In this document: positions 1 through 64,000 of the stretch, one piece after another
How the letters are laid out: each line of letters starts with the position of its first letter
How positions within the stretch are numbered: the stretch's first letter is position 1
Made by a program: the position numbers and the translations under genes
The notes under the pieces: generated by a model
Seen by the model: only the letters and a program-made list of their open reading frames with translations
The model's database searches: none
What the model was told of the DNA's origin: nothing
Source: Alphaproteobacteria bacterium
Lineage (GTDB): Bacteria > Pseudomonadota > Alphaproteobacteria > Bin95
Length of the DNA stretch: 64,000 nucleotides
Direction of reading: 5' to 3'
Assembly: GCA_964291285.2 (NCBI GenBank)
Contig: OZ219785.1
Location: forward strand, 288,001 to 352,000

Positions 1-340
1 GGTGAAGGCGATGCGCGGCTGCTTCCACGCCATCGACGAAGGACGGGTGTCCGCCTTCGCGCGCGGCTGCTTCGAGGCCTATTGGCGCGACGACCGCGAT
101 ATCGGCCAGGAGGACGTGCTGGCGGAAGTCGTGGAGTCCTCCGGACTCGACAAGCAGCGCTTCTTCGCCGCCATCGCCGATCCGGGGATCAAGCAGAAGC
201 TGTTCGACACCACCGACGAGCTGATCGAGCGGGGCGGTTTCGGCTCGCCGACCTTCTTCCTCGACCGGGACGACATGTATTTCGGCAATGACCGCCTGGA
301 GCTGGTCCGGGCGGCAGTGGAAAGGAAGCGCAATGGCTGA
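1..340 (+). CDS. 2-hydroxychromene-2-carboxylate isomerase / DsbA-family (kappa GST-like), 5'-truncated by window edge
   Basis: C-terminal motif GGFGSPTFF...MYFGNDRL typical of the HCCA isomerase family. Confidence 0.85.
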   Translation, partial: VKAMRGCFHAIDEGRVSAFARGCFEAYWRDDRDIGQEDVLAEVVESSGLDKQRFFAAIADPGIKQKLFDTTDELIERGGFGSPTFFLDRDDMYFGNDRLELVRAAVERKRNG

Positions 341-1631
341 ACCCGTGCTCACCGCCGAAGAATCGGCGCTGCGCGAGACCGCGCGCCGCGTGCTGCCGGC
401 CGGCAGCTTCGGCAATGTGCCGTTCGAGACCGTCATCCGGTCCGGGCGCGGCAGCCATGTCTGGGACGTTTCGGGCAACGAATATATCGACTACCTGCTC
501 GGCTCCGGGCCGATGCTGGCGGGGCACTGCCATCCCGAGGTGGTCGAGGCGGTGATGGAGCAGGTCGGCCGCGGCACGACCTTCTTCGCCAACAACGAGC
601 ACGGCATCCGGCTTGCCGAGGCGGTGACCGAGCGCGTCGCCTGCGCCGAGAAGGTGCGCTTCGTCTCCAGCGGCACCGAGGCCACCTTCTACGCCATGCG
701 GATCGCCCGCGCCTTCCGCGGCCGCGACAAGATCCTGAAGTTCGAGGGCGGCTTCCACGGCATGAACGACTATGCGCTCATGTCGATGGCGCCGAAGCGG
801 CCCGGCAACTTTCCGCAGGCGGCCCCGGACAGCGCCGGCATTCCCGCCGCCGTCCGCGACGAGGTGCTGATCGCACCCTTCAACGACGCCGAAACGGCGG
901 TGCAGTTGATCCGCGACCATGCCGACGAACTGGCTGCCGCCATCGTCGAGCCGTTCCAGCGGCTGATCCCGCCGAAGCCCGGCTTCCTGGAAGCGTTGCG
1001 CGAGGTGACGGAGGAAACCGGCGTCGTGCTGATCTTCGACGAGGTGGTGACCGGCTTCCGGTTCGCGCGCGGCGGCGCGCAGGAACGCTATGGCGTCACG
1101 CCCGACATGTGCTCGCTCGGCAAGGTGGTGGGCGGCGGCTATCCGCTCGCGGCCGTCGCCGGGCGCGACGACGTCATGGCGCATTTCGACGCCGGCCGCG
1201 TGGACGGAGACCGTTTCGCGCAGCAGATCGGCACGCTCAGCGGCAATCCGGTCGCCGCTGTCGCCGGCCTCAAGACGCTGGAGGTTCTGGGGCGGCCCGG
1301 TGTCTATGAGCGCCATGAGCAGATCGGCGAGGCCCTGATCGACGGTCTGAAGGCGCTGCTGGAGGAGAGCGGGCACGAGGGGCAGGTGCTCGGCTCGCCG
1401 CCCATGTTCGATGTCATCTTCGCCGGCGGCGAGGTCGCCGACTACCGCGCGACCATGCGCGGCGACGCGGCCAAGACCAGGGCCTTCAACGCCGGGCTGC
1501 GCGACCGGGGCGTCTTCAAGGGCGAGAGCAAATTCTATCTCTCGGTCGTTCATACCGACGAGGACATCGCGAACACGCTCGACGCCGCGCGCGAGTCGCT
1601 CAAGGAACTGTCCCGGCCTCCCGCGCCCTGA
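333..1631 (+). CDS. Class III PLP aminotransferase (glutamate-1-semialdehyde aminomutase-like)
   Basis: [27 protein letters not shown](PLP Lys)VVGGG, GTLSGNP motifs; ATG at 333 overlaps the upstream gene end. Confidence 0.85.
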
Positions 1632-3255
1632 TCCGGGCCCAGTCGTCGCGCAGCCCGATCGTGCGGTTGAAGCCGCCGTCGGGGTCGGCGGCGAAATAGC
1701 CGAGGCGTTCGAACTGCACCGTCCTGCCGGGCTCCATGCCCGCCAGGCCGGGCTCCAGGCGGCAGGTCTCCAGGACCTCCAGCGAGTCCGGGTTCAGGTC
1801 TTCGAGGCCCGCCGGCTCGTCGGAGGTGAAGAGCGGGCCATAAAGCCGGACCGGGGCGCGCTCGGCATGGGCGGCGGAGACCCAGTGGATCGTCGCCTTG
1901 ACCTTGCGGCCGTCGGGCGCGCTGCCGCCGCGCGTCTCGGGGTCGTAGCGGCAGCGTAGCTCCACGATTTCGCCGCTGTCGTCCTTCACCGCCTCGAGGC
2001 AGGTCAGGAAATAGGCGTAGCGCAGCCGCACCTCCCGGCCGGGTGCGAGGCGGAAGAACTTCCGGGGCGGGGCTTCCATGAAGTCGTCGCGCTCGATCCA
2101 GAGTTCGCGCGAAAACGGAACCTTGCGGCTGCCCGCCTCCGGGTCGCCCGGATTGTTGGCGGCCTCCAGCCACTCCATCTCGCCCTCGGGGTAGTTTTCG
2201 ATCACGACCCTGAGCGGGCGCAGCACGGCCATGCGCCGCTCGGCAGTGCGGTTCAGCTGTTCGCGCACGCAATGGTCCAGCAGCGCCGCCTCCACCCGGC
2301 CGGCGCTTTTCGAGATCGCGAGCCGGGAGACGAAGTCGCGGAGCGCCTCCGCCGGCACGCCCCGCCGCCGCAGGCCGCGAAGGGTCGGCATGCGCGGGTC
2401 GTCCCAACCCGCCACATGGCCTTCCTGCACGAGGCGGGTGAGCGCGCGCTTGGAGAGGATCGTCCCGGTCATGTCGAGCCGGGCGAACTCGTACTGGCGC
2501 GGGCGGCAGGCGGCCGGCACGCGCTCCAGCAGCCAGTCGTAGAGCGGGCGGTGGTCGGCGAACTCGAGCGTGCAGAGCGAATGCGTCACGCCCTCGATGG
2601 CGTCCGACTGGCCGTGCGCATAGTCGTAGGTCGGGTAAATGCGCCAGGCATCGCCCGTGCGCGGATGCGCATGGTCCAGGATGCGGTAGAGCACGGGGTC
2701 GCGCAGGTTGATATTGCCCGAGCCCATGTCGATGCGCGCGCGCAGCACGCAATGTCCGGGCGCGAATTCGCCAGCGCGCATCCGGCGCAGCTGGTCGAGG
2801 CTCTCCGCCGCCGGCCGGTCGCGCCAGGGGCTCGGGGCGCCCGGTTCGGTAAGTGTGCCGCGCGTTTCCCGTATCTCCTCCGCCGACTGTTCGTCGACAT
2901 AGGCATGGCCCGTCTCGACCAGATGCTCCGCCCACTCGTAGAGCGTGTCGAAATAGTCCGAGGCATGGACCGGCTCGCCCGCCCACTCGAAGCCGAGCCA
3001 GCGCACATCCTCCTGGATGGCGTCGATATAGGCCTGCTCTTCCCTTGCCGGGTTGGTGTCGTCGAAGCGCAGGTTGCAGTGGCCGCCAAATTCCGCCGCC
3101 ACGCCGAAATTGAGGCAGATCGACTTGGCGTGGCCGATATGCAGGAAGCCGTTGGGCTCCGGCGGAAAGCGGGTAATGACCGACTCGACCCCGCCCTCCG
3201 CAAGGTCGGCGCGGATGCGGTCGCGGATGAAATCGCCGCCCGTCGGCGCGTCCAT
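1600..3255 (-). CDS. glnS: Glutamine--tRNA ligase
   Basis: [18 protein letters not shown] (HIGH), LSKR (KMSKS equivalent), [27 protein letters not shown]; start at [12 protein letters not shown]. Confidence 0.93.
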
Positions 3256-3272
3256 GGGGCCGGCGCTCCGTC

Positions 3273-4106
3273 TCAGAAGGGCGACGTGCCGCGCGTGACC
3301 GTGCGGTGCAGCACCCGGGCCTCGCGGGCGCGCTCCTCGGCGCGGTGCAACAGGCAGCGATTGTCCCACATCAGCAGGTCGCCCTCGCGCCATTGGTGGC
3401 GCCAGACGAAACGCTCCGCCGTGCTGTGCGCCTCGATCTCCTCCAGCAGCGCCTCGCCCTCGTCCCGGTCCATGCCGAAAATGTGCGAGGCGTGGTTGCC
3501 GATGAAGAACGCCTCGCGGCCGCTCTCCGGGTGGCGCCTTACCAGCGGATGCGCCACGGGCGGATAGACCGCCGCCTCCTCCGGGCTCGCCTCGCGCTCG
3601 CCGGATTTCCGGCACGAGCGCACCCAGTCATGCACCACCTTCATGCCCCGGAAGGCTTCCCGCCGCTCGGCGGAATAAGCTTCGAAGGCGCGGTTCATGT
3701 TCGCGAACTCCGTGCGCCCGCCCTGCGCCGGCACCTTCACCGCATAGAGGAAGGTCGCGCAGGACGGCACCGTCCGGTAGGACTTGTCCGAGTGCCAGCG
3801 CAGGTTCCCCTTCGCCGCCGCCTCGGGTTTCGGGTTCCCGCCGGCGTCAAGGTTCGAGACCGTGTGGACGAGCGAGACGTCGTTGCCCTTGTTGCGCTGG
3901 ATATGCACGTCGAGCGCACCGAACCGGAGCGTCGCCGCCAGTTGCGCCGGCTTGTCCAGCTCCTGGTCCCGGAAGCACAGGACATGGCGGTCGAGGAACG
4001 CCTCATGCAGCGCGGCCCGGTCATCGTCGTCGAGCGGTTCGCGCAGATCGACGCCCCGGACCTCGGCGGCCAGCACGTCGGAAAGCGGTTGGATAGCGAG
4101 TGTCAT
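3273..4106 (-). CDS. TauD/TfdA family Fe(II)/2-oxoglutarate dioxygenase
   Basis: WHSD (HxD), [21 protein letters not shown] motifs. Confidence 0.9.
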
Positions 4107-4167
4107 GGCCGGCAATCTAGCGGAGCGGAGAGCCGGGCGGTAGCGGGTTGCCACGCCGGCGCCTAAA

Positions 4168-4196
4168 GCGAAACGCCGGGCCCGAGGGCCCGGCGT
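4168..4196 (-). terminator. Intrinsic terminator after hsp20
   Basis: ACGCCGGGCCC/GGGCCCGGCGT inverted repeat followed by a T-rich tract on the minus strand. Confidence 0.6.
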
Positions 4197-4228
4197 CCGG
4201 TTGCGTGAATGTCGAGAGGCGTGCGCGC

Positions 4229-4678
4229 TCAGGCCGCTTCGATGGCCTGCGGCGCGCCGGAGCCGATCTCGATCCGGCGGGGCTTCAGCGCCTCGGGCAC
4301 CTCGCTCACCAGCTCGACGGCGAGCATGCCGTTCTCCAGCTTCGCGCCGGCGGCCTTCACATGCTCGGCGAGGCGGAAGGTGCGCCGGAACTGCCGGGTG
4401 GCGATGCCGCGATGCAGGAAGACGCGGTCGTCGCCCTGGTTGCGGACCTTGCCGGCGATCACGAGCTCGTCGCCCTTCGCCTCGATCGCAAGGTCCTCTT
4501 CGCCGAAGCCGGCCACCGCCATCTCGATGCGGTAGGTGTGCTCGCCGGTCTTGACGATGTTGCAGGGCGGATAGTGCTCGGCCGTCGCGTCGGCGTTCAT
4601 GACGCGGTCGAAGTTCTTCATCAGCCGCTCGAAGCCGATGGTGGACCGCAGGAGAGGGGAGAAATCGAATGCCGTCAT
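4229..4678 (-). CDS. ibpA: Small heat-shock protein Hsp20 (IbpA-like)
   Basis: FDFSPLLRSTIGFERL, YPPCNI, MAVAGF, LHRGIATRQF, PEALKPRRIEI. Confidence 0.93.
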   Translation of the reverse strand: MTAFDFSPLLRSTIGFERLMKNFDRVMNADATAEHYPPCNIVKTGEHTYRIEMAVAGFGEEDLAIEAKGDELVIAGKVRNQGDDRVFLHRGIATRQFRRTFRLAEHVKAAGAKLENGMLAVELVSEVPEALKPRRIEIGSGAPQAIEAA

Positions 4679-4780
4679 CGGTCATCCTCCTTGAGAAGCG
4701 ATTGTCGATGTTCCGGGGCCCGCCGCTCATCGGCCGGACCCGCCGTCCTCCGCCCCCGTCAACCGGCGGGCTTCGGACAA
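4679..4780 (-). promoter_or_regulatory. ROSE-like RNA thermometer in the hsp20 5'UTR
   Basis: UCGCU motif just upstream of, and able to pair with, the SD (AUCGCUUCUC-AAG-GAGGAUGA); GC-rich upstream hairpins; typical location for ROSE elements. Confidence 0.55.
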
Positions 4781-4785
4781 TCTCC

Positions 4786-4813
4786 AGATGGGGATGCGCG
4801 GCGGCGATTCAAG
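4786..4813 (-). promoter_or_regulatory. Sigma-32 (RpoH) promoter of hsp20
   Basis: CTTGAA-N14-CCCCATCT, matching the RpoH consensus. Confidence 0.85.
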
Positions 4814-4890
4814 ACGCCGGGGCGCTTCTTTCGACACAGGCCGCATGGCCGACGCCCGTAGCCCCTCTCTCCGGCGCGCGGAGACCTGCC

Positions 4891-5163
4891 GGGATGTCAT
4901 GGGATGTCATGGGATGTCATGGGACCGGTCTCCGCTCCGGTCGTTCGCAAGGCATCGCAGCCTCCTTGGTCGAGCCATGGTCCCGGACGCCCGTTGCCGG
5001 AGGAGCGTCCCCCGCCCGCGCATGATGCGCGCCCGCCCGCGCGTGCGCGCCCGTCCGCGCATGGCGGCGGGACCGTCCTCTCCACCGTGGATGTCATGGG
5101 ATGTCATGTTTTGTCATGCGGCGTGCTCAGCCTGCTCCCGCGATACGTCATGAAATGTCATGA
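4891..5163. repeat. Three clusters of 10-bp-periodic GTCATG repeats
   Basis: (GGGATGTCAT)x3 at 4891-4920; ATGTCATGGG ATGTCATGTT TTGTCATG at 5091-5118; GTCATGAAATGTCATG at 5147-5162. Confidence 0.9.
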
Positions 5164-5539
5164 TTCACATGCACGTGGCGCATAGGCGATGGTCCTTTCG
5201 GGCATGACGCCGTGCTTTCGGGGAGGAGTTGCGGGTATTCTGTCCGGTTTTCCCGGCTTTGCGTCTTCGGCATGGGTCTTTCCTTTCGAGCCCTCTTCGT
5301 TCCGTTCTGCCCGCCGCCGGCCTGACCGCGGCGGGGCCCTAATTCGCGCGTAATGCGCCCGCCCGCGCCCGCGCCCGCCTGCGCGCTTCGCAGCGGCGCG
5401 AATCGCGCGCCTGATTGCCCGCGCGCGCGGGTCAACTGCAGGACACACCTGTCCCGTCCGCTTCTCGGGTGCTTTTTTCGCGCCGGCGCGAAACGGGAAA
5501 GCAAACGGCTCCCAGGACACCGCCCCCTTTCCTGCACCC

Positions 5540-5568
5540 TATCTAGTGTTGGATTTTCCTGAGATCAA
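5540..5568 (-). promoter_or_regulatory. Putative sigma-70 promoter facing the repeat region
   Basis: TTGATC-N17-TAGATA with an AT-rich upstream tract (5570-5615). Confidence 0.5.
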
Positions 5569-5656
5569 GCAGTAATTGGAATTATTTCTGATTTTATGAA
5601 CAAACATCAATCTTTCACGGCTAGCGGGACCTGCTTCCTTCCGGCCTCACATTGCC

Positions 5657-6943
5657 TTACTTCCCGATGCAGAACTCCCGGAAGATGGCGTCGAGCAGGT
5701 CTTCCACATCGACGCGGCCGGTGACGCGGCCGAGGGCGCGGACGGCGAGGCGGAGGTCTTCGGCGGCGAGGTCGGTCTGGGGAGCGGCGGCGAAGCGGTC
5801 GAGCGCCTCGGCCGACTGCCTGAGCGCGTGGACATGGCGGGCGCGGAGCGCGCCGGGTGGACCGGCGACGCGCGAGCGCACGGCTTCCGCTATGGCGCCG
5901 CGCAGCGCCTCCAGCCCCTCGCCCGTCCGGGCGGAGACGGCGAGGCCGGGGCCGGGCGCCGCGCCGAGGTCGGCCTTGGTGCGGACGGCGAGGCCCGGCA
6001 TGTCGGGAGGCGGCGGGACGTCGGGGGCGGTCAGCAGCAGGCAGAGGTCTGCCGACGCCGCCTCGGCGCGCGCCCGGCGCATGCCCTCCCGCTCGATGGG
6101 GTCCTCGCTCTCATGCAGGCCCGCCATGTCGATCAGGCGCACGAGATAGCCTTCCATGACCAGCCGCGCTTCCAGCACGTCGCGCGTCGTGCCGGCGCTG
6201 GGCGAGGTGATGGCGACCTCGCGCGCCGCGAGCGCGTTCAGGAGGCTCGACTTGCCGGCATTGGGCGCGCCCGCCAGCGCCACCCGGAAGCCGTCGCGCA
6301 CGACCTCGCCGCGCGCGCCCGCGGCCAGCGCTTCCGCCATCTCCGCGCCGACCGCAGCCACGGCCTCCGAGACCTGCGCCTCAAGCCCGTCCGGCAATTC
6401 CTCGTCGCTGAAATCGATCGCGGCCTCGATATGGGCGAGCGCCCCGACCAGCCGGTCCCGCCAGCCGTCGAATTGCCGCGCGAGCCCGCCGCCGAGCGCA
6501 TGGAGCGCCTGGCGGCGCTGCCCCTCGGTCTCGGCGTCGATGAGTTCGGCGAGTCCTTCGACCGCCGTCAGGTCCATGCGCCCGGCCTCGAAGGCGCGCC
6601 GGGTGAACTCGCCGGGTTCCGCCGGGCGCAGGCCGTCCAGCCGCATCAGCGCCGCCTGCACCGCGTCCACCACAACCGGCGCGCCGTGCAGATGCAGTTC
6701 CGCCGCGTCCTCGCCGGTGAAGCTCGCCGGGCCGGGAAACCAGACCGCAAGCCCCCGGTCCAGCAGTTCGCCGCTCTCCGGGTCGCGGACGGACCGCAGC
6801 ACCGCCCGGCGCGGCTCCGGCAGCGGCCCGGCAACCGCCTCCAGCGCCCTGCCCGCTTCCGGCCCCGACAGGCGCAGCACCGCGATGCCGGCCCGGCCGG
6901 GCGCCGTCGCCTCGGCGAAGATGGTGTCGGGCGGGTCCGTCAG
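5657..6943 (-). CDS. mnmE: tRNA modification GTPase MnmE/TrmE (probable CTG start)
   Basis: [50 protein letters not shown], terminal FCIGK. Confidence 0.93.
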
Positions 6944-7260
6944 GCGTCGGGGTCGAGCATCAGCCGGGAGACCCGGCCGCCGCCCTTCAGGTGCGTTTCG
7001 AGGATCTCGTCGATATCCGCCTCGTTCTCGTAGCGGTACCAGGTACCCTCGGGATAGATGACCATGGTCGGCCCGAGTTCGCAGCGGTCGAGGCAGCCCG
7101 CGATGTTGATGCGCGCGTTGGGCAGCGACCGGGCGCGCGCCTTCATGTAGGCGCGCAGCTTCTCCGAGCCCTTCTCGCTGCAGCAGCCGCGCGGATGGCC
7201 GGGCGGACGGGTATTGGTGCAACAGAACACATGCGCGTCGTAGTAGAGCGCGTCCGCCAT
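6940..7260 (-). CDS. Thioredoxin-like [2Fe-2S] ferredoxin
   Basis: [30 protein letters not shown]. Confidence 0.9.
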
Positions 7261-7308
7261 GATTTCCTTCCTCGCGTCCGGGAGTGCGCCAGTTTACCCT
7301 CCGGGGCC

Positions 7309-9312
<2,004 letters not shown>

Positions 9313-9376
9313 AGGGCGGAGGCCATGCGCGACCTGTTGCTGAAGGGTGGGTAATGGCGGAAAGGGCAAATGGAGA

Positions 9377-9405
9377 TTGACCATGGTCTCTGACCATAGT
9401 ATGTT
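9377..9405 (+). promoter_or_regulatory. Sigma-70 promoter with overlapping TA operator
   Basis: TTGACC-N17-TATGTT; palindrome GACCATGGTC and a second TGACCATAGT copy inside the promoter. Confidence 0.7.
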
Positions 9406-9438
9406 CAGCCAATAGACGCTTGGGGAGAGGACGGGCCG

Positions 9439-9933
9439 ATGCAGCGTTACACCGTGAGGGACATGGCGGCGGCTTTGGGCGTGGAGCCGAAGGCCGTCCG
9501 TCGCCACCTGCGGTCCCTGGGCGTCTATCGCAATTCCGGCCGGCGCCATGAGTGGGACGGCGCCCGGTACCGCGAGTTGCTGGCGCTCGTCGGGCCGCGC
9601 ATCGCCGGCGGCGTTCCGACGAACCGGAGCGCGGGCGAAGCCGGGGCGCGTGAAGGGCTGCGGGAAATGCAGTCGGCCTATAAAGCGCCGGAAATGCCGG
9701 CGGGGATGGAGGAAATGCAGATATCCACCTTCAAGGCCACCTGCCTTGCGGTCCTCGAACGGGTGGGAAAGACCGGCCAGCCGGTGCTCGTGACCCGGTT
9801 CGGCCAGCCGGTGGCGCAGATCGTCCCGCCGCCCTCCGGCGAGTGGCTCGGCGCCATGGCCGGCTCGGGGCAAATCATCGGAGACCTCACCGTCCCCGCC
9901 CTCGACCCGGAGGAATGGGAAGCGCTCGGCTAG
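9439..9933 (+). CDS. Phd/YefM antitoxin with N-terminal HTH-like extension
   Basis: C-terminal half ISTFKATCLAVLERVGKTGQPVLVTRFGQPVAQIVP is Phd-like; N-terminus YTVRDMAAALGVEPKAVRRHLR is HTH-like. Confidence 0.8.
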   Translation: MQRYTVRDMAAALGVEPKAVRRHLRSLGVYRNSGRRHEWDGARYRELLALVGPRIAGGVPTNRSAGEAGAREGLREMQSAYKAPEMPAGMEEMQISTFKATCLAVLERVGKTGQPVLVTRFGQPVAQIVPPPSGEWLGAMAGSGQIIGDLTVPALDPEEWEALG

Positions 9934-9939
9934 GCGCCG

Positions 9940-10329
9940 ATGCTGCTCGACACGCATATCTGGCTCTGGGCGCTGCTCGACCCGGGCCGGCTTTCCGGCC
10001 GGGTGCGGGCCCTGCTCGCCTCGCCGGCGGAGACGCTCCGGCTCTCCCCGGTGAGCGTGTGGGAGGCGCTGGTCCTGGCGGAGCGGGGCCGGATCGCGCT
10101 GGAGCCGGACCCGCGCCGCTGGCTGGACAGGGCGTTGGCGGCGGCGCCGGTCGCCGAGGCCCCATTGACCTTGGAGGTGGCGATGGCGAGCCGCAGCATC
10201 GCGCTGGACCACAAGGACCCGGCCGACCGCTTCATCGCCGCGAGCGCGCTGGTCTTCGGCCTGACCCTGGTGACGGCCGACGCGCGGCTGCTCGACTGCC
10301 CGGATATCGAGGTGCTGGCCAACCGCTGA
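9940..10329 (+). CDS. vapC: VapC PIN-domain toxin
   Basis: LLDTHIWLW, SVWE, HKDPADRFIAA, LVTAD. Confidence 0.92.
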   Translation: MLLDTHIWLWALLDPGRLSGRVRALLASPAETLRLSPVSVWEALVLAERGRIALEPDPRRWLDRALAAAPVAEAPLTLEVAMASRSIALDHKDPADRFIAASALVFGLTLVTADARLLDCPDIEVLANR

Positions 10330-10347
10330 CGGCCGGCCGCCTCGCCC

Positions 10348-11016
10348 CTATCCCTTTCCGCCGCCCGCGCCGAGATAGCGCGCGAGCGCCACCGCCAGCG
10401 CCGCGCCGGCGAACTGGGCGAGGATGAAGGCGGGCGCGTCCTCCGGGCGGATGCCGGAGAAGGTGTCGGTGAAGGCGCGCGCGACCGTCACCGCCGGGTT
10501 GGCGAAGGAGGTGGACGCGGTGAACCAGTAGCCGGCGGTGATGTAAAGCCCGACCGCCCAAGCCACGGCTTCCGATTTCGCCTTCAGGCAAAGCAGGATG
10601 GTGAACACCAGCCCGAAGGCCGCAATCCCCTCGGAAAAGGCCTGCGCGAAGCCTGAGCGCTCCTTGCCGGAGGCGAAGAACAGCTCCGGCTGCTCGAACA
10701 TGATGTGCGCCACCGCGACGCCCAGCAGGCCGCCCGCCACCTGCACGAGGATGTAGAGCGCCGCGTCGCCCGGCCCGATATCGCGCCGCATCAGGAAGGC
10801 GACCGTGACGGCCGGGTTGAAATGCGCGCCCGAGACCGGCCCCAGGATCAGGATCAGCACCACCAGGATCGCGCCCGTCGCGATGGTGTTGCCGAGCAGC
10901 GCGATGGCCACATTCCCGCCGGCAAGCGTCTCGCCCATGATGCCGGAGCCCACCACCACGGCGAGCAGCATGGCGGTGCCTGCGAATTCGGCGGTCAGTC
11001 GTTGGAAAAGGGTCAT
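10348..11016 (-). CDS. MIP/aquaporin family channel (AqpS-like)
   Basis: [10 protein letters not shown] and [13 protein letters not shown] motifs; AGYWFTAST typical of the arsenic-associated subgroup. Confidence 0.9.
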
Positions 11017-12188
11017 GCCGCGGCCTCCAGCGCCGCCACGCCGGGCAGAACCCGGCCTTCAAGCCATTCGAGAAACGCGCCGCCCGCGGTCGAGACATAG
11101 CCGAACCGCTCGACCACCCCGGCCCCGGCGAGCGCCGCCACCGTGTCGCCGCCGCCGGCCACGGTCAGCAGCCCGTCCATGCCGGCCGCCGCCTGCGCCA
11201 CCTCATTGGTGCCCCGGTCGAAGGGCGGCACCTCGAAGGCGCCGAGCGGGCCGTTCCAGACCAGGGTACGCAGGATCTTCATCCGGAGGATCAGATCGGA
11301 GACGCTCTGCGGGCCGATATCGAGGATCATGGAGTCCGGCGGCACCTCGTCCACCGCCACGACCTCGGTCGGCGCGCCGGCTTCGAATGCAGGCGCCACG
11401 ACCGCGTCCTCCGGCAGGACCACCGTGCAGCCGCACCGCTCCGCGTCATTGAGGATGTCGCGCGCCGTCTCCGCCATGTCGCGCTCGCAGAGGCTGCAGC
11501 CCACCTCGTAACCCTGCGCATGAAGGAAGGTGTTCGCCATGCCGCCGCCGATGGCGAGCATATCGACCCGGGCCGAGAGGTTGCCGAGCAGGGTGAGCTT
11601 GGTCGAGACCTTGGCGCCGCCGACGATCGCGCCCGACGGACGCTCCGGCGCGTTGAGGGTCGCCTCCAGCGCTTCCAGCTCGCGTTGCATCAGCCGCCCG
11701 GCCGCGGCCGGCAGCAGCCGCGCCAGCGCCTCGGTGGAGGCGTGCGCCCGGTGCGCGGCGGAGAAGGCGTCGTTCACATAGAGGTCGCCGAGCGCGGCCA
11801 GCCGGGCGGCGTAGTCCGGGTCGTTGGCCTCTTCGCCGGGGTCGAAGCGCAGGTTTTCCAGCAGCGCCACCCCGCCCGCCGGCAGGCCGGCAATCACCGC
11901 GGCCGGGTCGTCGGCCGCGAAGGCCACCGGCGCCTCCAGCGCGTCCGCCAGCGCCTCCGCCACCGGGCGCAGCGAAAGCTCCGGCGCGGGCCTGCCCTTC
12001 GGCCGCCCGAGATGCGAGAGCACGACGACGCGCGCCCCCCTGGCGGCGAGCTCGCGGATCGTCGGCAGGGTGCGCTCGATGCGTGTGCGGTCGCCCACCC
12101 GGCCGTCGCGCATGGGCACATTCAGGTCGGCGCGCAGCAGCACGGTCAGCCCGGCCGCGTCGAGCCCGTCCAGCGTGCGCACCGGCAT
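11013..12188 (-). CDS. pgk: Phosphoglycerate kinase
   Basis: [42 protein letters not shown]. Confidence 0.96.
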
Positions 12189-12937
12189 CAGTTGTTGCCG
12201 ACCGCGCCGCCCAGCACGTCCCCGATCTCGTCATGCACGGTGAGGTCCGCGAAGCGGTCGAGGTCGGTCGGCTCGCGGTTGACGATGGCGAGGAAGGCCC
12301 CGTTGCGCTTCGCCGCGATCGGGAAGCCCGCCGCCGGATAGACCACCAGCGACGAGCCGCAGACGATGAACAGGTCGGCCGCCATCGTCTCGAGTTCTGC
12401 CCGGCGCATGGCCTTTTCCGGCATGGCCTGGCCGAAGGAGATCGTCGCCGTCTTCACCATGCCGCCGCAGGCATTGCAGAGCGGCAGCGTCTCGTCCCTG
12501 CGGAAGGCCGCGAGGATGTCGTCCAGCTCGTGCCGGAGGCCGCAATTGAGGCAGGCGGCGTAGGTCGAGTTGCCGTGCAGTTCGATCACCTTCTCGTCCG
12601 GCACGCCCGAGGCCTGGTGCAGCCCGTCGATATTCTGCGTGATGACGGCCGAGACGATGCCGCGCTCGACCAGCGCCGCCACCGCCCGGTGGCCCCGGTT
12701 CGGGCGGGCGCCGGTCATCGTCTTGTCGGTCTCGATCTTGCGCCGCCAGGTCTCGCGCCGCATCTCCTCCGAGGAGATGAAGTCGTCGAACATGATCGGC
12801 TTGTAGCGGTCCCAGACGCCGCCGGGGCTGCGGAAGTCCGGGATGCCGGACTCGGTGCTGATGCCGGCCCCGGTGAACACCACAGCCCGCCGCGCCTTCC
12901 CGATCGCCTCCCTCAGCCGTTCGATGCCGTCCCCCAT
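12188..12937 (-). CDS. cobB: Sir2-family NAD-dependent deacylase
   Basis: [28 protein letters not shown] + two CxxC zinc motifs, [10 protein letters not shown]. Confidence 0.9.
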
Positions 12938-12974
12938 CGCCGCCTCCGCCTTGCGCTCCCCGACCAGTCTTAGG

Positions 12975-13883
12975 TCACGCCAGGGCATAGCGCGAGTCCG
13001 GCCCCGGCGGGTCGTCGCCGGAGGCCGCGCGCCCGTCCTCGACCATATGCAGCAGATGCGAGAGCACGGAGCGCCCGGCAGCGCGGTGCAGCCCCGGATC
13101 GACATCCGTGTAGATGCGCCGGACCATGTCCGGGATCGTCGCCACGCCAGCTTCGAGGCAGACCAGGATCGCCTGCTCGCGCTCTTCGCGGTGCGCGATG
13201 AAGGCGTCGACGAACGGCCCCGGATCGGTGATCGGGGGCCCGTGACCCGGCCACCAGGGGGTTTCCGTGCGCGCCCGCACCTTGCGCAGGCTCGCCATGT
13301 AGTGCGCCATGTCGCCGTCCGGCGGGGAGACGATGGAGGTGGACCAGCCCATCACATGGTCGCCGCTGAACAGAGAGTCCTCCTCCGCGAGCGCGAAGCA
13401 GAGATGGTTGGAGATGTGGCCCGGCGTGAACAGGCCCTCCAGGGTCCAGCCCCGGCCCTCGATGCGCCCGCCGTCGGGCACCCGGATGTCGGGGTCGAAG
13501 CCCGTGTCGCCGCCTTCGGGCGAGTCGAAGGGCCAGTTGCGCCGGGCGCCGATGCCGTGCGGGCCGTAGCCGCAAAGCGGCGCGCCGGTGGCCGCCTTGA
13601 GCGCGGCGCAGCCGGGCGAGTGGTCGCGGTGGGTGTGCGTCGCGACGATGTGGGTCACGGTCTCGCCCCGGAGCGCATCCAGGATCGCGGCCGTGTGCGC
13701 GGCGTCCTCCGGGCCGGGGTCGATCACCGCCACCTCGCCGCGCCCGACGATGTAGGTATTGGTGCCCTTGAAGGTGAACAGGCTCGGATTGGCGCTGGTG
13801 ATGCGCCGCACCAGCGGCGTCAGCTCATAGACCCGCTCCGGTTCGATATCGAAGTCCCGGTAGAACGGAATCGGCGCGGCCAT
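12975..13883 (-). CDS. Metallo-beta-lactamase fold hydrolase (LACTB2-like)
   Basis: [30 protein letters not shown]. Confidence 0.9.
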
Positions 13884-13952
13884 GGCTCTCTCGCTGGGGT
13901 TACGGTCGCGCACCGGATTGATGGTCCGCGACCCTGCTGCTATCAATTGTGC

Positions 13953-14621
13953 ATGCGCCGGTCAACGCGGATCGCCCCGTCGATACTCTCCGCCGACTTC
14001 GCGGAGCTCGGGGCCGCCGTGGACTCGCTCGTTGCCGCCGGCGCCGACTATATTCATATCGATGTCATGGACGGCCATTTCGTCCCGAACCTCACCATCG
14101 GCCCGGCAGTGGTGAAGGCGCTCCGCAGGCGCACCGACCGGACCTTCGACACGCACCTGATGATTGCGCCGCTCGACCCGCTGCTGCCCGAATTCCTCGA
14201 TGCCGGGGCGGACATCGTGACCGTCCATGCCGAGGCGGGGCCGCACCTCCACCGCAGCGTGCAGCGCATCAGGGAGGCGGGCCGCCGGGCGGGCGTGGCG
14301 CTCAATCCCGGTACGCCGGCAAGCGCCGTGGATGCCGTGCTCGGCGACATCGACCTCGTGCTGGCGATGACGGTCGATCCGGGTTTCGGCGGCCAGAGCT
14401 TCCTGCCGGCCCAATGCGCCAAGATCGCGGCGCTCCGCGCGCGCATCGACGAATCGGGCCGGGAGATCGACCTTGAGGTGGACGGCGGCATCACCGACGA
14501 GACCGCGGCCGAAGTGCGGGCCGCGGGCGCCGACGTGCTGGTCGCGGGCAGCTTCGTCTTCGCCGACGGGCTCCAGGGCTGCGCCGGGCGCATCCGCCGG
14601 CTGCGCGAGGCCGCGCCTTGA
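13953..14621 (+). CDS. rpe: Ribulose-phosphate 3-epimerase
   Basis: [37 protein letters not shown]. Confidence 0.95.
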
Positions 14622-16182
14622 TCGGCGTGCGCGGCCTTGCGGGGCGGCGCCTCTTCCCTGCGGGGTTTTCAAGACGGCTCGGCGGCGGGGCGCGCAACCT
14701 CGCGGCCGCGCCGCGCGACCTGTGGCCCGGCGCCTCGGACCGGGGCGAGGCGCTGCTCAACGACGGCGGGCGCCTGGCGGCCGCCCTGCAGGCCCCGCCG
14801 GAGGACAACGCCGCGCTCCTCCTGCACCGCTTCGACTGGCTGCGCCATCTGCGCGCCATCGGCGGCGACCAGGGCCGGCGCGAGGCAAGGCGGCTCGTGC
14901 TGCTCTGGCTCGAGGCGCACGGGTCCGGCCGCGGCGAGGTATGGCGCGCGGACATTGCCGGCGCCAGGCTTTATTCCTGGCTCGGCAGCTTCGAGTTCTT
15001 CGCCGCGAGCGCGGGAGAGCTGTTCCGCGCCCGCGTCATCGACAGCATGGGCATGCACGCCCAGTCGCTTGCGCGCGGCATCGAGACAGCCCCGGAAGGC
15101 GCGCCGCGCTTCGCCGCACTTGCGGGCGCGCTCGCCGCCGCCATCGCCTTCGGGCAGCAGCCGGGGGCGCTCCTGCGCCGGATCGAGCGCGCGCTCGACG
15201 AGCAGTTCTTCGCCGACGGCTTCCACCGCTCGCGCAACCCGGTCGCGCAATTGTCGGCGCTGCGCCGGCTGATCGAGGTTCAGGGCCTCTTGCGCGCGGC
15301 CGGCATCGCGCCGCCGGAACGCCTGGCCGAGACCGTCCGCGACGCCGGCCCGCCGCTTACCTTCTTCCGCCACGGCGACAAGCGGCTCGCCTGCTTCCAT
15401 GGCGGGCACGAGTCCGAGAGCGAGTTGGTCGATCTGGCGCTCGCGCGGGTGGACCGCCACACCCGCCCGCCAACGCGCAGCATCGAGGCCGGTTTCGACC
15501 GGCTCCAGGCGGGGCGCACGCTGGTGCTGGTGGACAGCGGCCTGCCGACGGCCAAGGGTTTCGACCGGGGCGGCCATTCGAGCCCGCTCGCGATGGAGTT
15601 CAGCGACGGGCCCCGGCGCATCGTGGTCAATTGCGGCGCGCCGGCGGACGGCTCCGAGCCGTGGAACGAGCTCGCGCGCGCCACCGCCGCGCACTCCACG
15701 CTGACGGTGAACGACGTGCATGCCGTCGAGATCGACAAGGGCGGCGGCGTGCGCGCGGGCGGCCTCCATGTCGAGGCGCGGCGCACCGAGGCCGAAGGCG
15801 GCCTCTGGCTCGACCTCAGCCATGACGGCTATGCCGCGCCCTTCGGCCTCATCCACCGCCGCCGGCTCTACCTCACCCGCCAGGGCGGGGACCTGCGCGG
15901 CGAGGACCTGCTGGAGGGCAACGCCGGCTGGCCCTTCAGCCTGCGCTTCCACCTCCACCCCGATGTCGAGCCGAAGCTGGAGGCGGGCGCGGTGCAGCTG
16001 ACGCTGCCCGGCCGCAGCAATGGAGCTTCCGTGCCTCCGGCGGCCGGATCAGCCTCGTCAGCAGCATCTATCTCGGCGAAGGCCGCCCCCGAAACACTGA
16101 CGCCATCCTGGTGGAAGGCAGGACGGGTGCGGAGGGAGCGGCGGTGAAATGGGCGTTCCGGGCGGAGGGGCGGGGCGGCTAA
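14618..16182 (+). pseudogene. Heparinase II/III-like protein, frameshifted near 16010-16018
   Basis: LHRFDWLRHL, FRHGD, RATAAHST, HDGY, LRFHLHP; family-like C-terminus QWSFRASGG..SIYLGEG..VKWAFR continues in the -1 frame to TAA at 16180-16182. Confidence 0.75.
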
Positions 16183-16211
16183 AAGGACGCGAACGAAACG
16201 GGAGGCACGCC

Positions 16212-16412
16212 GTGAACAGGCAACTGACCGCCATCGTCGAGCGGGACGGCGACGGCTATGTCACCCTCTGCCCGGCAGTGGATGTCGCAAGCCAGGGCGA
16301 CACCGTGGCCGAAGCCCGGGACAAACTCGCCGATGCGCTGGCGCTGTTCTTCGAGACCGCGCCGGAAGAGGAAGTCTCGTGGAGGCTCAGGAACGACGCC
16401 TGTGCAACCTAG
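16212..16412 (+). CDS. hicB: HicB-family antitoxin (short, orphan)
   Basis: GGAGG SD then GTG; LTAIVERDGDGYVTLCP..VASQGDTVAEARDKLADALALFFE. Confidence 0.8.
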   Translation: MNRQLTAIVERDGDGYVTLCPAVDVASQGDTVAEARDKLADALALFFETAPEEEVSWRLRNDACAT

Positions 16413-16523
16413 GCTAAGATTCCCGTTCCCGCTGAAGCGCAGTCACTCCACCGGTGGCTGTGGCCTGCCCCCCTTTCTCCCCAACAGGATTTCCTGTATT
16501 TTGACCATAGGAAAGGATGATCA

Positions 16524-17534
16524 GTGCAAAAATTTGACAACGTGATTAGCATTCGCGGTGAGGAAGTCACGCTACCCGCCGCTGATAACACGTCAGAAGC
16601 CCTAAAGGTTTTTCGGGCTGCAAATGCTTATTTTCGCAACATACCTTGGCCCAGCCCTTTCGACCAGACTTTTCACGCTATTGCTCAGGGTGACGCTCGC
16701 GACCTTTCGCATATTCCAAACGATTCTGTCCATTTGATTGTTACATCGCCGCCATACTGGACACTCAAGGCATATAACAAAACTTCAGGACAACTTGGGG
16801 ATATAGAGGACTATGACATATTTCTATATGAACTTGACAAAGTTTGGAGAGAGTGCGCTCGAGTTCTAGTTCCAGGTGGACGCATCTGTTGCGTGGTAGG
16901 CGATGTTTGTATTCCTCGTCGCCGACATGGAAGACATTTTGTTATGCCCCTTCATTCAGATATTCAAGTTCGTTCCCGCGCTTTGGAATTGGATGTTCTT
17001 ACTCCTATAATTTGGCACAAGATCGCAAATGGCGTAACAGAAGCGCGAGGAAACGGGTCTGGGTTTTATGGAAAACCGTATCAACCAGGAGCTGTCATTA
17101 AGAATGACATTGAGTACATACTATTTTTACGAAAAGGACGAGAGTATCGCAAAGTTAATTCACTGCAAAAGGCTCTTTCGATCTTGACTAAGGAAGAAAT
17201 GCAGCAGTGGTGGCGATCAATTTGGACGGACATAAGAGGTGCATCTACCCGCATGGGTCATCCTGCTCCTTTTCCGCCGGTGTTAGCCGAACGACTAATC
17301 CGCATGTTTTCCTTCGCCGGAGACACTGTATTGGACCCATTTCTTGGTACTGGCAGCACAGCTATCGCGGCGGTTGCATCGGGTCGTAACTCCATAGGGA
17401 TCGATATTGATTCGAAGTACGTCGAAATTGCTAGGGACAATGTCAAAGAGACAGCTCTGAAGAAGCGAGAAACAGGCGCGATACACGCAGTGTTGAAACC
17501 TGTCAGCGAGCAACTCCAACAAGAAGCGAGATAG
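16524..17534 (+). CDS. Site-specific amino-DNA methyltransferase (beta class, N4-C/N6-A)
   Basis: Motif IV SPPY precedes motif I DPFLGTGST; HPAPFP; markedly lower GC than the flanks. Confidence 0.92.
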   Translation: MQKFDNVISIRGEEVTLPAADNTSEALKVFRAANAYFRNIPWPSPFDQTFHAIAQGDARDLSHIPNDSVHLIVTSPPYWTLKAYNKTSGQLGDIEDYDIFLYELDKVWRECARVLVPGGRICCVVGDVCIPRRRHGRHFVMPLHSDIQVRSRALELDVLTPIIWHKIANGVTEARGNGSGFYGKPYQPGAVIKNDIEYILFLRKGREYRKVNSLQKALSILTKEEMQQWWRSIWTDIRGASTRMGHPAPFPPVLAERLIRMFSFAGDTVLDPFLGTGSTAIAAVASGRNSIGIDIDSKYVEIARDNVKETALKKRETGAIHAVLKPVSEQLQQEAR

Positions 17535-17537
17535 GCG

Positions 17538-18248
17538 TTGGCTTACCAACTTCTCGAAACATTCCGAAACTTATTTCACGGGCAGGCATATCGTCATAGG
17601 AAGTCTAATCTCGGCGATACGGTTGCGCGACAGCTCTACGAAGACCTTCATCGGCTTGAGCGGTCGGAAAAATACGTACGCCGTGTGGAGAACCGACGAA
17701 GCGTCGTAAACATACAGAACAGGCGCCACGGAGTTCGAGCTCGGCGCGGTGATGGCAGCTTTGGTGAAATAATTCCCAATGAGACACCGATTGCGGAGGA
17801 AGAGTTTTTGGTCGCTCGTGGGCCGATAGCTACCATAGAGATTGGCGTTGAGGTAAAAATTATGATGAAAGCAATGATCAAGCAGATTGATAGGGTTATC
17901 AACGACCTTCATGGGCAGGTGGAACAATTTCGATCGGGCGGTGGAAGCCCAATTTGTGTCGGGATCGTAGGTGTAAATCATGCGCCATACTGTACAACGT
18001 ATGAAGGAGATCGGCAGTATAGAACAAATGGGTCCAGTACCTTCAAGCATCCCATCGAGGAGGCCGACGAGGCGGAGCGGCGATTGATACAGTTTGTTGG
18101 CTCAGAATTTGACGAATTTATCATTCTTCGTTTTGGGGCGACGAACGAATCCCCATTTGAGTTTGATTGGACCAACCGGCGAAGTACTCATCTAGACTAT
18201 GGTGCGGCATTGGCTCGAATAAGCCGGGAATACGACATTCGTTTTTGA
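17538..18248 (+). CDS. Putative type II restriction endonuclease (PD-(D/E)xK)
   Basis: 3 bp downstream of the MTase, same low GC; GDGSFGE...EIGVEVK fits a D..ExK catalytic motif. Confidence 0.7.
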   Translation: MAYQLLETFRNLFHGQAYRHRKSNLGDTVARQLYEDLHRLERSEKYVRRVENRRSVVNIQNRRHGVRARRGDGSFGEIIPNETPIAEEEFLVARGPIATIEIGVEVKIMMKAMIKQIDRVINDLHGQVEQFRSGGGSPICVGIVGVNHAPYCTTYEGDRQYRTNGSSTFKHPIEEADEAERRLIQFVGSEFDEFIILRFGATNESPFEFDWTNRRSTHLDYGAALARISREYDIRF

Positions 18249-18415
18249 CTACAGGTGCCAATGTTAGCAGCAAAGATTCTCGTTGCCGCTGGTCGAAAAC
18301 ACGAAGGGCGCTTGGGCAGCTTGAAAAAATAGCGTGCTACCAGCTTCGATTTACTTGGTAGTAGCGATAGGCAGTGGGCGTAATAGGCTTATTTCTACAT
18401 CAACAACATACTACT

Positions 18416-19168
18416 TCACCGCCGCAACCGCTCCGCCGCCTTTCGCAGCCGTGTCTGCGCGTCCTCACTGTGCCAGAGTTCGGTCTGGCGGGCTACGCGG
18501 GCGGGCATTTGTTCGCGGAGGTCGGCGCAGAAGCGGCCGAGGCGCATGCGCTTCGATTCGGCGAAGGCGGCGGGGGCGAGATTGCACAGGGAAAGCAGCT
18601 TTTCCCACGCCATGTCCTCTATCTCCGCCTTCGGGCCGGTTTCGTGGACGAGGCCGAGGCTGCGGCCCTCCTCGGCGTGGATGAGCCGGCCCGTATAGAT
18701 CAGGTCGGAGGCGGCGAAGTCTCCCGCCACGAAACGCAGCAACCGGTCGCCATAATAGGGGTTGGGCACGCCCAGCAGGATTTCCGGCTTGCCGATGAGC
18801 ACGCGGCCCGCCGCCCCGTAGCGGTAGTCGCAGGCGAGGAACATGGCGAGTCCCGCGCCTATCGCATGGCCCCTTATGGCGCCCGCCACCGGCACCGGCG
18901 CTTCCAGCAGCGCCAGGATGAGCCGGCCCAGTTCCAGGAACATCTCACGGATCGAGTCGCGCGGCTCTTCGAGCGCCCAGTCGAGATCGACGCCGTTCGA
19001 GAAGAACCTCCTGCCGCCGGCAAGCAACACGCCGCGGGCGCCGCGCCCGGCCTCCTCCGTCGCGTCCGCAAGCTCGCGGATGAGCGGTGTCGTGAGCGCA
19101 TTGGCCTCGCCCCGGGCAAGGCGGATGCAGACGCAGCCGTCGCGGCGCTCCACGGAAATGCCGGTCAA
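18416..19168 (-). CDS. Enoyl-CoA hydratase/isomerase family protein
   Basis: FFSNGVDL, IRGHAIGAG, ACDYR, PEILLG. Confidence 0.88.
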   Translation of the reverse strand: MTGISVERRDGCVCIRLARGEANALTTPLIRELADATEEAGRGARGVLLAGGRRFFSNGVDLDWALEEPRDSIREMFLELGRLILALLEAPVPVAGAIRGHAIGAGLAMFLACDYRYGAAGRVLIGKPEILLGVPNPYYGDRLLRFVAGDFAASDLIYTGRLIHAEEGRSLGLVHETGPKAEIEDMAWEKLLSLCNLAPAAFAESKRMRLGRFCADLREQMPARVARQTELWHSEDAQTRLRKAAERLRR

Positions 19169-19183
19169 GGCGCTGCCCGCCCC

Positions 19184-20605
19184 TCAGCCTGCCGTCCGCC
19201 GCTTCAGCCTCACCTTCAGCCCTGCGGGCAGCATGGTGAAGGCCAGATGCTCCTGGACCTGCGCGCGGGGCGTGGCCGGCTCCAGGTCGAAATTGCGGCA
19301 GAGCATGGCGAGGACCGTGCGGATTTCGAGCAGCGCCAGCGCCCGGCCGGGGCAAAGGCGCGGGCCGCCGCCGAAGGGCAGGAAGGTGCGGCGGTCATGG
19401 GGGCTCGGGCGCGTTTCGGGAGGGGCAATCCAGCGCTCCGGGTCGAAGCGTTCGCCGTCCGCGAAATGCTCGTCGCTCGTCGCCGCATGGCGGAGCAGCA
19501 TCATGATCGGCGTGCCCCTCGGGATCAGGCAGCCGAGCATCTCCGTGTCCTCCAGCGGCTCCGCCACATGCATCGGCGCCACCGGCTTGAGGCGCATCAC
19601 CTCGTTGCAGAAGGCGTCGAGGAAGGGCAGCCGGTTCGCCTGTTCCAGACCCTCCATGGCCGCGGCCGGCGCAATCACGGAATCGATTTCGTCCCGGGCG
19701 CGCCCGAACAGGTCCGGATGGAGCGCGAAATAGTGCATCGCCCAGGCGATGCTGTTCGCGGTCGTGTCCTCGCCGGCCAGCAGCAGGGTGCCGGCATTGG
19801 CGAAGATGTCGGCATCCGAGATGCCGGACCCCTCGTCCGCGGCCGCCGCCATTATCGCCTCCAGGAAGTCGGCGGGTTCGCGGTCCGGGTCCGCCGCCAT
19901 GCGCTCCCTGGCGGCGCGCACCATCTCGCCCACCTCGCGCCTTATGGCTTCCAGCGCCCGGTCGAGCGCCCGGTCCGAGGGCAGGCGGAACCAGCGCCAA
20001 TAGGCGAAGGGCGCATTGGTGCGCCGGTGCAGCACGGGGAACACCTTGTCCAGATGGCGCTGGATCACGGGGCCGGGCGTCTCCAGCGTGTTGGCATCGA
20101 CGCCGAAGGCGAGTTGCATGGTGACATCGACGGTGAAGCGCATGAGGTCGCTGCAGACATCCACCGGCTCGCCCCGGTCCGCCGCATCCTCCCAGCGGTG
20201 CTGCAGGCGCGCGGCGATCAGGGCGAGCTTCGGGAAGAAGTCCGCGAGCTTGTGGCGGTTGAGCGCCGCGGTGACGATCCGGCGCTGCCGGCGCCAGTCC
20301 TCGCCCTCGGCGGCGAACACGCCTCTTAGCCCCATTTCCACCGCCACCGACTCGAGCCGGCGCGTGCGCCGGAAACCTTGCGGGCGCTGCACCAGGATAC
20401 GCTGGATGGCCGCGCTGTCCGACACCACGGCGATCGGGTGCGGCCCCATATTGATCCGGAAGAGCGGCCCGTACCGGTCCGCCCATTCCTCCAGCGTCAG
20501 GTGCAGCCGGTCGAAGCGGAGCCGGTGCAGCACGCCCACCAGGGGCAAGCCCCTCGGGCCGGGAAGGTCGCGAAGCCGGGTCAGGGCGCTGGCGGTCTCG
20601 GTCAT
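19184..20605 (-). CDS. Cytochrome P450
   Basis: AGEDTT (I-helix), EVMR (ExxR), FDPERW, FGGGPRLCPG (heme Cys). Confidence 0.96.
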   Translation of the reverse strand: MTETASALTRLRDLPGPRGLPLVGVLHRLRFDRLHLTLEEWADRYGPLFRINMGPHPIAVVSDSAAIQRILVQRPQGFRRTRRLESVAVEMGLRGVFAAEGEDWRRQRRIVTAALNRHKLADFFPKLALIAARLQHRWEDAADRGEPVDVCSDLMRFTVDVTMQLAFGVDANTLETPGPVIQRHLDKVFPVLHRRTNAPFAYWRWFRLPSDRALDRALEAIRREVGEMVRAARERMAADPDREPADFLEAIMAAAADEGSGISDADIFANAGTLLLAGEDTTANSIAWAMHYFALHPDLFGRARDEIDSVIAPAAAMEGLEQANRLPFLDAFCNEVMRLKPVAPMHVAEPLEDTEMLGCLIPRGTPIMMLLRHAATSDEHFADGERFDPERWIAPPETRPSPHDRRTFLPFGGGPRLCPGRALALLEIRTVLAMLCRNFDLEPATPRAQVQEHLAFTMLPAGLKVRLKRRTAG

Positions 20606-20839
20606 GGCGCCATTCTACACCTCGCAGCCCGGTCGGGGAGTGTGTCACCGCGCCTCTCCGGGCCTGCCGCCCGCGCGGAACGGCCGGGCAGAGTTATTTG
20701 AAAATATTATGAAACAAAGAAGAAATCGGTATTGGTTCTTTGCATAGCGGCCTTGCAAGACTGCGAATGTCCGCTTCGGAAATCCTCCGCGCCGGGCGCT
20801 GGGACTCGAAAGAAACGGCAAACGCCGGAGAAACGAGAG

Positions 20840-20998
20840 ATGAGTGTTCGGCAAATAACGGCAGGTTGCGATGCGGGACGCAAATGGAGTGTCGAAGAGG
20901 GGCGCAGGCGGCGCGGGACCCCGGTGACGGCGGTCCCGGCTCCGCACGGCGCCCCGGCCCGGACTCAGGCCGACTTCCTCGACATTCCCTGCCGGTAG
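20840..20998 (+). CDS. Putative 52-aa small protein
   Basis: AT-rich upstream region, GGAGA..GAGAG before ATG, strong plus-strand terminator downstream; no recognisable family. Confidence 0.3.
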   Translation: MSVRQITAGCDAGRKWSVEEGRRRRGTPVTAVPAPHGAPARTQADFLDIPCR

Positions 20999-21023
20999 CG
21001 TTTCCTCCACCGCAACCGGCAGC

Positions 21024-21064
21024 GCAGCCGGCGGGGCCCCCAAACCCGCCGGCTGCTTTCCTTT
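21024..21064 (+). terminator. Intrinsic terminator
   Basis: 12-bp perfect stem GCAGCCGGCGGG/CCCGCCGGCTGC followed by TTTCCTTT. Confidence 0.7.
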
Positions 21065-21076
21065 GGGTCGGACCGT

Positions 21077-22579
21077 CTAACGTCCCCCGGCCTTCACCCA
21101 CTCCCTCAACTCGTGCTTTCGCGTCTTGCCCAGGGCGGTCCTCGGGAGCCCATCGACGAACAGCACCTCCTTCGGATGCTTGAAACGGGCGAGCCGGCCT
21201 TCGAAGCGGGCGAGAAAGTCCGATGCCGCGATCCTTGCGCCCGGGGCAGGAACGACGACGGCGACCGGCACCTCGCCCCAGCGCGCGTCCCCGCGTCCGA
21301 CCACGGCCACATCGGCGATATCGTCCATCCGGTGGACCAGCTGCTCGATCTCGGCCGGGTAGATGTTCTCCCCGCCCGAGATCACGATGTCCTTCTTGCG
21401 GTCGATGACGAACACGTCGCCCTCTTCGTCGCGATACGCCACGTCGCCGGTATGGAACCAGCCGCCCCTGAGCGCGCGGCGCGTCTCCTCCCCGTTGTTC
21501 CAGTATTCGCGAAGGACGTTGCCGCCGCGGATCAGGATTTCCCCGGAGGCGCCGACCGGAACCTCGTTGCCCTCGTCGTCGGCGATCTTCATCTCGCAGT
21601 GGAGCCCGCATTTCCCGGTCGAGCGGGGCTTGCGCAGCCCGTCGCCCGGCTTCTGGTAGATCGAGACCGGCGCCGTCTCCGTCAGCCCGTAGGTCTGGCA
21701 TACCGGGATGCCGCGCGCCTGCACAGCGTCGATCAGGTGGCGCGGCACGACCGAGGAGCCGGTGGTGAGCAGACGCAGGCTGGAGAGGTCCGCTTCCACC
21801 CAGCCCGGGAGGTCGATCACCGCCTGGATGGTCGCCGGGACCAGGACAAGCTGCGTCGGGCGCTCCCCGACGATCGCGCGGAGCGTTGCCTCGGGCTCGA
21901 AACGGCGGTGCAGGATCACCGTCCCGCCGGCATAGAAGGCGGGCGAGGTGAGGATGTTGAGCCCGCCCACATGGAACATCGGCAGCACCGTCAGCACGCG
22001 GTCGGCGTCCGTCAGCCCGGCATAGTGGACGCAGTTGAGGGCGTTGACCTGGATCGCCCGCTGGTCGAGCACCGCGCCCTTGGGATGGCCCGTGGTGCCC
22101 GAGGTGTAGACCAGCAGGCAGGGGGTCTCCGGCCCGGCATGCGCGTCGCGGTCTTCGCCCGCCGCTGTCTCCGCCTCGCGGGCGATCCCGTCTGCGGGAA
22201 TGACGGCGGTCTCCAGGCAGTCCGCCGCCGCCTCGCGCGCGAGCTCCGCGTGGCCGGCGTCCGCGACCAGTATCCGAGGGGCGGAGTCGCCGAGGATATA
22301 GGCGAGTTCCGGCGCCACAAGGCGCCAGTTGAGCGGCGAGAACATCGCGCCGACCCGCGCGCAGGCGAAGAAGAGCGCCAGCATTGAGGGGCTGTTGAAG
22401 CCGAGAAAGGCGACCCGGTCGCCGCGCCCGACGCCGTGGACGGTCTTCAGTGCCCTGGCATGGCCCCGGATCGTCTCCGCGAGGCGGGCGTAGTCTATGT
22501 CCTCGCCCTCGAAGCGGATCGCGGTTTTCGACGGTGTGAACGCGGCGTTCTTCTCGACCCACGAGGACAGGTCGTTCAT
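21077..22579 (-). CDS. Acyl-CoA synthetase / AMP-binding ligase
   Basis: YTSGTTGHPKG, YGLTE, FHTGD, SGGENIYPAEIE, terminal LGK. Confidence 0.92.
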   Translation of the reverse strand: MNDLSSWVEKNAAFTPSKTAIRFEGEDIDYARLAETIRGHARALKTVHGVGRGDRVAFLGFNSPSMLALFFACARVGAMFSPLNWRLVAPELAYILGDSAPRILVADAGHAELAREAAADCLETAVIPADGIAREAETAAGEDRDAHAGPETPCLLVYTSGTTGHPKGAVLDQRAIQVNALNCVHYAGLTDADRVLTVLPMFHVGGLNILTSPAFYAGGTVILHRRFEPEATLRAIVGERPTQLVLVPATIQAVIDLPGWVEADLSSLRLLTTGSSVVPRHLIDAVQARGIPVCQTYGLTETAPVSIYQKPGDGLRKPRSTGKCGLHCEMKIADDEGNEVPVGASGEILIRGGNVLREYWNNGEETRRALRGGWFHTGDVAYRDEEGDVFVIDRKKDIVISGGENIYPAEIEQLVHRMDDIADVAVVGRGDARWGEVPVAVVVPAPGARIAASDFLARFEGRLARFKHPKEVLFVDGLPRTALGKTRKHELREWVKAGGR

Positions 22580-23832
22580 TCGTCTTCTTCGCCGCGCTCG
22601 TAGAGCGCCTCGCGGCCGAGCTTGTCGATGCAGAGCTCCGCCGTCCACGGCAGCATCAGCGAGCCGCAGCGGCTGTCGCGGTAGAGCCGCTCCAGCGGCA
22701 GGCTCTTCAGCATCGACTGCCCGCCGCAGGTGCGGATCGCCTTCTGGCAGAGGTCGTTCGCCGTTTCCATCACCGTGTACTGGGCGCAATAGGCGCGGAG
22801 CACCGAGGCTTTGGACGGGTTGGGGCGGGCCTCGCCGAGCATCTGGAACCAGAGCGCCTTGGCCTGCTCCAGCGCGACCAGCATCTCCGCGACGGCGTGC
22901 TGCTTGGTCGGGTACATGCGCCGCTTGACCGGCGGCATGCCCGGCACCTCGCCGCGCAAATAGCGGACGGTGAAATCGTAGGCCGCCTGGGCGATGCCCA
23001 TATAGGCCGGGGTCAGCGTGGTGAACATGTGAGGCCAGCGGGTCGCCGCCTCGAAATAGACCCCCTTGGGCATCAGCGCCGCGTCGTCGGACACGAACAC
23101 GTTTTCGAACAGGAGGTCGCGCGAGACCGTCCCACGCATGCCGAGCGGGTCCCAGTCGCCGACCACGCTCACCCCCTCGGCATCGGCGGGGACGGCGAAA
23201 TACATCGTGTCGCGGCGGCTCAGGTTCTGCTTCTTCTCGGTGCAGAGCACGCCGTAATAGTCCGCCGAGCCGGCGAGCGAGGCGAAGATCTTCTTGCCGT
23301 TGATGACCCAGCCGCCCTCGACCCGGTCGGCCAGCGTGCCGAACGGGCGGAAGCCGGCCGCCGCCGCACCGCCTTCGGAGAACGGCTGGGCGTAGATCGC
23401 TCCCTTATCCACGATGCGGGTGTAGTGCAGCGCGCGCCGCCGGTTGTGCTCTCGCCGCTGTTCCCGCTTCATCGGCAGGTCGTCGGCGAGCGCCCCGGTC
23501 CACAGGCACGAGCTCACATGCATGTTGAAGGTGAGCGCCGTCGAGCCGCAGTAACGGCCGATTTCCGCCGCCATCAGCGAATAGGTCTTCAGGTCCGCGC
23601 CGTGCCCGCCATGCTCCTTCGGCACGCAGACGGCGAGCAGGCCCGCCTCGTGGAGGTCCCGGTAGTTCGCCATCGGGAAGATCGCGTCGCGGTCCCATTC
23701 GTCGGCGCGCGCCGCGAAGCTCTCCTCGCCGAGCCGCCGGGCCTCCGCGCAGAGCGCCGCCTGTTCGCCGGTGAGCCCGTAATAGTCCGGGTCGAACATC
23801 GGCGCGTCGCGCCGCTCGTCGCTGGAAGCCAT
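22576..23832 (-). CDS. Acyl-CoA dehydrogenase family protein
   Basis: FSEG, INGKKIFAS, WDPLGMRGTVS, LERLYRDSR. Confidence 0.9.
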   Translation of the reverse strand: MASSDERRDAPMFDPDYYGLTGEQAALCAEARRLGEESFAARADEWDRDAIFPMANYRDLHEAGLLAVCVPKEHGGHGADLKTYSLMAAEIGRYCGSTALTFNMHVSSCLWTGALADDLPMKREQRREHNRRRALHYTRIVDKGAIYAQPFSEGGAAAAGFRPFGTLADRVEGGWVINGKKIFASLAGSADYYGVLCTEKKQNLSRRDTMYFAVPADAEGVSVVGDWDPLGMRGTVSRDLLFENVFVSDDAALMPKGVYFEAATRWPHMFTTLTPAYMGIAQAAYDFTVRYLRGEVPGMPPVKRRMYPTKQHAVAEMLVALEQAKALWFQMLGEARPNPSKASVLRAYCAQYTVMETANDLCQKAIRTCGGQSMLKSLPLERLYRDSRCGSLMLPWTAELCIDKLGREALYERGEEDE

Positions 23833-23851
23833 CGCCACGCCCTCCACCTGC

Positions 23852-24892
23852 TCAGGAATCGACCAGCCGGCCGGCCTCCACCACATTCACCCCGTCGAGG
23901 CTCACCGTGCAGTTCCGCATCGGCAGGTCGAAATGCCCGAGCGTGTGGCGGTTGGCGAACTCGTTGGCGCCGGTCGAGTAGAGGAAGTTGCCCGCGAAGG
24001 CGCGGATCTCGGTGCCGTTGAAGTCGCGCTGGTCGTACATAGCGAGCGCCTCGTAGCGGGCCGCCTCGTTCAGGCCCCACCCGACATGTGAAGTGGCATA
24101 AGCCTCGCGGTCGCCCCAGGCGGCCCAGTAACGCCGGAAGAGCTCGGCATCGGTGCCCTCGCCCTCGATGGCGGTGACGTAGTCATCCTCGACGGTGAGC
24201 GCCACCGGCGCCTCCAGGTAACGCTTGAAGGTCAGGTTGACATCGCCGGTATCGAGCACCAACCGGCCGTGGACGGAGCCGGCGGCGGGGAAGGCGACGA
24301 CGATCCCGCCCGGCCAGTGGGCGACCGTCCTCGGCCGGTCGCAATAGCCCCAGACCCCGGCGCTCGGCGCGCCCTCCAGCGCGACGGTGAGGTCCGAGCC
24401 GGCTTCGGAGGTCACGCGCATCTCCTTCGCCGCCCGGATCCGCCTGACCGCCGCCTTGACACGCTCGGTGAGCGCCGGGTCGGGCAACAGGCGCTCGAGC
24501 GCGTCCGGGTGCTCGTTGGAGACCATCAGCAGCCGCGCGCCGTCGGCGATGATTTCCGGCAGCTCCGGCGCATGGAGCATTCCCTCCACCGTCACATCGA
24601 CGACGAGGGAGCTGGCGGCGAGCGCCCTGATCGCCGGACCCAGCCCCTGCAGGGCGGGCGACGATCCGGTCGAGCGCACCGGCACGGGGGCGGTCTGCGG
24701 CGGCGAGACGACCGTGACATGGAACGGCCGCGCGCCGCGCCGGAGCAGCGCAAGCTCGGCCAGTTCGACATTGAGCCGCCGCGACTGCGTTTCCGAGAGG
24801 ATCGCGACTTCCTCGCCCTTCTCCACCTTGCAGAGGCCGAAGACGGTGTCGAACGCCGCGATCCAGCGTTCCTCTATGCGGTCGGTGAACAC
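23852..24892 (-). CDS. Peptidase M29-like / NicX (2,5-dihydroxypyridine dioxygenase)-like protein
   Basis: ILSETQSR, HWPGG, SHVGWGLN, RAFAGNFLYSTGAN, HFDLPMRNC; GTG start after a GGAGAG SD. Confidence 0.75.
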   Translation of the reverse strand: MFTDRIEERWIAAFDTVFGLCKVEKGEEVAILSETQSRRLNVELAELALLRRGARPFHVTVVSPPQTAPVPVRSTGSSPALQGLGPAIRALAASSLVVDVTVEGMLHAPELPEIIADGARLLMVSNEHPDALERLLPDPALTERVKAAVRRIRAAKEMRVTSEAGSDLTVALEGAPSAGVWGYCDRPRTVAHWPGGIVVAFPAAGSVHGRLVLDTGDVNLTFKRYLEAPVALTVEDDYVTAIEGEGTDAELFRRYWAAWGDREAYATSHVGWGLNEAARYEALAMYDQRDFNGTEIRAFAGNFLYSTGANEFANRHTLGHFDLPMRNCTVSLDGVNVVEAGRLVDS

Positions 24893-25099
24893 GTCCGGTC
24901 TCTCCTTCCCGGTTGCAGGCGCCGCCTGTCGGGCATTTGTAGCACCGCCGGCGCGTTCGTGGCTTTCCCTGAAACGAGGAAAAGGACGCGGTCCCGCGGG
25001 CGCCGGAATAGAGCTGGAACCCGGTGTAATCCGAAAGGAGTCCGTCTCCGAGGACGACGACTGCACCCGCCCTCGCAAGCAGGCCCGGAGGCCGGCTGC

Positions 25100-26869
25100 C
25101 TATTCCGCCGCGCGGCTGTCGGCGCTCTCGTTCTGCATGGCGGTGTCGACGCTGCCGTCCCGCATTACCGCGCGCAGGCGCGCCGTGGCGGCCTCGTCGG
25201 CCGTGCGGCCGTCGGCAGCGAGCACGACGCCGTAGTCCCGCTCCGCGCCCTCGGGCGAAAGCAGTTCGTTCAGTACGTCGCGGGCCACGGCCGTCGGTTC
25301 GCGGTCCAGCGGGTCGCCCCAGCCGCCGCCGCCCGCCAGCTCGTGCAGGAACACATCGCCCTCATGGATGTTGCGCGTAATCTTGGAGGGGACCGGCTCG
25401 CCGTTCAGATAGTTCGCCGCCGGCTCGCCCGGCTTGCCGCCGGAAAGGCCGTAGGGGCGGAAGGCCATGCGGTCGGCGCGCACCTGCAGCACCGCCTCAT
25501 GCTCCAGGAAGCGGTATTCCCGCCGGTAGGGCGCGCCGCCGCGATAGGCGCCCGGCCCCATCCGGTCCGCCACCAGGTCGTAGCGCAGCACCTGGACCGG
25601 CTGCTCCGCCTCCGTCACCTCGACCGAGTGCGAGGCCATGTTGGCGAACATGTTGGCGTTGCCCTCGAGCCCGTCCGCATAGGGCCGCCCGCCCCAGGTG
25701 CCGCAGGCGAAATCGACATAGATGAAGGGCCGGCGTTCCTTGTCGTAGCCGCCGATGGACACGCCCGTGTTGCCGCCGTCGGAGCAGGCGAACACCCTGT
25801 CGGGCGCGCACCCGGCGAGCGCGCCGAAGGCGCAGTCCACCATGCGGAAGCCCGTCAGCCCGCGCGCCGCGCAGGCCGCCGGCAGCACCGCATTGGCGAT
25901 GGTGCCCGGCGGGGCCGTCACCTCGATGGCGCGGAACACGCCTTCGTTATTGGGGATGCCCGGCGGCAGGATCGAGCGCACCGCGCAATAGGTCGCGGCC
26001 TTGGTGAAGGAGAGCGTGTTGTTGATCGCGCCCTTCACCTGCTCCGACGAGCCGGTCCAGTCGGCCTTCATCGAATCGCCCGTCTTGGTGAAGGTCACGA
26101 ACAGGCGGATCGGCTTGCCGACATCGATGCCGTCATCGTCGATCCAGTCCTCGAAGGACCAAGTCCCGTCCGGCAGTTCCAAGAGCGCCGCGCGGGTCAG
26201 CCGCTCGGCATAGTCGATCACCGCCTCCATATAGACGCCGACGCGCTCCTCGCCGTATTTCTCCACGAGGCCGAGGAAGGCCGCCTCCGCGATATGGCAG
26301 GCCGCAAGCTGGGCGCGCAGGTCGCCCGCAAGCCGCACCGGCACGCGGACATTGCTTTCGATCAGCGTCCAGAGCGTCTCGTTGCGCTTGCCGCGCTCGA
26401 ACATCTTGAGCGGCGGGATGCGCAGCCCTTCCTGGTAGATCTCCGTCGAGTCGGAGGCGTTGGAGCCCGCCACGCGCCCGCCGACATCGGTGTGGTGGCA
26501 GATGGTGCAGGCGAAGGCCAGCCGGCGCCCCTCATGGAAGATCGGCTGGAAGACGAAGATGTCCGGCAGGTGCATGCCGCCGTCGAACGGGTCGTTCAGG
26601 CAGAACACGTCGCCCGGATGGATGTCGTCCCGGAACCGCTCGACCACCGTGGCGAGCGCGGTCGGGATCGACCCCAGATGCCCCGGCAGGGTGAGCCCCT
26701 GGGCCACCAGCCGCCCGTCGGCATCCGCAAAGGCGGTGGAGAAGTCCATATTGTCGCGCAGCACGCCGGAATAGGTGGTCCGGCAGATGGTGAGCGCCAT
26801 CTCGTCGGCGATCGAGAAGATGGCGTTCTTGAAGAGCTCGAAGGCGATGGGATCGTCGATTTCGGTCAT
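25100..26869 (-). CDS. Hydantoinase B/oxoprolinase family protein
   Basis: DFST, NDPFDGGMHLPD, HHTDVGG, QEGLRIPP, GGGGWGDP. Confidence 0.93.
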   Translation of the reverse strand: MTEIDDPIAFELFKNAIFSIADEMALTICRTTYSGVLRDNMDFSTAFADADGRLVAQGLTLPGHLGSIPTALATVVERFRDDIHPGDVFCLNDPFDGGMHLPDIFVFQPIFHEGRRLAFACTICHHTDVGGRVAGSNASDSTEIYQEGLRIPPLKMFERGKRNETLWTLIESNVRVPVRLAGDLRAQLAACHIAEAAFLGLVEKYGEERVGVYMEAVIDYAERLTRAALLELPDGTWSFEDWIDDDGIDVGKPIRLFVTFTKTGDSMKADWTGSSEQVKGAINNTLSFTKAATYCAVRSILPPGIPNNEGVFRAIEVTAPPGTIANAVLPAACAARGLTGFRMVDCAFGALAGCAPDRVFACSDGGNTGVSIGGYDKERRPFIYVDFACGTWGGRPYADGLEGNANMFANMASHSVEVTEAEQPVQVLRYDLVADRMGPGAYRGGAPYRREYRFLEHEAVLQVRADRMAFRPYGLSGGKPGEPAANYLNGEPVPSKITRNIHEGDVFLHELAGGGGWGDPLDREPTAVARDVLNELLSPEGAERDYGVVLAADGRTADEAATARLRAVMRDGSVDTAMQNESADSRAAE

Positions 26870-26914
26870 GGCAGGGGAGCAAACCACAGCTTGGCGGCCG
26901 GGAACAGAAGTAAA

Positions 26915-27865
26915 TCAGCCCGGCGGCGCCTGCATCAGCGCCATGAAGGACGCCAGCCCGACAAGAGTGACGAACACCGCCCCGGCATAGTTCATCCCGT
27001 GCCGGAGCGCGCCCAGGCCCCGGTTGCCGCCGGCCCGCTCCATGACCCGCATCGCGGTCTGCCTGGCGAGAATCGCGCCCACCCACAGAATGCAGATGCT
27101 GAGCCCGATCCCCAGCGACATCGCCGCCACGAGCAGGAACCCCGGAACGATCATGCCGTTGGCCACCGCGTAAAGCATGATGAGCACCGCGCCGGGGCAC
27201 GGCGCCATGCCCGCGGCGAGCGCCAGCAGGCCGCCTTCCGCCCTGCCGCCGTGATCGTGATGGTGGCCGTCATGGCCGTGGCGGTGATGGTGGCCGTGAG
27301 CGCCGGCGCCGGGATCGAGCGAGGCCCGGACGGCCGAATACAGCATGTACACGCCGATTCCCACGATGATCAGGAAGCTCCCGGCGCGCAGGCCCGGCAC
27401 TTCGGAGAGCCCGATGCCGAACCCGGCCTTCAGCGCGATGTCCGCCAGCCAGACGACGACGACCGCGGCGATGACATGGACGATTGCGACCTGCGCCGCC
27501 ATGACGACCCCGCGCACGACCCGCGCCTCGCGGCCGAGAAAATAGGAAACGATGACGAATTTCCCGTGCCCCGGCCCGAAGGCGTGGATGCTTCCATAGG
27601 CGAATGCAATCGCCAGCCCCAGAAAGAAGGCGCCGAGGTCGTCGCCGCGCTGCAGGGCGCTCATGTGCAATGCGATTTCCGCATTCGCCTGGCGCTGGAA
27701 TTCGACGGCCGGCCCGATGAGGCGCGCGAGCCGCCCGCCGCCTTCGGCCGTTGCGGCGTCCGGCGCCGCCTCCGTGTGCGAGCCCGCTTCCGGCGCGGCA
27801 AAGGAGGCCGCCAGCGCCAGCGCAAATGGCGCCATCCACAGCCGCATTCCAGTGCCGGGCAGCAT
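26915..27865 (-). CDS. RcnA/NiCoT-like nickel-cobalt transporter (start uncertain)
   Basis: HAFGPGHGK, His-rich loop HGHHHRHGHDGHHHDH, PCPGA. Confidence 0.85.
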   Translation of the reverse strand: MLPGTGMRLWMAPFALALAASFAAPEAGSHTEAAPDAATAEGGGRLARLIGPAVEFQRQANAEIALHMSALQRGDDLGAFFLGLAIAFAYGSIHAFGPGHGKFVIVSYFLGREARVVRGVVMAAQVAIVHVIAAVVVVWLADIALKAGFGIGLSEVPGLRAGSFLIIVGIGVYMLYSAVRASLDPGAGAHGHHHRHGHDGHHHDHGGRAEGGLLALAAGMAPCPGAVLIMLYAVANGMIVPGFLLVAAMSLGIGLSICILWVGAILARQTAMRVMERAGGNRGLGALRHGMNYAGAVFVTLVGLASFMALMQAPPG

Positions 27866-27949
27866 GGCTCGAATGTTCGGACACCGGTCGGGCGTGTCAA
27901 GCAAGACATGGCGCCGGGCAATCGCCCGGCATCGAGCGGAGCCTGCGTC

Positions 27950-29080
27950 TCAGACCTTGCCGGCGGCGGCGGGATAGTCGTTTATGCCGAGTTCGCCCCG
28001 GAAATCGGCGCTCATCTGCGCTTTCTGCACCTCCAGCGGAATGCCGGTCGCATCGGCGACCCGCACCACGGCATTGAAGATGGCGAGCACGCCGGCGGCA
28101 TCGACCAGCGCCTCGCCGCCGATTTCCTCATGCAGCCGGTCCCGCGCCGCCGCAAAGCCCGCCCTGCCCTCTTCGTAGAAGCTGTCCGCATAGGCGGTCA
28201 GCGCCGCCCCCGCCGCGACGCCGCCGCCGGTCCCGTCCCCGGCGACCATCGCCGCCAGCTCGTAGTCGTCGCCCGTATGTTCGCCGCTCTCACGGAGCAG
28301 CACCGCATGGCTGGTGGTTCAGTAGACGCAGCGGTTGATGGCCGACACCCGGCCCGCGAGGAACTCGGTCTGGGCGTGGGTGAGCGCGCGGTATTCGGTG
28401 CCGTAGTCCCGGAGCTGCCCGTCGGGCAGGTAGTGCACCGAGTCCATGTCGAAGAAGCCTGTGACTTCCGCGGGCACCAGCGAGAGCGCGCGGTGGATGT
28501 TCACGGCCGAGAGCCCGTCATACATGCCGGCCTCCGCGTCGGTCAGGTCCTCCGGCGCCACCGTCGGCACCCAGGCGAGCCCCTCCTTCGCGCCCGCCGG
28601 CCGGCGCCGGCGCGGCTCCCCGGCAACGGGCGCCGGCAGCGCATGGCGCGGCAGCCCCATGGCGTCGCAGAAGCTGTCGACGGCGATGACCGTCGCCATG
28701 ACGCCCACCGTCTCGACATATTCGGCGTCGCTCAGCCCGCCGGCCAGAGCGTCGGCGTAGAAGCGCGGCGTCAGGCGGCCGGGGTCGGTGCGGATGCGGT
28801 GGACGACCTCGACCAGCACTTCGGGCAGGTCCGTCGCCGTCTCGTGCGCGCCGGTCACGGCATAGGGCGAGAGCGCCGCCTTGCGCTCCCGGCAGAGTCC
28901 GCAACGTTCCGCCGCGCGGGTCTCCTCGGCGATGGCGATGCGCACGGCGCCCGGCCACCACTCGCCCGGCGCCGCCAGCCGCGCCCAGGCGCGCTGCTGG
29001 GCGGCAACGAGGTCGCCGCGCACCGGCAGGGGGCTCAGACGATAGTCGAGGGTCCCGATCCCTGCTGTTTCCCCGGACAT
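27950..29080 (-). CDS. AhpD/alkylhydroperoxidase-related selenoprotein (UGA at 28319-28321 read as Sec)
   Basis: ORFs 28319-29080 and 27950-28303 are in frame and separated only by TGA in RC-V-Y-(TGA)-TTSH (CxxU); SECIS-like hairpin follows. Confidence 0.8.
28283..28301 (-). promoter_or_regulatory. Bacterial SECIS-like hairpin
   Basis: GCUGCUC-CGUGA-GAGCGGC, starting 17 nt 3' of the UGA, with GU in the apical loop. Confidence 0.65.
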
Positions 29081-29207
29081 GGCCCGCCTCCCGTTTGCTG
29101 TTTCCGGCAGTGTACCACGGCCGGCCCCGGATCGGGTTCAGGCAGGCTTTGCGGGCGTCCGTGCCGGCGGCGGAGGATCGTTACATGCTTTTTTTCCTGA
29201 AAAGAGT

Positions 29208-29267
29208 TTGACTTTGTCCCTGAATGGCCTATATTACCCTCCATAAGAGTATGAATCGGGAACGAAC
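29208..29267 (+). promoter_or_regulatory. Sigma-70 promoter with possible LexA box
   Basis: TTGACT-N16-TATATT; GAAT-N7-GAAC at 29253-29267 (alphaproteobacterial SOS box is GAAC-N7-GAAC). Confidence 0.5.
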
Positions 29268-29482
29268 AGGCAGATGACCTGACGGTGCTGAGCGCGTGCG
29301 GCATGGGCCGCCTTGTGGCGCTACTCGGGATTTCGAAGGGCGAAACCGGCCTCGGGCCGGGCAGGGAAGGTGCGCGCGCCGGCCGCGGGAGAACCGACCG
29401 AGTTGTCGTAATTCCGGGGTGGAATCCACGCGCCCGACCCGTTCGAAATAGGCCGCCGGACGGTGCGGCCGGGGGAGGAGTC

Positions 29483-29887
29483 ATGACGGACTTGCTGGCG
29501 GGACGGAGCCAGGGGCTGGCGTTCGGCGAGGACCTGCGCCGCCGGGCGGTTGCGGCGGTGCTGGACGAGGGGATGACCAGGGCGGCCGCGGGCCGGCGGT
29601 TCGGGGTCCATCCCCAGAATATCTCCCGCTGGGTGAAGCGCTATCGGGAGCGCGGCCATCTGCGGCCCGATCCGAGGGGCGGCGACTCCCGGTCCTGGCG
29701 GATCGAGGCGGAGCGGGACCGGATCCACCGCCTTCTGGAGAGGCGGCCGGGCATCAGCATCCGCGCGCTTCGCGACGCGCTGGCAGCGGAGGGCGCCGAG
29801 TTCGGGTTGGGCGCGGTGCAGCGCTTCCTGAAGCGCCACGGCCTGGAGCGCGCCCGCCGCCCGGCCGGGGCCGGCCGGCGCAGGTGA
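29483..29887 (+). CDS. IS630-like transposase N-terminal HTH protein lacking the DDE domain
   Basis: EDLRRRAVAAV..AAGRRFGV..ISRWVKRYRERG..PRGGDSRS..LRDALAAEG..VQRFLKRHGL; GGAGG SD. Confidence 0.75.
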   Translation: MTDLLAGRSQGLAFGEDLRRRAVAAVLDEGMTRAAAGRRFGVHPQNISRWVKRYRERGHLRPDPRGGDSRSWRIEAERDRIHRLLERRPGISIRALRDALAAEGAEFGLGAVQRFLKRHGLERARRPAGAGRRR

Positions 29888-29954
29888 CGGCGGGCGCCCG
29901 GCAGCCGCGCCGATTGCAGGCGGCGGGCCGGCGGAGTAGAAGACGGGCGCCCGG

Positions 29955-30031
29955 CGGGGCGTAGCGCAGCCTGGCAGCGCGTCTGCTTTGGGAGCAGAAG
30001 GTCGCGAGTTCGAATCTCGCCGCCCCGACCA
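29955..30031 (+). tRNA. tRNA-Pro(UGG)
   Basis: Canonical cloverleaf CGGGGCG...CGCCCCG-ACCA; anticodon arm TCTGC-TTTGGGA-GCAGA; TTCGAAT T-loop. Confidence 0.97.
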
Positions 30032-30112
30032 CCGTTCGGACCGCGCGCCCTGCGCCAGCCCGGTCGAGCGCCCGGATTGCGTTACGGGCCCGGGAACGGG
30101 AGGACGGACGGC

Positions 30113-30310
30113 ATGAGCGGCGAAACGGCGGTCATCATCCTTGCGGTCATCGGCGCCGGGGCTGCTCTCGGCCTGCTGATCGTTCCGGGCCAACGCGAAT
30201 TGCGGCGCGACATTGCGAACCTGTGCGAACGAATGGCGCGCGTCGAGGGTGCGGTCGAGGCCCTGCGCAACGCCATTGCGGGGCAGCGGAGGGGAACCGC
30301 CCGCGAATAA
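30113..30310 (+). CDS. Small single-TM coiled-coil protein
   Basis: Hydrophobic N-terminus then RELRRDIANLCERMARVEGAVEAL; GGAGG SD. Confidence 0.65.
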   Translation: MSGETAVIILAVIGAGAALGLLIVPGQRELRRDIANLCERMARVEGAVEALRNAIAGQRRGTARE

Positions 30311-30418
30311 ATCCCGTCCGGCGGGGCCGTTCGTCCTCGTCGCGCGGTTACCGGCGCACGCAACGCATTTTCGGCACTGCCTGGGGCCGGCGTCGGCCTC
30401 CCGACTAGGCGTCCGCAC

Positions 30419-30578
30419 TTACGCCTGCTCGCCGCTCCGCTTGGTGAAGCCCTCGAACAAGCCCTCCAGACGGGCCATGCGCTTGCGCAAGTCGGACATA
30501 TCGCGATGCAGGTTCCAGAGAAAGCCCGCACCACGTTGCGGCGATCCGGTCTAATCCCGTCCGCTCGATCCGTTTCAT
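30419..30578 (-). pseudogene. Degraded paralog of the small coiled-coil protein
   Basis: FLWNLHRDMSDLRKRMARLEGLFEGFTKRSGEQA* resembles 30113-30310; 5' part out of frame. Confidence 0.5.
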
Positions 30579-30847
30579 GCCTTCCACATACCGACAGCGC
30601 TGACCCACCTGTGCCGGGTCGCCCGCTTCCGTAATGGGACTCCGTAGCAGCCAGCGCCGTTGAAGCCTTTGGCAATAGCGGGTGACCCAACCAAGCGGGA
30701 CCCGTGGCGCTGTTTGCAGGGCTATCATCCCAGCAAATTATTTTTCACCAAACGATTGACAAGAGTACATATCCATGATAATTGCGGAGACGGCGGTGGT
30801 GCGGAGAGGCTTGACTCCATTCTGTCTTGATGCAAAATGCGTCTGAA

Positions 30848-30922
30848 GGCGGGGGAGCGTGACGGCCACGCCGGGAACTAGAAAATCCACGTAAGCCGGT
30901 TCGACTCCGGTCCCCGCCTCCA
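30848..30922 (+). tRNA. Non-canonical tRNA: Cys-like body (GGC/GCC, U73), loop CTAGAAA (nominal anticodon AGA)
   Basis: Perfect acceptor GGCGGGG/CCCCGCC-TCCA, D-stem GCGT/ACGC, T-arm GCCGG-TTCGACT-CCGGT; weak 3-bp anticodon stem. Confidence 0.7.
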
Positions 30923-30933
30923 GACATGCCGAA

Positions 30934-31008
30934 CAGGGGGTAGTCTAGCTGGTAAGGCACCCGCTTTAGGAGCGGGAGACTTGGGTTCGAGACCCAACCC
31001 CCTGACCG
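30934..31008 (+). tRNA. Non-canonical tRNA: Pro-like body (C1-G72, A73) with UAG (Leu) anticodon
   Basis: CAGGGGG/CCCCCTG acceptor; CCCGC-TTTAGGA-GCGGG anticodon arm; TTGGG-TTCGAGA-CCCAA T-arm; ends ACCG, not ACCA. Confidence 0.75.
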
Positions 31009-31097
31009 GCGTTTTAATTAGCGTTGACATATTACCTCTTGTCAAGCGCCCTAGTTCTTGATATTTCGTTCAACTGGTGGCTATAGGGAACGCTACC

Positions 31098-31208
31098 ATG
31101 CTGGATAAGGCCAAGCTCGACCTGTTGGCCAAGGTCATGCAGCGCGTGGTTCAGGAACGGCTAACCCCCAATGCTCCCGCCAAGGAACCGCCGCAACCGG
31201 CGAAGTGA
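31098..31208 (+). CDS. Putative 36-aa peptide MLDKAKLDLLAKVMQRVVQERLTPNAPAKEPPQPAK
   Basis: AGGGA SD-like sequence, ATG..TGA, directly downstream of the tRNA pair; translated by hand. Confidence 0.35.
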   Translation: MLDKAKLDLLAKVMQRVVQERLTPNAPAKEPPQPAK

Positions 31209-31230
31209 TCAAGAGACGCAGCAGAGCTTT

Positions 31231-31338
31231 TGGTGCAGGCGGTGGGATTTGAACCCACGGGGCACGGGGTTGCTTGGAAGCTTGCCGCGCCCGCCGGCGT
31301 CTAAGGCCGGTGCAATAAGCCAACTCTGTTACACCTCC
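31231..31338 (-). tRNA. Non-canonical tRNA(UAG) with very long (~35 nt) variable arm
   Basis: GGAGGTG/CGCCTGC-ACCA (one G.G mismatch), CCGGC-CTTAGAC-GCCGG, V-arm GGGCGCGG..CCGTGCCC, GTGGG-TTCAAAT-CCCAC. Confidence 0.75.
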
Positions 31339-31401
31339 AATAGCGTAGCGCCCCGGTTGATATCATATGTCAGCCGGGGCGCAGCTATAACCTAGCATCG
31401 G

Positions 31402-31533
31402 CTAGTCAAGATAAATCTTGAATGCGCATTTGCCATGATCGCGGGCATAGACGCGCGTGCCGTCTTTCTTGGTGAACCAAGGCCGCAGAATGTATCGGCG
31501 ACCATCGGTATCAACGTAGATCTGATCGGACAT
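31402..31533 (-). CDS. 43-aa basic/aromatic peptide MSDQIYVDTDGRRYILRPWFTKKDGTRVYARDHGKCAFKIYLD
   Basis: Strong GGAGGA SD just upstream of the ATG; protein-like composition; too short for the ORF track. Confidence 0.65.
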   Translation of the reverse strand: MSDQIYVDTDGRRYILRPWFTKKDGTRVYARDHGKCAFKIYLD

Positions 31534-31709
31534 TATGTCCTCCACTGGAAAACCTGTGGAGAGACACTTGCGCTAAACAAACTGGTGCGGGTAAGGTTGC
31601 CTTGCTCGCGCCTGATCAGCGCAAGTGCTCTCTGTGGGAGAGTGGGGTCGAGGTCGTCCAAGGGCCTCGGCCCCTTTCCGTTTGACACCTCCTGTCAACG
31701 ACAGGCGTC

Positions 31710-31738
31710 AGGCTAGATCACAGGCAGTGAGGCGTCAA
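31710..31738 (-). promoter_or_regulatory. Sigma-70 promoter for the leader-peptide-tRNA unit
   Basis: TTGACG-N17-TAGCCT. Confidence 0.55.
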
Positions 31739-31798
31739 CATACGAGATGCATGGGAAAGTTTGACAAACTACACAACATCTTGGAAACTGTGGATAAC

Positions 31799-32651
31799 TT
31801 AGTCCACCACCAACCCGGTACACATCACCCGCTTGCCAATTAGCCCAACTACCACGTCGCGCATTTGAGCAATGGTGTCCTCATCTCGCACGTTATGGCG
31901 GCCGGCGAACTCGGTAACGTAGCGATGCAGGTACTTCTGGCTAATCTTGTGGAAAGTGCCCTTATGCGCCCGTTTAAGCATGGCCCAAAATGACTCAATG
32001 CCGTTGGTATAGGTCTGGCCCCGGACGTATTCGCCAACGCTATGATTGACGGCCTCGTGCCTATGCGGCATGCCCTTGTAGGCAACGGCCTTGTCCGTAT
32101 AAACGGTTGCATAGGGCTCAACATACTCGCCGCAAAAAAGCCAGCCAGCGTTGGCGCCACGGTATTTGGGCACGGGCTGCACCTAGACACGCCACGTTGC
32201 CCAATTGCGCGCCCCAACAACAGCAGTTTTGCCAACCATGCCACTTTCTGCGTAACACCAAGGTCGCGATGCAGCTTCATGCTGCTAACGCCCTCGAGGC
32301 TGGTGACGTAGAGGTAAACGGTGAAAGCCCATTTGCGCAGCGGCAGGTTGGTCTCCTCCATGGCGGTGCCCGTGCGGACGCTAAAGTAGTTCTTGCAGTC
32401 CCGAGACCTGTAGGGGGCGGGTTTACGGTTCCTCACCTCATAAACCACATTTGCCGCAGAAGCGACTGCCGAGCCAATGGACCTCCTCAAACCATGCTTC
32501 CGCCGATGCCTCATCGGGAAACATGGCGGCCAACTCCATAAGCGAAATGCCTTTGCGGTGAGCCTTGCCTGGGGCTTTGGTCATGGCGGTTTCTCCCTTT
32601 CAAACAATGCAGGGTGAAACCGGGCCGGAGGCAATCAGGATTATAATTCCC
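31799..32651 (-). mobile_element. IS1595-family (ISXO2-like domain) transposase pseudogene with terminal sequence GGGAATTAT
   Basis: Fragments in several frames: MTKAPGKAHRKGISLMEL (start 32584), FSVRTGTAMEETNLPLRKW..GVSSMKLHRDLGVTQK, YTD..HEAVNHSVGEYVRG..TNGIESFWAMLKR. Confidence 0.88.
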
Positions 32652-32683
32652 AAAGAAAAGGGGCGCCCCGCGAAGGGCGCCCC
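32652..32683 (-). terminator. groEL terminator
   Basis: GGGGCGCCC/GGGCGCCCC stem followed by TTTTCTTT on the minus strand. Confidence 0.8.
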
Positions 32684-32713
32684 AATCGTTGTAACCGTCG
32701 GTGACGGCGTGGA

Positions 32714-34408
<1,695 letters not shown>

Positions 34409-34437
34409 CTACGCCGCCATTCGTAAGGCTCGCCGGC

Positions 34438-34737
34438 TCAGGCGGCGGCCTGCTCAATGACGCCCATGATGTCGGACTCCTTCATGATCAACAGCTCCTG
34501 GCCGTCGATCTTGACCTCGGTGCCGGACCACTTGCCGAACAGCACCCGGTCGCCCGCCTTGACGTCGAGCGGGGCGAGCTCGCCCTTGTCGTTCTTGGCG
34601 CCGGGGCCGGCGGAGATGATCTCGCCTTCCATCGGCTTTTCCTGCGCCGTATCGGGAATGATGATGCCGCCGGCGGTCTTCTCTTCCTGCTCGACGCGCC
34701 GGACGAGCACACGGTCATGGAGCGGCCTGAATTTCAT
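34438..34737 (-). CDS. groES: Co-chaperonin GroES
   Basis: [23 protein letters not shown]. Confidence 0.98.
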
Positions 34738-34793
34738 GCCTTGCCTCCTGCTGGACTCTGGTGAAACGACCCCCAAACAGGGGTTGGCGGGGC

Positions 34794-34822
34794 AGTTAAG
34801 GTCTCGGCGGCGAAAGTTCAAG
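34794..34822 (-). promoter_or_regulatory. Probable RpoH promoter of groESL
   Basis: CTTGAA followed ~15 nt later by CCTTAACT. Confidence 0.55.
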
Positions 34823-34828
34823 CAAAAT

Positions 34829-34855
34829 CTGGCACTCATGGTCATCGAGTGCTAG
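34829..34855. promoter_or_regulatory. CIRCE element (HrcA operator)
   Basis: CTAGCACTC-N9-GAGTGCCAG (minus strand) versus consensus TTAGCACTC-N9-GAGTGCTAA, upstream of groES. Confidence 0.9.
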
Positions 34856-34992
34856 CAATTTCGGCGGGCAGTTTGTCCCGAATGGCCTCGAATGCCGACT
34901 ATTCTCAATAATTGCAATATATTACACAGAATCCAGTCTGTGCTGCGGCGCGCTTGCGGGACGGGTTGTCGCAGAGACCGCCCCGGCCCCGC

Positions 34993-37900
34993 TCAGGCCT
35001 GGAGGCAATGTCTGATCCATGCCGCCGTCAGCTTTTCCTGCACGCCGTTCTGCGACAGCCGGCCTTTCAGCGTCGGGAAGTCCACAAGGTCGAGCGGCTG
35101 GTCCTGGTTGAAGCAGGAATAGACGACGCGCTCCTCGCCCGAGTCCGGGTCCCGGTGCAGTTGGAGGCACTGGGCGCAGATCTCCTTCATCATGCATTGC
35201 ATCGGCGAGTTGATCGAGCCGACGGCCTTGTGCCCCGGCTTGAGCAGGTCGCGGAGCACACCCCGCCGCGCGGCATCGACCGCCGCCATCATGCCGTCCG
35301 AGCCGATGGCGAGAATGCGGTCCACCTCGCCGAGCGGGATCGGCGGCGCGCCCATCCGCCCCTCTCCGTAGACCGTCATCGCGTCCACGATATTGCCGAC
35401 ATGGGCGAAGTCCTGCGCGCGCTCCGGCCGGAAGCCCGGCGCCTCGTCGCAACACCAGACCACGACATCGGCCGCCGCCTCGATCTCGGCGGTCTTGTAG
35501 CGGTCGCCCGCTTCCTTGTAGCCCGCGAAGTAGAGCACACGGCTGCCCGCCTCGCGCAGCGCGCGCCCGATGGAGAACAGCACCGCATTGCCGAGCCCGC
35601 CGCCGGCGAGCAGCACCGTTTCATTCCCGGGAATCTCCGTCGGCGAGCCGGTGGGGCCCATCAGCACAACAGGCTCGCCCGTCCGGAGCGAGGCCGCGAG
35701 GTCCGAGGAGCCGCCCATTTCGAGGATGATCGTCGAAAGCAGGCCGCGCTCCCGGTCCACCCAGGCCCCGGTCATCGCCAGGCCTTCCATGGCGAGCACC
35801 GTCCCGCGGCGGCGGAGCGCATGGCTCTCGAAATTCTGGAGGCGGTAGAACTGGCCCGGACGGAAGGCCCTCGCCGCCGCCGGCGCCTCGACCACGACCT
35901 CGACGATTTTGGGCGTCAGCCGCACCACCTCGTGTACGCGCGCGCGGAACTCCCGGTTGGCGCGTTCGGCGAGGTCGGCCCCGGTCGCCGGCGGCTGCTC
36001 CGCCAGCAGCCGGCTCACCAGCGGATAGGCCTGCTTCACGCCGCCCATCGCCTTCACGACATTGCCGGCGAAGGAAGGGTGCAGGTCGCCGAAGAAGCTG
36101 ACCGCGCGCCCGTCTTCCCGGCGCTGCATCATCACCTCGGGCGCGGCCGGCTTCGCCGTCGGCTCGGGGACGACCGGGTTGCCCCCGCTGTCCACGGCCT
36201 GGAAATACCTGTCGTCGAGCGCGATGCCGTCGCTCTCGCGCGCCAGCACCGTGTTGGGCTGGGTGCCGGCCGCCACCAGCACCGAGCGGGCCGGCAGCGA
36301 CACCGTCTCGCCGTCACCGAGGGCCCGGCGCCGGCCGCGCTCGTCGATCTCCACGCGCTCGAGGCGCAGCGCGCTTGCCCGGCCGCGCTCGTCCACTTCC
36401 ACGGCGAGCGGCGACAGGCATTCGGCGAACCGGATGCCCTCCTCCAGCGCCTTCGCCACTTCCTCGTGGTTCAGCGTGTAGCTCGGCGCGTCGATCAGCC
36501 GGCGCCGGTAGGCGATGGTGACGCCGCCCCAGGCGCGCAGCAGCTCGCGGATGCGCGGCGCCTCGCCGGCAGCGGCCGCCCGCGCCCGCTCCGCTCTCAG
36601 CGCACGGGCATGGGCGAGGAACTCTTCGGCGACCTCGGCCTCCTCCTCCGTCCACGCGATCCTGCCGTCCAGCGCCTCGCAGCGGGCGAGGAACTTCTCG
36701 ACCTGCACCGGGTAGTAGGCGAGGGACTCGGTCGCGGTGTCGATGGCGGTGAGCCCGCCGCCCACCACGACGACCGGCAGGCGTATCTGGAGATTGGCGA
36801 TGCTGTCCGTGCGCGCCGCGCCGGTAAGCTGGAGCGCCATCAGGAAGTCCGACGCCATGCGCACGCCGGGCGCGAGCGCGTTGGGCATCGGCACATGGGT
36901 CGGCCGGCCGGCCCCGGCCGCCAGCGCCACATGGTCGAAGCCCCATTCGAACGCCTCGTCGAGCCCGAGCGTGCCGCCGAAGCGCACGCCGCCGACCATG
37001 GTGAAGGCCGCGCGCCGTTCCAGCAGCAGGCGCACCAGCTTGAGGAAGTTCTTGTCCCAGCGCACGGTGATGCCGTATTCGGCAACGCCGCCGAAGCCGG
37101 CCATGACGCGCTCGGACAGGTCCTCGCGGAGTTCCGCCATGTCGCGCACGGGCCGGAAGGGGTGGCGCGCACCCGCCTCGTCCACGCCCGAGAGCGCGGC
37201 CGGAAGCGGCTCGATCTTGAGCCCGTCCACCGCCACCACGCGGTGCCCGTCATTCATGAGGTGGTGGGCGAGGCTGAATCCGGCGGGGCCGAGGCCCACC
37301 ACCAGCACCTGCCGGCCGCTGTCCGGCAGCGGCAGCGGGCGGGCGAAATTGAGCGGGTTCCAGCGCGTCAGCAGGCTGTAGATCTCGAAGCCCCAGGGCA
37401 GGTCGAGCACGTCCTTCAGCACCCGCGTCTCGACCTGCGGGATATCGACCGGGTCCTGCTTCTGGTAGATGCAGGACTTCATGCAGTCATTGCAGATGCG
37501 GTGGCCGGTGGCGGCGCAGAGCGGGTTGTCGATGCACACCGTCGCGAGCGCGCCCAGCGCCCAGCCCTCGGTCTTGAGGAGCTGCATCTCGGAGATCTTT
37601 TCTTCCAGCGGGCAGCCCGCGAGTTCGACGTCGAACACCGTCCTGCCGAACGCGCCCGTGCGGCGGTCGCGCAGCCCGCGCGCGCAGCTGTCCTTGCCGT
37701 GGTTGTGGCAGAAGATGCAGTAATGCGCCTGGTCGAGCGCCGCCTTGAGGTCCATGCCGTCATCGGTGAGCGCGAAGCCCTCGCGCCGGCGCAGCCGCGC
37801 CTGCGCGAGTTCGTGGGCCTCCGCGCCGTTCTCCATGCGCTGCTCGGTGTCGATCAGGCGCATGGGGTCGATGCGCCCCGGCTGCCTGAACAGCACGCCG

Positions 37901-38436
37901 TTGCCGTGGCGCGCGCGTCCCTGCGGGTGGTGGAGCGCCCAGGCCGCGTAGCGCGCCGCCGCCTCCAGCGCCTCGCCCGCATTCGCCTCGTCCCCGAGCC
38001 AGCCCAGCACCGCCTCGGAGAAGGCCTCCTCCTCGACCGGAACCGGCATATGCGCCCCGAGCGCCGCCTCGACCGCCGCCCCGTCGAGCGCCGCCGCCTC
38101 CGCCGGCTTCACCGCCCGCGCGGCGCGGCGCTGCACGAACAGCCGCTTGCAGCGATAGACGGGCGCGAGCGCGGTATGGCGCCCGGAGAGCGCCTCCGCC
38201 TCCGCCTCAATGCCGAACAGGCGGGCGAGGCAGGCTTCCAGCTTCGGCGCCAACGCCAGCACCAGCGCCGCTTCCGCCTTCGGCTCCAGCGCGCCGGGCG
38301 CCGTGCGGGCGGCCTCCAGCTCCGCGCGCAGCGGCTCATCGAGGCTCTCCAGGAACTGCGCGTCGAGCCGGACCAGCCCGTCGCGGCAATAGAGGTCCTC
38401 GAAGCGGAAACCGTCGGCAAGGGTGAGTTCGGTCAT
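34993..38436 (-). CDS. Large FAD/Fe-S oxidoreductase: GltD/NfnB-like domain fused to FNR/PyrK/NfnA-like domain
   Basis: CIFCH..DSC..GCP..RICNDCMKSC, VGLGPAG, GGGLTAID; C-terminal PGQFYRL, MGPTG, GGGLG, MQCMMKEICAQC. Confidence 0.85.
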   Translation of the reverse strand: MTELTLADGFRFEDLYCRDGLVRLDAQFLESLDEPLRAELEAARTAPGALEPKAEAALVLALAPKLEACLARLFGIEAEAEALSGRHTALAPVYRCKRLFVQRRAARAVKPAEAAALDGAAVEAALGAHMPVPVEEEAFSEAVLGWLGDEANAGEALEAAARYAAWALHHPQGRARHGNGVLFRQPGRIDPMRLIDTEQRMENGAEAHELAQARLRRREGFALTDDGMDLKAALDQAHYCIFCHNHGKDSCARGLRDRRTGAFGRTVFDVELAGCPLEEKISEMQLLKTEGWALGALATVCIDNPLCAATGHRICNDCMKSCIYQKQDPVDIPQVETRVLKDVLDLPWGFEIYSLLTRWNPLNFARPLPLPDSGRQVLVVGLGPAGFSLAHHLMNDGHRVVAVDGLKIEPLPAALSGVDEAGARHPFRPVRDMAELREDLSERVMAGFGGVAEYGITVRWDKNFLKLVRLLLERRAAFTMVGGVRFGGTLGLDEAFEWGFDHVALAAGAGRPTHVPMPNALAPGVRMASDFLMALQLTGAARTDSIANLQIRLPVVVVGGGLTAIDTATESLAYYPVQVEKFLARCEALDGRIAWTEEEAEVAEEFLAHARALRAERARAAAAGEAPRIRELLRAWGGVTIAYRRRLIDAPSYTLNHEEVAKALEEGIRFAECLSPLAVEVDERGRASALRLERVEIDERGRRRALGDGETVSLPARSVLVAAGTQPNTVLARESDGIALDDRYFQAVDSGGNPVVPEPTAKPAAPEVMMQRREDGRAVSFFGDLHPSFAGNVVKAMGGVKQAYPLVSRLLAEQPPATGADLAERANREFRARVHEVVRLTPKIVEVVVEAPAAARAFRPGQFYRLQNFESHALRRRGTVLAMEGLAMTGAWVDRERGLLSTIILEMGGSSDLAASLRTGEPVVLMGPTGSPTEIPGNETVLLAGGGLGNAVLFSIGRALREAGSRVLYFAGYKEAGDRYKTAEIEAAADVVVWCCDEAPGFRPERAQDFAHVGNIVDAMTVYGEGRMGAPPIPLGEVDRILAIGSDGMMAAVDAARRGVLRDLLKPGHKAVGSINSPMQCMMKEICAQCLQLHRDPDSGEERVVYSCFNQDQPLDLVDFPTLKGRLSQNGVQEKLTAAWIRHCLQA

Positions 38437-38514
38437 GGAATGTACGGTTCACCTGGCGCGGCGGGGCCTGCCCGGTATTGCCGGGCCGGGCGAGGCTCTC
38501 TAATTAGGCGTTCC

Positions 38515-39561
38515 ATGTCCGAGCGACAAGCGACCCCGTGCCGCGCCGTGACCGTCTGGCTCATCTTCATGGCGTGCGCCGTGGCCGCCATGGTCTCGAT
38601 CGGCGGCATCACGAGGCTCACCGGGTCGGGCCTGTCGATGGTGGAATGGCGCCCGCTGATCGGCTGGCTGCCGCCGCTTTCCGAGGCCGAGTGGAAACGG
38701 ATTTTCGCGCTTTACCGGGAGACGCCGGAGTTCCGGCAGGTCAATTTCACCATCGACCTCGACGGCTTCCGGGCGATTTTCTGGTGGGAGTATGTCCACC
38801 GCCTCTGGGGCCGGCTGCTGGGCGTGTTCTTCATCCTGCCGCTCGCCTGGTTCTGGTTCCGGGGCCGGATCGACCGGCCGCTCCGTTTCCGCCTGGCTCT
38901 GCTGCTGGCGCTCGGCGCGCTGCAGGGGCTGATCGGCTGGTGGATGGTGCGCAGCGGCCTCGCCGACCGGCCCGATGTGAGCGCGGCGAGGCTCGCCGTC
39001 CATCTCGGCATGGCGCTCCTCATCTTCGCGTTCCTCGTCTGGACCGTGCTCGACCGCATCCGGCCCCGGGCAGGCAGGAGGGCGCTCTCCGCCTGGCTGC
39101 TGCTCGGCCTCATCGCCGCCGCCATCGCAAGCGGCGCGCTGGTCGCCGGCAACAATGGCGGCCTCATCTACAACAGCTTCCCGCTCATGGGCGGCGATCT
39201 GGTACCGCCGGACTACCGCAGCGGCCGGAGCTGGATCGCCGATGCGCTGGAAAACCCGGTCGCGGCCCAACTCCATCACCGGCTGCTGGCGATGGCCGCA
39301 CTTCTGGCGGTCGTCGCGGCCTGGCTCCGGGCCGGCGGCCGGCGGGCCGGGACGGCGGAGCACCTCCTGCTTGCGGCAGTCCTGCTTCAGGCCGGCCTCG
39401 GCCTGGCAACGCTGCTCGCCGTCGTGCCGCTCGGCCTCGCTGCGCTGCACCAGTTCGGCGCCGTGCTGCTATTGGCCGCCGCCCTGTTGCGTACCCAAGG
39501 CGCCATTGCCTCCGCAAGTATAGAATTCGGGAATACAGATAATCATTCAACAATACAGTAA
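38515..39561 (+). CDS. ctaA: Heme A synthase (COX15/CtaA type 2)
   Basis: GGITRLTGSGLSMVEW, WWEYVHRLWGR, GWWMVRSGL, HHR, LHQ. Confidence 0.93.
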   Translation: MSERQATPCRAVTVWLIFMACAVAAMVSIGGITRLTGSGLSMVEWRPLIGWLPPLSEAEWKRIFALYRETPEFRQVNFTIDLDGFRAIFWWEYVHRLWGRLLGVFFILPLAWFWFRGRIDRPLRFRLALLLALGALQGLIGWWMVRSGLADRPDVSAARLAVHLGMALLIFAFLVWTVLDRIRPRAGRRALSAWLLLGLIAAAIASGALVAGNNGGLIYNSFPLMGGDLVPPDYRSGRSWIADALENPVAAQLHHRLLAMAALLAVVAAWLRAGGRRAGTAEHLLLAAVLLQAGLGLATLLAVVPLGLAALHQFGAVLLLAAALLRTQGAIASASIEFGNTDNHSTIQ

Positions 39562-39695
39562 AGAAACACCGATACTCATAAACAGTGCATAAATAGGACA
39601 ATATAAATACAAGTATAGACATTATTGAAAATTCATCGGCTCCATGCAAATTTATAGGCTCTCAACGCTTATCTTGACTTGAGGAGTTCTTTCGC

Positions 39696-40715
39696 ATGGC
39701 GGAACGATTGGCCGAAACAGCCGAAGACGTCTCGCGGCTGGCTTTCGGTTTCATGGCTTCCAAGGCGCTGTTCGCCGGCTTGCATGTCGATGTCTTCAGC
39801 CAGCTCGCGGACGGGCCGAAAACGGCGGGCGCGATCGCGGCGGCGACGGGCGTTCCCGTCAACCGGATCACGACCCTGATGACGGCGTTGACGGCAGTCG
39901 GCCTCGTGGACCGGGAGGAGGAGAGCTATTTCAATGCGCCTGCCGCCTCGTCTTTCCTGGTGCGCGGCGCGCGCCACGATTTCGGCGACTATCTGCGCTA
40001 CCAGATCGACCGGCAGATGTATCCGTTCCTGACCCAGTTGAACGAGGTCATGGACGGCTCGCTCGACCCCGAGGCCGTGGACAGCTACCAGCACTGGATG
40101 TCGGACCCGGAGCAGGCCGTGCTCTACAGCGAGGCGCAGCATGCCGGCTCCCTCGGGCCCGGCCGCACGCTTGCGCGGCTGGTCGATCTCTCGGGCTGCC
40201 ACAACCTGCTCGACGTCGGCGGCGGCACCGGCGCCATGACCATCCGGCTGCTGGAGACCTTTCCCGACCTCGTCTCGACGATCATCGACTTCCCCAATGT
40301 CGCCGAGATCGGCTGGCGGTTCATCACCGAGGCCGGGATGGTGGACCGGGTGCGCTACATACCCGCCGATGCGCTGGCCGCCGACTGGCCGACCGAGCAG
40401 GACGCGATCCTGATGTCATACCTGTTCAGCGGCGTCCCGGGCTCCGAACTGCCGCGGCTGGTGCAACAGGCCTACGATTGCCTGTCGCCCGGCGGCCATT
40501 TCATCGTCCACGACTTCATGGTGGAGGACGACCGCACCGGCCCGCCCATGGCGGCGCTCTGGCAGTTGCAGCACATGGCCTTCACCCCGGAGGCGCGCTC
40601 GGTCACCCCCGGCTGGCTGAAGGGCCGGATGCTGGAAGTCGGCTTCGCCGTGCCTCGCGACGAGGAAATGGTGCCGGGCATGACCCGGCTGATCCACGCC
40701 CGCCGGCTGGCATAG
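39696..40715 (+). CDS. SAM-dependent O-methyltransferase (dimerisation + Methyltransf_2)
   Basis: GFMASKALF N-terminal domain, LLDVGGGTG, HDF. Confidence 0.88.
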   Translation: MAERLAETAEDVSRLAFGFMASKALFAGLHVDVFSQLADGPKTAGAIAAATGVPVNRITTLMTALTAVGLVDREEESYFNAPAASSFLVRGARHDFGDYLRYQIDRQMYPFLTQLNEVMDGSLDPEAVDSYQHWMSDPEQAVLYSEAQHAGSLGPGRTLARLVDLSGCHNLLDVGGGTGAMTIRLLETFPDLVSTIIDFPNVAEIGWRFITEAGMVDRVRYIPADALAADWPTEQDAILMSYLFSGVPGSELPRLVQQAYDCLSPGGHFIVHDFMVEDDRTGPPMAALWQLQHMAFTPEARSVTPGWLKGRMLEVGFAVPRDEEMVPGMTRLIHARRLA

Positions 40716-40775
40716 ACGGCGCCTGGGGGCTCATCTGCCGCGGGCAGAGCCGGCGCAGCGCCTGCCCCGCGGCGC

Positions 40776-41321
40776 TCAGTCGAGCGGGAAGGCGTCCAGC
40801 CAGGGCTGGTAGTCGGGCTCGACATCCACCTCCAACGTCTCCAGCAGCCTCACCACGCCGCAATAGAACGCCACCACGAGCACGAGATCGACGGTGCGCG
40901 CCGTGCCGAGCTCCCGCTCGAGGAAAGCGAAGGTCTCCCCGGACATGGCGGGGCCGCGGGTCATCTCGCGCGCGCCTTTCAGCACCGCCGTCTCGACCGG
41001 CCCGAGACCGCCCGGCTCGCCCCGCGTCTCCGCCTGGACGGCGCGGATATCGCCGTCGCTGAGGCCGAAATCCTTCCCGATCTTGATGTGGTGGCTGTAT
41101 TCATACTCGGACTTCGCCAGGCAGCCGACCTGCAGGATGGCGAGCTCCCGCAGGCGCGGGTCGAGCTTGCATTGCCAGCGGATCCAGCTTCCGAGTCCGC
41201 CGAACGCCCTTGCCCCTTCCGGGCTGTGCGCGAGCGCTTTGTTCAGGTTGATGGGCCGGGCAAGCACATCGCGGTCTTCCGGCGCGAGGTCGGCTTCTTC
41301 CAGCAGGGGAATGCGGGCCAT
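40776..41321 (-). CDS. Carboxymuconolactone decarboxylase (AhpD-like) family protein
   Basis: MARIPLL, LAHSP, LRELAILQVG..SEYEYSHH. Confidence 0.85.
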   Translation of the reverse strand: MARIPLLEEADLAPEDRDVLARPINLNKALAHSPEGARAFGGLGSWIRWQCKLDPRLRELAILQVGCLAKSEYEYSHHIKIGKDFGLSDGDIRAVQAETRGEPGGLGPVETAVLKGAREMTRGPAMSGETFAFLERELGTARTVDLVLVVAFYCGVVRLLETLEVDVEPDYQPWLDAFPLD

Positions 41322-42118
41322 CAGACGGTATCCCTTTCCGGACCGCGGACGGAAGCGCCGCCATCCACCACGAGCGTGTGCCCGGTGATCCACCGGGAGC
41401 GGTCCGAGAGCAGGAAGCGCACCGCCTCGCCGATGTCCCAGCCGGTGCCCTCGGTCCTGAGCAGCGAGGCGTCGGCGCGCGCCCGGCGGGCTGTATCGCT
41501 CATGCCCGGCCCGCGCTGATACACCATCGGCGTATAGACCGGCCCCGGTGCTATGCAATTGACCCGCACCCCCTCGCCGCCGTGATCCACCGCCATGGCG
41601 CGGGTGAGCGCAATCACCGCGCCCTTCGAGGCCGAGTAGGCGGTGAGGCCGCGCGGACGCAGCGCCGAGATCGAGGACACATTGACCACCGCGCCGCCGC
41701 CTGCCGTCGAGACCATCGCCGGAATAGCGTGTTTGGCGGCGAGGAACATGCCCTTCACATTCACCTCCATCACCCGCTCCCACGCCTCCTCGGTCTCCTC
41801 GACCACGGAGCCGCGCGAGGAGATGCCGACATTATTGTCGAGTCCGTCGAGCCGCCCGAAGCGTTCCAGCACCGCCGCAACCATGGCGGCGCAGTCCTCA
41901 TCGCGGGTGATGTCGGCGGCGCAGGCCGCCGCCTCGCCGCCGCGTTCGGCAATCATCTCGACCGTGCGTTCGGCCAGCGCGAGGTCGCGGTCCACGCACA
42001 TGATGCGCGCGCCCGCCTCCGCCATCAGGATCGCCGCCGCGCGGCCGTTGCCGATGCCGTCCGGATCGACGGCGCCCGCCCCCGCCACGAGGACGACCTT
42101 TCCCTCCATCTCCGCCAT
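41321..42118 (-). CDS. Short-chain dehydrogenase/reductase
   Basis: GAG..GIG, NNVG, YSASK, VRVNCIAPG. Confidence 0.93.
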   Translation of the reverse strand: MAEMEGKVVLVAGAGAVDPDGIGNGRAAAILMAEAGARIMCVDRDLALAERTVEMIAERGGEAAACAADITRDEDCAAMVAAVLERFGRLDGLDNNVGISSRGSVVEETEEAWERVMEVNVKGMFLAAKHAIPAMVSTAGGGAVVNVSSISALRPRGLTAYSASKGAVIALTRAMAVDHGGEGVRVNCIAPGPVYTPMVYQRGPGMSDTARRARADASLLRTEGTGWDIGEAVRFLLSDRSRWITGHTLVVDGGASVRGPERDTV

Positions 42119-42157
42119 GACAGCCCCTCTCCTGATTCGCCCTGTCGTTCGCCGCCC

Positions 42158-43318
42158 TTACTTGTAGGGATCGGCGGCGTCGCGCAAGCCGTCGCCGAGG
42201 AAGTTGAAGGCGAGCACCGTCACCACGACCGGCACCACCGGCAGCATCAGCCAGGGATAGAGAACCACGACATTCATGTTCTGCGCTTCCGTCAGCAATA
42301 CGCCCCAGCTCGTGACCGGCGGCCGGAGGCCGAGGCCCAGATAGCTGAGCGCGGTCTCGCCGAGGATCATGGACGGGATCGAGAGAGTCGCGGACGCGAT
42401 GATATGGCTCGCGAACCCGGGCAGGAGGTGCCGGCCGATGATGCGCCCGGGCCTGGCGCCCATAAGCTGCGCGGCGGTGCAGAAATCCTCCTCCCGGAGC
42501 GCCAGCAGCTTGGAGCGCACGGCGCGCGCAAGCCCGGTCCAGTCGAGCAGGCCCAGAATGACGGTGATGCCGAAAAAGACCAGCACGGGAGACCAGGTGA
42601 CCGGCAGCGCGGCCGAGAGCGCCATCCAGAGCGGCAATTCCGGGAAGGAACGCACGATCTCGATGATCCGCTGCGAGAGGCTGTCCACCCAGCCGCCGTA
42701 ATAGCCGGCGAGCCCGCCTATGACGATGCCCAGCGCGAAGGAAATCAGGATGCCGAACAGGCCCACGGTAAGCGAGATGCGCGCGCCGTAGATGATGCGC
42801 GATAGCACGTCCCGCCCGAGCCGGTCGGTGCCAAGCAGGAACAGCGTCGCCCCCTCCTCGCCCGCCGGGCAGACGAGATGCAGGTCGGCCTCGAACAGGC
42901 CCCAGAAGCGGTAGTTGTCCGCGCGGCAGAAGAAGCGCAGCGGATAGACCTTCCCCGGGTCCTCGACATAGACGCGCTTCAGCTGCGCGAGGTCGAGCGA
43001 GCGGGAATAGCCATAGACGAACGGCCCGATGAACTCGCCCTCATGGAATAGATGCAAGGTCTGGGGCGGCGCATGGATATGGCGGATGTTGCGGCTGTGC
43101 AGGTTGTAGGGCGCGAGGAACTCGGAGATGAGGACCGAGGCGTAGAGCAGGAGCAGCACGATGCCGGAGGCGACGGCGAGCTTGTGGCGCTTCAGCTTCC
43201 ACCACATCAGCTGCCATTGCGTCGCGAGGTAGTAGCGCTCCTGCTCGGGTGTCAGCGCCTCGACCGCGTGCGGGTCCCAGGGCGCGGTATCGACGAAATG
43301 TTCGGGCCGGTCGTTCAT
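42158..43318 (-). CDS. Peptide/nickel ABC transporter permease (DppC-like)
   Basis: LGTDRLGRDVLSR, EAA-type loop, ETALSYLGLG, GDGLRDAADP. Confidence 0.92.
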   Translation of the reverse strand: MNDRPEHFVDTAPWDPHAVEALTPEQERYYLATQWQLMWWKLKRHKLAVASGIVLLLLYASVLISEFLAPYNLHSRNIRHIHAPPQTLHLFHEGEFIGPFVYGYSRSLDLAQLKRVYVEDPGKVYPLRFFCRADNYRFWGLFEADLHLVCPAGEEGATLFLLGTDRLGRDVLSRIIYGARISLTVGLFGILISFALGIVIGGLAGYYGGWVDSLSQRIIEIVRSFPELPLWMALSAALPVTWSPVLVFFGITVILGLLDWTGLARAVRSKLLALREEDFCTAAQLMGARPGRIIGRHLLPGFASHIIASATLSIPSMILGETALSYLGLGLRPPVTSWGVLLTEAQNMNVVVLYPWLMLPVVPVVVTVLAFNFLGDGLRDAADPYK

Positions 43319-44313
43319 CGCTGGGCGCGGCCCCCCAGCCGGATGCGCGGGTCGAGCAGGGCAAGCGCCAGGTCGGACAGCAGCATGCCGACGATGGTGA
43401 GCACAGAGAGGAACATCAGGAAGGAGCCGGCGAGATACATGTCCTGGCTGCGCAGCGCGTCGATCAGCATCGGCCCCGTGGTCGGCAGGCTCATCACCAT
43501 GGCCACGATCGCGGACCCGGAGACGATCTGCGGCAGCATGTTGCCGATGTCGGCCACGAAGGGGTTGAGCGACATCCGCACCGGGTATTTCAGCAGGAGG
43601 CGCAGATTGGGCAGCCCCTTGGCCCGGCCGGTCACGACATACTGCTTCTGCAACTCGTCCAGCAGGTTGGCACGGAGCCGGCGGATCATGCCCGCGGTTC
43701 CCGCCGTGCCGATCACCACCACCGGCACGATCAGGTGCTCCGCTATCGACACCGTCTTCGCCCAGGACATGGGCTGTTCGACATATTGCGGGTCCATCAT
43801 CCCGCCGATGGAGATGCCGAACTCGATCCGCAGGAAATACATGAGCACGAGCGCGAGGAGGAAATTCGGCGTCGCGAGCCCAAGAAATCCGAGGAAGGTA
43901 AGGCCGTGGTCGCCCCAGGAATACTGGTGCGTCGCGGAGTAGAAGCCGATCGGGAAGGCGACGACCCAGATGAAGATGACGGTCGAGAAGTTGAGCAGCA
44001 GCGAGAGCCAGAGCCGGTCCCCCACCACATCGGAGACCGGCAGGTCGTATTCGAAGGAATAGCCGAAATCGCCCTGGAACATGCCGAGGACCCAGAAGAC
44101 ATATTGCTTCCATAGCGGCTGATCGAGGCCGTATTGCTTGCGCAGGAACTCGATCTTGCCGCTGTCCGCGGACTCGCCCTGGGACTGCAGCTCGGCGATG
44201 TAGGTGGTGAGGTAGTCGCCCGGCGGAAGCTGGATGATGACGAAGATGATGGCGCTGACCACCGCAAGCGTCGGGACCGCGATGAACAGGCGCCGGAAGA
44301 TGTAGGTCAGCAT
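43315..44313 (-). CDS. Peptide/nickel ABC transporter permease (DppB-like)
   Basis: LPPGD, YGLDQP, GDFGYS, RAKGL, LDPRIR. Confidence 0.93.
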   Translation of the reverse strand: MLTYIFRRLFIAVPTLAVVSAIIFVIIQLPPGDYLTTYIAELQSQGESADSGKIEFLRKQYGLDQPLWKQYVFWVLGMFQGDFGYSFEYDLPVSDVVGDRLWLSLLLNFSTVIFIWVVAFPIGFYSATHQYSWGDHGLTFLGFLGLATPNFLLALVLMYFLRIEFGISIGGMMDPQYVEQPMSWAKTVSIAEHLIVPVVVIGTAGTAGMIRRLRANLLDELQKQYVVTGRAKGLPNLRLLLKYPVRMSLNPFVADIGNMLPQIVSGSAIVAMVMSLPTTGPMLIDALRSQDMYLAGSFLMFLSVLTIVGMLLSDLALALLDPRIRLGGRAQR

Positions 44314-44329
44314 CCTTCCCGTCCCGCCG

Positions 44330-46204
44330 TCAGTTGGCCAACCAGAACCGGTCGGGGCGGAATATGCCGAAATGCGCGCCCGGCTCCCAGTTGTAATAAC
44401 CCTCTTCCGGCACGCCTCTCAGGCGGTCGGATACGACCACGGGCTGGCGGATTCCGCCGACGATCCCCAGCATGAACACTTCCTCGGCGTGGATCTCCAG
44501 CATCTCGCGCCAGATGCGCCGGCGCTCTCCGGTGTCGCGGGCGTGGCGCCAGGCCTCGTTCAGCGCGTGGAGCCGCTGCGGCGCTTGCATATCGACCGGC
44601 TCGCCCGCGGCACCCCGGGTCTCGTGGTACTGGCCCCATTTCGGCCACTGCAGCTGCTGCTGGCTGGTGGGGGCGAGCTCGGCCGGGCTCATGTCGGCGG
44701 AGGCAAGCCCGTTTTCCCAGCCCGACCAGACCGACATGAGCGTCTGGCCGGAGAAGATACGGTTGCGCAGCAGCTCGCGCTGGAGCGGCTTGGTGTGCAG
44801 CGCAATCCCCAGCTTCAGCCAGCTGTCGCGGACGAGTTCGAGTATATCCGTCTCTTCCGTGCTCTCGCCGGCGGTCTCGACGATCAATTCCGCCGGACGG
44901 CCGTCGGGCAGCAGGCGCAGCCCGTCATCGCCCCACCGGAGCCCCGCCTCGTCCAGCAGGGCATTGGCCGCATCGGGATCGTAGGCCGCCCAGCGCTGGC
45001 GGACCGCCTCGTCATAGAGCGGGCTTCCCGGAAGCAGGCTGTTGTTGCCGGTGAGCGCGAGCCCGAAATAGATGACCTCGTTGACTTCCTCCCGGTAGAG
45101 GCCGAGCGACAGCGCCCGGCGCACCCGGCGGTCCCGGAACAGGAACCGCCAGACAGGGTCGGCGGCATTCAGGTTGGGATAGAGCGCCACATGCGCGCCC
45201 TTGCCCGTGCGCCAGAGGCGGACCTTGTAGCCGCCGGGCTCCTCGCCGCGCTTCAGGAAGGTCACATTGTCGAACCTGAGATAGCGCGCCTGGAGATCGC
45301 TGGCGCCGGCAGCGGTCTTCGCCGGGATGAGGCCGCTCGCGGCAATGTTCATCACCACGCGGTCGATATAGGGAAGCTGGCGGCCGCCGCCGTCCACGCG
45401 GTGGTAAAAGGGGTTGCGGGCGAAGAGGAAGCGGTCGGACGGCGGGCGGGTCAAGGGAACCCAGGGCTGCAGGGTCGGCAGGTCCGGATTGTCGTTCTTG
45501 TACTGGCTGTCGAGCTTGTTGTGCAGCGCGGCCCAGCTTCGCCGGCGCGCCTCTTCCACGGCCCGGGCCAGCGCCTCGGGCGGCGCATGGGCTGCGTGGA
45601 AGCGCTTCAGGTAGTGCGCCGGGCGGTAGATGTAGAGCGGCCGCGCGCCGGCGAGAGCGGGCAGGAACCCCGCATTGGACGTCGCCCAGCTGTAGCGGAC
45701 TGTCGTGTCACCCAGCACTTCGAAGACCGGCGGTTCTCCGTCGACAAGCATCGCCGCCGGCGGTCCGGTCGGCGAGAGTTCCTCGTTGTTGGCGACATCC
45801 TCCCACCAGTAGCGGAAGTCCTCGGCGGTGAAGGGATGGCCGTCCGACCATTTGTGGCCCGGCCGGAGATGGAGCGTGAAGATGCGGCCTTCCTGCACGT
45901 CCACGCGCTCCAGAATGTCCGGCTCCAATACGAGCTCCGGCGTGTAGCAGAGGAGGCGCGCATAGCCGTAAACGACCAGCTGGCGCGTATCCTTGGCCTT
46001 GGCCATCAGCACGCGCAGGTCTCCGCCATGCCGGCCGGGCCCGGCTTCCTCGTCGAGATGCGGGACGGCCGGCAAACGCTGTTCGACGGGAGGCAGCGCG
46101 CCGGCGCCGACCCGTTCCGCGAGAGACGGTGTTTCGACAGGGGCCGCCAGGGACACGCCCGCAACGAGAGCGAGCGGCGCGAACAGGACGGCCGGCGGCT
46201 TCAC
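44330..46204 (-). CDS. ABC transporter substrate-binding protein (family 5)
   Basis: Signal peptide, LPPVEQRLP, KWSDGHPFTAED, QLPYIDRV. Confidence 0.9.
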   Translation of the reverse strand: MKPPAVLFAPLALVAGVSLAAPVETPSLAERVGAGALPPVEQRLPAVPHLDEEAGPGRHGGDLRVLMAKAKDTRQLVVYGYARLLCYTPELVLEPDILERVDVQEGRIFTLHLRPGHKWSDGHPFTAEDFRYWWEDVANNEELSPTGPPAAMLVDGEPPVFEVLGDTTVRYSWATSNAGFLPALAGARPLYIYRPAHYLKRFHAAHAPPEALARAVEEARRRSWAALHNKLDSQYKNDNPDLPTLQPWVPLTRPPSDRFLFARNPFYHRVDGGGRQLPYIDRVVMNIAASGLIPAKTAAGASDLQARYLRFDNVTFLKRGEEPGGYKVRLWRTGKGAHVALYPNLNAADPVWRFLFRDRRVRRALSLGLYREEVNEVIYFGLALTGNNSLLPGSPLYDEAVRQRWAAYDPDAANALLDEAGLRWGDDGLRLLPDGRPAELIVETAGESTEETDILELVRDSWLKLGIALHTKPLQRELLRNRIFSGQTLMSVWSGWENGLASADMSPAELAPTSQQQLQWPKWGQYHETRGAAGEPVDMQAPQRLHALNEAWRHARDTGERRRIWREMLEIHAEEVFMLGIVGGIRQPVVVSDRLRGVPEEGYYNWEPGAHFGIFRPDRFWLAN

Positions 46205-48084
46205 GCGGCGAGCCCTCCGGGCGCGGCGTCTTCCCCGAGGCGGACGAAATGTCCCCCCTCGACTTCCTCGAACACGCCTCTCGCGCCGCCGGCAAGCCGA
46301 TAGGGGCCGGGCCAGAGCTCCGGCTTCGAGGCGCGTTCGTCGGCGAGCGCCTTGAAGTCCAGCGGATAGTCGAGGTCAGGCTCCGGCACGGCGGCCAGCA
46401 GCGCCCTGGTGTAGGGGTGGCGCGGATTGCGGAACAGCACCTCGCGCGGCGCAAGCTCCACCAGCCTGCCGGCGCACATCACGGCGATGCGCTCGGCCAT
46501 GTAATCGACCACTGCCAGATTGTGCGACACGAACAGGTAGGTGAGGCCGAGCGCCTTCTGCAGGTCCTTCAGCAGATTGAGAATCTGCGCCTGCACCGAG
46601 ACGTCGAGCGCCGAGACGGGCTCGTCGCAAAGCAGCAGCTCCGGCTTGAGCGCAAGGGCGCGGGCGATGCCGAGGCGCTGGCGCTGGCCGCCCGAAAAGC
46701 TGTGCGGGTAGCGGTTGAGATGGCGCTCGTCGAGGCCGACCAGGCGCATCAGCTCGCGCACGATCCCGCGGCGCTCCTCCGGCCCGGCCAGACGGTGCAC
46801 GACCAACGGCTCCGACACGATGTCGAACGCCGTCATGCGCGGATTGAGCGCGCTGAACGGATCCTGGAATACATATTGGATGCGCCGGCGGTAAGGCAAC
46901 AGGCTCTTCTGCGGCAGCCGCAGCAGATCGACCGCGGCGCCGTTGTCGTCGAACAGCACTTCGCCCCGGTCGGGCGTCAGCGCACGCATGACGATCTTGC
47001 TCAGCGTGCTCTTGCCGCAGCCGCTCTCCCCGACCAGGCCCAGGCATTCGCCGCGCTCGATCCGGAAGCTCACATCGTCCACCGCCAGCACGCCTTCCTC
47101 GGCGGCTCCGCCGAAGAGGCCCGCCTTGCGGCTGCCATAGCGCTTGGTGAGGCCGCGAACCTCCAGCAGCGGGCGGTCGGCGGGCGCCTCCGGGGCCGCG
47201 CGGCTTTCCCCGGCGAGCAGCCCGCCGGTTTCGGGGCGGACCTCGCGGATCGGGGTCAGCCGTTCGCCCTCGGCCATGTGGAAGCGGGGGACGGCGCGCA
47301 GCAGCGCCTTCAGATAGGGGTGCCCGGCGCGCCGGAACACGTCCTCGGCGCTGCCGGCCTCGACGATGCGGCCGTGATACATCACCACCAGCTCGTCGGC
47401 CATGTTGGCGACGACGCCGAGGTCGTGGGTAATCATCAGCACCGCCATGCCGAGTTCCTGCTGGAGGTCCTTGACGAGTTTCAGGATCTGCGCCTGGACG
47501 GTCACATCGAGCGCGGTGGTCGGCTCGTCCGCAATCAGCAGCGCCGGGCGGCAGATCAGCGCCATGGCGATCATCGCCCGCTGGCGCAGGCCGCCCGAGA
47601 GCTCGAAGGGATAGGTGTCGAGCGCGCGTTCCGGGTCCGGAAAGCCGACCAGGCGCAGCATGTCCGCCGTCTCGGTCCGCAGCCGCTTCGCGGTGGTTTC
47701 GCCGTGCAGCCGGAGCGCCTCGGAGACCTGGTCGCCCACGGTGTGCAGCGGCGACAGCGAGGTCATCGGCTCCTGGAAGATGATCGAGACCGCACCGCCG
47801 CGCAGCCGGCGCATCTCGCGGCCGTCCGGGTCGAGCGCGGCAATGTCCACCTCGGGCAGGCCTTCGCGCCGGAGGCGGATCAAGCCCGAGCGGATGGCGG
47901 CGGCGCGCGGCAGGATGCCCATGACCGCCTGCGCGGTCACCGACTTGCCGGACCCCGACTCCCCGACCAGAGCCACCGTCCGGCCGTGCGGGATGGAGAA
48001 GGACACGCCGTCCACGGCCGTGACCGCACCGCCCGGCGTGCTGAATTCGACCGCGAGATTGTCGATTTCCAACAGCGCGCTCAA
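46201..48084 (-). CDS. Dual-domain ABC ATPase (start uncertain, 48084 or 48120)
   Basis: Two Walker A motifs ([16 protein letters not shown]), LSGG/FSGG, DEP. Confidence 0.92.
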
Positions 48085-48138
48085 CGCGCGGCCTCCATAC
48101 TGCGCGCGCTCAACGCGCAACCCCGATAATGAGCGCGT

Positions 48139-48633
48139 TCACCGCCCCGCCTCGAGATCGACCGGCCAGACGCCGATCGACTCCAGATTGGCGAGCGTCG
48201 TGGGGTCGGGCGTCAGCGCATTCTCGGCCGCCGCCCGCGCCGCCCGCGCCGCCACGAGGTTGAAACGGTCCAGGTTGGAGTCGATGGTGATCGTCGTCCC
48301 GCCGCCCGAAAGCTTCAATTGCATCCAGCCGTGGCCGCGCTCCTTGCGGGTCGAATAGAAGCGCAGCGCCAGCCGGTCGAGCGCGTCCCAGGCGATCGTG
48401 CGGCCGACGGGACCGAGAATCCGTATGCCCGCCGGGTTCATCTGCACGGTGGAGCGGTGTTTCACCCAGGTCATCACCGCGAAGCCGCCGAACAGCAGTG
48501 CCAGCAGGCCGAGCAGCCAAGTGCCGAAACTGCCGGGCGGCACCCACGGCATGGGCAGCAGCGCAATCGCCAGCCCGATGCCCGCGCGCGTATAGTCCGG
48601 CCAGAGCGTGCGGGCCGGATAAGCCAAGGCCAT
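48139..48633 (-). CDS. Hypothetical membrane protein
   Basis: Two TM-like segments; co-oriented upstream of the ABC operon. Confidence 0.6.
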   Translation of the reverse strand: MALAYPARTLWPDYTRAGIGLAIALLPMPWVPPGSFGTWLLGLLALLFGGFAVMTWVKHRSTVQMNPAGIRILGPVGRTIAWDALDRLALRFYSTRKERGHGWMQLKLSGGGTTITIDSNLDRFNLVAARAARAAAENALTPDPTTLANLESIGVWPVDLEAGR

Positions 48634-48910
48634 GCCGCCGCCTGGCGCGGCCGCTTCCGCCGTCGTCGAGATCGCGCGGTCCCCTTCTGCCCCGGACCCT
48701 TCCGAGTCTGCGCGATTCCGCCCGCCGCCGCAATTCCGCCTTCGGATGAACGCCGGTTCCTTCTTGACACCTTATACCAACGGTCGTTGATTGGAACCTA
48801 TAGCAGAGCCTCCCTCCGCAGCTCGCCCCCTGAGCCGAGGCCTCCTACTGCAAGAGGTAATCTCCGCCGAGAGAGGCTAATCGGTTCTTATCTGTGGCCG
48901 GTGGTATTAA

Positions 48911-48933
48911 AACATTCATTCAAAATACATCTT
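48911..48933. promoter_or_regulatory. NsrR-like (Rrf2) operator upstream of nirK
   Basis: AAGATGTATTT-T-GAATGAATGTT (minus strand), fits the 11-1-11 AANATGCATTT inverted repeat. Confidence 0.6.
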
Positions 48934-49039
48934 AAGGTCCCCCATCTGCGGATCGCGAATGCGCCGCCTGCAAGCCCGGTCCGCGTTTGGGCGCATCGCA
49001 ACCGGGCTGCCGGGCAACAGCAGATAGGAGACGCGAGCC

Positions 49040-50161
49040 ATGCTACAGTTGAACAGACGCCAGGTCCTGACCGCCGGCGGCACACTGGGCGCCATGTCCG
49101 CCATGAGCCCCATCGTGAAGGCCTCCACCGGCAGCGCCGCGGTCAAGGCCGACCTCGACAGCCTGCCCCGGGTCAAGCAGGAACTCGTGGCACCGCCCTT
49201 CGCGCCCGCGCATGAGCAGGTCGCCGCCGGAGGCCCGAAGATCATCGAGGTGGAACTGGTCGTCCACGAGGAAAAGAGGGAGATCGACGACGACGGAACC
49301 GTGTTGAACGCGCTTTCGTTCAACGGTTCCATCCCGGGCCCGCTGATGATCTGCCATGAGGGCGACTACATCGAGCTCACGCTGAAAAATCCTTCGACCA
49401 ACGTGATGGAGCACAATATCGACTTCCACGCCTCGACGGGCGCGCTCGGCGGCGGTGGCCTCACGCTCGTCCAGCCGGGCGAGCAGGTCGTGCTGCGCTG
49501 GAAGGCGATCAAGGCCGGCACCTTCATCTACCACTGCGCGCCGGGCGGGATCATGATTCCCTACCATGTGGTTTCCGGCATGAACGGCGCGGTCATGGTG
49601 CTGCCGAGGGGCGGGCTGACCGACCGGCAGGGCAATCCCGTCCGCTACGACAAGGTCTATTATGTCGGCGAGCAGGACTTCTACGTGCCGCGGAACGCCG
49701 AAGGCGATTACATGCAATATGAGTCGCACAGCGACGCGATGGCCGACGTGCTGGACGTGATGCGGACGCTCACGCCCACCCATGTCGTGATGAACGGCAA
49801 GGTCGGCGCGCTCACCGGCGACAATGCGCTGACGGCCGCGGTCGGCGAGTCGGTGCTGTTCGTCCACTCCCAGGCCAACCGCGATTCGCGGCCGCACCTC
49901 ATCGGCGGCCACGGAGACTATGTCTGGGAGGAAGGCTCGTTCATCGATCCGCCGATGGAAGGCCTCGAGACCTGGTTCATCCGGGGCGGCTCGGCAGGCG
50001 CTGCACTCTACACCTTCCGGCAGCCGGGGGTGTATGTATACCTCTCGCACAACCTCATCGAGGCCGTGCAGCTGGGGGCGCTCGCCCATGTGGTGGTCGA
50101 TGGCGACTGGGACGACGACCTGATGGCGCAGGTCCAGGCCCCCGGACCGATTCCGGCATAG
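49040..50161 (+). CDS. nirK: Copper-containing nitrite reductase
   Basis: Tat signal NRRQVL; [35 protein letters not shown]. Confidence 0.96.
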
Positions 50162-50202
50162 GCGGGTCCGGCGGCAGGGTCGTCCCCCGCACCCGCAGCG
50201 CT

Positions 50203-51336
50203 TTACCCTCGGCGAAGGCTCGGGTCGGCGACGGCAAGGTGGTTGTCCCAGCGGCGAGACACCGGAAAGCCGGTCGGGAACGGGCGGAGCTTGCGCGCGT
50301 GCGCGTCCAGCAGGAACACCCCGCCCTGCCCGCTGCTCACGAGGAACGCCCCGGCCCTTGCCGCCGGCGCCAGGCCGCAGCCGTCGGCCAGCCGGGCCGA
50401 ATGGAGGAATCCGCCGTCAGCGCCGTCCCAGACGGTCACGATATTGCCGCGCGGGGCGGAGACGGCGAAGGTGCGGCCCCCGCTGTCGAAACAGACATCG
50501 CCGCAATACTGCCTCATGGCGCGGAGGACCGAAGGCGGCGCCTCCAGCGGGCGGAGCGGCCCCCCGGCCCGGCAAAGCGCGACGAGCGGCACGCGGTCTC
50601 CCCTCGGCCCTTCATATTGCATCGCGACCGCGACCCGGCCCTCCCTGCCGACAGACAGATGGCGGATGCTCAACTGGCGAAGACCGGCCCCGAGACGCCG
50701 CTTCCGCAGCAACTCGCCGGTCTTGCGGTCGATGAAGCAGAGCGACGGCTCCATCGCCGGCAGGTTGAGCTTCGCCCTCGGATAGTCGGGATGAGTGTGG
50801 ATGCCGCCATTGGCGACAACCAGCGTCCGTCCGTCCGCCAGCAGCCGGATGTCATGGGGGCCGACGCCGCCGGAGGAGAACTCGCCCAGCCGCCGGAAGC
50901 CGTCCCGGGCGTCATATATGCCGAGGACGCCGCGGCCCGCATCGAAGTCGTTCTCCGTAGCGTACAGCAGCCGCCCGGAAGGATCGAAGACGCCATGCCC
51001 CTGGAAGCACCGGTCCTGCGGGGGCGCGAACCGGCGGGGCACCGCGCTCCGATCGATGTCCAGCGCCAGTGCGAATTCCCCCGGGCGGCGGGCGAAATGC
51101 ACCGCCAGGCAACCGTCCGGGCGCACGGCGAAGGCGTGCCCGCGGGCCGGCAGCACGGAGTCCAGCAGCGCTTCACCGGCTTGCGAAAAGCCGCCGACCC
51201 GATACCCGCCGGGCGCCGCCGCGCCGGCGGAGAGGTAGCGGCGTTCGGTCCGCTCCGCCCGGGTGCCGCCCGGCCAGAACGCCGCCCCGAGGCCGCCGGC
51301 GAGCAGCCGGAGCGCGCGGCGGCGGTCAATCGCCAT
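50203..51336 (-). CDS. DUF1513 family Tat-exported beta-propeller
   Basis: DRRRAL, ARRPG, GHGVF, ATEND, GVGPHD, ANGGI.THP, WDNH. Confidence 0.88.
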   Translation of the reverse strand: MAIDRRRALRLLAGGLGAAFWPGGTRAERTERRYLSAGAAAPGGYRVGGFSQAGEALLDSVLPARGHAFAVRPDGCLAVHFARRPGEFALALDIDRSAVPRRFAPPQDRCFQGHGVFDPSGRLLYATENDFDAGRGVLGIYDARDGFRRLGEFSSGGVGPHDIRLLADGRTLVVANGGIHTHPDYPRAKLNLPAMEPSLCFIDRKTGELLRKRRLGAGLRQLSIRHLSVGREGRVAVAMQYEGPRGDRVPLVALCRAGGPLRPLEAPPSVLRAMRQYCGDVCFDSGGRTFAVSAPRGNIVTVWDGADGGFLHSARLADGCGLAPAARAGAFLVSSGQGGVFLLDAHARKLRPFPTGFPVSRRWDNHLAVADPSLRRG

Positions 51337-52423
51337 CGAGCGCGTTGAAGCCGATCGGCAGGCCGAGGGCCTTTGCCAGGCGGTTCCGCACGATCTGCCG
51401 GAGCGCCTGCACCTGGATCCGCAGCTTGTCCACCTTCTTGCGCTGCGCCGGGTCTGCCGCGGCGGCCTCCAGCTGCCCGTCGATCGACTTCGCCGTCGCC
51501 ACGGTTGCGCGGAATCCCTTGACGAGCAGCTTTTCGAGCTTGCCTGCAGAGTCCGGCAGCAGGGCTGCGATGCCCGGCTCGCCGCCGCCGCCATACAGGT
51601 CCTGCAGCGACTCGAGGTTCAGGACGACGTTCCGGAGCGACCGGCCGCTCAGGCGCGACTCCGCCAGATGCGCGCGGACCTTGTCCACGCCCTTGCCGAT
51701 GACGGGCGCGATCTTCAGATCGACGATGCGCTGCAGCCCGTCATGGAGGCTCTTGAGGAAGGCCAGCGACGCCTCGCCGTGGCTTTCGAAATACGGGTTC
51801 TCGGGGCCGGGGCCGATGAAGAGCGCGATGAACGGGCGTTCGCCCGTCCACCAGTCCCTGTCCATCCCCTCCGCCATGTCCCGCATGTTGCCGGCTACGG
51901 CCTGGAGCAGACGGCATCCTTCCGCCGATCCGCCCGGCCGGGTTTTGGGGGACTCCGGACCCAAAAGCAGCGCTTCGGCCGCCATCAGGCCCTGGCCGGC
52001 CACGCTCCCCCTGCCGACGCGGGCCGGCGAGACGGTCTCTTCCGCCAGCAGCCGCGCGACGGCCTTGTCCACCTTCCCGCGCGCCTCGGGCCAGAAATGG
52101 AACCGGTGGATGCGCATGAACAGCTCGGCCGGACCGAACCGCAGATGCTCGGCGGCCATCCAGGCGTCCATGAGGTCGTGGAACGCGGCCTCGGCCCCGG
52201 CGAAGGTCCCGGCTCCCGGCCGGGCACAAAGCACCCCGGCGGCTGCCTCGAAGTCCCTGGCCGCGGCCGCCAGCCGCACATAGCGGGGCCGCACATGGTT
52301 TTCAGCCAGCGCGGCATTGACCCGCTCGAAGGCCTCGGGCGGCGGCCTGTCGACGGCGGCGGCAGGCGCGCCAAATGCGAGAATCACCAGAGCCAGCGCC
52401 GGTAGAACGATTGCAGGCGGCAT
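51326..52423 (-). CDS. Imelysin family protein
   Basis: RFGP, FWPE, terminal GFNALDGD. Confidence 0.88.
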   Translation of the reverse strand: MPPAIVLPALALVILAFGAPAAAVDRPPPEAFERVNAALAENHVRPRYVRLAAAARDFEAAAGVLCARPGAGTFAGAEAAFHDLMDAWMAAEHLRFGPAELFMRIHRFHFWPEARGKVDKAVARLLAEETVSPARVGRGSVAGQGLMAAEALLLGPESPKTRPGGSAEGCRLLQAVAGNMRDMAEGMDRDWWTGERPFIALFIGPGPENPYFESHGEASLAFLKSLHDGLQRIVDLKIAPVIGKGVDKVRAHLAESRLSGRSLRNVVLNLESLQDLYGGGGEPGIAALLPDSAGKLEKLLVKGFRATVATAKSIDGQLEAAAADPAQRKKVDKLRIQVQALRQIVRNRLAKALGLPIGFNALDGD

Positions 52424-52446
52424 TGCGCGCCTCCGTTTCCGTTATG

Positions 52447-53910
52447 TCAGAGCGAGCGCAGAAACGCGAGCAGCGCGTCCCGCTCTTCTTCGGTCATGTC
52501 TGCAACGCGCTGCTTCGCGGCCTCCGCCTCGCCCCCGTGCCAGAGCACGGCCTCGAGGAGGCCGCGCGCGCGGCCGTCATGCAGGAAGAAGCTGTGGCCG
52601 TTCACGGCTTCGGTAAGCCCGATGCCCCAGAGTGGCGCGGTGCGCCATTCGCGGCCGGTGGCTTCGCCTTCGGGCCGGTCGTCCGCCAGTCCCGGACCCA
52701 TGTCGTGCAGGAGCATGTCGGAATAGGGCCAGATCAACTGGAAGGATTGCTCCGCCCCGATGGAATCGCGGCGCGTCACGAATTTGGGCGTGTGGCAGGC
52801 CGTGCAGCCGGAGTCGTAGAACAGGCGCTTGCCCCGAAGCACCTGCGGGTCGTCCAGGTCGCGCCGGGCCGGCACGGCGAGGTTCCGGGCATAGAACATC
52901 AGCAGGTCGAACAGGGTCTCCCCCGCCTCGACGCCCGGAACGCCCTTGTCATCGTCGCCGTGAGGGGCGGTGCGGCACGCCGCCTGCATCTCCGTGCAGT
53001 CGCCGAACGGAACCGGATAGAGCGGCGTCGAGATGCCGATATCGCCGCGAAAGGCCGCCGCGGCCTGCTGGACGAGCGTGGGCTGCCCGGCCTTCCAGCC
53101 GAACCGTCCCAGCATGAGCCTGCCGTGCTCGTCGCTCCACACCCGGTTCGGCCGCCCCGAGACGCCGTCGCCGTCCCGGTCGTCCGGGTCCGCGCCGGCA
53201 AGGATGTCGTCCTCCGGCACCGCCTCCAGCAGACCGACGCCGATCATCGGCGGGGCGGTGCGCGGCGACATCCGCAAATCCGGCGCGGGCGGGCCGTAGC
53301 GCAAGCCCGTCAACCCGTATCGGGGCCGGCGCAGCGACACCGAGCCGCCATCGGCCAGTCTCACCGGGATTTCCTCCCAGGCAGTGGTCATCCTGCCCTC
53401 GGCGGGCACGCCCTGCACGGAGCGGTTCTGAAGCTGGCCTCCATAGGACGGGTCCGGGTCCCTGCCGCCGGGCCCCGCGGACAGGCGGAGCACCATCGAT
53501 ACCGCCGGGTCGCCGGGCACGGGCGGACGACCGCGTCCGTCCTTGACGTGGCAGCTCTGGCAGGAGCGCGCGTTGAACAGCGGACCCAGCCCGTCGGACG
53601 ACCGGGTCGAACTCGGAGACGACACCCAGATCTTCACGAAGACGCCGTCGCCGACCTCGAAATCGAGCTTGCGCTCGAAGGGCATATTCGCCGACGGGTG
53701 CGAAAAAGCGTCACGGTTCGGCGTCGCGAAGGAGGTCGCCGCGCCGCCGGGCCGCCGTTCATAACGCTCGGGGGCGGTGAAATCGGTCGCAGGCCGTGTC
53801 ACAGCCTCGATACGCGCCCGCTCCGCATCTCCACCGGACGATACCCCGGCGATTCCCGCGAACGGCAGGAGGATCGCAGCCGTCGCAGCGATATGACTGA
53901 ACCTGTTCAT
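52447..53910 (-). CDS. Di-heme oxidoreductase (DHOR/DUF1111)
   Basis: DGLGPLFNARSCQSCH, GRFGWKA, CTACH, EWRTAPLWG, LHDGRAR, WHGGEA. Confidence 0.92.
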   Translation of the reverse strand: MNRFSHIAATAAILLPFAGIAGVSSGGDAERARIEAVTRPATDFTAPERYERRPGGAATSFATPNRDAFSHPSANMPFERKLDFEVGDGVFVKIWVSSPSSTRSSDGLGPLFNARSCQSCHVKDGRGRPPVPGDPAVSMVLRLSAGPGGRDPDPSYGGQLQNRSVQGVPAEGRMTTAWEEIPVRLADGGSVSLRRPRYGLTGLRYGPPAPDLRMSPRTAPPMIGVGLLEAVPEDDILAGADPDDRDGDGVSGRPNRVWSDEHGRLMLGRFGWKAGQPTLVQQAAAAFRGDIGISTPLYPVPFGDCTEMQAACRTAPHGDDDKGVPGVEAGETLFDLLMFYARNLAVPARRDLDDPQVLRGKRLFYDSGCTACHTPKFVTRRDSIGAEQSFQLIWPYSDMLLHDMGPGLADDRPEGEATGREWRTAPLWGIGLTEAVNGHSFFLHDGRARGLLEAVLWHGGEAEAAKQRVADMTEEERDALLAFLRSL

Positions 53911-53945
53911 CGAAAAATGTTCACGCGGGGGTTGACAGTTCGTAT

Positions 53946-53964
53946 GCTAATGAGAATCGTTAGC
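53946..53964. promoter_or_regulatory. Fur-box-like palindrome in the divergent promoter
   Basis: GCTAATGAGAATCGTTAGC, 15/19 match to GATAATGATAATCATTATC, between iron-uptake genes. Confidence 0.7.
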
Positions 53965-53994
53965 ATTCGCAACTGGTGAGAGTGGAGCGAGTTC

Positions 53995-55299
53995 ATGAAA
54001 AAGCACGGAATGCTGGCTGCAGCGTTCGGGGCCTGCCTCCTGGGATCGGGCCTGGTCGCCGCGGTCGGCGGGCAAAGCAAGGCCACGGCGGATGCCGGGT
54101 CGCCCGAGAGCAGGGTGCTCGCGCACTATGCGGCACTGGCGCATGCCGTCTATGAGGATTCGCTCATCACCGCCCAGACGCTTCAGGGGGCGGTGGACAA
54201 GCTGATCGCCGCCCCGTCCGAAGACACGCTCGCCGCGGCGCGCGCCGCCTGGCTCGCTTCCCGCGTGCCCTACCAGCAGAGCGAGGTCTATCGCTTCGGC
54301 AACGCCGTGGTGGACGACTGGGAAGGCAAGGTCAACGCCTGGCCGCTCGACGAGGGCCTGATCGACTATGTCGATGCCGGCTACGGCGCCTCCTCGGAGG
54401 AGAACCCCGGCTACACCGCGAATGTCGTTGCCAATGCGATGTTCACCTTCTCGGGCGAGCAGATCGACGCCTCTTCCATCGACGCGGCGCTGCTGGCCGA
54501 CCGGCTGCACGAGCTCGGCGGCGTTGAGGCGAACGTCGCGACCGGCTACCACGCCGTCGAGTTTCTCCTCTGGGGCCAGGACCTGAACGGCACCGGGCCC
54601 GGCGCGGGCGTGCGTCCGGCGACCGATTTCGACACGTCCGACTGCACCGGCGGCAATTGCGACCGCCGCGCCGCCTATCTCAAGGCCGCAGCCGACCTGC
54701 TGGTGGACGACCTCGCCTGGATGACGGCGCAATGGACGGCCTACGGGCCCGCCACCAGGGCGCTGGTGGGCGGCGATGCTGCCGAAGGTCTGGCGACCAT
54801 CGTCACCGGCATGGGCAACCTCTCCTACGGCGAGCTCGCCGGCGAGCGCATGAAGCTCGGCCTGTTGCTGCACGACCCGGAAGAGGAGCATGACTGCTTC
54901 AGCGACAACACGCATAACTCGCACTATTACGACGCGCTGGGCATCAGGAACATCTATCTCGGCGAATACAGGCGGACCGACGGCAGCATGGTGTCGGGCC
55001 CCGGCCTGTCCTCGCTGGTGGCGGCGGTTTCGCCCGAAGTCGACATGGCGCTGCGCGCCCGTCTCGACGCCACGATGGCGGCGATGGCAGAGCTGGTGAA
55101 GTCAGCCGAGGGCGGCGAGGCCTACGACCAGATGATCGGCGAGGGCAATGCGGCCGGCAACGACCGGGTGCAGGCCGCCATAGACGGGCTCACCGCGCAG
55201 ACCGACGCGATCACGAAGGCCGCATCGGCGCTCGGGCTCGCAAGCATCGAGTTCGAGGGTTCCGACAGCCTCGACGACCCGGAGGCGGTCTTCCAGTGA
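53995..55299 (+). CDS. Imelysin-family iron-regulated protein (IrpA/LruB-like)
   Basis: VNAWPLDEGLIDYV, TGYHAVEFLLWGQD, EEEHDCFSDNTH. Confidence 0.92.
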   Translation: MKKHGMLAAAFGACLLGSGLVAAVGGQSKATADAGSPESRVLAHYAALAHAVYEDSLITAQTLQGAVDKLIAAPSEDTLAAARAAWLASRVPYQQSEVYRFGNAVVDDWEGKVNAWPLDEGLIDYVDAGYGASSEENPGYTANVVANAMFTFSGEQIDASSIDAALLADRLHELGGVEANVATGYHAVEFLLWGQDLNGTGPGAGVRPATDFDTSDCTGGNCDRRAAYLKAAADLLVDDLAWMTAQWTAYGPATRALVGGDAAEGLATIVTGMGNLSYGELAGERMKLGLLLHDPEEEHDCFSDNTHNSHYYDALGIRNIYLGEYRRTDGSMVSGPGLSSLVAAVSPEVDMALRARLDATMAAMAELVKSAEGGEAYDQMIGEGNAAGNDRVQAAIDGLTAQTDAITKAASALGLASIEFEGSDSLDDPEAVFQ

Positions 55300-55348
55300 T
55301 CCGGTAGGGAAACGGCAGGGAAGGCGCTCCTCCAGCCCACCCTGCCGC

Positions 55349-55392
55349 TGCATGGGCGGCGCAACCGCGCAGCGCCGCCCATGCACTTTCTA
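55349..55392 (+). terminator. Intrinsic terminator
   Basis: 14-bp stem TGCATGGGCGGCGC/GCGCCGCCCATGCA then CTTTCT. Confidence 0.6.
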
Positions 55393-55434
55393 TCACAGAA
55401 GCGGCGCGCCTGTCGCCCGCAATCGGGCAGCCGG

Positions 55435-57718
55435 CAGGGAAAATTTTTAGTCGAACCGCGGGCTTTGTCTGAGTGATGTCGGTCTGGCTGCCGGTGTTTG
55501 CCGTGAAAATTGTTGGGGATCGGGCGCAAAAAAAACCTCCCCGCCAAAGCACTGCTCCCGAGGCGTCCGATACTCGCCATCTGCGGCGCCCGTCTTGCGG
55601 ACCCTGACCGGTAGGCAACCCCGTAAAAGCCCGAAGTCCCGCCCGCGCGGCCGGCACCTGTTTTCATGATACGGGGTGGCCGACCCGCCCGACAATGAAG
55701 GTTTTGGGGAACCCCAGACGTTTCTGGCCGCCGTCATGGTGGTTTCTTGATGCCGCGGTCCAGTGTTTTCGTCCTCGACGGGCGCAGTTGTTTTGCTGCG
55801 CCGTTCTTCGGCCCGAGCCTGTATTGCGGTGGGGGGTGGGGTATCAGCCTCTGGGCGCGATCATAATCGCGTCGAGGGCCTCTTGGGCGCGGGCGGCGTA
55901 GTGCCGGTTGGCCTCGGGTACATATCGGAAGCGTCCGTCGCAGCGCACGATAGCGATGGCCGCGTTGCTCAAGCAGGCCAGATTTCCGGGCAGGTGGCGC
56001 ACATATGCCCGGCAACGGTCTTCGTCATAGGTGAAGTCACGCACATAGTGCACACGGTTCTCAATGTGCCAGTGGTTGCGCACCAGATCGAGAAGCTCCT
56101 TGGGGCCGGCTCGCTCTGCGCCAAGCGACGTCAGGCTCCAGGTGACCTCGATGCTGCGCTTGCCGGTTTTGAGCATCTTGCGCTCGCGTTCCATGCGCAT
56201 TGCCTGGCGGCGCCCGTGAAGGTGGGCGTAGCCGTCCCACTCGGCAGCGCAGAGGTCGACGACGGCGCAGCGTCGGCGCTCAATGCGACCATGGCCCTTG
56301 TCGACGGTTTCGTGCCAGGGCGCATCGCTGAAGTCGATCGCCTTGAGGTCTTCGAGGATGGTCTGCTGGTTGCCCTTCACCGCGCTGACCACGTAGTCGG
56401 CACGGCGTTCGAGCAGGCAACGCGCGGTCTCGTGCTGGGCGTGCATCGCATCGATGGTGACGATCCGGCCTGTGAGGTCGAGACCGCTGGAGAGTTCGCG
56501 CACGGCCGGGATTTCGTTGCTTTTGGAGCTGACTTCGACCTGCCCGAGGACCACGCCGGTGTCATGCGCCACCGCAGCGACCATCCTCCTGCGCCGGTCT
56601 TCGCTCTGCTTCGAGGCACCGCGCAAATCCTTTCCGTCCATGGCCACAGGCGCGTGCGCACTGCTGTGCTGTCCGGCCCACTGGCCGATGGCATTGTCCA
56701 GGGTCTGTGGCGGCAGGGCGGCGAGGATGTTGTGGAAGGTGGTGACCGCCGGCGGCGTGTAGCACTGCCTGGATGGGCTCCAGAAGGCGCCCACCGCCTT
56801 GAGTTGCTTCTGGGAGAGCAGGGCGGCGAACTGGGCGAAGGCGTTCACACCCCGGTATCCGGCAAGCCGGGCGGCAACGGCCAGCGTCAGAATGGTGGTG
56901 AGCGCATAGCGCTTGCCCCGGGCATGGCGGTATTCGGGCACCTCGCCCAAACACTCGAACAGGCTGCGCAGCCGGGGCGCCGCCATCGGCTCGGTGTGCT
57001 GCTCAGCGTTCCAGTCTGCCGGTATCTCGGGATGGCTCAGCGCCTCGGGGGCGCCGTGTGTCAGTTCGAACACGAAGACCTCCTTGGGCTGGCCGTGGTG
57101 ACGCCAGCGCGCCACCCCTCCGGGCTCGCGGGCAAAGCCGCGCGTCAGACCCAAAGAGCGCCAGTTGGCCGCGCGGTAGCAGGTGCCGGCGAAGCGCGAG
57201 ACGTCCACAAACGTCTCCGCCACAACAGCCGGATAGCCATGCGCCGCCCGCAGGTCCTGCGACAGCCGCCGCACGCTCAGCCCCAGCACCCGCGAGGCAA
57301 GGTTGGGAACCCGCTCAGGCGTCAGGATGACAAAGCGCGAGTTGTTGGCAACCAGATGCAGGCGACGGAACTGCTGCTCCGCCGACCACCCGATCCAGCG
57401 GTCCCGCGCTCCCACCTTGAACGCTCCAGGCTGCCAGCCAACCAGGGCAAGCCAGGCCTCGCCATGAACCGCGACATGGCGCAGACCCTTGCCGATGATG
57501 CCGTGGAACCGCAGATAGTGGTGCGCCGCTACCAAATCGTCCCAGCGCCGGTGCTCCCGTGCCCCCCAGGTCGGGCGCACCGTGACCGCGCGAAGATCAA
57601 CCCAAACACCCGCAAACAGAAACCTCGCCATGACCGGCACACTGCCATATCAAGAAAAAAATAGCCACCCCGGACCCCACCTCAACATGGCCCAAAGGCA
57701 GACAATTAATTCGCCCTG
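55435..57718 (-). mobile_element. ISAs1-family insertion sequence
   Basis: Imperfect terminal IRs CAGGGaaAATTtttaGTC / CAGGGcgAATTaattGTC; lower GC than the flanks; no target duplication seen. Confidence 0.7.
55844..57631 (-). CDS. ISAs1 transposase with N-terminal DUF4338 (DruA-like) domain
   Basis: N-terminal HHYL..RDRWIGW..NNSRF..NLASRVL..ETFVD..GTCYRAANW; C-terminal MDGKDLRG, KSNEIPA, TIDAMHAQ, VKGNQ, RNHWHIEN, DEDR. Confidence 0.9.
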   Translation of the reverse strand: MARFLFAGVWVDLRAVTVRPTWGAREHRRWDDLVAAHHYLRFHGIIGKGLRHVAVHGEAWLALVGWQPGAFKVGARDRWIGWSAEQQFRRLHLVANNSRFVILTPERVPNLASRVLGLSVRRLSQDLRAAHGYPAVVAETFVDVSRFAGTCYRAANWRSLGLTRGFAREPGGVARWRHHGQPKEVFVFELTHGAPEALSHPEIPADWNAEQHTEPMAAPRLRSLFECLGEVPEYRHARGKRYALTTILTLAVAARLAGYRGVNAFAQFAALLSQKQLKAVGAFWSPSRQCYTPPAVTTFHNILAALPPQTLDNAIGQWAGQHSSAHAPVAMDGKDLRGASKQSEDRRRRMVAAVAHDTGVVLGQVEVSSKSNEIPAVRELSSGLDLTGRIVTIDAMHAQHETARCLLERRADYVVSAVKGNQQTILEDLKAIDFSDAPWHETVDKGHGRIERRRCAVVDLCAAEWDGYAHLHGRRQAMRMERERKMLKTGKRSIEVTWSLTSLGAERAGPKELLDLVRNHWHIENRVHYVRDFTYDEDRCRAYVRHLPGNLACLSNAAIAIVRCDGRFRYVPEANRHYAARAQEALDAIMIAPRG

Positions 57719-57793
57719 CCCCTGCCGCCCTGTCCTCCGGCGCCGGCGCCGGCTAGACTGTCGGCGTCGCAATTCATCGGGGAGGCATGCGCC

Positions 57794-58651
57794 ATGCCGT
57801 TCGAAGCCGTTCCGCTGTCCGGGTCCCTCGGCGCCGAGGCCCGGGGCGTCGATGTCGCGAGCCTCGACGATGCCGGATTCGCCGAGGCGCATGCCGCACT
57901 GCTGGAATACGGGGTGGTCGCTTTTCGCGGCCAGGAGCTCGACGCGCACGCCTATCTCGCCTTCGCGAAGCGCTGGGGAGGCATCCACCTGCATCCCCAT
58001 CTGAAGGGCCTCGACGACCGGCCGGAGATCATCGAGATCGTGCGAGAGGCGGACGACCCGACGGGCTTCGCCGACCACTGGCACACCGACCAGAGCTTCA
58101 CGAAGACGCCCGCCATGGCGACCCTGCTCTACGCGAAGGAAGTGCCGGCGGCCGGCGGCGACACGCTGTTCGCCAACCTCTACGCAAGCTACGACGCGCT
58201 CTCCGACGGCATGAAGGCGATGGCGGCGAAGCTGCGCACCCACAATCTCTACAACAAGCACGCGCCGCGCTCGGAAAAGATGCAGATGCGCGTCACCGAG
58301 AAGGACAAGCCCGCGGAGCCGGCCTACCACCCGCTGGTGCGCGTCCACCCGGAGACCGGGCGCCCGGCGCTCTACCTGAGCGATTCCCGCAGCACGAGGC
58401 GCTTCGAGGGCATGACGGAGGAGGAGAGCCTGCCGCTGCTCGACTGGCTGATGGGCCATGCCACGCGGCCGGAGTTCACCTGCCGGCTGCGCTGGGAAGC
58501 CGGCACGCTCGCCATCTGGGACAACCGCCGCTTGATGCACATGGCCGTCAACGACTATTTCGGCCAGCGCCGGGTCATGCAGCGCATCACCATCGAGGGC
58601 GGGCCCACCGTCGGCATCCTCGACGCGGAGGCGCCCCGGCAGGCGGCTTAG
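57794..58651 (+). CDS. TauD/TfdA family dioxygenase
   Basis: WHTD, GGDTLF, HPLVRVHPETGR, WDNRRLMH. Confidence 0.92.
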   Translation: MPFEAVPLSGSLGAEARGVDVASLDDAGFAEAHAALLEYGVVAFRGQELDAHAYLAFAKRWGGIHLHPHLKGLDDRPEIIEIVREADDPTGFADHWHTDQSFTKTPAMATLLYAKEVPAAGGDTLFANLYASYDALSDGMKAMAAKLRTHNLYNKHAPRSEKMQMRVTEKDKPAEPAYHPLVRVHPETGRPALYLSDSRSTRRFEGMTEEESLPLLDWLMGHATRPEFTCRLRWEAGTLAIWDNRRLMHMAVNDYFGQRRVMQRITIEGGPTVGILDAEAPRQAA

Positions 58652-58660
58652 GGCGGAAGT

Positions 58661-59170
58661 TCAGCGCCGGATAGCCGCCACCAGGCGGGCCAGTTCGCGC
58701 CAGGGCCCGGGGTCCCAGTAGCCGCTCGCGGCACCGGAGGTCGAGGGCAGCACGAACATCGCTGTATCGCCGATTCGCTCCTCCCGGAGGCCGTAGCCGA
58801 CCCGGTTCGCGCCGATGAACCTCTGCGCGGCGTTCTTGCCGTTGAAGGCGAGCATGCAGGGCCGTGCCGCCTCGATCCTGCGGCGGAGCCCGTCCGCGTC
58901 CCATGCGCTGCGCGGTATTCCGGAATCGGGACCGCTGGCCGTCTTGGCGAGATCGGTGAGGCCGATGCCGAATTCGGGAAGCAGGCGGAATTCCTCGGGC
59001 GCCAGCAGGCGGGGCGTCAGCCCGGTCTCATGCAGGATGCGCCAGAACCTGTTGCCGCGTCCGGCATAGTAGGCGCCGACCTCCGCCGAACGCCGCCCGG
59101 CGGCCGCGCCGCAGACTGCGAGGTCGAGGCCGGGCGGCAGCAGATCGGGAAGCTTGTCGGAACCCGGTAT
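58661..59170 (-). CDS. mug: Mismatch-specific uracil DNA glycosylase (no standard start codon; ATA at 59170 assumed)
   Basis: LPDLLPPGLDLAVCG..GAYYAGRGNRFWRILHETG..GIGLTDL..AFNGK..VLPSTSG in one frame. Confidence 0.8.
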   Translation of the reverse strand: MPGSDKLPDLLPPGLDLAVCGAAAGRRSAEVGAYYAGRGNRFWRILHETGLTPRLLAPEEFRLLPEFGIGLTDLAKTASGPDSGIPRSAWDADGLRRRIEAARPCMLAFNGKNAAQRFIGANRVGYGLREERIGDTAMFVLPSTSGAASGYWDPGPWRELARLVAAIRR

Positions 59171-59241
59171 TTTCGCGGTACCTATGATCGGCTTCTTTTG
59201 CGCGATTTCGTTTCAGCGGCAGCGAGCCGTCGCCCCCGGCC

Positions 59242-59293
59242 GACAGTACTGTCTTATAGATACTTTGAGTATTGTCGGCTTACACTGTACAGT
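59242..59293. promoter_or_regulatory. Palindromic operators of higBA
   Basis: GACAGTACTGTC (59242-59253) and ACTGTACAGT (59284-59293) upstream of the toxin gene. Confidence 0.55.
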
Positions 59294-59299
59294 CTGCAA

Positions 59300-59578
59300 A
59301 TGATCAGGACGTTCCGTCATCGCGGCTTGCGGGAGCTCTACGAGCAGGGACGGTCGCCAAAATTGGCGCAAGGACACATCGGGAAGCTCTCGCGCATCCT
59401 GACCGCTCTGGATCGGAGCTCCGGCCCGGAAGGTATGGATATTCCCGGCTTTCGACTCCACCCTCTCAGGGGACGTATGCAGGGACATTATGCAGTATCC
59501 GTTTCCGCCAACTGGCGAGTGACATTCCGGTTCGAGGATGGCCACGCAGCGGACGTCGATTATATGGACTACCACTAG
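59300..59578 (+). CDS. higB: HigB (RelE-family) toxin
   Basis: MIRTFRHRGL, PGFRLHPLRG, VSANWRVTFRF, DYH. Confidence 0.93.
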   Translation: MIRTFRHRGLRELYEQGRSPKLAQGHIGKLSRILTALDRSSGPEGMDIPGFRLHPLRGRMQGHYAVSVSANWRVTFRFEDGHAADVDYMDYH

Positions 59579-59589
59579 GAGGTCTTGGC

Positions 59590-59877
59590 ATGGCAATGAA
59601 GAATCCCGCGCATCCCGGCGCGATTGTGCGCGAAGACTGCCTGAAGCCGTTGGGCCTGTCCGTTACCGAAGGCGCGAGACGGTTGGGCGTAGGCCGCCAG
59701 ACGCTGTCCAACCTTGTCAACGAGAAGGCGGCCGTCTCGATCGAGATGGCCTATCGCCTCTCCAAGGCGTTCGGCTCCACCCCGGAGACATGGCTCGGCA
59801 TGCAGTTGGCTTTCGACCTCGCGCAGTCGCGCCATCTGGAACGCACGATTACCGTCGAGCGAATCGCGGTCGCATAG
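59590..59877 (+). CDS. higA: HigA antitoxin
   Basis: MKNPAHPG, HTH, EMAYRLSKAFGSTPETWLGMQ. Confidence 0.93.
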   Translation: MAMKNPAHPGAIVREDCLKPLGLSVTEGARRLGVGRQTLSNLVNEKAAVSIEMAYRLSKAFGSTPETWLGMQLAFDLAQSRHLERTITVERIAVA

Positions 59878-59899
59878 GGAGCGGCGCAGACAGCCGCGC

Positions 59900-60304
59900 T
59901 CAGCCCAGTTCGGCCAGCTTCGCTTCGGCGACGGCGGCGCGGCGTTCGGCGTCGGCGCGGCGGCGCTCGTCGTCCGTGTCGGCGGCGTCCTCGCGCGCCT
60001 CGCGCAGTTCGCGTTCGACCTCCGCGCGGTCGAGTTCGGCGAGCGGCACGGCCTCGTCCGCCAGCACCGTGCAGCGCTCGGGCGTGACTTCCGCGAAGCC
60101 GCCGGCGACGAAGATCGCGGCCGGCTCGCCCGCGCCGTCATGCAGGCGGATCGTGCCGGGGCGCACGGTCGAGATCAGCGGCGAGTGGCGGGGCAGCACG
60201 CCGAAATCGCCGGCCGCGCCCGGCACCACCACCATGTCGGCCTCCTGCGAGAGCAGCAGGCGCTCGGGCGTGACCAGTTCGAATTCGACCTTGCCGTCCG
60301 CCAT
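59900..60304 (-). CDS. atpC: ATP synthase epsilon subunit
   Basis: FELVTPERLL, GDFGVLPRH, GGFAEV. Confidence 0.96.
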   Translation of the reverse strand: MADGKVEFELVTPERLLLSQEADMVVVPGAAGDFGVLPRHSPLISTVRPGTIRLHDGAGEPAAIFVAGGFAEVTPERCTVLADEAVPLAELDRAEVERELREAREDAADTDDERRRADAERRAAVAEAKLAELG

Positions 60305-60306
60305 CG

Positions 60307-62630
<2,324 letters not shown>

Positions 62631-62645
62631 GGCGGCGGCGGGCGC

Positions 62646-64000
62646 TCAGGCGAAGGTCCTGGCGAAGGCGGCGACGATCCCGTCCACTTCCTTCTCGGTG
62701 TCGTCGTCGAGGTCGCCGGTCTCGTCGATGCGCGCCATCAGCTCGCCGTGGCGGGCCTTGATCTCGCCGAGCAGGCCTTCCTCGAAGCGGGTCACGTCGC
62801 GCACGCCGACGCCGTCCAGATAGCCGCGCACGCCGGCGAAGATCGCCACCACCTGCTCGGCCACGCTGCGCGGCGCATACTGGCCCTGCTTGAGCACCTC
62901 CGTGAGCCGCGCGCCGCGGGCCAGCAATTGCTGCGTCGAGGCGTCGAGGTCGGAGGCGAATTGCGAGAAGGCCTCCATCTCCCGGAACTGCGCAAGCTCC
63001 AGCTTGATGCGCCCCGCCACCTTCTTCATCGCCTTCGTCTGCGCGGCGGAGCCGACGCGGCTGACCGAGAGGCCGACATTGATCGCCGGGCGCACGCCCT
63101 TGTAGAACAGGTCCGTCTCCAGGAAGATCTGCCCGTCCGTGATCGAGATCACGTTGGTCGGGATGAAGGCGGAGACGTCGTTGCCCTGGGTCTCGATCAC
63201 CGGCAGCGCGGTCAGCGAGCCGGCGCCGTGGCCGTCCGCCATCTTGGCGGCTCGCTCCAGCAGGCGCGAATGCAGGTAGAAGACGTCGCCCGGGAACGCC
63301 TCGCGGCCCGGCGGGCGGCGCAGCAGCAGCGACATCTGGCGGTAGGCGGTCGCCTGCTTGGAGAGGTCGTCATAGACGATCACCGCATGCATGCCGTTGT
63401 CGCGGAAATACTCGCCCATGGCGCAGCCCGAATAGGGCGCCAGGAACTGGAGCGGCGCCGGGTCGGAGGCCGTGGCGGCGACGACGATGGAGTATTCCAT
63501 CGCGCCGTATTCCTCGAGCGTCTTGACCACCTGGGCGACCGAGGAGCGCTTCTGGCCGACGGCGACATAGATGCAGTAGAGCTTCTTCGCCTCGTCGCCG
63601 CTCTCGTTGATCTGCTTCTGGTTGATGAAGGTGTCGATGGCGACCGCGGTCTTGCCGGTCTGCCGGTCGCCGATGATGAGTTCGCGCTGGCCGCGCCCGA
63701 TGGGCACCAGGGCGTCGAGCGCCTTCAGGCCGGTCTGCATCGGCTCGTGGACCGAGCGGCGCGGGATGATGCCGGGCGCCTTGACCTCGACCAGCCGGCG
63801 CTCCGCGGCCTCGATGGGGCCCTTGCCATCGATGGGGTTGCCGAGCCCGTCCACCACGCGGCCGAGCAGGCCCTTGCCGACCGGCACATCGACGATGGCC
63901 GAGGTGCGCTTGACGAGGTCGCCCTCGTGGATGTCGCGGTCCTCGCCGAAGATCACCACGCCCACATTGTCGTCTTCGAGGTTGAGCGCCATGCCGCGCG
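62646..64000 (-). CDS. atpA: ATP synthase alpha subunit (5'-truncated by window edge)
   Basis: [18 protein letters not shown]. Confidence 0.98.

Follow-up and report, generated by a model that had tools for sequence, protein, structure and literature searches.

Phage-type tRNA genes in a probable mobile-element scar between tRNA-Pro and groEL of an alphaproteobacterium

The low-GC stretch between the host tRNA-Pro(UGG) gene and groEL (32714-34360) is probably a decaying composite scar of phage- or ICE-like mobile-element DNA with accessory tRNAs and not a new translation-control device. All positions refer to the window, that is the whole stretch of 64,000 nucleotides that was analyzed. A sequence-only reading had proposed the same islet as a candidate module that could modulate translation by means of three tRNAs with mismatched bodies and anticodons and of two partner peptides. 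A conserved module dedicated to this task is not supported by our analysis.

Results

A foreign segment in the tRNA-Pro/groEL spacer

The host tRNA-Pro(UGG) gene is located at 29955-30031 on the plus strand (ARAGORN; Rfam 68.1 bits) and foreign DNA begins directly 3' of it. In a comparison with the corresponding loci of congeners, homology stops after 30031-30038 and restarts at 32642-32658. This break delimits about 2.6 kb of inserted DNA between tRNA-Pro and groEL (30053-32650, both ends approximate). The drop in GC content described before was confirmed: 300-nt windows gave values of 0.53-0.58 across 30600-32699 compared to 0.70-0.76 in the flanks. The segment is an insertion and its composition is foreign.

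In nine of 15 congener loci some 15 nt separate tRNA-Pro from the terminator of groEL. Two congener loci (G004 and G009) contain a different small insert at the same spot, and in one further locus a distinct insert, 1.4 kb or longer, occupies the same spacer. The first two match 29887-30283 at about 80%, including an ORF of 77 aa which they have in common with our locus (30077-30310, plus strand, from the ORF list). Its product has a hydrophobic N-terminus followed by RRDIANLxERMARVEG and did not match any Pfam family above the cut-off. A truncated, inverted paralogue of its C-terminal half, preceded by stop codons, lies at 30422-30535 on the minus strand (translation and BLASTP; 11 of 22 residues identical, E 6e-07). 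These observations are best explained by a local hot spot of insertion in this short spacer, a view we take with the same moderate confidence as the scar reading to which it belongs. No integrase ORF was present within the insert (ORF list, Pfam) and the repeat search did not find a direct repeat of the tRNA-Pro 3' end, so that the features of a tRNA-targeting integrative element are missing. Both absences speak against a remnant.

The islet segment occurs once in the genome. A failure of its elements to co-occur elsewhere had been named beforehand as a ground for refuting the module, and the outcome leans that way: searches of 40 relatives, 36 family genomes, 400 class genomes and the plasmid and phage collections gave no homologous islet. 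The one related variant observed is located on a metagenome contig, and the match there does not contain the block of tRNA1 and tRNA2. The tRNA block did not differ among three runs of this organism, which all belong to one study and are not independent; within this limit, its constancy is a point against the remnant reading.

An IS1595-family transposase pseudogene is found at 31802-32617 on the minus strand, split into three pieces in frames -3, -1 and -3 (Pfam, tblastn). The match to DDE_Tnp_IS1595 (E 2e-21) covers profile positions 69-153 only. In tblastn comparison to the intact copies of 335-339 aa in the same genome we found two frame changes, an internal deletion and about 46 missing residues, and the gene is thus a pseudogene. 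Terminal inverted repeats of IS1595 were not found. The pseudogene had been overlooked in the first description of the islet.

A phage-type tRNA-Pro with anticodon UAG

tRNA2 (30934-31007, plus strand) carries the anticodon UAG on an intact type-I body that belongs to the phage tRNA-Pro(UGG) lineage. It was detected by ARAGORN, which calls it Leu(tag), and by Rfam (RF00005, 61.6 bits, inside the host range of 49-77 bits), and its fold reached a z score of -3.24 in a shuffle test. None of the 21 stem pairs is broken, the universal nucleotides are present, and position 35 is the sole sign of decay. The gene has C1:G72, A73, G36 and G37; CCA is not encoded and GTTTT follows directly downstream. 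Among the 47 CCA-ending calls of this genome the combination of C1:G72 with A73 is present in all three Pro tRNAs and in none of the other 44.

Streptomyces phage Samy encodes a tRNA-Pro that shares 27 of 29 core positions with tRNA2, and an 82-nt match at 77% was obtained to a viral locus (L126). The Samy gene, which sits in a Gln-Cys-Leu-Pro array (OR263580.1), itself matches 32 phage records, 29 of them annotated as tRNA-Pro, one as tRNA-Gln and two unannotated. In an alignment of eight sequences (A5) 98.2% of 167 cells pair, 13 of the 21 pairs show compensatory changes and C1:G72 is present throughout (8/8); the fold thus has support from covariation. The anticodon loop reads UUUGGGA in all seven tRNA-Pro compared, and the loop of tRNA2 departs from it at position 35 only (G35A, UGG to UAG). 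The Pro-type arm carries UGG in 35 stretches of viral contigs and UAG in none, and a looser tRNA2 pattern allowing for any anticodon gave 0 matches among the genome contigs searched. Homologous tRNAs thus have the canonical anticodons UGG or GCA, an outcome that had also been named beforehand as speaking against the module and that leans towards its refutation. Judged by its relatives, tRNA2 is a tRNA-Pro by descent, and the label tRNA-Leu(tag) derived from the anticodon misnames it.

We asked what such a gene would do if it were expressed. Charged with proline by the host ProRS on account of C1:G72, A73 and G36, it would decode CUA, and perhaps other CUN codons, as proline. The islet would then represent a naturally acquired mistranslator of Leu to Pro working at a low level, and the scarcity of CUA in the host would explain why it is tolerated. 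The rarity itself, part of the sequence-only reading, was confirmed (0.81 per 1000 codons, the second-rarest sense codon). We consider such mistranslation unlikely. It is in line with the acceptor signature found only on Pro tRNAs here, with a loop that is that of tRNA-Pro save for G35A and retains G37, with the intact cloverleaf and with a member of the CCA-adding enzyme family encoded in the genome. Moreover, tRNAProN has been described to carry U35 and U36, and yet to be charged by E. coli ProRS and to mistranslate (PMC10404621). The same source, however, lists G35 as an identity element of ProRS, and with four matches to PF00587 genome-wide, none of them within the window, there is no extra ProRS-like gene. 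Wobble of U34 onto CUG, which accounts for 47 per 1000 codons in the host, would be costly. Furthermore, tRNA2 is a singleton facing 35 viral arms of the same type with UGG, and the match of the related metagenome variant does not include the tRNA1-tRNA2 block. Equally improbable in our view is the broader proposal of a codon-targeted mistranslation cassette, in which tRNA2 would have its own promoter, would be matured by host CCA addition and would place Pro at CUA, tRNA3 maybe doing likewise with Ser or Leu, and which would have arisen independently of tRNAProX.

The scar reading is supported by the tRNA supply of the host. It has a full set of 46 tRNAs and a tRNA-Sec, including a canonical Leu(UAG), and needs nothing from the islet.

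A decayed Cys-type tRNA and a marginal long-arm tRNA

tRNA1 (30848-30922, plus strand) is spaced 11 nt from tRNA2 and is, by homology to tRNA-Cys(GCA), a decayed tRNA-Cys. It is identical at 59 of 75 positions to the canonical tRNA-Cys(GCA) of genome G629 and at 55 to the host Cys tRNA. U73 is kept, CCA is encoded, and the acceptor and T arms are perfect. Damage is confined mainly to the anticodon arm and the D loop: G8 and G14 stand in place of the universal U8 and A14, and pairs 27:43 and 31:39 are mismatched. This concentration of the damage beside perfect arms is a further observation that argues against a remnant. ARAGORN missed tRNA1, as did RF00005 at E<=0.01 in a genome-wide search; the only Rfam match was to tRNA-Sec with 30.1 bits, below the cut-off of 47. 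It does not fold better than shuffled sequences (z 0.31; 115 of 200 fold as well) and can be drawn as 7/5 or 8/4, as U11 has two possible partners, G55 and G95.

tRNA3 (31231-31338, minus strand, starting at 31338) is a type-II tRNA with anticodon UAG. It has A37, A73, an encoded CCA, a variable region of 35 nt, a G2·G71 mismatch and a weak D stem. Its Rfam score of 38.4 bits passes the cut-off of 29, but is the lowest of 48 matches in the genome and 11 bits below the weakest host tRNA; ARAGORN missed it. It was aligned as 7/5 by Rfam, and drawing it as 8/4 adds a U8·C65 mismatch to G2·G71. The first 46 nt from the 5' end agree with host Ser(UGA) at 32 and with host Leu(UAG) at 28 positions, and the 3' end is Leu-like. 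Of the traits of a type-II tRNA-Leu it has A73, the UAG anticodon and a long variable region, but A37, the G2·G71 mismatch and a D arm nearer to that of Ser(UGA) make this assignment ambiguous. G37 is usual in tRNA-Leu reading CUN codons, and host Leu(UAG) carries it as well.

As judged by sequence comparison, the homology of each of the three elements to tRNAs is established; not all of them are detected as tRNAs. Three tRNAs had been claimed, of which tRNA2 and tRNA3 were recovered by the searches and tRNA1 was not. CTAGAAA, TTTAGGA and CTTAGAC each occur in the sequence. TAG is therefore present in every loop as described, but UAG is in register in two of three only. In tRNA1 TAG corresponds to U33-A34-G35, out of register with positions 34-36, and by homology to tRNA-Cys the anticodon would be AGA in a 7-nt loop, or lie inside an 8-nt loop, and is not GCA. 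By simple arithmetic TAG occurs anywhere in a random 7-nt loop with fixed U33 with a probability of about 0.11, and the out-of-register TAG of tRNA1 is therefore unremarkable. UAG in register in two different bodies, with the string out of register in a third, is nevertheless a point to be held against the remnant reading. Well-paired acceptor and T arms were seen in tRNA1, and all stems are kept in tRNA2; the acceptor stem of tRNA3 contains the mismatch. The proposed conflict of body and anticodon holds for tRNA2 (Pro body, UAG) and tRNA1 (Cys body), while the type of tRNA3 is ambiguous.

Small ORFs, RNA structures and repeats

The 36-aa ORF (ORF A, 31098-31208, plus strand, from the ORF list), the 43-aa ORF and the hairpin described before are all in place, as is TTGACA at 30756. 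The coding status of ORF A is doubtful; one homologue beyond itself was found (P0039, 28 of 36 residues identical), and the family searches gave no match for it. ORF B (43 aa, 31402-31533, minus strand, starting at 31533) has a ribosome-binding site, GGAGGA, and belongs to a family of 25 representatives at E<=0.001 with the core YIFRPWITxKDGxRIYAKxYGKxAFKI, across which the ORF of the window aligns. R17, G25, A30 and G34 are invariant among 24 sequences (alignment A1), and the AlphaFold model reached a pLDDT of 89.7. Upstream on the same strand, relatives of ORF B have a gene for an XRE HTH protein in 13 and for an ImmA/IrrE peptidase in 11 of 44 loci. Recombinases, integrases or a terminase are found near other ORF B loci, and relatives are present on 30 viral contigs, which places ORF B in a mobile-element context. 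The peptides had been suggested as partners of the tRNAs, a role that does not fit the family: a tRNA is located within 500 nt of a relative in just nine of 74 loci, and it is always an ordinary one on the opposite strand. Going by its family members, ORF B is a real small-protein gene of prophage/ICE regulatory regions and is unlinked to tRNAs.

In six of 36 genome loci the relative of ORF B is found 356-417 nt from a host tRNA-Leu gene (five UAG, one CAG), and a serine-recombinase ORF lies within 3 kb in three of those six (L032, L035 and L037; Pfam on the L037 example). tRNA3 could accordingly be a captured or hybrid attachment-site tRNA from an ORF B-type element that integrates beside tRNA-Leu genes. 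This would explain its mixed halves, the 5' half nearest to host Ser(UGA) and the 3' part nearest to host Leu(UAG), as well as the mismatch in the acceptor stem. We doubt this, however: the six loci have neighbors in common and are probably one lineage, the tRNA there is convergent with the ORF whereas tRNA3 lies downstream of it on the same strand, 32 against 28 of 46 positions is a small gap, and a variable region of 35 nt suits neither parent.

The structured leader on the minus strand was confirmed. The 5' leader of ORF B (31534-31705, minus strand) has a minimum free energy of -78 kcal/mol with a z score of -4.93, none of 200 shuffled sequences folding as well, and one of its hairpins overlaps part of the ribosome-binding site. 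It did not match any Rfam family. Antisense to it, on the plus strand, is a terminator-like hairpin with a T-run (31644-31684; 12 pairs, nine of them G-C). The GC-rich hairpin I7 between ORF B and tRNA3 (31348-31382) has arms of 16 nt that are 88% complementary, and no T-run on either strand. A promoter-like sequence, TTGACT-16-CAAAAT (30811-30838, plus strand, nine of 12 matches), ends 9 nt before tRNA1. The scan that identified it was not enriched, with two sites compared to 0.9±1.0 expected, and neither of the two promoter-like sites named earlier was among them. The 10-mer CTCYTGTCAA (= TTGACARGAG) is found at 30756-30765 on the minus strand and at 31036-31045 and 31689-31698 on the plus strand. 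These are the only matches in the 64-kb window, all within the islet, compared to 0.07 expected for a motif that was defined post hoc. With the same reservation, the three copies hint that the parts belong together, which goes against the remnant reading.

The tRNA-like genes might also act as non-translational RNAs in a toxin-antitoxin-like or transposon function, in which both small ORFs and the antisense arrangement would be their partners. Polycistrons of irregular tRNAs close to toxin-antitoxin and transposon genes are on record (PMC5389517), the two transcription units of the islet converge and overlap, and the structured leader and common 10-mer would suit such a role. We judge it less probable still than the possibilities weighed above: ORF A and ORF B did not match a toxin-antitoxin or defense family in the family searches, relatives of ORF B usually follow XRE-ImmA pairs without tRNAs, and tRNA1 and tRNA2 have plain canonical homologues. 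That the islet tRNAs are phage counter-defense, replacements or decoys resisting host anticodon nucleases, is very improbable. In its favor are the phage type of tRNA2 and the proposal that altered anticodon loops let phage tRNAs escape tRNases of the VapC, PrrC and colicin types (PMC10264068). That model, however, keeps the anticodon and alters neighboring loop bases, whereas here the anticodon itself has changed. Moreover, no phage genome is left around the tRNAs, and a PADLOC scan of ORF A, ORF B and the 77-aa ORF gave no match.

Discussion

According to the scar reading, phage- or ICE-like DNA would have been acquired horizontally and inserted in the tRNA-Pro/groEL spacer. It contains accessory tRNA genes like those brought in by phages, one of Cys type, one of the phage Pro(UGG) type and one with a long arm that would read CUA. 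An IS1595 copy and a small gene of a family usual in the regulatory regions of prophages and ICEs are present as well. The remaining element would then have been lost and the survivors left to drift: the transposase broke, tRNA3 became marginal, tRNA2 underwent one G35A transition, and tRNA1 lost tertiary-core nucleotides, pairing in the anticodon stem and its GCA anticodon. We infer that the three tRNAs were cargo of one element, that tRNA3 once supplied CUA decoding and that the anticodon changes reflect drift and not design. Against a remnant stands tRNA2 itself, intact but for position 35, with a promoter-like site ahead of it and a T-run behind.

Among known systems the islet resembles the tRNA arrays of phages such as Samy, with tRNA2 homologous to the phage tRNA-Pro(UGG) lineage and the Cys-type and Pro-type tRNAs as tightly spaced as in an array. 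As in codon-compensating phage tRNAs, the UAG anticodon fits a codon which the host seldom uses. In contrast to such arrays, the islet lies in a 2.6-kb chromosomal scar beside an IS pseudogene without a surrounding phage genome, one member is decayed, and two anticodons differ from those of the canonical relatives of their bodies.

The tRNAProX of Streptomyces and Kitasatospora (tRNAProA/N/T), as described in PMC10404621, likewise combine Pro acceptor identity (C1:G72, A73) with a foreign anticodon, and charging by an ordinary ProRS is conceivable in both. They have A33, A34, A15:A48 and G21, whereas tRNA2 has U33, U34, G15:C48 and A21 (numbering from the Rfam alignment). According to the same description they neighbor a full-length or truncated ProRSx, while the insert has no synthetase-like ORF. 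tRNA2 is a single base away from a normal tRNA-Pro, and none of its relatives shares this change.

Allo-tRNAs and irregular tRNA polycistrons, possibly of missense suppressors, have been reported near toxin-antitoxin and transposon genes, some of them charged and unused in translation (PMC5389517). Clustered odd tRNAs, unexpected anticodons and mobile or accessory DNA are shared with the islet; a further likeness is that some copies in that group are pseudogenes, which overlap transposon genes. The 12-bp acceptor branch (8/4 or 9/3) described there for allo-tRNAs is not found in tRNA3, and tRNA1 can be drawn with it only ambiguously. No toxin-antitoxin genes were recognized in the islet, and the hosts were attributed in that paper to acidobacteria, a phylum different from that of the islet host. 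Mistranslating human tRNA-Ala and tRNA-Ser variants (PMC12084884, PMC12993449) also arise by one anticodon substitution in an otherwise normal tRNA gene. AlaRS and SerRS, which serve these variants, ignore the anticodon, whereas ProRS reads G35 and G36.

As it stands, the islet is instructive yet ordinary: a small chromosomal scar can retain phage-type tRNA genes. Should tRNA2 prove to be expressed and to accept proline, bacteria would have a second tRNA, of independent evolutionary origin, by which a sense codon is rewritten deliberately or accidentally, and such rewriting would be within reach of one base change without a dedicated synthetase. As a mistranslation cassette, the islet would burden incoming CUA-rich DNA more than the host. 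The more durable result may prove to be the 43-aa ORF B, which defines an unannotated family of small proteins regularly found downstream of XRE-ImmA pairs in prophages and ICEs.

An insertion between tRNA-Pro and groEL

Comparison with 15 loci from 15 congeners showed that in the host genome about 2.6 kb (~30053–32650, referred to here as the islet) occupies the spacer between tRNA-Pro(UGG) (29955–30031) and the terminator of groEL (32714–34360). Only ~15 nt separate the tRNA-Pro 3' end from the groEL terminator in nine of the congener loci. Two others (genomes G004 and G009) carry a different small insert that has a 77-aa ORF of 30077–30310 in common, one carries yet another insert, 1.4 kb or more in length, and in the remaining three tRNA-Pro was not seen inside the fetched flank. 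The spacer thus appears to be an insertion hot spot. The lower GC content pointed out in the sequence-only reading is borne out, with values of 0.53–0.58 across 30600–32699 compared to 0.70–0.76 in the flanks. The islet is single-copy in the host genome. Its DNA found no match among 40 relatives or among 36 genomes of the family, only short tRNA-arm matches in 400 genomes of the class, and none by blastn in the plasmid and phage collections. Neither an integrase nor a tRNA 3'-end repeat was present in the islet when looked for.

The 77-aa ORF (30077–30310, plus strand) combines a hydrophobic N-terminus with the motif RRDIANLxERMARVEG and lies at the same tRNA-Pro/groEL spot in the G004 and G009 loci (L056 and L058). 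An inverted, truncated copy is found at 30422–30535 on the minus strand. Family searches in Pfam, PHROGs, NCBIfam and PADLOC returned nothing significant for it. At the other end, the interval 30733–32651 had been described as made up of micro-peptides and tRNAs; its right third is instead an IS1595 transposase pseudogene. The Pfam DDE_Tnp_IS1595 match (E 2e-21) covers profile positions 69–153 only, and the pseudogene is broken into three pieces in frames -3/-1/-3, with ~46 residues missing in comparison to intact copies of 335–339 aa in the same genome. Terminal inverted repeats of this remnant were looked for and not found.

A second variable segment (29127–29868) lies directly upstream of tRNA-Pro and contains most of a 200-aa ORF (29285–29887) with transposase-type HTH domains. 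By blastn, G006 and G010 have this segment, and at least G005, G007, G014, G015, G008 and G003 lack it.

A Pro-type tRNA with a changed anticodon

Besides the host tRNA-Pro(UGG), the only tRNA that ARAGORN called in the window is a 74-nt "tRNA-Leu(tag)" (30934–31007, plus strand), which we refer to as tRNA2. It scored 61.6 bits against RF00005, within the range of the host tRNAs (49.3–77.2), and its fold is better than that of all shuffled sequences (z -3.24, 0/200). The acceptor end C1:G72 with A73 occurs elsewhere among the 47 CCA-ending ARAGORN calls of the genome only in the three Pro tRNAs. The CCA end itself, encoded by all 47 host tRNAs, is not encoded in tRNA2; a member of the CCA-adding enzyme family is present in the genome.

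A blastn search of phages found tRNA-Pro of Streptomyces phage Samy, located within a Gln-Cys-Leu-Pro array, to be identical to tRNA2 at 27 of 29 positions from the D loop to the variable loop. When this tRNA was used as query, 32 phage records were matched, of which 29 are annotated as tRNA-Pro, one as tRNA-Gln and two are unannotated. We aligned tRNA2 with six phage tRNA-Pro and the host tRNA-Pro. On this alignment 98.2% of the 167 cells of the cloverleaf are paired, and 13 of 21 pairs vary on both sides, a number reached by none of 500 shuffles. All seven tRNA-Pro share the loop UUUGGGA and the same closing pair, and the loop of tRNA2 departs from it in a single base, A35 in place of G35, so that its UAG is a single G-to-A transition away from the invariant UGG of the family. 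In the viral contigs the Pro-type arm pattern was found with UGG in 35 stretches, in whose loci ARAGORN made 36 tRNA-Pro(tgg) calls, and with UAG in none. On this comparative evidence tRNA2 is a phage-type tRNA-Pro with one anticodon base changed.

Scanning for the exact tRNA2 arm together with UAG gave no matches. A looser pattern allowing any anticodon also gave none in the collection of genome contigs; both the D loop and the T loop are fixed in it, and remoter relatives would therefore escape. The one D-arm match in the viral contigs lies inside a coding region and was discarded as chance. Leader and trailer of tRNA2 can pair and prolong the acceptor helix (30928–30941/30997–31010, 14 nt, 86%). 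In the Samy array (L120, 390–459 and 500–574) the annotated tRNA-Cys is not called by ARAGORN and its loop apparently has C at position 33. Another member of the array, a short-arm tRNA of 75 nt, has A73 and CAG, a Leu anticodon, which means that a type-I 'tRNA-Leu' by anticodon exists in that phage array.

Two further tRNA-like sequences

A "Cys-like" tRNA had been proposed at 30848–30922 on the plus strand (tRNA1), but as a callable tRNA it did not hold up, being missed by both ARAGORN and Rfam. It is not among the genome-wide RF00005 matches at E<=0.01, and it folds no better than shuffled sequences (z 0.31; 115 of 200 do as well). A canonical tRNA-Cys(GCA) from a genome of the same class is identical to it at 59 of 75 positions, the host's own tRNA-Cys at 55. 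The acceptor arm and the T arm are both perfect. G8 and G14 stand in the positions of the universal U8 and A14, pairs 27:43 and 31:39 are mismatched relative to canonical tRNA-Cys, and the anticodon reads AGA in a 7-nt register, unless an extra base extends the loop to 8 nt. This pattern points to a decayed tRNA-Cys. The sole Rfam match, tRNA-Sec at 30.1 bits, falls under the cut-off of 47, and together with the missing long variable arm and the clear homology to tRNA-Cys this rules out a tRNA-Sec. An exact-pattern scan with the tRNA1 arm returned no matches. As in tRNA2, pairing of leader and trailer prolongs the acceptor helix (30841–30854/30912–30925, 14 nt, 93%). In run X3 of the same organism, T replaces C at 30833, the first base of the -10-like CAAAAT upstream of tRNA1, which would move the hexamer nearer to consensus.

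The third sequence (tRNA3, 31338–31231, minus strand) was not called by ARAGORN. Rfam reports it as a 105-nt tRNA at 31338–31234 with 38.4 bits (cut-off 29), the lowest of 48 RF00005 matches, the weakest host tRNA lying 11 bits higher. Its fold is modestly better than shuffles (z -1.63, 17/200). It retains the universal nucleotides, an in-register UAG, A73 and an encoded CCA. G2 and G71 are mismatched, the D stem is weak, position 37 is A and the variable region is 35 nt long. The first 46 nt agree with host Ser(UGA) at 32 and with host Leu(UAG) at 28 positions, and for the 3' part host Leu(UAG) is closest. We therefore regard tRNA3 as a marginal tRNA, seemingly of mixed Ser-like and Leu-like type. 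Neither the 8/4 nor the 9/3 arrangement of allo-tRNAs fits it, and a single match to its anticodon-arm pattern was a chance hairpin and no tRNA.

Across the whole genome, ARAGORN made nine more calls without CCA in GC-rich DNA, such as Cys(aca) at C1:205124. RF00005 omits them and they are probably false positives.

TAG in the anticodon loops

The sequence-only reading had noted TAG in all three anticodon loops. In tRNA2 and tRNA3 the UAG is indeed in register; in tRNA1 the string lies outside positions 34–36 whether the loop is read as 7 or as 8 nt. By our own arithmetic, such an out-of-register TAG is expected in about one in nine random loops with U33 fixed. If tRNA3 is of Leu type, its UAG may be native; it may also be two changes away from Ser(UGA). 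The rarity of CUA, which had also been proposed, was confirmed: with 875 of 1,081,582 codons in 2,102 long ORFs (0.81 per 1000) it is the host's second-rarest sense codon, CUG being used at 47 per 1000. Codon compensation predicts a foreign tRNA reading CUA. Given this rarity and the register of the strings, chance together with codon compensation is enough to explain the coincidence.

Selection behind the convergence on TAG is a possible alternative. It would agree with the absence of decay in tRNA2 except at position 35, with the gathering of damage in the anticodon arm of tRNA1, and with a 10-mer, CTCYTGTCAA, all three window copies of which fall inside the islet (expected 0.07), the motif having been picked post hoc. 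The sites of this 10-mer (TTGACARGAG on the other strand) are 30756–30765 (minus), 31036–31045 (plus) and 31689–31698 (plus). Two of them belong to a TTGACA...TGTCAA palindrome and may represent an operator or a shared -35 region.

Small open reading frames and a related variant

Of the two small ORFs, the 43-aa ORF B (31533–31402, minus strand) is a real gene. We found 25 representatives at E<=0.001 (best 2.3e-06), and the core YIFRPWITxKDGxRIYAKxYGKxAFKI is conserved over 24 aligned sequences; two long proteins, P0005 (1137 aa) and P0022 (713 aa), were excluded from this alignment (A1). AlphaFold predicts a confident small beta fold (pLDDT 89.7), for which a PDB fold search gave no matches at E<=0.001. 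Pfam, PHROGs, NCBIfam and PADLOC yielded no significant family for either ORF B or ORF A, tblastn of ORF B against plasmids and phages found no homologues, and the Atlas search returned unnamed clusters only. The leader of ORF B is highly structured (z -4.93), with a terminator-like plus-strand hairpin antisense to it. Searching Rfam at E<=10 yielded chance-level matches only, and hence no T-box or riboswitch family for this leader.

Loci of ORF B relatives were collected with a narrower alignment (A3) in which the motif YGKKAFKI is fixed, so that the sample consists mainly of Firmicutes. In all, 44 loci were compared, 36 of them genomic and 8 metagenomic. Upstream of the relative and on its strand, 13 have an XRE-type HTH gene and 11 an ImmA/IrrE peptidase gene; in others a serine recombinase, a tyrosine integrase or a terminase is encoded close by. 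A further 30 viral contigs contain relatives. These neighbourhoods place ORF B relatives in mobile elements. ORF B defines an unannotated small-protein family whose members regularly come after an XRE HTH gene and an ImmA/IrrE peptidase gene in prophages and ICEs. Members are rare among 401 genomes sampled from the phylum, with 3 genomes positive, the host genome included. A tRNA lies within 500 nt of the relative in 7 of 36 genomic, none of 8 metagenomic and 2 of 30 viral loci, always an ordinary tRNA encoded on the other strand. Of the seven genomic cases, six have neighbours in common and probably represent one lineage. The proximity looks like integration beside tRNA genes rather than a partnership. 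In one viral contig (L116) two tRNAs follow the ORF B relative, one of which (3553–3623, minus strand, 63.3 bits) has anticodon AGG in a loop CUAGGGA and an acceptor end, G1:C72/U73, that is not Pro-like in look.

The status of the 36-aa ORF A (31098–31208, plus strand) as a gene is doubtful: one homologue was found, identical at 28 of 36 residues, and no ribosome-binding site is visible.

A metagenome contig of 2,799 nt (run X4) matches 31085–32130 with 97 differing letters and 5 gaps. Its joints connect 30718 to 31024 and 32130 to 32642, the flanking pieces being just 27 nt long. This relative has ORF A, tRNA3 and ORF B, along with part of the IS. No match was seen for the 305 nt with the promoter-like site, tRNA1 and tRNA2, as judged from joints that rest on the 27-nt pieces. 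The tRNA1–tRNA2 block is almost unchanged in three runs of the host organism, which come from one study and are not independent.

Comparison with known systems and interpretation

Polycistrons of irregular tRNAs have been reported close to toxin-antitoxin systems and transposons (PMC5389517), and they are the nearest precedent for a module of unusual tRNAs; the idea put forward for the islet can thus hardly be called undescribed. The 8/4 or 9/3 branch of the allo-tRNAs treated in the same paper does not fit tRNA3, and tRNA1 can be drawn as either 7/5 or 8/4. tRNAProX (PMC10404621) resembles tRNA2 in joining a Pro acceptor to a foreign anticodon, but tRNA2 does not show its defining A33, A34, A15:A48 and G21 or a neighbouring ProRSx. 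PF00587 has just four matches in the host genome. Phage tRNAs have also been discussed as answers to anticodon nucleases; in that model (PMC10264068) the anticodon is kept, and there the islet tRNAs differ.

A conserved translation-modulating module with peptide partners, as had been suggested, is unsupported. We lean towards regarding the islet as what is left of mobile, phage-like DNA that is in decay and carries accessory tRNA genes. It contains one structurally intact Pro-type tRNA whose anticodon would now serve a Leu codon, and this tRNA2 alone is worth a cheap experimental check.

What the first reader, a model, noticed from the sequence alone, without database searches (positions are those of the whole stretch)
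30934..31008. tRNA with proline identity elements but a leucine (UAG) anticodon
Seen: C1-G72 pair, A73, short variable loop, and loop TTTAGGA, one base from the Pro loop TTTGGGA of the host tRNA 1 kb upstream; stems intact; 3' end ACCG. Known: bacterial ProRS uses G72, A73 and G35/G36; LeuRS normally needs a long variable arm. Inference: it may insert Pro at CUA codons, remain uncharged, or be a one-step pseudogene.
Basis: partly seen in the sequence, partly recalled or inferred. Interest (0 to 1): 0.7.

Follow-up and report, generated by a model that had tools for sequence, protein, structure and literature searches.

The report
Imported proline-type tRNA with leucine anticodon
A well-formed tRNA gene built like a proline tRNA but carrying a leucine (UAG) anticodon sits in a small, decaying piece of foreign DNA; it is most likely a tolerated leftover of an imported tRNA cluster and not a dedicated mistranslation device.

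Summary
Window 30934-31008 is a high-scoring tRNA (Rfam 61.6 bits) with C1:G72, A73, G15:C48, G36, G37, a 4-nt variable loop, anticodon UAG and a 3' end of CCG. It differs from 12 of 12 compared proline tRNAs only at U11 and A35 (plus G76). It is not a copy of the host tRNA-Pro 1 kb upstream. Its nearest relative is a tRNA-Pro(UGG) in a mobile tRNA array.

It lies in a 2.6-kb, low-GC, IS-littered insertion (30039-32648). That insertion is missing at this site in all four congeners checked. Two defective tRNA-like genes flank it: one Cys-derived, and one Ser-like with a second UAG anticodon.

A35 stands in contigs of both runs that cover the site (one study). I found no relative with A35 in the relatives, viral, genome or metagenome collections searched. 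The genome has one ProRS, no ProRSx, and a normal tRNA-Leu(UAG). CUA is its second-rarest codon.

Best reading (0.55): an imported proline tRNA with a G35A change, tolerated because it is poorly charged and its codon is rare. If it is expressed, it would put some proline at CUA. A selected mistranslation role remains possible (about 0.2). Interest 0.4.

The parts
30934..31008 (+). tRNA 'B': proline-type body (C1:G72, A73, G15:C48, G36, G37), anticodon UAG (30967-30969), 4-nt variable loop, 3' CCG instead of CCA
30848..30922 (+). tRNA-like 'A': Cys-derived (U73, encoded CCA; its 3' half is 86-96% identical to chromosomal tRNA-Cys genes of the family). It has a long D stem and a weak 3-bp anticodon stem with an enlarged loop ACUAGAAAA. 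It lies 11 nt upstream of B
   Evidence: (tRNA-Sec model 30.1 bits, below the gathering score of 47)
31231..31338 (-). tRNA 'C': class II, Ser(UGA)-like body with A73 and encoded CCA. Its anticodon is also UAG (31303-31301). It has a 33-nt variable arm and mismatches at 2:71 and 10:25
   Evidence: 38.4 bits; lowest of 48 matches
30811..30838 (+). Promoter-like site TTGACT-16-CAAAAT ending about 9 nt before A. Run X3 has T at 30833, which gives TAAAAT
   Evidence: consensus match only
30039..32648 (.). 2,610-bp insertion between the 3' flank of host tRNA-Pro(UGG) and the groEL terminator. GC is 55-64% against 67-73% around it. No integrase gene and no repeat of the tRNA-Pro 3' end were found
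31799..32584 (-). Broken IS1595-family transposase gene, in pieces in different frames
   Evidence: NF033547, E 1e-19, 71.3 bits against a cut-off of 75
29955..30031 (+). Host tRNA-Pro(UGG), conserved across the genus. It marks the insertion hot spot
31402..31533 (-). Orphan 43-aa ORF with a GGAGGA ribosome-binding site, directly upstream of C on the same strand
   Evidence: (only itself found)

Best explanation
B is a genuine, structurally intact tRNA gene of tRNA-Pro(UGG) descent. It arrived by horizontal transfer as part of a small tRNA cluster: a Cys-type gene followed by a Pro-type gene, as in mobile tRNA arrays, plus a class II tRNA. The cluster sits in a 2.6-kb insertion beside the host tRNA-Pro gene.

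A single G-to-A change at position 35 turned the anticodon UGG into UAG. The insertion is decaying: it holds a broken IS1595 transposase gene, both neighbouring tRNA-like genes are defective, and B has lost its encoded CCA.

B has no dedicated synthetase. I read it as a tolerated relic, not a device. If it is transcribed and repaired to CCA, the housekeeping ProRS would charge it at reduced efficiency, because G72, A73, G36, G37 and G15:C48 are kept and only G35 is lost. It would then put a little proline at CUA codons. The host can bear this because CUA is its second-rarest codon and a normal tRNA-Leu(UAG) competes for it.

Shown: the structure, the proline-type body, the foreign origin, the insertion, the absence of a second ProRS, and the rarity of CUA. 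Inferred: the direction of the change (G35 to A), the weak charging, and the lack of selection.
For: **Proline-type body**
- B differs from 12 of 12 Pro tRNAs only at U11 and A35, plus G76.
- C1:G72 plus A73 is found in 17 of 17 Pro tRNAs against 4 of 158 others.
- A 29-nt D-arm/anticodon-arm pattern with N at position 35 hit 3 viral and 5 genome contigs, all 8 tRNA-Pro(tgg).

**Foreign origin**
- The best outside match is the tRNA-Pro(tgg) of the Mycolicibacterium alvei plasmid tRNA array: 79% over 66 nt, and 56 of 75 identities against 49 of 75 for the host Pro.
- Cys-Pro adjacency recurs in the 28-tRNA array of congener G007. The order Cys-Trp-Pro occurs in two mycobacterial arrays.
- The stretch 30039-32648 is missing at this site in all 4 congeners checked. 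In 3 of them tRNA-Pro directly abuts the groEL side; the fourth has a different insert there.
- GC falls to 55% in the insertion.

**Signs of decay**
- A broken IS1595 gene lies in the insertion.
- A and C are structurally defective.
- B is the only well-scoring tRNA in the genome without an encoded CCA.

**No system around it**
- The genome has one ProRS, no second or truncated ProRS, and none in the window.

**No conservation of A35**
- No B-like sequence in 60 relatives, 36 family genomes or 400 genomes of the class.
- An A35-specific pattern gave 0 viral hits and 7 metagenome loci, none of them a tRNA.

**Tolerability**
- CUA is 0.62 per 1000 codons, the second rarest.
- A canonical tRNA-Leu(UAG) is present.

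**Charging**
- E. coli ProRS relies on G35, G36, A73 and G72, yet it charges Pro-type tRNAs that carry foreign anticodons, at lower efficiency (PMC10404621, Results passages read).
Against: - B is remarkably clean for a relic. All 21 stem pairs and the conserved tertiary nucleotides are intact, and one of its only two departures from the Pro invariants is exactly the middle anticodon base.
- A second gene in the same insertion (C) also carries UAG, and A has UAG inside its loop. Independent decay does not predict this.
- A promoter-like site sits just upstream of A-B.
- B is kept unchanged in a second sample (X3) that differs by other letters nearby.
- A missing CCA is common in array and phage tRNAs, and a CCA-adding-type enzyme gene is present, so CCG is not a strong sign of death.
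- No expression or charging data exist either way.
Confidence: 0.55

Rival explanations
1. B is a selected missense tRNA. It is expressed, charged with proline by the housekeeping ProRS, and deliberately puts proline at CUA (perhaps also CUG or CUU) leucine codons, as the tRNA-ProX genes of Streptomyces do for Ala, Thr and Asn codons. It may act under stress, or against foreign low-GC genes that use CUA more often.
For: - The cloverleaf is intact and five of six proline determinants are kept.
- A promoter-like site lies upstream.
- A second UAG tRNA sits in the same insertion.
- In E. coli, housekeeping ProRS was enough for mistranslation by tRNA-ProT and tRNA-ProN, and these tRNAs were mostly aminoacylated in vivo (PMC10404621).
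- The target codon is very rare in the host, which keeps self-damage low.
Against: - No relative anywhere keeps A35.
- There is no ProRSx or truncated ProRS.
- The features that define tRNA-ProX are absent: U33 and U34 instead of A33 and A34, G15:C48 instead of A15:A48, and A21 instead of G21.
- The setting is a decaying insertion with defective neighbours and a broken IS.
Confidence: 0.2
2. B is charged with leucine. It would be a short-arm tRNA-Leu(UAG) that came with the foreign DNA to help read CUA, like the short-variable-arm tRNAs with Leu anticodons seen in tRNA arrays and phages.
For: - It has A73 and A14.
- Bacterial LeuRS does not need the anticodon or the long arm (PMC9976931).
- Short-arm tRNAs with Leu anticodons, some with the same loop TTTAGGA, occur in arrays and phage contigs.
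- CUA is rare in the host.
Against: - Nearly all of those short-arm Leu-anticodon tRNAs have G1:C72 (one, on phage contig L013, has C1:G72). Where I read the D arm it is the Leu type, with a 3-bp stem and a long loop starting A14 A15.
- B has C1:G72, a 4-bp D stem, an 8-nt D loop and G15:C48, and it has no A20a.
- A15-U48 and A20a are essential for E. coli LeuRS.
- The host already has a normal tRNA-Leu(UAG).
Confidence: 0.1
3. B and its neighbours are tRNA-shaped RNAs with a role outside translation. Examples are decoys for an anticodon nuclease that attacks tRNA-Leu(UAG), regulatory RNAs, or recombination targets.
For: - Three tRNA-like genes of different ancestry all have UAG in the anticodon loop.
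- Irregular tRNAs near toxin-antitoxin genes and transposons have been proposed to be non-translational (PMC5389517, passages read).
- tRNA arrays are discussed as anti-defence cargo (PMC12803027, abstract in the search listing only).
Against: - No nuclease, toxin, integrase or recombinase gene was found in the insertion.
- The unit is single-copy in the genome.
- Only this species carries it.
Confidence: 0.07
4. A35 is an assembly or sequencing error, and the gene is an ordinary extra tRNA-Pro(UGG).
For: Every distant relative compared has G35: 12 of 12 and 8 of 8.
Against: Contigs of both runs that cover 30968 carry A. One of them comes from a sample that differs at nearby positions.
Confidence: 0.01

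Closest known systems
tRNA-ProX family (tRNA-ProA, -ProT, -ProN) with ProRSx of Streptomyces and Kitasatospora (Schuntermann et al. 2023, PMC10404621; outline and Results sections read)
   Same: Both are bacterial tRNAs with the proline marks C1:G72 and A73 and a non-proline anticodon, annotated by their anticodon. Housekeeping ProRS can charge such tRNAs.
   Different: B has U33, U34, G15:C48 and A21 instead of A33, A34, A15:A48 and G21. No proSx or truncated proSx lies nearby or anywhere in the genome. The anticodon is for leucine. The host looks like an alphaproteobacterium (two-piece tmRNA; that this form marks the group is recalled). B has no conserved relatives.
Allo-tRNAs and polycistrons of irregular tRNAs (Mukai et al. 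2017, PMC5389517; passages read)
   Same: Both are clusters of tRNAs whose body and anticodon disagree. They include CUA-reading and UAA-reading species, lie near transposon remains, and mix active genes with pseudogenes.
   Different: B has a standard 7/5 acceptor/T arrangement, a short variable loop and a proline identity, not a serine identity. Allo-tRNAs have 8/4 or 9/3 arrangements, a long variable arm and a long D stem.
Mobile tRNA arrays (Mycobacterium tRNA array units, PMC5966550, abstract only; long arrays of Anabaena, PMC8421152, abstract and passages)
   Same: B's nearest relative is an array tRNA-Pro. The Cys-then-Pro gene order matches arrays. Arrays are horizontally spread and contain pseudogenes (3 of 26 in Anabaena).
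   Different: Here only three genes remain, two of them defective, and the Pro member has changed its anticodon.
Single-base anticodon variants that change decoding, such as the human tRNA-Ser-AGA G35A variant (PMC12993449, abstract in the search listing only) and anticodon-switch evolution of tRNA genes (recalled, not read)
   Same: One transition at position 35 re-aims an otherwise normal tRNA.
   Different: SerRS ignores the anticodon, so that variant is fully charged. ProRS reads G35, so B should be charged less well.

Membership tests
Bacterial tRNA-Pro | C1:G72 first pair and A73 discriminator | tested here: met
   Read from the sequence. The combination is found in 17 of 17 Pro tRNAs and in 4 of 158 other tRNAs.
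Bacterial tRNA-Pro | G15:C48 Levitt pair, G36 and G37 | tested here: met
   Read from the sequence. The list of determinants comes from PMC9976931.
Bacterial tRNA-Pro | G35 (NGG anticodon) | tested here: not met
   Position 30968 is A, whereas 12 of 12 compared Pro tRNAs have G.
Bacterial tRNA-Pro | Charged with proline by ProRS | not testable with these tools
   This needs an aminoacylation assay.
tRNA-ProX (Streptomyces type) | A33, A34, A15:A48 and G21 | tested here: not met
   B has U33, U34, G15:C48 and A21. The features are as listed in PMC10404621.
tRNA-ProX (Streptomyces type) | Encoded next to proSx or a truncated proSx | tested here: not met
   No aaRS domain was found among the window ORFs I scanned around B (29.3-44.1 kb). 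The genome has a single ProRS, and its three HGTP_anticodon hits are ProRS and two other open frames, none of them a second or truncated ProRS.
Bacterial tRNA-Leu | A73 | tested here: met
   A at 31005.
Bacterial tRNA-Leu | A15-U48, G18G19 placement with A20a, and a Leu-type D arm | tested here: not met
   B has G15:C48 and an 8-nt D loop without A20a. The criteria are from PMC9976931. The host tRNA-Leu(UAG) has the Leu-type arm.
Bacterial tRNA-Leu | Long variable arm (class II) | tested here: not met
   The variable loop is 4 nt. The long arm is typical of tRNA-Leu but is not crucial for E. coli LeuRS.
Short-arm Leu-anticodon tRNAs of arrays and phages | G1:C72 with a Leu-type D arm (3-bp stem, A14 A15) and a short variable loop | tested here: not met
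   B shares only the short variable loop, A73 and a similar anticodon loop.
Allo-tRNA | 8/4 or 9/3 acceptor/T arrangement, long variable arm, long D stem with a tetraloop | tested here: not met
   B is 7/5 with a 4-bp D stem and a 4-nt variable loop. The features are from PMC5389517.

The most novel reading that the evidence does not exclude
The three neighbouring genes form a codon-targeted mistranslation module. They are tRNAs with proline-type, cysteine-type and serine/leucine-type bodies that all present UAG. On demand they would mis-read CUA, the host's second-rarest codon, and so damage mainly foreign, lower-GC genes (phage or plasmid) while sparing the host's own proteome.
Probability: 0.06. 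Interest if true: 0.85.

Novelty: new variant of a known kind. Interest (0 to 1): 0.4.

Why it matters
Natural bacterial tRNAs whose body says one amino acid and whose anticodon says another are few. In the papers I read, the proline-type cases are reported only from Streptomyces and Kitasatospora, mostly next to a full or truncated special synthetase gene. This would be a proline-type tRNA aimed at a leucine codon in a proteobacterium, with only the housekeeping ProRS available.

If it is active, it shows how a single point change in imported DNA can create a missense tRNA, and how codon rarity shields the host. If it is inactive, it is a clean snapshot of the first step in the decay, or the re-aiming, of an imported tRNA. 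Either way it is a warning for annotation: the gene would be labelled tRNA-Leu from its anticodon alone.

Tried and rejected
- **Expression.** The look-up of sequencing runs listed no RNA holder, so nothing can be said about expression.
- **Run X2.** It has no cover for 30665-30741 or for 30882-31049, which includes B. Its contigs stop there in letters unlike the window. The two loose-end motifs I tested occur at 32 and 29 places in G000, so they are ends of multi-copy IS-like repeats. No contig joins across the gap, so I draw no conclusion on whether that sample lacks B.
- **Integrated element with att repeats.** I found no copy of the tRNA-Pro 3' end (32-mer, up to 3 mismatches) and no convincing direct repeat. 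I found no integrase gene.
- **Inverted repeat around A-B.** The 20-nt repeat (30753-30772 / 31029-31048, 80% complementary) could mark a small mobile unit, but the unit is single-copy in the genome. I left this open.
- **Phage collection.** There was only a 44-nt weak hit on C's T arm.
- **Relaxed A35 motif in viral contigs.** Of the 120 loci only 2 held a tRNA over the motif, and both are G1 short-arm Leu(UAG) types.
- **Metagenome scan.** It returned 7 loci, none a tRNA. The pattern was strict, so diverged relatives could be missed.
- **Class-wide search.** The best matches are weak (E of 0.004 or worse). The three 55-nt matches, including the best, fall on tRNA-Gln(UUG), which shares the D arm. 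B's U1/A72/G73-free acceptor stem and its G37 argue against Gln ancestry.
- **The 43-aa ORF upstream of C.** No family was found, and no relatives other than itself.
- **Earlier notes of this scan.** Nothing was recorded on this place or on these sequences.
- **Supplements.** Supplementary files of the papers were not opened. The tRNA-ProX sequence lists (Fig. S1, Table S1 of PMC10404621) and the allo-tRNA tables could hold a UAG member that I could not see.
- **Claim of "not in print".** It rests only on searches and on the papers read.

Full report
**1. The observation**

The window holds two ARAGORN tRNAs: tRNA-Pro(tgg) at 29955-30031 and a "tRNA-Leu(tag)" at 30934-31007. Rfam's tRNA model scores the second, called B here, at 61.6 bits (E 8e-12). 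The host Pro scores 68.1. Across the whole genome B ranks 36th of 48 tRNA-model matches and lies within the 49-77 bit range of the 46 ordinary tRNAs.

- C1-G72 and A73.
- A short variable loop (4 nt).
- Loop TTTAGGA against TTTGGGA in the host Pro.
- All stems paired, with U11-G24 as the only wobble pair.
- A 3' end of ACCG.

Contigs of the two public runs that cover position 30968 show A there. One may be the source of the assembly. The other comes from a sample that differs at 30349 and 30833. Both belong to one study.

**2. What kind of tRNA it is**

Several lines point to a proline-type body.
- Among 176 tRNAs from this genome and from the loci I fetched, C1:G72 plus A73 is found in 17 of 17 Pro tRNAs and in 4 of 158 others besides B. 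The sample is biased, because part of it was gathered with a Pro-derived pattern.
- A 29-base pattern spanning B's D arm and anticodon arm, with position 35 left open, hit 3 viral and 5 genome contigs. All 8 are tRNA-Pro(tgg).
- Aligned with 12 Pro tRNAs (three from the host, one from a congener's array, two mycobacterial, three viral, three from metagenome-assembled genomes), B departs from columns invariant in all 12 only at U11 and A35, plus the G after CC.

B therefore keeps G72, A73, G36, G37 and G15:C48. These are listed as proline determinants for E. coli in the review PMC9976931 (passages). It lacks only G35.

B is not a copy of the host Pro gene: the two share 49 of 75 identities. Its best match anywhere is the tRNA-Pro(tgg) of the 28-gene tRNA array on a Mycolicibacterium alvei plasmid (79% over 66 nt; 56 of 75 identities).

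**3. Could it be a leucine tRNA?**

According to the same review, E. coli LeuRS depends on A73 and on hinge elements (A15-U48, G18G19, A20a). It does not depend on the anticodon or the long arm.

tRNA arrays and phage contigs do carry tRNAs with Leu anticodons and short variable loops, some with the same loop TTTAGGA. Nearly all of those have G1:C72, and where I read the D arm it is the Leu type (3-bp stem, long loop starting A14 A15). B has C1:G72, a 4-bp D stem, an 8-nt loop and G15:C48. B meets only A73 of the Leu set.

**4. The surroundings**

B lies in a stretch of low GC: 54.6% in 31000-31999 against 67-73% around it.

In three of four congeners I fetched (G008, G010, G015), the tRNA-Pro gene is followed directly by the groEL terminator. 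The homology stops at window 30038 and resumes at 32649. The fourth congener (G016) has a different insert of about 2.7 kb at the same spot. So 30039-32648 is a 2,610-bp insertion at a hot spot.

The insertion holds:
- A broken IS1595-family transposase gene, similar to other copies in the genome.
- Small orphan ORFs.
- Two more tRNA-like genes.

Gene A (30848-30922, 11 nt upstream of B) has U73 and CCA. Its 3' half is 86-96% identical to tRNA-Cys genes of the family. Its anticodon stem is reduced to three pairs around the loop ACUAGAAAA.

Gene C (31338-31231, minus strand) is a class II tRNA with a Ser(UGA)-like body, A73, a 33-nt variable arm, two stem mismatches and, again, a UAG anticodon. 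It is the lowest-scoring tRNA match in the genome.

The order Cys then Pro is found in the 28-tRNA array of congener G007. The order Cys-Trp-Pro is found in the two mycobacterial arrays. This fits descent of A-B from such an array.

I found no integrase, no att repeat and no synthetase in the insertion.

**5. Is anything like it conserved?**

- No B-like sequence was found in 60 relatives, in the 36 other genomes of the family or in 400 genomes sampled from the class. The best weak hits there are tRNA-Gln genes that share the D arm.
- A pattern demanding A35 in the Pro-type anticodon arm found nothing in viral contigs and 7 metagenome loci, none a tRNA.
Both are G1 short-arm Leu types.
- The genome has a single ProRS of the short alphaproteobacterial form and no second or truncated copy.
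- It has all three normal Pro tRNAs and a normal class II tRNA-Leu(UAG).

**6. How it most likely works**

Every ordinary tRNA gene of this genome encodes CCA. B has CCG. A CCA-adding-type nucleotidyltransferase gene is present, and array or phage Pro tRNAs often lack CCA. Maturation is therefore possible, but it takes an extra step.

ProRS of E. coli reads G35, G36, A73 and G72. It nevertheless charges Pro-type tRNAs with foreign anticodons at lower efficiency, enough for mistranslation in vivo (PMC10404621). So if B is made, the likeliest cargo is proline, at a reduced level.

CUA is used 0.62 times per 1000 codons in 2,674 long high-GC3 ORFs. It is the second-rarest sense codon and accounts for 0.64% of leucine codons. 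This makes such a tRNA cheap to carry.

I therefore read B as an imported tRNA-Pro(UGG) with a G35A transition, carried in a decaying insertion and tolerated but not selected (confidence 0.55).

**7. What speaks against that**

- B is very clean. One of its only two departures from the Pro invariants is the middle anticodon base.
- Gene C carries the same anticodon, and A has UAG in its loop.
- A promoter-like site (TTGACT-16-CAAAAT, 9 of 12) ends 9 nt before A.

These points keep a selected missense role alive (0.2). With them goes the bolder idea of a CUA-targeted module that hits foreign low-GC genes (0.06). Leucine charging (0.1) and a role outside translation (0.07) are less likely. A sequencing error is nearly excluded.

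**8. Comparison with the known**

B works like a member of the tRNA-ProX family might work, but it is not one. It fails the tests for A33, A34, A15:A48 and G21, and it has no proSx neighbour.

B is not an allo-tRNA, since its acceptor/T arrangement is 7/5 and its variable loop is short. The cluster as a whole does recall the "polycistrons of irregular tRNAs" near transposon remains described with the allo-tRNAs (PMC5389517).

Earlier notes of this scan list other mis-wired tRNAs on mobile DNA in other genomes. I did not test those notes and use them only as context.

I found no printed report of a proline-type tRNA with a leucine anticodon in the searches I made. Supplements were not available.

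**9. Verdict**

B is a new variant of a known kind (a tRNA whose identity and anticodon disagree), present in a single species and without evidence of function. Interest is 0.4.

Noticed in passing
window 30848-30922 (+): Cys-derived tRNA-like gene with U73 and CCA, a 5-bp D stem and an enlarged 9-nt anticodon loop ACUAGAAAA. ARAGORN does not call it. Its best Rfam hit is tRNA-Sec at 30.1 bits, below the threshold.
   Followed up: partly
window 31231-31338 (-): Class II tRNA with a Ser(UGA)-like body, A73, a UAG anticodon and an unusually long 33-nt variable arm. ARAGORN misses it. It lies directly downstream of an orphan 43-aa ORF on the same strand.
   Followed up: partly
L066 4835-4923 (-) (G015:C1, same genus): An intact 89-nt class II tRNA with anticodon UUA (it would read the UAA stop codon) and A73. 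Its acceptor stem and T arm resemble those of gene C. It is an extra gene beside that genome's normal tRNA-Ser(UGA), and it was found in no other genome of the family (0 of 36).
   Followed up: partly
L061 3895-10697 (G007:C3, same genus): A 28-gene tRNA array in a congener. It includes 77-nt tRNAs with Leu anticodons (tag, caa) that lack the long variable arm.
   Followed up: no
L010 2543-2617; L017 2018-2092; L016 7062-7137 and 7422-7496; L013 2547-2622; L129 7573-7649; L161 369-443: tRNAs with Leu anticodons, A73 and short variable loops recur in tRNA arrays and phage contigs. The D arms I read are of the Leu type. The one on L013 has C1:G72. I found no description of this class in the papers I searched.
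   Followed up: partly
G000 genome-wide (for example C1:94984-95002 and C1:95081-95101): Two repeat-end motifs occur at 32 and 29 places in the genome. They abut different points of this insertion in the contigs of runs X2 and X3. The species is rich in insertion sequences, and this locus differs between samples.
   Followed up: partly
window 30113-30310 (+) and 30419-30499 (-): A small membrane-protein gene and a fragment of a second copy that share the motif RMAR(L/V)EG. The 74-bp core (30437-30510) is 82-90% identical to sequences in 8 of the 16 congeners. In one of them it lies within a 54-aa ORF next to an SHMT (glyA)-like ORF.
   Followed up: partly
window 30833: Run X3 has T instead of C here. 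This turns the promoter-like second hexamer CAAAAT upstream of A-B into TAAAAT.
   Followed up: no
window 29285-29887 (+): An ORF with transposase-type helix-turn-helix domains lies just upstream of the host tRNA-Pro. Both flanks of that tRNA gene therefore carry mobile-element remains.
   Followed up: no
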